This document shows positions 1-21,810 of a DNA stretch of 21,810 nucleotides, piece after piece. How positions within the stretch are numbered: position 1 is the first letter of the stretch; every line of letters begins with the position of its first letter. Origin of the DNA: an uncultured virus (IMG/VR IMGVR_UViG_3300033148_006048) (Duplodnaviria > Heunggongvirae > Uroviricota > Caudoviricetes); IMG/VR virus record IMGVR_UViG_3300033148_006048, one strand, 5' to 3'. A program made the translations under genes and the position numbers. Under the pieces are notes generated by a model. The model did not search any database. It saw only the letters and a program-made list of their open reading frames with translations, and was not told the DNA's origin.

Positions 1-108
1 AAAGTTCATATTGATGAGCAATATGACTTATCACCACGGGTAGTTAAAGATACGAACTGCACCAAAACCACCCGTGTTATTCTCCTTTATATTAGTTTCA
101 TTTGTCAT
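1..108 (-). CDS. 5' end of a probable glycosyltransferase, interrupted by an 8-nt frame break (26-33); runs off the window
   Basis: ATG at 108 overlaps the HNH 3' end and reads MTNETNIKENNTGGFGAVRIFNYPW, then TGA TAA GT, then HIAHQYEL in another frame. Joined, RIFNYPW-HIAHQYEL resembles a GT-B first strand and loop (recalled similarity, not searched). Only 8 codons are visible after the break. Confidence 0.45.
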
Positions 109-352
109 AAACTAATTTAATTATTTTATTAAAATATTTAGTCCAATAACTTCTCTCACTTTTTCTATTAACAGAGGTATTACATTTGTGACATAAAGTT
201 ATTAAATTTTTTTCATCACAATTTTTCTTATCGTAATCAATATGGTGAACTGTCAACCAATTCTTTGATTTCTTTAAATCTCTTGGTTTTTTAGTATAAA
301 ATCCACATTTCTTACAAGTATAATTATCTCTAACTTTAATCTTATCTTTCAA
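98..352 (-). pseudogene. HNH endonuclease C-terminal domain (TTG start; probably the 3' part of a broken gene)
   Basis: RDNYTCKKC...VHHIDYDKKNC...NLITLCHKCN...RSYW: zinc-binding HNH/HNN motif. Confidence 0.85.
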
Positions 353-486
353 TTTTTTACACCAAAAAACTTAATTTCTGCAAATCTTTTTTCAATTCTT
401 CTGCCACAATTGCAAAAATTATCTGATTGAGCAAAAATATTTTTATTATATTCTTTTCTTAATTTACATTCAAAACATTTTTTCAT
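349..486 (-). pseudogene. 45-aa Cys-rich ORF, likely the out-of-frame N-terminal part of the HNH gene
   Basis: ATG at 486: MKKCFECKLRKEYNKNIFAQSDNFCNCGRRIEKRFAEIKFFGVKN*. Its TGA overlaps the TTG of the HNH domain (TTGA). Confidence 0.55.
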
Positions 487-490
487 ATTT

Positions 491-1078
491 TTATTTAATT
501 ATTTTATCAATTATTCCAAACTTTAATGCTTGTTTAGTAGTTATAAAATCATCAATATTTGAATCCATATAATACTTAATCTGCTCAACTGTCATTTTAG
601 TTTTTTCTTTTATTATGTCCATTAAAATTTTATTATAATAATCGGATGATTTTACATAACTTTTAGCTTGTGTATTTTTTTGATATCCTAAATCATAAGC
701 AATTTCATGTATTAAAATATCTGAATGCTCAAATGCTTTTCTCTTGTGACCACAAATCAATAATATTGCTCCTGCGCTATATGCTTTACCAAGAACAATT
801 GTATTAATTTGTTTTTTAGAGTTTTTTATCAAATCAATTAATGGAACTAATGCCATAACTTGACCACCATTACTATTAATATAAATAGTAATTTCTTTTG
901 TATTATTATCTTTAATCATTCCATCTAATTTGAAAAAAATATTTTCCATCATTTCATCATTAAATTCAGAATTAATAATAACAATTCCCTTTTTTTCTAG
1001 CCCAGTTCTATTTTTGATATTTTCTTCAATTATCTTTTTTTCTAACTCTTCTTTATTTTTATCAATTGATTCTATCAT
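491..1078 (-). CDS. clpP: ClpP-family serine protease subunit
   Basis: IYINSNGG, GKAYSAGAILL (catalytic Ser), ILIHE (His), DDFITTKQALKFGIIDKII (Asp and C-terminal motif). Confidence 0.9.
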   Translation of the reverse strand: MIESIDKNKEELEKKIIEENIKNRTGLEKKGIVIINSEFNDEMMENIFFKLDGMIKDNNTKEITIYINSNGGQVMALVPLIDLIKNSKKQINTIVLGKAYSAGAILLICGHKRKAFEHSDILIHEIAYDLGYQKNTQAKSYVKSSDYYNKILMDIIKEKTKMTVEQIKYYMDSNIDDFITTKQALKFGIIDKIIK

Positions 1079-1098
1079 AAGTTTCTAATATATTAGAA

Positions 1099-1863
1099 TT
1101 AAATTAAATACCTAGGGTCATTCTCCATTCCGCTTTTAATGCCGTGCTTCTCATTAACATAAGTCCGGTTTTTATTCTTAAGTTCTTCAAGGTTTTCCAA
1201 TTTACTAAAACTTGCCCCGTGGTGGTGGTGAATAACAATGCTCTTCTCAACCCCAATATGTAAACCCTCTTTTTTAACCCTAATACAATAATCCATATCG
1301 TCACCCATTCCAATATCAATCTTCTCATCTAAAAATCCAACCTTCTGAACAACATATTTACTCGTTATAGCGCAAACAAATGGAATAAAAGTTAAATACT
1401 GGTTGTCTTTTTCTTTTTGATAATTCTCCCAATAAATATCTTGGTCTTTAGCGTCCACTAACGGTGAAACCAAACCAAGGCTTTTGTCTTTTTTAATTTT
1501 TGTTTTAAGCGCCTTAAGCCAACCCTTCGGAACTTCCGTATCGTTATTCATAATAACGACATAATCCGCATCGCCTTTCAAAAATTCTTTTAATCCCTGA
1601 TTAACCGCCTTCACCCAACCAACATTTTCAGTATTCTGCTTAACCAAAAGATTCTTAGGCCAGATAACTTCTCTCTGGACTTTTTCTAAAACTTCTATAG
1701 CATTATCAGAAGCATTGTTAATTAAAATTACTCGATAAGGCACGGTTGTCATTTGAGAAATACTCTCCAAGCATTTTAAAGTCAACTCATTATTATTCCA
1801 CCAAGGAACTATAATATCTATTGGCTTTCCAACTGGTTGTTTTTCTCTTTTTTCTTCTCCCAT
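1099..1863 (-). CDS. GT2-family glycosyltransferase
   Basis: IDIIVPWWNN...CLESI, ILINNASD, ENVGWVKAVNQG, MNNDTEV, VGFLDE, GDDMDYCIR, IHHHHGAS. Confidence 0.93.
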   Translation of the reverse strand: MGEEKREKQPVGKPIDIIVPWWNNNELTLKCLESISQMTTVPYRVILINNASDNAIEVLEKVQREVIWPKNLLVKQNTENVGWVKAVNQGLKEFLKGDADYVVIMNNDTEVPKGWLKALKTKIKKDKSLGLVSPLVDAKDQDIYWENYQKEKDNQYLTFIPFVCAITSKYVVQKVGFLDEKIDIGMGDDMDYCIRVKKEGLHIGVEKSIVIHHHHGASFSKLENLEELKNKNRTYVNEKHGIKSGMENDPRYLI

Positions 1864-1885
1864 ACATTTTTCGTTAATTTATAAA

Positions 1886-2041
1886 TTATTTTAAATAATT
1901 ATCAATCCTTTTAACTACTTGACCAATTTGTTTTTGTGGTTTGTAAATATCGTCACCTTCTACCATCATTTGAAATCTAAATAATAAACTAGACAATTCT
2001 ATCATTTCTTCTCTAGTTAATTCTTTTATTTTTTGAGTCAT
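1886..2041 (-). CDS. hypothetical 51-aa protein
   Basis: ATGA-coupled to the upstream gene; MTQKIKELTREEMIELSSLLFRFQMMVEGDDIYKPQKQIGQVVKRIDNYLK* fills the gap. Confidence 0.7.
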   Translation of the reverse strand: MTQKIKELTREEMIELSSLLFRFQMMVEGDDIYKPQKQIGQVVKRIDNYLK

Positions 2042-2610
2042 AAATTATTTAATTTATCTATCAATTCGTGGTCATATTTCTGCCATTGTCCTCTCTTTTT
2101 TTTCATCTCATTGACTCTTTTATAATATTCAGGTGTTTGTTTAAAGCCATGTAGACTAGCCACACCCTCAACAACTTGACACCGTCTCGGATTTTTAAAT
2201 ACCTCTTGATTCCAAAACTCCCTCTCGGGTCTCAGAACTTGTCTAAAAAAGTTTTTCTTGTACTTCTGTCCAGCTTCTATCACTTTATGGTTCATAGCTT
2301 TAGGACCAGAGTGACTTTGAGAATAGTGCAGAAAATCAAATGGTCTAAAATTCCACCACCAGATTTCTTCATTCGGGTCAGACTTAAACGCTTCTTCTAA
2401 TAATTCTTTAAACTTTGGAAGCACAATTAAGTCGGCATCACACCTAATAACCCACTTTTCATCTTTCGCCATCTCTAAAAACTGTTCATACTTTTGAGAT
2501 AAAGTAGTCTTTGGGTCATAAAGTAAAACAGTCTCAAAACCCAATCTCTTTAAAGACCATTGGCAGATATCAGTTGTCTTTTCTCCTATTGAGAATACGA
2601 ATGCCTTCAT
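2038..2610 (-). CDS. short GT-A-fold glycosyltransferase-like protein
   Basis: N-terminal beta strand AFVFSIGE followed by a helix; WVIRCDADLIV DxD motif; similar in layout to 3779-4294. Confidence 0.65.
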   Translation of the reverse strand: MKAFVFSIGEKTTDICQWSLKRLGFETVLLYDPKTTLSQKYEQFLEMAKDEKWVIRCDADLIVLPKFKELLEEAFKSDPNEEIWWWNFRPFDFLHYSQSHSGPKAMNHKVIEAGQKYKKNFFRQVLRPEREFWNQEVFKNPRRCQVVEGVASLHGFKQTPEYYKRVNEMKKKRGQWQKYDHELIDKLNNL

Positions 2611-2828
2611 TGTTTTCTTGGTAATTCAGCTACAAGACTTTCAGATTCATTACCATCTTTATCTTTCACTTTTATCCATATTTCATCAGTATCATCTCCA
2701 CAAACAGTATGAATTATATTCGGACAAATCTGCCTAATAGCAGTAATAAAATCTGGATACTTATTATTAATTAAATCTTTGTCTATAATCTGTTTTTCGT
2801 CAATCTGAAATGCTAAAATTAGTTGCAT
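2607..2828 (-). CDS. hypothetical protein
   Basis: 73-aa ORF, ATGA overlap with the next gene. Confidence 0.65.
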   Translation of the reverse strand: MQLILAFQIDEKQIIDKDLINNKYPDFITAIRQICPNIIHTVCGDDTDEIWIKVKDKDGNESESLVAELPRKQ

Positions 2829-2843
2829 AAATTTATTCTTTAA

Positions 2844-3782
2844 TTACAAGATATAAGGATACCCAATAATCTCCTGCTTAAAAATTAATTCGAGTTTATC
2901 ACAAACCTTTTCCCAACTATATTTCTGAATCTCCATCCACCCCTCATCAGCTATCGCTCTCATTCTATTTCTATTACTATCAAGTTCCCTTATCGCTTCT
3001 ATAATATTATCAGTAACAACTGCTGTCTTATTATTAACTGCCCAAGGACAAACAGTGCCATTAGTTACTAACAAACAACCACAGGCAGTTGCTTCAGCCG
3101 CAGGGTTCGCCCAACCTCCCCATTTCTCCCAGCTGATAAAGATATGATGGTCATTATATAATTTAACTAATTCATTTTGGTCTGGCTGACACTGGGTTAC
3201 TTCTCTTTTATGTATATCATTATCAAAACAAGAAATCTCCAATGGCAAAAACTTAGTCGTTTCTTTTAATTGTCTTAGAATATGGTCAGCTTGTTTTTGC
3301 TCCTTACCGAATCGACCAAAAAATAATACCTTTAAGATTTTAGCGTTCCAATCTTTATCTTTTGTTATTCTGAAATGGTCGGTATTTACTCCACCGATAG
3401 CTAATTGACTGCCAGGAAAATTTTTAGCACATTCTAAACTATTAACAATAAACTCACAATCCTTAAACTTTTTATATTGCTCTAAATACTCAGGAAACGT
3501 GTTAATAACATAAACATACTTCTTCTTGGCCTGAATTTCGTTAAAGGCTCTCTGTCTTCTCGAATCTCCCGTAATAACAACGTCGGCCTTAATCTTCTCA
3601 CCATAAGGATAAAGTTCTCTCGGAAAATTACACTCAAACCAATTCTTATCGTAATCATGCCGATAATCTGTCTGATAAGCTACTACATCATGAAATCGGT
3701 CAGTTAAAGCATTACCAATCTCAAAAAATCGTCTGACACCGCCGTAAACTCCGAAATGTGGAAGTAATATTACTATTTTCAT
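2844..3782 (-). CDS. GT4/GT-B glycosyltransferase
   Basis: MKIVILLPHFGVYGGVRRFFEIGNAL; GGVNTDHF; LFFGR; ELVKLYNDHHIFI...GWANPAAEATACG; YSWEKV. Confidence 0.9.
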   Translation of the reverse strand: MKIVILLPHFGVYGGVRRFFEIGNALTDRFHDVVAYQTDYRHDYDKNWFECNFPRELYPYGEKIKADVVITGDSRRQRAFNEIQAKKKYVYVINTFPEYLEQYKKFKDCEFIVNSLECAKNFPGSQLAIGGVNTDHFRITKDKDWNAKILKVLFFGRFGKEQKQADHILRQLKETTKFLPLEISCFDNDIHKREVTQCQPDQNELVKLYNDHHIFISWEKWGGWANPAAEATACGCLLVTNGTVCPWAVNNKTAVVTDNIIEAIRELDSNRNRMRAIADEGWMEIQKYSWEKVCDKLELIFKQEIIGYPYIL

Positions 3783-4294
3783 TTATTATTCTCCTCCCAA
3801 ATATGTTTACCTATAATAAATTGTTTGTGTCCGCTAGTAACTCGTCTTAAACCTTTATACATATGTAACCAATAAACCATCTCGCTCTCGGCTTTTCTCG
3901 GTATCTTCCCGCCAAAAACTTTTTGAATCGCGTAATGCCAAGCCTTGCTACATTTATTCCTCTTGTAAAAATGAACACCCGGAATAACTCCTCTCTTCGT
4001 GTCCTCAACCCAAGTCGTAAAGCAAAATAATTTCTTAAAAACCCGTTCCATATATTTACAATAGTCTTCAATCTCTTTTCTCGAAGCCGTTAAAATAACG
4101 TCCGCGTCAAGCGCTATAACCCAATCATATTCTTCCATCATGCTCCCAACCTCTAAAGTCCGCCGAGCCGCCTTCTCAAGCGGAATACATCCCTGAGCTA
4201 TATAATAATCAAAACCCCGCTCCTCAACCGCCTTAATACAATCTGGCAAAGTCTTTTCATCCAGCGTCCTAATTATCACATATACCTTTTTCAT
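3779..4294 (-). CDS. short GT-A-fold glycosyltransferase-like protein
   Basis: VYVIIRTLDEKTLPDCIKAV; YDWVIALDADVIL DxD motif. Confidence 0.7.
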   Translation of the reverse strand: MKKVYVIIRTLDEKTLPDCIKAVEERGFDYYIAQGCIPLEKAARRTLEVGSMMEEYDWVIALDADVILTASRKEIEDYCKYMERVFKKLFCFTTWVEDTKRGVIPGVHFYKRNKCSKAWHYAIQKVFGGKIPRKAESEMVYWLHMYKGLRRVTSGHKQFIIGKHIWEENNK

Positions 4295-4355
4295 TCTTAA
4301 TAAATAAATAATAAACTTCCTGTTCCCTGTTTAAATTGCGCCTCGGTATAATCAT

Positions 4356-5162
4356 CTATTGTTTGCTCAGCATACATTTCTGGCATATCTGTAATACGTT
4401 TAAATTTCTTAGATATTGTTTTCGTTTACAGCAATACCAAATGTTTCTAATCTCTCTCGCCTGTAAATTCGGAAGCGGATATTCCCCAAACCAATCCCTG
4501 CAACAAAGATACGGCGTTCCGTCCCAGCCAACAACCAATCTACTTCCAACGTTGTGCCTACATTTTACAGGCTGAAAATCCTTAACCTTAACCTCGTCAT
4601 TATAATCCGTCATCTTGTTAACAATAACCTTATCACACTTGTCCTTAAAAAATTCTTTCAGCTTTTCTGCGCTCCCATTAACGTCAACTCCCGTCACCCA
4701 AATCTGCGTCTTGCTTCCTGTCGCGTCCCGTTCTTTAACCAAACTCTCAAAATTCGACATAACCTTATCATAACTTAATCCTCTTCTAATCTTTTCGTAT
4801 TCTTCTTTGTCTGGGGAATCAATACTGAACCAAACCTTATCGCAATTCTCCAAAACAAATTTCCTTTTTTTCTCGTCAAGTAAAGAACCATTAGTCACAA
4901 GTAAAATCTCCATTCCCTTATCTTTAGCATACTTGACAATTTTTTCAAATTTTGGTGAAAGTAAAGGCTCACCAAACCATTGCGGTTTCAAAAGCCTTGC
5001 TCCCATCTTGTAAGCTTCATTGATTATCTTCACCGCAATATTATAACTCATAAATCCCGGGCTTCCCTTCCTCATCAATTTGTCCCGTGGACACATCAAG
5101 CAATTACTATTGCACCGAATACTCAACTCAAGCTGTAACTCTGTCAATTTATTTGTTTGCAT
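4356..5162 (-). CDS. radical SAM protein with SPASM/twitch C-terminal domain
   Basis: ELSIRCNSNCLMC (CxxxCxxC), FGEPLL, VTNGSLL, FSIDS; C-terminal C...VGWDGTPYLCCRD...ICQKC. Confidence 0.93.
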   Translation of the reverse strand: MQTNKLTELQLELSIRCNSNCLMCPRDKLMRKGSPGFMSYNIAVKIINEAYKMGARLLKPQWFGEPLLSPKFEKIVKYAKDKGMEILLVTNGSLLDEKKRKFVLENCDKVWFSIDSPDKEEYEKIRRGLSYDKVMSNFESLVKERDATGSKTQIWVTGVDVNGSAEKLKEFFKDKCDKVIVNKMTDYNDEVKVKDFQPVKCRHNVGSRLVVGWDGTPYLCCRDWFGEYPLPNLQAREIRNIWYCCKRKQYLRNLNVLQICQKCMLSKQ

Positions 5163-5454
5163 AAGGTGAAAACTTACAATTAGAACACTTAAACTTCTTC
5201 CATTTTTTAAGTTCGTATTTTGGGTAAAAATTCAATCTAACTTTCTTACCACATTTCGGGCAAACAAAATATGGCAGAAACTTAACTCTTCTTGCGTCGT
5301 TATATTTTTTGGCCTGATTGCTCGCACAATCTTTACACCACCAGTGAAAACCGTCTGATGCTTTTTTATTCTGACAAAATTTTTCAATCGGTTTCCTTAT
5401 CCTGCAATTCGTGCAGACTTTCGTTTTAAAGCGTTTTTTCTTAGCATATACCAT
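5149..5454 (-). CDS. basic double zinc-finger protein
   Basis: CTNC...DGFHWWCKDC and CPKC...CSNC; no nuclease catalytic motif seen. Confidence 0.7.
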   Translation of the reverse strand: MVYAKKKRFKTKVCTNCRIRKPIEKFCQNKKASDGFHWWCKDCASNQAKKYNDARRVKFLPYFVCPKCGKKVRLNFYPKYELKKWKKFKCSNCKFSPYANK

Positions 5455-6400
5455 ATTCTTCCAACTTATCCCTTATATACCCTGTAATAGCCGTTTTGGA
5501 GTCATAAACCATACTGTAATACTCTCCGCTCCTCTTTTCCCAGTATTTATAGTTGTCTACTATGTTTTGTAGGTCATCTTCCCAGCCCTCTTTGTTAAAA
5601 TCAATCTCAGGCCAATATTTCTTGTAGCTTATAGCATTATCATAACTATTCTTCCTTAAAACTACCGCCTGACCAAGCGCTGAGTGTTCAAGCATCCTCG
5701 CTGAATACTCTCCAATGCCAGGTGGATTCAAACAAATCTTCCATTCAAAACTTTTCCTCATATACTCATTAAATCCCATTTTCCCGTGATGGTAAAAGTT
5801 AAATCTACTTTTTACCAATTTGTCATATAAATCTTGCCTCGTTTTAATATAATAATATCCGTTATGTTCACCGCTCCCAATCCCGAAATGCCATTTATCT
5901 GTCCAAGCCACTAAAGGAAAATCAACTGCCGGCTTCGGGTGTTTATACGGCTCAAGTCCCGCACAAAATCCAATATCATATTTCTTTTTTGTTGCTTCCT
6001 TAAGTTTTATTAAATTCTTTCTATGGTACTGTGTCTCGTCATAAAAATCCTGATAATAACACATAATAAAGAAAGGCAACACGTCTCCACCATTCCTCTG
6101 AGCAATTTCCCTAGTCGTCTTTGTCTTCTCTGACGAATAAGAAGTTTTAAACATCAAAAATTTCTTACCCCTACATTCCTCAACAATCCGCATAATCCGT
6201 CCACAATATTCCTCAACCCCTAAATCCTCATTAATCCCGTCCGAACTGTCAATATAAAAGTTTCCCGTTCTCCCATAAAAACTCATCGTTTTCCTTATCT
6301 TCTCGGGACCAACATGCTTCGCGAACCCTGAAGTCCGCCACTCGCTCATTTTCTTTTCAAAAAATTTAAACCTTCTCCTGTTGTAATAAATCCTGAACAT
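5441..6400 (-). CDS. putative GT-B-like glycosyltransferase (exostosin/GT90-like C-terminal domain)
   Basis: KYDIGFCAG...R..L...EYMRKSFEWKICLNPPGIGEYSARMLEHSALG resembles the nucleotide-sugar-binding lobe of such families; cluster context. Confidence 0.55.
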   Translation of the reverse strand: MFRIYYNRRRFKFFEKKMSEWRTSGFAKHVGPEKIRKTMSFYGRTGNFYIDSSDGINEDLGVEEYCGRIMRIVEECRGKKFLMFKTSYSSEKTKTTREIAQRNGGDVLPFFIMCYYQDFYDETQYHRKNLIKLKEATKKKYDIGFCAGLEPYKHPKPAVDFPLVAWTDKWHFGIGSGEHNGYYYIKTRQDLYDKLVKSRFNFYHHGKMGFNEYMRKSFEWKICLNPPGIGEYSARMLEHSALGQAVVLRKNSYDNAISYKKYWPEIDFNKEGWEDDLQNIVDNYKYWEKRSGEYYSMVYDSKTAITGYIRDKLEEYGIC

Positions 6401-6977
6401 TTTTTATCTTCTCCCACCAAAGCTCTGGCCTCTTACTAGCAATTAAAAAAAAGTAAATACAATTATTCGCGTCCCTGTTCTGTGACAAATAAACTGGTGT
6501 TATCTCTCTATTTTCGCACATTTTTCTAATCGCTTCTTCCGAAAACCGCCAATAATCACCATAACTTTTATCAGTCGCAGGGTGATATTCCTGCATCCAC
6601 GGCAACACCAATATCAAAATGTCCCGCGTCATATAACATAAATTCTTAAAGGCCGTCTGAAAATCGTAAACATGCTCTAGTGTTGTATGATTAAACACCG
6701 TATCAAAAGCACCATACATCTTAGAGTCCAATGGTTTTTCTAAATCTAGCTCAATCTCGCCTTTCTTGCCTTGAAACCCCCGATAATCTTCCCTAAAATT
6801 GGTTATCGTATAACTCTTGCAACCCCTAAAATAATAACTATAATTACAATTACTTTTGTCATTGTCTTTCCATGCTGACACATTAACAATGTCACCTTTA
6901 AAAAGACCGACAAATTTTTTTAATTCGTTATTTGACCATTCTCGGTTTAAGATTGGTTTAGTATCGTTCAGAATCAT
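6366..6977 (-). CDS. class I SAM-dependent methyltransferase-like protein
   Basis: ELDLE, FDTVFNHTTLEHVYD, LVLPWMQEYHP...GDYWRFSEEAI; motif I is degenerate (IVNVSAW). Confidence 0.75.
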   Translation of the reverse strand: MILNDTKPILNREWSNNELKKFVGLFKGDIVNVSAWKDNDKSNCNYSYYFRGCKSYTITNFREDYRGFQGKKGEIELDLEKPLDSKMYGAFDTVFNHTTLEHVYDFQTAFKNLCYMTRDILILVLPWMQEYHPATDKSYGDYWRFSEEAIRKMCENREITPVYLSQNRDANNCIYFFLIASKRPELWWEKIKNVQDLLQQEKV

Positions 6978-8613
6978 ACATCTTATATAATAATAACTTA
7001 CTTTCTTTTATTTGATTTCGTATTTCGGGGAGGTGCTTAGAACTTTTAATCTCTTTAGCTTTGGCACTCTCAAGAAATGAAAACTTGCCTCCTTGCTTCT
7101 TCCAACGAGTCCTAACTTCTTGAGTCATACCTCCGTATTTTGTAATTCTTTCATTAAAAAGACCGAACGCTATACAGAAATTTCGTCTAACTGCTGAGAA
7201 ATTCTCAACAAATGCTACCTTTGTACTACTACCTTTTTTGCCGTTAAACCAAACTCTCTTCTCTCCACCTTCATTAATAGCGCCAGCGTTCTCAACTGCA
7301 TTAACAAAATTATAGACCGCATCCTCGTAAGGGCACAGCCTACTATCGTTAAAAACCAAAATCTCACCAGCCGATTCTATTACTCCAAGATTCCTAGCCA
7401 TCGCTAAATTGTAACCTTCTTTTCCAGTATATAATTGTTTTATAGGAAGTTCACACTCTGCAAAAGTCCTCTCTTTTTTTTCTACTTCATCCCAAATAAC
7501 TACTGCTTCAATATTTGGATAAGTCTGATTATCTAATGATTCTAAAATTTGTTCAACTTGCTCCTTTCTGTCATAAGTCGCAGGAATAATAACTGAAGCT
7601 AATTTATGCTCAGGGTGAACCACGCTATACCAAACCTTTTCATATTCTCTAGCCATCTTTTCTTCCAACATGTGCTTAACAACCTCAAATCCGCCCAATC
7701 TAAGGCTCTGTCTCAATTTAGCGTCCTTCATAAGCCTATTGAGCGCGAATCTAAGCGCTTTAAAGTCATTACACGGTACTACCAAGCAATTACTTTCATT
7801 TCGCGCGTATCCTTCCAAAATACCGGCCTGTCCCGTTGGCGTGGTAATAACCGGTACGCCACTCGCCCACGCTTCAAGCACCGGCAAAGGACCCTCTTCA
7901 TATCCCGGACCCGAATTATTAACAAAACAAGTCAAACTATTATAAAAATCTTTTCTCTCGTTGTCTTCACACTCAACATAGTCATATCGTATTTTATGTT
8001 TCGGAACATTCGCCCAATATTTGTAGTCAATAACTTTCCCCATCATCATCAATTCATAATCCAATTCCCGGCAAGCCTGCGCTAAATCTTTTAAATTCTT
8101 CCAAGCAACAACCCGCCCAGCATATCCAACAATCCCCCTTTGCGGTTCTTTGTCGTTCCATTTAAATAAATTCTGGTCAATTCCATACCGAATAACCTTA
8201 ACATTTTCTGCCACACCCTTCTCCTCCAACATCGTTTTGGCCTCGTTAGTATGGCACATAATCTGGTTAATCTCATAACAAGGTTTGTCTTTTATTCCCT
8301 GCCTCTTCTGCCAATTCCCGTGAAGTAATGCTTTATCTCTAACGTTGTGGTGCATTAAACAAGATTTATATGTCTTAAGTTCTGGTAATGCTTCAATAAG
8401 CTGTGAGGCACTTCTAAAGTACTCATACTGTATCAAATCAGGTTTGAATTTATTAACTAACGCAATAAAGGATAACTGAGTCTTTTGTTGTCCTGCGTCT
8501 CTCGGTGGAACATAAGCAAATTGAATTTGATGATGCTTGTTGAATTTTGCGACACTTTGAGCAAGCGTATCGATAGCCCAGCCTTGAATGTCACATACAA
8601 AAAGTATTTTCAT
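6958..8613 (-). CDS. bifunctional GT4 (N-terminal) + GT2 (C-terminal) glycosyltransferase
   Basis: GT-B: YGIDQNLF, VGYAGRVVAWKN, EEGPLPVLEAWASGVPVITT. GT-A: ASVIIPA, YNLAMARNLGVIESAGEILVFNDSR, GLFNE...YGG. Confidence 0.92.
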   Translation of the reverse strand: MKILFVCDIQGWAIDTLAQSVAKFNKHHQIQFAYVPPRDAGQQKTQLSFIALVNKFKPDLIQYEYFRSASQLIEALPELKTYKSCLMHHNVRDKALLHGNWQKRQGIKDKPCYEINQIMCHTNEAKTMLEEKGVAENVKVIRYGIDQNLFKWNDKEPQRGIVGYAGRVVAWKNLKDLAQACRELDYELMMMGKVIDYKYWANVPKHKIRYDYVECEDNERKDFYNSLTCFVNNSGPGYEEGPLPVLEAWASGVPVITTPTGQAGILEGYARNESNCLVVPCNDFKALRFALNRLMKDAKLRQSLRLGGFEVVKHMLEEKMAREYEKVWYSVVHPEHKLASVIIPATYDRKEQVEQILESLDNQTYPNIEAVVIWDEVEKKERTFAECELPIKQLYTGKEGYNLAMARNLGVIESAGEILVFNDSRLCPYEDAVYNFVNAVENAGAINEGGEKRVWFNGKKGSSTKVAFVENFSAVRRNFCIAFGLFNERITKYGGMTQEVRTRWKKQGGKFSFLESAKAKEIKSSKHLPEIRNQIKESKLLLYKMYDSERY

Positions 8614-8801
8614 ATAATTTTTTTATAATTAGCTAAATAACCTTTACCTTTGCCAATTGAATTAACAAGTAATATCTCAAAAAATTTTCGATACCACTGT
8701 ATATAAATCCACCATCTAAAATATTCATCTTTACCAGTCTTAGAATGTTCCGCTGGAGTTTTTTGTCCTCTAGTAAAAGGAATCGGTATATATATTTTCA
8801 T
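8610..8801 (-). CDS. hypothetical 63-aa protein
   Basis: Start and stop overlap both neighbours (TAATG, ATGA). Confidence 0.65.
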   Translation of the reverse strand: MKIYIPIPFTRGQKTPAEHSKTGKDEYFRWWIYIQWYRKFFEILLVNSIGKGKGYLANYKKII

Positions 8802-9454
8802 TACTTATAAACATTAACTCTTAATTTAAAGGGATGGTCTTGCCATTCTGCTTTATTCATATCAAATCCTGCGCCTTTTAAATCTCTCCACAAAATATTC
8901 TTAGTAAATATATTCAAATGCGCGTCGTATTCATGCTTCTGTTGTCCCAAAAAAGTATAAAGCCATCTAGTTGGTCCTATTTTGCCTTTACCTTTACACT
9001 TTGGACAATCTTCTCTTGCTCTAAACGCCATCCAAGGGTCTTTCATGTGAGCTTTATGTGGCACGCAATCACAAATCTCACCATTAGCATAATATTCCAT
9101 CGCTCTACCAGCATCAGGAACTTGAATATACATCTTGCCTCCTCGCTTTAAAACTCGATGACACTCTTTTAAAACAGCGATAGTTCGATGAAAACTAATG
9201 TGTTCGAGGCACTCTTCAAAATAAATCTCATCAATCTCATCGTCTTTCAATCGAAATTGAGCATCTAATCCATTCCTATTTGAAGTCAAGATTGCACACT
9301 TCTCTTTATTTGCAACATTAAACTGCCAAGGAGTACTGGATATATCCCCGACCAAGTGAACACGAGGAAGGTCAAGAATATCTACATTTATATATTCTTC
9401 ACTTATATCTTTATTATGACTACCAAGATTTAATTTAATTTTTTTGTTTTCCAT
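8801..9454 (-). CDS. class I SAM-dependent methyltransferase with Cys-rich insertion
   Basis: KLNLGSH...YINVDI...GDI, ECLEHI...LKECHRVLKRGG..IQVPD; insertion ICDC...CPKC. Confidence 0.88.
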   Translation of the reverse strand: MENKKIKLNLGSHNKDISEEYINVDILDLPRVHLVGDISSTPWQFNVANKEKCAILTSNRNGLDAQFRLKDDEIDEIYFEECLEHISFHRTIAVLKECHRVLKRGGKMYIQVPDAGRAMEYYANGEICDCVPHKAHMKDPWMAFRAREDCPKCKGKGKIGPTRWLYTFLGQQKHEYDAHLNIFTKNILWRDLKGAGFDMNKAEWQDHPFKLRVNVYK

Positions 9455-9629
9455 AAAAATATTTAATCCAATATTCTCTGTTAAAATTAGTTTTAATATG
9501 GCAACTTTTACACAATGTAATCAAGTTATTTGGATTACAATTTTTCTTGTCGTAATCAATATGATGAACTGATAATGCTCTATTATTTTGTTTCTTCCCA
9601 CATAACTGACAAGTATAATTATCTCTCTG
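9435..9629 (-). pseudogene. start-less HNH endonuclease remnant
   Basis: After an in-frame TAG: QRDNYTCQLCGKKQNNRALSVHHIDYDKKNCNPNNLITLCKSCHIKTNFNREYWIKYFYGKQKN*; paralogous to 98-352. Confidence 0.88.
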
Positions 9630-9718
9630 CTATGACAGTTAGGACAAAGTAACAAAATATTTTTTCTAACATTATTCTTAGGATTCAAATCTTTATGATG
9701 TATTTCTAAAATTTTAGG
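9629..9718 (-). pseudogene. second, different HNH fragment fused out of frame
   Basis: PKILEIHHKDLNPKNNVRKNILLLCPNCHS, preceded by an in-frame TGA. Confidence 0.8.
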
Positions 9719-9758
9719 TCAAATTATTATGACTTCCTAGGTTAAGTTTTATGCTCAT
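9714..9758 (-). pseudogene. orphan 5' stub duplicating the methyltransferase N-terminus
   Basis: ATGA-coupled MSIKLNLGSHNNLT* matches IKLNLGSHN of 8801-9454. Confidence 0.85.
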
Positions 9759-10762
9759 AAATTTGATTTTAAAATTTTAATTAATTTTCTTATCTGCGTC
9801 CGCTCGTCAGGTAGACCTTTCTTTGACGGATAGTGCCTCTTAAATGCTTTCTGAATAGCACTAAGGCATTTCTGGTATTGATGGTCACCCAGAGAGAATG
9901 AAATCTCTTTGTTGTAATAAGTGTGAAATGGATGAGCGTCTTGAACTACAACATTTGCTCCCATCTTCAAACCTTCAGCAATTACCATATTCGCACCAGT
10001 GAGCATTGGACAGACCACTACTTTAACTTGCCCCATCAACTTCTTTATATCCTCATTCGGCAAAAAGTCTATCCAGCCCCCACTGTGTCCTACCCGCCAA
10101 ATCTTAAACGTGCCCTCTGCCTGATTCTGCCATGGGTGCTTATTGAAGTGATGGACAAATTTACCATTTTTACTTTTGCGCCCCCACTTTGCCGCCACTG
10201 CTATCGCCTTGTTCTCTCGCTGGTCCCAAGGCAACTTATGGTCGATGTCTTTTATATAAAGTGGGCTATGAGCGATTATATTGGCTTTTTTAAATATCTT
10301 TTTAGCCAAATCATTCTCCCAACCATCAAAAGTTAAAGTCGCCTTCGCATTCTCAAGCGTGTACTTCTCTCTTAAATAAATACCACCAGAATTAAGTCTA
10401 GAAATAAGATGTCTATTATCCATTTCCATTAACTGCTTGTAATTATCAACATACCCACTCTTCTGTATCATGTACTCTGAGCTGTCAAAACTCCCAAGGT
10501 CAACAACCGTCTTATAGCCATACTTACTGACAAAATTACTGGCCAACCCTGCCCCATGTGACAATATTACGTCAGGCTGAAACTCATCATATGTCTTCTG
10601 AAATAATGTTCTATACCAACCCGTTTTGCCTGTATATTGAACGTCCCTGACAAGTAGTAACCTAACTTCGTGGCCTTCCTCTCTTAGAAGCTCAACCATC
10701 CGTCTCATTCGAGCATTCCAGTCGGTCAATGCTCCAAATGGATTGGTATAAAGTATTTTCAT
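9755..10762 (-). CDS. divergent GT-B (GT4-like) glycosyltransferase
   Basis: MKILYTNPF...RMVELLREEGHEVRLL; FQPDVILSHG; LPNEDIKKLMGQVKVVVCP...NMVIAEGLKMGANVV. Confidence 0.75.
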   Translation of the reverse strand: MKILYTNPFGALTDWNARMRRMVELLREEGHEVRLLLVRDVQYTGKTGWYRTLFQKTYDEFQPDVILSHGAGLASNFVSKYGYKTVVDLGSFDSSEYMIQKSGYVDNYKQLMEMDNRHLISRLNSGGIYLREKYTLENAKATLTFDGWENDLAKKIFKKANIIAHSPLYIKDIDHKLPWDQRENKAIAVAAKWGRKSKNGKFVHHFNKHPWQNQAEGTFKIWRVGHSGGWIDFLPNEDIKKLMGQVKVVVCPMLTGANMVIAEGLKMGANVVVQDAHPFHTYYNKEISFSLGDHQYQKCLSAIQKAFKRHYPSKKGLPDERTQIRKLIKILKSNL

Positions 10763-10917
10763 ATCAATCCAATATAGGGCGGGAATAAATCAATCACAAA
10801 TGTTCCCCAACTAGTATTCAATCCGTAAATCAAAGCAATGAAAATAAAAATACCAATTAAAAATAAAATACAACTACCGCAACCACAAGTACAATTTGTT
10901 GAATTATTATCAGATAT
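10759..10917 (-). CDS. 52-aa Cys-rich membrane protein with apparent ATA start
   Basis: (I)SDNNSTNCTCGCGSCILFLIGIFIFIALIYGLNTSWGTFVIDLFPPYIGLI*. It fills the gap exactly and its TGA overlaps the next ATG; no in-frame ATG/GTG/TTG lies upstream of the TM helix. Confidence 0.6.
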   Translation of the reverse strand: MSDNNSTNCTCGCGSCILFLIGIFIFIALIYGLNTSWGTFVIDLFPPYIGLI

Positions 10918-10918
10918 A

Positions 10919-11206
10919 TTATCTATTTTTAATAATCTTCTTTAAATTATGACTCGGTTTAAACTTAACAACTCTCACTTCTGGAATTTCAATCTTCTCT
11001 TCTGGATTTTGTGGATTGAAACCTTGTCTACCTTTTCGCATTTTTGTGCTGAAAGTTCCCAACTTAGTAAACTTAACATCTTCGCCTTTCTGTAATGCGT
11101 CAGTCATAATAAAAAATAGAGTATCAATAACATTACTAACAGTCTTTTTATTAACTGTCTCAAGCAAAAAAGCTACCCTTATTGCAATCTCGTCTTTGTT
11201 AATCAT
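10919..11206 (-). CDS. hup: HU/IHF-family DNA-binding protein
   Basis: MINKDEIA...ALQKGEDVKFTKLGTFSTKMRKGRQGFNPQ...IEIPEVRVVKFKPS. ATG 11206 is preferred over 11230. Confidence 0.93.
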   Translation of the reverse strand: MINKDEIAIRVAFLLETVNKKTVSNVIDTLFFIMTDALQKGEDVKFTKLGTFSTKMRKGRQGFNPQNPEEKIEIPEVRVVKFKPSHNLKKIIKNR

Positions 11207-12137
11207 TTTTATTGTCTCCTTCATACTCATACTCGACCTTTACATTATCTGGCAACGTTGAATTAGTATTGTCCCCAACGCCATTACCATAAACTCCTTT
11301 CAGTAAATCCAAACTCTTACCCGATTCCGTCAAAAGCTGTATATTCTTATCTTCAAGTGCCTCTAAAATCTTCAAGCTAAGTTCGTCCGCCACCGAACCA
11401 TCTCCCATTTTCTTACTAAAAATCTCTCTAAAAGCGGCGAAGTCTTTAATAAAGCAATGCCCGCCTGCTCCTCGGCCTCCCTGATGTTCCACGTCAAGAT
11501 GAGTAAACCCAACCCTCGGGTCATAACTCATTCCCTGCTTAACAATCTCATATTCAATATCAAGCTTCTGACATAGTTCATAAAGAATATTAATATACAT
11601 TACCTTAAAGTAAAACCAGCAATTTCCTGTATATTTAATCATTTCCGCTTCTTTTGCTGGTATTATTGATTTATATGGCGCTAAAGGTAAAACTTTCATT
11701 ACCAATTCTGCCGCTACTGCTCCTTTATCATCAACATAACCTATAATATTTCTGTTTGGATAAGCCACATCATACTTAGCAGTTGCTTCTGTTAAAAATT
11801 CAGGCGAATGTAAAACTGTTATATCAGGATAAATATTCTGTAATATTTCAGTAGTTCCAGGCAATATTGTCGATTTAATTACAGCTATTTTACCACGACC
11901 AATCAATTTAAGCACTTCTTGAACAATACTAAAATCAAATCCTTTGATTGTTGTTGGTGTTGGAACAGCAATAAAAACAATATCACATTCTCCAATCTTG
12001 TCTTTGTTATTTTCATATTCAGGTTCTTTAGCATAACGGACCACTTTATAATCTCGTTCTTCAAAGTTATCAGCATAATGCTTGCCAATCCAACCGATTC
12101 CAATTTGTCCTATAAGTGGTTTTTTATTGTTTTTCAT
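11199..12137 (-). CDS. ugd: UDP-glucose/GDP-mannose dehydrogenase family, short form
   Basis: GIGWIG, FIAVPTP, IKSTILPGTT, SPEFL, EAEMIKY, DPRVG, GAGGHCFIKD (catalytic Cys). Confidence 0.92.
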   Translation of the reverse strand: MKNNKKPLIGQIGIGWIGKHYADNFEERDYKVVRYAKEPEYENNKDKIGECDIVFIAVPTPTTIKGFDFSIVQEVLKLIGRGKIAVIKSTILPGTTEILQNIYPDITVLHSPEFLTEATAKYDVAYPNRNIIGYVDDKGAVAAELVMKVLPLAPYKSIIPAKEAEMIKYTGNCWFYFKVMYINILYELCQKLDIEYEIVKQGMSYDPRVGFTHLDVEHQGGRGAGGHCFIKDFAAFREIFSKKMGDGSVADELSLKILEALEDKNIQLLTESGKSLDLLKGVYGNGVGDNTNSTLPDNVKVEYEYEGDNKND

Positions 12138-12171
12138 AATTGTTTACAATTAAGAATAAAAGGGTTTACAA

Positions 12172-12759
12172 TTAGTTTACAATTCGCTTTGCGATAATCA
12201 AATGTCCAGTCATATTGTGGAATTTATAATTCCTCGCCGGCCTCATCCCGTCCCTAGTACAAGCCGTAATAAACGGACTAGAATCCCGCCAAACTCGTCT
12301 GTCATACTCCTCAATCTCAAAACCAAACTCCGGCAACACCTTCTGCCAAAAATACTCCGTATACCTCAAATAATCCATATCCATCGGGTTGTGCGTCGGA
12401 TAAATAAACGGCGCCGAAATCCACAGCCTACCTCCGTCCTTCAACAAATCACTAAAAGTCCCAAGCGCCTGCATAGGATTCCAAATATACTCCCAAAGCT
12501 CAAAAGTAAAAATATCGTCAAACTTTTTTTCAAGCTTCTCCTGCTCCAAAACCGAAAGCTGATGTTTTCTCGGTAAATTAACATCCATCACAACGTCCGG
12601 CTTATACTTCTCATCAACATCAATCGTCACGATTTCTTTAACATCGTGGCTTTTAAAATACTTCAAATCCTCATTCATGCAACCAATACTCAACAACCTA
12701 TCAGATTTAATGGTCTTTTCTCCAAGCCAACTAATTAATTGGTCTTTGTAGTAAGAAAT
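12172..12759 (-). CDS. class I SAM-dependent methyltransferase; frame extends 21 codons above the TTG at 12696 to an ATT
   Basis: (I)SYYKDQLISWLGEKTIKSDRLLSIGC...TIDVD...PDVVMDVN, FDDIFTFELWEY, LLKDGGRLWISAPF.YPTH...DYLRYT. Confidence 0.85.
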   Translation of the reverse strand: MSYYKDQLISWLGEKTIKSDRLLSIGCMNEDLKYFKSHDVKEIVTIDVDEKYKPDVVMDVNLPRKHQLSVLEQEKLEKKFDDIFTFELWEYIWNPMQALGTFSDLLKDGGRLWISAPFIYPTHNPMDMDYLRYTEYFWQKVLPEFGFEIEEYDRRVWRDSSPFITACTRDGMRPARNYKFHNMTGHLIIAKRIVN

Positions 12760-12761
12760 AA

Positions 12762-12899
12762 TTATTCTTTTGATACTGACACTAATTTCTCAAATAGAGG
12801 AATTAATCGTTTCTCTTCAGCCATCTTTTTTGGATGATGGACTCGGCATAAAGTTATACCGTTTTTTAATTTATAACGTAATTTTGGATAATCAGACCA
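12762..12899 (-). pseudogene. HNH endonuclease C-terminal remnant
   Basis: WSDYPKLRYKLKNGITLCRVHHPKKMAEEKRLIPLFEKLVSVSKE*: the YPxLR...NGITLCxxHH half of an HNH motif, with no start. Confidence 0.8.
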
Positions 12900-12903
12900 T
12901 ATA

Positions 12904-13287
12904 TCAATATAAAGCTTCGTTTAATCTCTTAATGGCTTGCGGGTCTTTAAGCATTGAATTTAAAACCTTAATATAACGTTCAAACTCAACAATTTGTAAA
13001 TCCGTTTTTTCAAGACCTTCATACAAACCAGCAATCAAATTGATATTCTCGTTAAGCTTCTTAATATCCTCCGCCAGCTTCTTATCTTCCTTTTCGTCTC
13101 GTTTCCCTTCGGTTTCCCTCTGTTGCGTTGTCAATTTAGACAATTTACCCCGAAGCTTATCTTCCATCTCTTTACCACCCAGCTCATTTAACTTGTCATT
13201 AATCTGTAATTTGTCACAATAGAGCCGGCAAGTATGCTCCTGTCTATCCTTCAAAAGTTTTTTAAGAAATTTTTTTCCTTTTCCCAT
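12904..13287 (-). CDS. hypothetical charged coiled-coil protein
   Basis: 127 aa, K/E/L-rich with heptad-like pattern. Confidence 0.75.
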   Translation of the reverse strand: MGKGKKFLKKLLKDRQEHTCRLYCDKLQINDKLNELGGKEMEDKLRGKLSKLTTQQRETEGKRDEKEDKKLAEDIKKLNENINLIAGLYEGLEKTDLQIVEFERYIKVLNSMLKDPQAIKRLNEALY

Positions 13288-13291
13288 AATT

Positions 13292-14026
13292 TTAGTTATT
13301 AATTTTTAAGTATTGTTTAATCTGCCTTCGAACGCTAACTTTCGCTGAAGGCATCGTAACGTCTTGCTTAACCTTAAATTCTCGATTATCCTCCAAAAAA
13401 ACCTTCTTCAAATCAGTACAATTTTCCTGCTCATACATATCAACAATCTCCCACGGCGATATAGTTCCCTCATTAACAAAGTTTAAAATTCCAACTGAAT
13501 CGTTCTCAATCTCCTGCTTTAAAGAAAAAACAAAATCATCCAAAACTGTCACCGAACTCTTAAGTCCAGTTATCTTCTCGTAACCCAAAAGTTTGTCAAT
13601 CAAATTCCTCGGGTGCGGTTTGCTGTCAATCGGCAAATTAATCCGCGCAATCAAAACATTATCATAATCAAGCAAAATGTCCTCGGCCATCTTCTTAGTT
13701 TGGGAATAAAAAGAATTGTCATACTCAACATAACAAGTTGACAAATGAACCAGTTTTATGTTCTTACTTTTACAAACCTGCTTAAGCAAATACGGAATAT
13801 GAACATTACTAAAGTAACTTTCACTTTTGTTATTATCACACCAACTAATGTTAGTTTCTCCACATCTTCCAATCGCGTTAACAACAACCTTAATCTCGCT
13901 GTCATCAAGTGCCTCTTCAATCTCCTCTCGGCTCAAAAGCCAATTATCGTAAAGCCGACAATCCAAACCCTCGGCAATCTTCCTGCCTATCCAGCCCCCA
14001 CCTAAAACTATAATATCTTTTCTCAT
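13292..14026 (-). CDS. NAD(P)-dependent NDP-sugar epimerase/reductase (RmlD-like; resembles the 3,5-epimerase/4-reductase type)
   Basis: VLGGGWIG, VVNAIGRCGETNISWC, LVHLSTC, FYSQTK (YxxxK), RINLPI...PRNLIDKL, GILNFVNEG. Confidence 0.85.
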   Translation of the reverse strand: MRKDIIVLGGGWIGRKIAEGLDCRLYDNWLLSREEIEEALDDSEIKVVVNAIGRCGETNISWCDNNKSESYFSNVHIPYLLKQVCKSKNIKLVHLSTCYVEYDNSFYSQTKKMAEDILLDYDNVLIARINLPIDSKPHPRNLIDKLLGYEKITGLKSSVTVLDDFVFSLKQEIENDSVGILNFVNEGTISPWEIVDMYEQENCTDLKKVFLEDNREFKVKQDVTMPSAKVSVRRQIKQYLKINN

Positions 14027-14163
14027 TCTTTATCTTCTAAAGTTTTAAAACCATCAATTTTACCTATTTCATTTACATACTCCTTAAATTTTTCCATAGC
14101 TTTTAATCTATCATTAAAATCCGTAGATTTATCTTCTAATATCTTTGATATTCCTTTTGGCAT
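14023..14163 (-). CDS. 46-aa ORF, possibly a deletion chimera
   Basis: MPKGISKILEDKSTDFNDRLKAMEKFKEYVNEIGKIDGFKTLEDKE*; ATGA-coupled to the next gene. Confidence 0.6.
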   Translation of the reverse strand: MPKGISKILEDKSTDFNDRLKAMEKFKEYVNEIGKIDGFKTLEDKE

Positions 14164-14274
14164 ATAATTATAGTAAAGCCCCTCTTAACGGCGAAGTCTT
14201 GAGGGGCATAATCTGTTCTTATAAAAAATGACTTCGCCGTTACTATAATTATATAATATTTATAAAAAGGTCAA
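14162..14274 (-). promoter_or_regulatory. interlocked inverted-repeat element with candidate promoter
   Basis: Perfect IRs: 14162-14176/14240-14254 (15 bp), 14186-14198/14230-14242 (13 bp), 14178-14184/14201-14207 (7 bp). TTGACC (14274-14269) and TATAAT (14253-14248) have a short 15-bp spacer. Confidence 0.7.
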
Positions 14275-15125
14275 ATTAAACTTTGAAAAATCTCTAAATA
14301 CTTTCTACCCATTTGTTGTATTGTGTATGGATTATTTTTATGAAGTTCTATCATTTCTAAAGTTCCACCTTCCGAGTTTGGATATAGTATTTCTAAACCA
14401 CAAGCGAGTGCTTCAATTACCATATTTGGTGCGGCTTCGGCGAAACTCGGATAAAGAATAAAATCACACTGCTTCATTAGCCTGGCTACATCTTCAGGAG
14501 TCTTCATTATGCCTTTATATTCTACTTTTCCATTTGTTGGTAAATCCCAATTAAACTCAGGGTGTTCAAGATAAACTCTCGGCACATTCCCAGCAATCCA
14601 CAAATGGTTGCTATTATCATGCCTCCACTCCATATCAAACCAATAAAGAGCTTCATCAAAACGTTTATTAGGATTATCATTGTAGTTTATGTAAAGATAA
14701 GTATGGCCATCACTTTCCCGGCCGTTAATATTGAAAACATCCGGGTCAACTCCGTTCGTAACAATAAACTCATTCTCGTTCTCAATAAAATACCCCGCAT
14801 ACTTCCTAGCCCACTCGCTCTGATAAACAACCGCCTCTGCCATAGCCCCAAACTCTGCCAATCTCTCCGCAGGTGACATTCTTTTATTCCGACTTCGTCT
14901 GGGGATATTGTCGCAACGAAGAATTATTTTTTTTCCCAGCTTGTGTGCTTCGTAAATCTCCGCTTTGTCAATCGCAGTCACTCCAAAAATAAACACAATA
15001 TCGCCCTTGTCCCAACTATCAACAAACTGAACCTCGTGCCTAACCGCCTTCCTGAAATTTCTAAGAAATGTAAAACCACCCCCAATGCTAGTCTTACTTA
15101 TGTTCGGTACGTAAACCTTCAACAT
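14271..15125 (-). CDS. GT4 glycosyltransferase
   Basis: IGGGFTFLRNF, VVYQSEW, NGVDPDVF, CDFILYPSFAEAAPNMVIEALACG. Confidence 0.92.
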   Translation of the reverse strand: MLKVYVPNISKTSIGGGFTFLRNFRKAVRHEVQFVDSWDKGDIVFIFGVTAIDKAEIYEAHKLGKKIILRCDNIPRRSRNKRMSPAERLAEFGAMAEAVVYQSEWARKYAGYFIENENEFIVTNGVDPDVFNINGRESDGHTYLYINYNDNPNKRFDEALYWFDMEWRHDNSNHLWIAGNVPRVYLEHPEFNWDLPTNGKVEYKGIMKTPEDVARLMKQCDFILYPSFAEAAPNMVIEALACGLEILYPNSEGGTLEMIELHKNNPYTIQQMGRKYLEIFQSLI

Positions 15126-15432
15126 CAATTTTGTCTGTGAATTTTAAGTCTTTAAGATAATCCTTCATCTCACTTTCATACTTACCAATAACCGCCTTCT
15201 CAATAGCCGTATAAACCTCGCGCTTAATCGGGTGGTATATATTTATCTCTCGCGTTCCAATTTTCTTAGTCGGCCAAAGCAGTCTAAAACTGCCATATTT
15301 ACCTGTTAATCTTGTTTGAATCCCGAGAGACCCAATATAAATCTTATTATCGATGACGCAACTAGCAATCGCCACCAACCCATCTTTAGGTTTAATCGGG
15401 ATTATTTCGACTTCCGTTACCTTTGTTTCCAT
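15094..15432 (-). CDS. spoVG: SpoVG-family nucleic-acid-binding protein
   Basis: KVTEVEIIPIKPKDGLVAIASCVIDNKIYIGSLGI...LLWPTKK...IYHPIKRE...IEKAVIGKY. Confidence 0.85.
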   Translation of the reverse strand: METKVTEVEIIPIKPKDGLVAIASCVIDNKIYIGSLGIQTRLTGKYGSFRLLWPTKKIGTREINIYHPIKREVYTAIEKAVIGKYESEMKDYLKDLKFTDKIDVEGLRTEHK

Positions 15433-15475
15433 AGGTTTATGTTTACTTATTTAGGAAGTCGCTATTTTGTAAGGT

Positions 15476-15592
15476 CTATTTATAAATTAAAATTAAAATT
15501 AAAAAGAAAATCACGCAAAATTCAAAACCGAATAACCACCAAACGAATGTAGCCAATAAACCAAGTCCAATGTATTCTCCTAATGTATTCAT
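15476..15592 (-). CDS. 38-aa hydrophobic membrane peptide
   Basis: MNTLGEYIGLGLLATFVWWLFGFEFCVIFFLILILIYK*; starts 2 nt after the upstream stop. Confidence 0.65.
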   Translation of the reverse strand: MNTLGEYIGLGLLATFVWWLFGFEFCVIFFLILILIYK

Positions 15593-15594
15593 AC

Positions 15595-15792
15595 TTATTT
15601 TAATGGTTCTACTTGTGTAATAGCCAATATCACTACACTATCTTTTTTTGCCTCTACTTTTTCTTTTTTTAACTCAAGCGTTATAAGTTCAACCAATTTT
15701 TCCATCTTAATATCTTTATCAAAAGTATCTATTATATTTCCAAAACCTAAGTTTCCAAATTGATATGATACTAAATATCTCTTCTGTTTCAT
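15595..15792 (-). CDS. hypothetical protein
   Basis: ATG 15792 (MKQKRYLVSYQFGNLGFGN...) directly follows the upstream stop. Confidence 0.7.
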   Translation of the reverse strand: MKQKRYLVSYQFGNLGFGNIIDTFDKDIKMEKLVELITLELKKEKVEAKKDSVVILAITQVEPLK

Positions 15793-15793
15793 A

Positions 15794-15994
15794 CTAAATT
15801 TCGTCAAAAATGGGCGTTTTTAGAGCGTTTACCTTAGAAGTGGTACTTTGAGCCATAATCGGAGTAATAACACCAATATAGGCAATACTAATTGCTGACA
15901 TAGCAATAGTCGTAACTAGCAATAAAGCTAGATACTGTTGTTTTAGTTTTAACATACGTTTTTGTTTTTGTGTTAAGATTTTTGTTTTAGACAT
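15794..15994 (-). CDS. membrane-anchored or signal-peptide ORF, possibly truncated
   Basis: Basic N-terminus, one hydrophobic helix, very short C-terminal tail. Confidence 0.6.
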   Translation of the reverse strand: MSKTKILTQKQKRMLKLKQQYLALLLVTTIAMSAISIAYIGVITPIMAQSTTSKVNALKTPIFDEI

Positions 15995-16004
15995 ATATTA
16001 ATAC

Positions 16005-16106
16005 TTATTTATCTGGTTCTAATTTGTAAATCCTATCAGCTAGGTACTTCAAATCCTCAACCATAACATCTAAATCAGTATAATCTTTTTATTTTATTTC
16101 AACCAT
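16005..16106 (-). pseudogene. small ORF remnant with internal stop
   Basis: MVEIK*KDYTDLDVMVEDLKYLADRIYKLEPDK* in a single frame, filling the gap. Confidence 0.35.
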
Positions 16107-16737
16107 TATTACTCGCTATATATTTAAAAAGTACATCTAATTCATCAAATAAACCAAATTTTGATACCTCCCAGCTATGCCCCCAAATATGGTAAATTGC
16201 CCCGGTCTTCTTGGCTTCTTCAAATAAATTAATCGCGTATTCCAACCAATGTAATCCCTCATACTCTGGCCGTGCCGGGTGAACATGAACCGCCGGGTGA
16301 ATCCGGTACATATTCTCGCCCAAATCTTCATAATTATTATCGTAAAGATGACCAACAAGCGTCGTTCTCGCATACTTAAATCCCGCCCGTTTAACCATCT
16401 CAATCGTCGTCTCATTATATCTCCCCCTCGGGTAGCAAAACCACCTAATCTTCTGTCCTCCGCTCATAGCCTTCAACCAACCTCGATTGCTCGCTATCTC
16501 GTCCGCCTGTCGGCCTTCGGTTAATCTTTTCAAGTCTTGGTGGTGCGTCCGGGTATGCCCGCCAATCTCAAACCCCATTTTGGCCAGTCTGCCAATCCCG
16601 CTCATTCCAATATTCGTATATGGCGACCAATTCGGTATAAAAAAGATTCCGGGTAAATCGTATTCTTTTAAAAGTTCCGCTATTTTGAAATCATATTTAT
16701 TCCCATCGTCCCAACTCGTTTTCACGCGCACATGCAT
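16099..16737 (-). CDS. polysaccharide deacetylase (CE4/NodB-like)
   Basis: TSWDDG, EIGGHTRTH, FCYPRG, YART, HIWGHSWE. Confidence 0.92.
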   Translation of the reverse strand: MHVRVKTSWDDGNKYDFKIAELLKEYDLPGIFFIPNWSPYTNIGMSGIGRLAKMGFEIGGHTRTHHQDLKRLTEGRQADEIASNRGWLKAMSGGQKIRWFCYPRGRYNETTIEMVKRAGFKYARTTLVGHLYDNNYEDLGENMYRIHPAVHVHPARPEYEGLHWLEYAINLFEEAKKTGAIYHIWGHSWEVSKFGLFDELDVLFKYIASNNG

Positions 16738-16940
16738 AATTTATTTTTAAAATAATTAGTCCAATATTCTCTATTACGATTAACCTTCATATTACACCTT
16801 AAACAAAGAGTATTTAGATTATCTTCTTTACAATTATTTTTATCAAAATCAATATGATTAACACTAAGAACTCTATTTAATTCTTCTAATTCCTCTCGTT
16901 CTGTTCTACCACATAATTGACATGTAAAATTATCTCGCTC
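16722..16940 (-). pseudogene. start-less HNH endonuclease remnant
   Basis: After an in-frame TAA: ERDNFTCQLCGRTEREELEELNRVLSVNHIDFDKNNCKEDNLNTLCLRCNMKVNRNREYWTNYF...*. Confidence 0.88.
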
Positions 16941-16968
16941 TTATTGTCAAAATCCTAACTGTCTTCAT
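16930..16968 (-). pseudogene. orphan 5' stub resembling the deacetylase N-terminus
   Basis: MKTVRILT(IRAR*) versus MHVRVKT-SWDDG; the ATG overlaps the upstream gene end. Confidence 0.45.
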
Positions 16969-17146
16969 AAATATTTTTGCGTATAAATTTAGGCGACGGG
17001 TACATCTTTTCCATCATCTCGGCTCTCTGCTTCGCAATAATCTCATCAAATTTCCTCGCGTTTTCTTTAACTTTTGCTTTACTAAACTCATTCTTGGCAT
17101 AAAACGCCGAATTCTCCCTAGTTGTCTCTTCCATGTTTTCTCTCAT
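16955..17146 (-). CDS. hypothetical protein
   Basis: 63-aa ORF in operon orientation. Confidence 0.65.
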   Translation of the reverse strand: MRENMEETTRENSAFYAKNEFSKAKVKENARKFDEIIAKQRAEMMEKMYPSPKFIRKNIYEDS

Positions 17147-17151
17147 ATACC

Positions 17152-17176
17152 AAAAAAACCAGCACTAAAACTGGTT
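17152..17176 (-). terminator. possible intrinsic terminator
   Basis: AACCAGT-TTTAGT-GCTGGTT followed by a T run on the minus strand. Confidence 0.5.
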
Positions 17177-17214
17177 CCCCTTCCCCAAATCAACAATTTT
17201 GTCCTTAACAAACC

Positions 17215-17403
17215 TCATTTTTTACATCTATCAATTAAATCTTTGAATTCTTGTAGGCTATATTGCCGGCCTCGATACTCAAAAACTGGCTCCTTGCAAT
17301 CAATACATGTCCCAATCCAGTACGAGTTCGCTAATGGTGACTCAGTTACGAACTCAATACGCATTGTATTTTTATGTTGGCAAATTTCGCTTTTTGTAGC
17401 CAT
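17215..17403 (-). CDS. small putative zinc-binding protein
   Basis: CQH...CIDC; 62 aa. Confidence 0.7.
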   Translation of the reverse strand: MATKSEICQHKNTMRIEFVTESPLANSYWIGTCIDCKEPVFEYRGRQYSLQEFKDLIDRCKK

Positions 17404-17404
17404 A

Positions 17405-17538
17405 TCTCGGTAGTGAGGCGGGGGAAAATGGCCACCTCTGGGTCAAGTTCCCCCGCTTGGGGCGTTTTGTACGCTCGTCTAGGTCTGTTCGCCAACCGAG
17501 ACAAGTTAATGAGTAACCGGCTCACCGGTAATAACCCG
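17405..17538 (-). ncRNA. candidate structured RNA (GC-rich, multi-stem)
   Basis: TCTCGGT (17501-17495) pairs with ACCGAGA (17411-17405), enclosing GCGT-ACAAA-ACGC and GCGGGGGAA/TTCCCCCGC (17456-17448/17426-17418). An ACCGG-TGAG-CCGGT hairpin lies upstream. Confidence 0.5.
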
Positions 17539-17679
17539 CTAACTCGTCACAGTAACCGCTTTTACGGTAATTTCCCTCTTGCAACTGGGGCAATGCCCGT
17601 TGATTCGAACGAACCACTTATAGATTATCTCGTTGCAGTGAGGGCAGACCATCTCGCCTTCGTGAATCTTCTGTTTCAT
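17539..17679 (-). CDS. 46-aa zinc-ribbon protein with strong SD
   Basis: AAAGGAGGT-AGCC-ATG; MKQKIHEGEMVCPHCNEIIYKWFVRINGHCPSCKREITVKAVTVTS*. Confidence 0.85.
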   Translation of the reverse strand: MKQKIHEGEMVCPHCNEIIYKWFVRINGHCPSCKREITVKAVTVTS

Positions 17680-17713
17680 GGCTACCTCCTTTCAGTTTTC
17701 CACAGGCATTTTT

Positions 17714-17742
17714 AGCTTAGCATACTTGAAAATGTTTGTCAA
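17714..17742 (-). promoter_or_regulatory. sigma70-type promoter with extended -10
   Basis: TTGACA (17742-17737), 17-bp spacer ending TGC, TAAGCT (17719-17714). Confidence 0.75.
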
Positions 17743-18209
17743 GTATTCTCAATATCGTCCAAGCAATCGTCGTGAACAACCCGCCCATTATTGATTAATT
17801 TTGACATTTCTAAAGCTTTATCGTATAGTTTTCCACGCCGTATTTTCTTGTCTCGCAAATCTTCCTTAAGCGTGAAAAACATCTCAGTTAAATTGTTAAT
17901 CGCAATGTCCTTTCGGTTCGTATTGTGTAAATAAACGCACCATTCCTGAAGGTTCCCAATAAGCGCGCGCTCCTGCTTAAGCATAACTGCCTGTGCATTA
18001 ACATTCCCAAAAAGCAAAAACCCTATCAGAATAAACAAAAAATTCGCTTCTTTAAAGGCAAAAAATAAACAAACAATAATTAATATTGTCACCGCCAACT
18101 TTGAAAAGTCGTAAACCTCCTTATGGTGTTTATACGTTAAGTCCAACTTTTTAATCCTCTCTTCAAGTTGCTTAACACCTTGTATGTATTCTCTTCTCAT
18201 TTTAATCAA
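17739..18209 (-). CDS. hypothetical two-TM membrane protein
   Basis: Hydrophobic hairpin LAVTILIIVCLFFAF...FLFILIGFLLFG; the start may instead be ATG 18200. Confidence 0.75.
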   Translation of the reverse strand: MIKMRREYIQGVKQLEERIKKLDLTYKHHKEVYDFSKLAVTILIIVCLFFAFKEANFLFILIGFLLFGNVNAQAVMLKQERALIGNLQEWCVYLHNTNRKDIAINNLTEMFFTLKEDLRDKKIRRGKLYDKALEMSKLINNGRVVHDDCLDDIENT

Positions 18210-18271
18210 TTATCGGTTCGTTAATATCTTTAAAAAGCAACTCGTCAATTTCTAATTTTACCAGTCCACAA

Positions 18272-19633
18272 TTATAAAAACATAACATCCGGTGTCGTAG
18301 TCTGGGGAGCAAACGTTAAAATAAGCGCGTCGGCGTCGTCCGGGCTTCTTCCAATTCTCTGTCTTAAGTCCTGTTTAGGCTCAATAAATAATTTCCGGCT
18401 TGAGTCTTCCTTATATCGAATCTCCTGAAGTTGTTTAAATTCGTCAAGCGGTTCTAAAGCGTTGTCTTTATTCTCAATCCAAATCTTCGCGTCCCAGCTA
18501 GCTTCGGCTTTAACATTCTTGAATCTGTCCTTATCTCGCGGTTCACTACCGGCCACAACCGCAGTAACGTTAATATTGTCCTCACGCAGTTTATCGGTCA
18601 CACCGCCCCCAACCCCTATATCATCAATAAAAATGTCTCTATCGGCAATTTTGAAGTCCTCACGGTACTTCTTAACCCGACCTACCTGAAACATTAAGTT
18701 TGGGTCTTTGTTACTTTCAAGCCGTTTTGCGTAATTGTCATATCGCAAAATATAAACTGTCGGGTCTCCCCCGCGCCCAACGTCAACGCCAAGTCTCGGG
18801 CTTCCTTTCGGCGTAACCTTGCGGTTCATAGCCGAAACAATCGCCTCTTCTGTCAAAAGCGTAGAATATCCCTTCTCATCAATAAGCCCAATATTCGGAA
18901 ATTTACACTCCCACAGTTGCTCAAAAAACGGTTTAGGCCGGGCTTCGTCAATAATTTCCTGCGTCAATCGTCCCTCGTTATACGGCAATATCTCGCTTTC
19001 CTTAAGCCCCTGATAACAGTCAATAATAATTTTATTGTATTTAGAATCGCTAAAAGCCTGCTTAAAATGATTGTTTTCAAAAGCGTTTCCAATTTTAACA
19101 AAATAGTTATCCGCACTGTCCGCAAGCATTCTAACAATCATAGCTTCTATTTTGTCCGGTATAAGCGGAGCTTCGTCCAAGATAATATTCGGGGAGCCTT
19201 GTCCTAAAATAGCGCCAATTCGCCTGCTATTCCGCGCGTCTGCGGTTAAAACAAACACTCTACCTCCCCGTCTAAATGTCAAATTATCCTTCTTCCTTTC
19301 GCGTCTAAGTCGGTCAAGCGGCATATCTGTATCTAATTGCGACAAAAATCTCTCACTGTCAAATATATGCTGAATAAGATGCCTCATAAGCACATCAGCT
19401 TGAAGCTTAGTCGGACCGATAAAGACCCACGACTCTGGATATGTAGTCGCACGGCAGAGAACGGCTTGTGCTATGGTCATGCTTTTACCAAAACGAGTAT
19501 GCGCCAATATAGCATTCCTTGGATGTAGCCTAAGCAGTATCTCCTCAAATATCTCAAGCTGACCCGCCTTCATCACCTGCCTATCACCACTGGCGTTCCT
19601 AAATTGTGAGACCGCGGCCTTTACTATATCCAT
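18272..19633 (-). CDS. terL: phage terminase large subunit
   Basis: Q motif (AGQLEIF), Walker A HTRFGKS, Walker B IILDEA, coupling IGN, RNase H-like LGVDVG...D, IFIDDIGVGGGVTD, SPDDADAL. Confidence 0.95.
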   Translation of the reverse strand: MDIVKAAVSQFRNASGDRQVMKAGQLEIFEEILLRLHPRNAILAHTRFGKSMTIAQAVLCRATTYPESWVFIGPTKLQADVLMRHLIQHIFDSERFLSQLDTDMPLDRLRRERKKDNLTFRRGGRVFVLTADARNSRRIGAILGQGSPNIILDEAPLIPDKIEAMIVRMLADSADNYFVKIGNAFENNHFKQAFSDSKYNKIIIDCYQGLKESEILPYNEGRLTQEIIDEARPKPFFEQLWECKFPNIGLIDEKGYSTLLTEEAIVSAMNRKVTPKGSPRLGVDVGRGGDPTVYILRYDNYAKRLESNKDPNLMFQVGRVKKYREDFKIADRDIFIDDIGVGGGVTDKLREDNINVTAVVAGSEPRDKDRFKNVKAEASWDAKIWIENKDNALEPLDEFKQLQEIRYKEDSSRKLFIEPKQDLRQRIGRSPDDADALILTFAPQTTTPDVMFL

Positions 19634-19635
19634 AT

Positions 19636-20154
19636 TTAATCTTTTTTCTCCTCTTTTTTCTGCCCCCCTAGTATCTCCTTCCGCTTCTCGTCGAGCGACT
19701 GCTTAAAGATATCATTGTCCTCGTCGTAGCCTTTCTGGTTTATATTGTAGTTTATGTTCATCGGCTTGCCTAGTATGCGCTCAATCACGGCAATAGCCGC
19801 GGATACCCGCGGACCATGCTGGTCGCGCTGTCCCATCACGCTAACTAGACATTCAAACGCCGTCTTAAGATGAGCCTTCGCCAAGTCTAAACTTTCGCTC
19901 TCTATCTCCTCAAGCCGTTTCTTTTTGTAAATCTCATAGACATCCTTGAGATGTCCTTCACTATAAAACGCCTTTTTAACCGTGTTCTCACTTATATTCT
20001 CAAATCCCTGCTTAAGCATTTCTGCCGCTATGTCCCTATATTTTAAACCGAGAATCTTAAGATTCATCATTACTAAATCACGCTCCGATAGTTCACTTAA
20101 GTTCAATTCGGTTCCTTCTTTATTTGACTTTTCGTCTGTTTTTTGGTCTGGCAT
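19636..20154 (-). CDS. terS: probable terminase small subunit
   Basis: Immediately upstream of terL; N-terminal HTH (LKYRDIAAEM...SENTVKK) and RVSAAIAVIERILGKP motif. Confidence 0.75.
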   Translation of the reverse strand: MPDQKTDEKSNKEGTELNLSELSERDLVMMNLKILGLKYRDIAAEMLKQGFENISENTVKKAFYSEGHLKDVYEIYKKKRLEEIESESLDLAKAHLKTAFECLVSVMGQRDQHGPRVSAAIAVIERILGKPMNINYNINQKGYDEDNDIFKQSLDEKRKEILGGQKKEEKKD

Positions 20155-20338
20155 AATTCCAATTTAAAAATAGTTTCGATGGTATTACCTTTCAAATTAC
20201 CCTCACTTTTATGAATATGTTTACATTCGCCCTCTTTATTCAATTTTTTCCAGTCAATCTCAGTAAAATACGTACTTGCTGAAATTGATAACTTGATAAT
20301 CTATCCATTCTTTAACAAATTGCCAAAGAACTGTCAAA

Positions 20339-21205
20339 TTAAATCAAAATTCTTTGCGACATTCTACGAAGTGCTATACGAATATACTCCTCGCTAATTT
20401 CAATCCCAATCCACTTCCGTCTTAACTTTTCAGCTACCCAGAGAGTTGTACCACTTCCAGCGAAAGGGTCAAGGACTATTCCGTCCTTGGGGCAACCAGC
20501 TTTTATCATTGGTACTACAAGTTTCTCCGGGAATGTAGCGAAGTGGGCATCGCTGAAAGGTTGGGTGGGTATTCGCCAAATATCTCCGGGGTTCTTGCCT
20601 TTAGGATTAGTTTCACCGCCATAGTTATCAAAAAAACTTCTTATTCTACCACTTCCCTCTTGCCAGCCAGTCTTCTCTTGAGTTTCTTTTGACTGGTCCG
20701 GGGTTATAAATTTCTGGGATTTCTTAGTATTTTTACCAAACCTATCCCATGGCTCACCATACTTCTGTTGAAATTTTGAACCTTTGGCGTATTTAGGTAA
20801 TAAATCTCTACGCCACGCAATTCCCTGTTTATTATCTTTGGCAAAAGGCATTATCCCGTCTTTTTTATCCTGTCTAATTCTTCTTGCTACATCATCAGGA
20901 TATTGATGAGGTATCCGAACAGCATCAAGGTCAAACCAGTAGCGTTTATTTTTAACTAACATATAAACTGGCTCATAACTATTGGCAAAACGGTCTTTTA
21001 CTGAACTGGGCATGTGGTTCGGCTTACTATTATGCGTCCAAATTCCATTAGCAAGAAAATAAAGATTATTCCATTTTTTCTTTTTTTCTTCTTTTGTTGA
21101 TTTTTTACTTTTTCCTTTTCCACAATAACTTGTATAAATTGGCTCAATTTCTATATCATAAACTTTTTGTTTTTCAATCCTCTCTACTTTTTCAATATTG
21201 AACAC
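20339..21205 (-). CDS. intein C-terminal segment fused to the C-terminal half of a beta-class N4/N6 DNA methyltransferase
   Basis: IEKVERIEKQKVYDIEIE (block F), YFLANGIWTHN/S (block G and +1 Ser), then KPNHMPSSVKDR...HFATFPEKL...VLDPFAGSGTT...IGIEI. The catalytic (D/S)PPY motif is absent. Confidence 0.9.
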   Translation of the reverse strand: MFNIEKVERIEKQKVYDIEIEPIYTSYCGKGKSKKSTKEEKKKKWNNLYFLANGIWTHNSKPNHMPSSVKDRFANSYEPVYMLVKNKRYWFDLDAVRIPHQYPDDVARRIRQDKKDGIMPFAKDNKQGIAWRRDLLPKYAKGSKFQQKYGEPWDRFGKNTKKSQKFITPDQSKETQEKTGWQEGSGRIRSFFDNYGGETNPKGKNPGDIWRIPTQPFSDAHFATFPEKLVVPMIKAGCPKDGIVLDPFAGSGTTLWVAEKLRRKWIGIEISEEYIRIALRRMSQRILI

Positions 21206-21387
21206 TATCTATTTTTATTTTTGGCTTTGGCAATCTTCCCCATCTTTTTTGTGCTATCACCACACATCAATCTATGGTCCCCGAGTAAATAAACATCACC
21301 CAACTTAGTAATCGGCTCGGTTATCTTTTCCGCCTCGGCTTTGGCATCAAAATCGTCTTCCTTTGTCTCGCCAGTTATTTTACCCAA
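21205..21387 (-). pseudogene. internal fragment of a ParB-DNA methylase fusion gene
   Basis: EDDFD...PITKLGDVYLLGDHRLMCGDST is the linker and first strand of that family; nothing before or after it is retained. Confidence 0.8.
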
Positions 21388-21810
21388 TTCTTATTTAGAT
21401 TTTTTTTATCTTTCAATAACTTGTAGAAAGCTGGCTGTCTAATCTTCTTATATTCTGCCCAAGCTGGCTGTTCAATCTTTTCATACTTTGCCCAAGCTGG
21501 CTGTCTAATCTTTTCATATTCTGCTAAAGCTGACTGTCTAATCTTCTTATATTCTGTCCAAGCTGACTGTTCAATTCAATCTTTTCATATTCTGCTAAAG
21601 CTGACTGTCTAATCTTCTTATATTCTGTCCAAGCTGACTGTTCAATCTTTTCATACTTTGCCCAAGCTGGCTGTCTAATCTTTTCATATTCTGCTAAAGC
21701 TGGCTGTCTAATCTTCTTATATTCTGCTAAAGCTGGCTGTTCAATCTTCTCATACTTTGCCCAAGCTGGCTGTCTAATCTTTTCATATTCTGCTAAAGCT
21801 GACTGTCTAA
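21375..21810 (-). pseudogene. 3' part of an 11-aa-repeat helical protein gene with a frameshift
   Basis: (R/E)Q(S/P)A(L/W)(A/T)(E/K)Y(E/K)KI repeats ending PAFYKLLKDKKNLNKNWVK*; a duplicated ATTGA at 21571-21580 shifts the frame. Confidence 0.75.
21429..21810. repeat. 33-bp coding tandem repeat, 11 full units plus a partial one in view
   Basis: Unit (minus strand): AGA/GAA CAG YCA GCT TKR RCA RAR TAT RAR AAG ATT. Confidence 0.97.

Follow-up and report, generated by a model that had tools for sequence, protein, structure and literature searches.

Endonuclease genes and hybrid coding sequences in known systems

Gene hybrids created by endonuclease DNA have been described from fungal mitochondria, where mobile endonuclease ORFs (mORFs) have given rise to hybrids of atp6 in Allomyces and of atp6, atp9, cox2 and nad3 in Glomus (PMC3630166). 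As far as the available part of that account goes, these hybrids and the locus described here have several features in common. Endonuclease DNA lies between two copies of one end of a host gene, of which the native one is nearer to the corresponding sequence of a close relative. The differences between the copies are largely synonymous, and the other copy, foreign in the mORF hybrids and probably so in our locus, is joined to the working gene without the help of an intron or intein. There are also clear differences from the hybrids covered there. The mORFs replace the 3' end of a gene and leave the native end downstream, whereas in our case the 5' end is replaced and the start codon that this makes necessary is located in the endonuclease tail. 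The mORF endonucleases belong to the LAGLIDADG and GIY-YIG types and are often intact, whereas we found two HNH fragments, both dead. Finally, the host is an organelle in one case and a phage in the other.

In phages a close counterpart is MobA of T4-like phages, for which an HNH gene, an element-encoded homologous region (homR), extensions at both the N- and the C-terminus and the gene 60 bypass have been described (bioRxiv 10.1101/2022.08.31.505936). In the portion of that preprint available to us, MobA resembles our locus in that an HNH element resides inside a phage open reading frame without intron or intein, brings along a copy of the segment it targets and provides a new N-terminus for the downstream part of the gene. 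In both cases empty alleles occur in close relatives, and the endonuclease is prone to decay. MobA, however, divides its target so that two functional proteins result, and removes 55-75 nt of target sequence, according to the same portion of the preprint. In our locus the upstream piece is a useless stub of 14 codons and the target codons are duplicated instead of deleted; there is neither a bypass cassette nor conserved extensions, and the reading frame of the target gene is unbroken for 217 codons. By analogy, the arrangement can be regarded as a 5' mirror image of the mitochondrial hybrids, with a resemblance to the homR of MobA.

The free-standing endonucleases Seg and Mob of T-even phages provide a precedent for the repair events that may be involved. 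They cause co-conversion, and for T4 one-sided illegitimate double-strand-break repair with microhomology at the joints has been described (PMC2988022). The likeness to our locus, as judged from the accessible part of that review, concerns the position of the endonuclease gene beside its target, the co-conversion of flanking gene sequence and the formation of joints at non-homologous sites when one flank alone is homologous. A retained start stub together with a re-headed gene, as found here, is not mentioned for the T-even Seg and Mob enzymes in that part of the text. Nor did we find a description of this combination in the phage literature, the sources being available in part, which is not proof of its absence.

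A start stub and a duplicated gene opening

The window analysed here, a stretch of 21,810 nt from an uncultured virus, contains on its minus strand a glycosyltransferase-like (GT) gene of 335 aa (9755-10762; weak Pfam match to Glyco_trans_1_4, E 0.0065). Its product ends with ...KILKSNL, and its TGA stop codon overlaps an ATG at 9758-9756 in the form ATGA. This ATG opens a stub (9714-9758, minus strand) composed of the resident methyltransferase start MSIKLNLGSHN, the residues NLT and a stop, that is 14 codons plus stop; the frame 9758-9714 translates as MSIKLNLGSHNNLT*. Within the stub the peptide IKLNLGSHN is encoded by ATA AAA CTT AAC CTA GGA AGT CAT AAT (9726-9752, minus strand). The same nine residues, which belong to motif I of the downstream methyltransferase, are encoded a second time by ATT AAA TTA AAT CTT GGT AGT CAT AAT (9413-9439, minus strand). 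The copies are 313 nt apart and agree in 21 of 27 nucleotides and in all nine residues, so that each of the six differences is synonymous. The initial annotation had already reported a repeat with purely synonymous differences and two HNH remnants between its copies, which was confirmed on the minus strand; only the end of the repeat, given as 9415, had to be moved by 2 nt to 9413. Random placement of six substitutions in the 27 nt, simulated in 200,000 trials, gave exclusively synonymous changes with a probability of 3.5e-5. Moreover, 30 codon-shuffled versions of a 45-kb sequence did not contain a single 9-residue peptide repeat.

The divergence between the two copies is considerable. At synonymous sites the stub and the gene copy differ with a pS of 0.94, which is saturated, and the stub differs from the corresponding sequence of L031, a related metagenome contig described below, with a pS of 0.55. 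For whole genes the comparison of this phage with L031 gave a pS of 0.62 for the methyltransferase and of 0.74 for the GT gene. Because the value for the two copies is similar to or above those between the phage and L031, the recoding towards cleavage resistance that had initially been proposed is unneeded to explain their divergence. The restriction to synonymous differences, combined with a pS at or above the level between phages, implies that the copies diverged within working genes of different lineages. For the same reason a target-site duplication followed by divergence in place was rejected, since a non-coding stub would not keep its differences all synonymous near saturation. Translational bypass from the stub to the gene was likewise rejected in view of the distance of 313 nt, the gene's own ATG and the nine codons that would be made twice. 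Stubs of this kind were sought in 22 related loci and at two other HNH copies of the same phage, and none was found.

Two truncated HNH endonuclease genes

The DNA between the two copies carries remnants of two endonuclease genes. The first of them, HNH1 (9629-9718, minus strand), is an internal fragment of 30 codons from an HNH nuclease core (ILEIHHKD..N..NN..LLCPNCHS) with the sequence PKILEIHHKDLNPKNNVRKNILLLCPNCHS. Its match to HNH_3 (E 0.007) is below the cutoff, and the first CxxC knuckle, the final His and a start codon are missing. With a 34-aa HNH1 query 306 library proteins were obtained at E<=0.001, none of them at E<=1e-10. The ten relatives examined among these 306 show the pattern C..CG, 8-10 residues, ILE[IL]HHKD.N..NN...N.LLCPNCH..H. 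One relative, P0214, is 76% identical to HNH1, and both P0214 and P0226 match PF01844.

HNH2 (9438-9629, minus strand), which is read in a frame other than that of HNH1, comprises the last 64 codons of a gene for a NUMOD3-HNH homing endonuclease (PF01844, E 1.5e-7, 31.9 bits against a cutoff of 21.4). It reads QRDNYTCQLCGKK...VHHIDYDKKNCNPNNLITLCKSCHIKTNFNREYWIKYFYGKQKN* and contains the motif QRDNYTCQLCG...HH...N...CKSCH.... Nuclease core and natural tail are complete. The fragment begins exactly at the motif RDNYTCQLCG and has neither a start codon nor the N-terminal two thirds responsible for DNA binding. Longer relatives of HNH2 are numerous (1677 proteins at E<=0.001, typically 120-285 aa) and the best of them are 78-81% identical. 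A near-identical copy that might have served as donor was not found; the best values were 81% among the longer proteins and, among short ones, 87% for a match to part of the query. When HNH2 was compared with the viral record itself, eight matches at E<=1 were obtained, namely HNH2, HNH1 and six elsewhere that belong to five copies. One of these copies is intact and encodes a paralogue of 183 aa with three NUMOD3 stretches and the HNH domain.

The two fragments are only 35-39% identical and come from different families, so that the initial report of two HNH types holds. The nuclease motif (HH...N...CxxCH with zinc knuckles) is present in HNH2 and aligned in the library matches of HNH1, but a complete endonuclease frame with a start codon and a DNA-binding region exists for neither. 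Since each gene is broken within or at the edge of its nuclease domain, both are dead. The left junction cuts HNH1 within the catalytic core and joins the stub to the middle of this core. Given where HNH1 and HNH2 are truncated, the inner joints are illegitimate joints or deletions and not the ends of an element. To account for two different HNH fragments with two broken joints, one must assume at least two arrivals, in whichever order, and one or two deletions, or else a single complex repair event; serial invasion in the strict sense, as initially proposed, would be only one of the possible routes.

The initial annotation had also concluded that neither an intron nor an intein is involved, and this proved correct. 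At a permissive threshold Rfam gave no intron between 8700 and 10900, stops break the frames and thereby preclude an intein, and the methyltransferase frame is uninterrupted. Elsewhere in the same record three group I introns are present.

The methyltransferase and its new head

The gene downstream of HNH2 (8801-9454, minus strand) encodes an intact SAM-dependent methyltransferase of 217 aa with an apparently chimeric head. It matches PF08241 (Methyltransf_11) with 27.9 bits against a cutoff of 21.2. The protein starts MENKKIKLNLGSHNK, and the frame 9454-8801 reads MENKKIKLNLGSHNKDISEEY.... Its motif I, LNLGSH, aligns with LNLGCG or NFGCG of relatives, and G11 is invariant in 27/27 sequences. 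With a Methyltransf_11/23 domain above the cutoff and the glycine-rich loop of motif I near the N-terminus, the protein has the features of a class I SAM-methyltransferase. All 26 invariant columns of the homologue alignment are kept, and the comparison with L031 gave a pN of 0.156, a pS of 0.623 and a pN/pS of 0.25. The re-headed methyltransferase is intact and under purifying selection.

The insertion had been placed right after the SAM-binding motif, and it does follow motif I directly. HNH2 and the methyltransferase gene overlap by 20 nt (9435-9454, minus strand): the stop codon of HNH2 (9437-9435) falls 20 nt inside the methyltransferase gene, whose first codons ATG GAA AAC AAA AAA (MENKK) occupy another frame of the endonuclease tail ...FYGKQKN*. 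After MENKK the methyltransferase sequence resumes at IKLNLGSHN. Members of the HNH2 family have 2-15 residues after EYWI.YF, and about 50 in one case. Judged by these tail lengths FYGKQKN* is the endonuclease's own end, and, with MENKK read one frame over in this tail, the new start codon is itself endonuclease DNA. The earlier proposal that the HNH element brought the new N-terminus is borne out to the extent that the new start lies within HNH2's own 3' tail. Two other copies of the HNH2 family in this phage have a comparable arrangement, with the endonuclease stop 11 and 13 nt inside the next gene.

The affinities of the head differ from those of the sequence that follows. In a mosaic scan, residues 1-31 of the window's protein resembled P0004 and residues 32-75 resembled P0002. 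Sites at which the window agreed with P0004 and not with P0002 stood to those of the opposite kind as 11:2 in residues 1-31 and as 12:49 after, with the breakpoint at 31 and a Fisher P of 1.7e-5 that is uncorrected for the choice of the best breakpoint. This signal is inflated by the truncated C-terminus of P0004 and by the indel-rich residues 33-75 common to the window and P0002, and the foreign ancestry of the head is on this basis suggestive only. A breakpoint at residue 31 fits a co-conversion tract of approximately 95 nt. As the stub resembles P0003 and L031, not P0002, the recipient lineage is not cleanly identified.

Empty and occupied alleles in related loci

Relatives of the methyltransferase occur only in uncultured material. 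A protein search gave 48 of them, and 22 related loci were located: 19 on viral contigs, two from metagenomes (L031 and L032) and one on a MAG contig (L033). The viral loci came from an alignment-based scan of viral contigs, a scan with the single protein having given no relative. The metagenome scan yielded L031 and L032 only. Among genome contigs a close alignment retrieved nothing and a broad one retrieved a single locus, L033. GenBank phages contained neither a DNA match to 8600-10800 nor a protein match to the methyltransferase.

The initial annotation had called for an empty allele, with stub and gene contiguous, and L031 represents such an allele. Its methyltransferase is 71% identical to that of the window and its gene start reads MSIKLNLGSHNK, as in the stub. 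The GT gene of L031 is followed by TAA, 4 nt and ATG TCC ATA AAA CTT AAC CTT GGG AGT CAC AAT AAA, which encodes MSIKLNLGSHNKRIGKEY.... The DNA of L031 and of the window is collinear on both flanks, with a mean column identity of about 77%, and a single gap of 313 nt in L031 corresponds to the insertion. Of the 27 nt of the repeat, admittedly a small sample, three separate the stub from L031, as against six for the gene copy of the window. Being closer to L031 and typical of the family, the stub is the native start and MENKK the odd one. Stub-type starts of the form MS-[IV]KLNLGSH.K are found in 6 of 26 aligned homologues (P0002, P0003, P0007, P0008, P0013 and P0016), and most of the others have M plus 0-2 residues immediately before KLNLGS. 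The MENK start of the window (MENK-IKLNLGSHNKDI), on the other hand, recurs among the 26 in P0004 alone, which is 70% identical overall. A degenerate DNA pattern for the head MENK[KE]IKLNLGSHNK gave 0 matches in viral contigs.

The ATGA coupling of the stub had been regarded as ancestral. Tight coupling of the GT and methyltransferase genes does look ancestral, but the exact ATGA is absent in L031 and also in L028, where the two genes overlap by 17 nt. GT homologues are located directly upstream of the methyltransferase in both of these loci. In L032 five genes intervene between the two, one of which is weakly HNH-like (E 0.0042, below the cutoff).

At some of these loci the boundary upstream of the methyltransferase is occupied. 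L026 has an intact HNH_3 frame of 149 aa (E 4.3e-8) between the usual upstream open reading frame and the methyltransferase, and it ends within the methyltransferase start. Another HNH_3 frame (E 1.4e-11) has the same position in L030 and also ends inside the methyltransferase start. No HNH gene is present at the boundary in L017, L018, L014, L021 and L033, the last of which shows an ATGA junction at the methyltransferase start and is the empty counterpart of L026. Relatives are thus polymorphic for presence and absence at the same site, L031 being empty and L026 and L030 being occupied by other HNH genes, and the 5' boundary of the methyltransferase is a repeated landing place of HNH genes. 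An allele of this phage's own lineage with an intact HNH gene and the donor allele were sought, and neither was found.

Origin of the insertion

It is probable, in our view, that a homing endonuclease was active at the 5' boundary of the methyltransferase gene, that a partly illegitimate repair imported the foreign head, and that the additional 313 nt are the scar of this activity, now decayed. At the outset a methyltransferase gene with the start MSIKLNLGSHNK would have followed the GT gene in tight coupling. Elsewhere, in a different lineage, a NUMOD3-HNH gene would have been situated directly upstream of the methyltransferase, with the MENKK start inside the 3' tail of the endonuclease. A break in the resident gene, presumably made by the endonuclease and near the DNA for motif I, could then have been repaired on the right side by copying the foreign head, to about codon 31, together with endonuclease DNA. 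The donor may have matched the methyltransferase side only, and the left side would have been joined illegitimately or deleted later. Of the resident gene's start, such a joint or deletion would have spared the first 11 codons, now a dead stub that runs into the middle of a different, older HNH gene. Another event, again an illegitimate joint or a deletion, may have cost HNH1 its 3' end and HNH2 the two thirds that serve in DNA binding.

This sequence of events is supported by the empty allele of L031, which has a stub-like start and is collinear with the window but for 313 nt, and by the position of MENKK in the tail of HNH2 together with a MENK head common only to P0004. It is in keeping with the HNH genes at the same boundary in L026 and L030, with the abundance of HNH2-type copies and group I introns in this phage, and with the one-sided illegitimate homing described for T4 in the part of the review at hand (PMC2988022). 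The same layout could also arise if a second, whole methyltransferase gene had been placed with its endonucleases behind the resident one, and a deletion had then extended from codon 12 of the latter to the middle of HNH1. The present gene would in that case be wholly foreign. It is true that the left junction cuts the catalytic core of HNH1 as a random deletion would, and another broken joint close by is evidence that this DNA is subject to deletion or illegitimate joining. Neighbouring methyltransferase genes exist as well, since L012 and L015 possess another methyltransferase just upstream. Those upstream genes, however, are distant paralogues with 28% and 40% identity over partial matches. 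Complete tandem paralogues in relatives, which according to the initial annotation would make the stub a simple deletion remnant, did not turn up, and there are no close tandem copies in the 22 related loci. Moreover, were the gene wholly foreign, no change of affinity near residue 31 would be expected, and the rest of the gene is as near to L031 as the GT gene is (approximately 77-80% nucleotide identity). We hold this explanation to be unlikely.

The interpretation originally offered, a self-contained adaptive cassette that re-heads its target with its own start codon and with resistant, respelled target codons and leaves the stub as its normal footprint, seems more doubtful still and quite improbable to us. 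It would account for the start codon within the endonuclease tail and for the MENK head common to the window and P0004, and the three HNH2-family cases in this phage in which the next gene begins 11-20 nt before the endonuclease stop speak in its favour. A homologous region encoded by the element replaces the cut site in MobA, as the accessible part of the preprint describes (bioRxiv 10.1101/2022.08.31.505936). Against it, the element is unclean, the stub being fused to a broken nuclease core, and the intact endonuclease of L026 sits between its neighbouring genes without any stub. As the stub is unique among the 22 loci and has no equivalent at the two other HNH copies of the phage, a designed and recurrent cassette lacks support here. 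A chance similarity, or a repeat unlinked to the endonuclease fragments, might be considered because the repeat is short and the region AT-rich (33% GC). Agreement in 9/9 residues and 21/27 nucleotides, the absence of any 9-residue repeat from all 30 shuffled versions and the identity of the stub with the start that is usual in the gene family and found in the empty allele leave practically no room for this possibility, which we count as refuted.

If the insertion is indeed a scar of homing, the locus and its empty allele illustrate that a gene can survive the insertion of a selfish endonuclease into its coding sequence in working order, with a new head from another lineage and with no need of intron, intein or gene split. 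Scars of this kind would mark past gene flow among uncultured phages. They would also explain why phage annotation contains odd N-terminal variants and short orphan open reading frames, and they suggest that endonucleases target the DNA of conserved motifs. Taken alone, this window is of modest value, with both endonucleases dead, one solitary stub and no donor found; it is a well-documented single example. More generally, and as a tentative suggestion that may well turn out to be wrong, phage homing endonucleases might commonly enter the first codons of genes in a splicing-free manner, with a start codon in the endonuclease tail and foreign opening codons re-heading the gene and a stub being left behind. 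The window would then be a decayed footprint of this 5' counterpart of the mORF hybrids, at a boundary occupied by at least three or four HNH lineages.

Genomic neighbourhood

Part of the window is shared with G001, a record of an uncultured virus (43,562 bp; approximately 52% complete according to CheckV). Position 23,408 of G001 corresponds to position 1 of the window, which extends beyond the end of G001. Nearly all genes of the window are on the minus strand. The re-headed methyltransferase is without its former translational coupling to the GT gene, and it is probably still co-transcribed with this gene. A scan of 9200-10000, which covers the insert, found no terminator. In the same interval seven promoter-like sites were counted as against 3.9 +/- 1.7 in shuffled sequences, a result that is uninformative.

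Downstream of the methyltransferase and outside the scar lies a gene for a two-domain glycosyltransferase of 551 aa identified by Pfam (6958-8613, minus strand), which is a conserved neighbour. Homologues of it are located 3' of the methyltransferase in 18 of the 19 viral loci and also in L032; the exception, L016, is a locus that ends about 300 bases past the methyltransferase. The cluster around the methyltransferase is devoted to sugar modification and comprises several glycosyltransferases, UDP-glucose dehydrogenase-like, radical-SAM and epimerase-like genes, a polysaccharide deacetylase and two SAM-methyltransferases. Genes for ClpP, HU, SpoVG and a DNA methylase are also present.

HNH genes and group I introns

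Members of the HNH2 family, to which the 64-codon C-terminal remnant of a NUMOD3-HNH homing endonuclease upstream of the methyltransferase gene belongs, were present at further positions in the window. A degenerate copy at 16740-16940 (-) lay directly upstream of a polysaccharide deacetylase gene (16099-16737), its stop codon falling 13 nt inside the deacetylase start. In this copy the catalytic HH was changed to NH and the CxxCH motif to CxxCN. The sequence upstream of the deacetylase gene yielded no stub copy of its start. Another fragment of the family, 52-60% identical, was located downstream of the ClpP gene at 128-331 (-), and its N-terminal part was interrupted by stops.

The overlapping virus record G001 possessed, outside the window, an intact gene for a 183-aa NUMOD3-HNH endonuclease (G001 6558-7106, (-)), which has a methyltransferase-like gene on one side and, on the other, ends 11 nt inside the start of the adjacent gene. 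A stub was searched for at this copy as well and none was found. Also outside the window, Rfam identified three group I introns in G001 (11283-11614, 12451-12732 and 13608-13875, all (-)); their scores of 59-66 bits exceeded the gathering threshold of 50. The first of them was adjoined by an HNH2-family ORF (G001 11109-11336), and a 199-aa HNH ORF near G001 14997-15536 was flanked by intron-like sequence.

Occupied and empty loci in related genomes

Among the loci holding methyltransferase homologues, L026 (1900-2460), which carries an intact 149-aa HNH_3 ORF, and L033 (300-380) constituted a matched occupied/empty pair from a distant lineage. The upstream ORF ended in ...TCRKI* in the occupied allele versus ...KAIKV* in its empty counterpart. 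The tail of the L026 endonuclease, which terminates in ...KKVCV*, carries AAAGTATG, as does the empty junction. Judged from these sequences, L026 may have undergone a small replacement of the 3' end of the upstream gene, the DNA identity of only about 62% being too low for certainty.

At L032 five genes were inserted between the glycosyltransferase homologue and the methyltransferase (1772-3990). They include a weakly HNH-like 184-aa ORF and a 122-aa ORF; the others, as read from their sequences, are putative cupin-like, cytidylyltransferase-like and kinase-like genes. Methyltransferase and downstream glycosyltransferase nearly abut at this locus, and are likewise separated by only 2-8 nt in L015, L017, L018, L021 and L025. 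In the window the gap between the methyltransferase and this conserved downstream glycosyltransferase is filled by a 63-aa ORF (8610-8801, (-)).

Repeats

Tandemly repeated coding sequence occupied window positions 21427-21810 and continued past the window end; peptide repeats such as EYEKIRQPAWAKYEKIEQ recurred there at spacings of 71, 99 and 170 nt. In the part of G001 beyond the window, positions 2153-2750 contained a direct repeat whose copies, each about 40 nt long, were spaced 550 nt apart.
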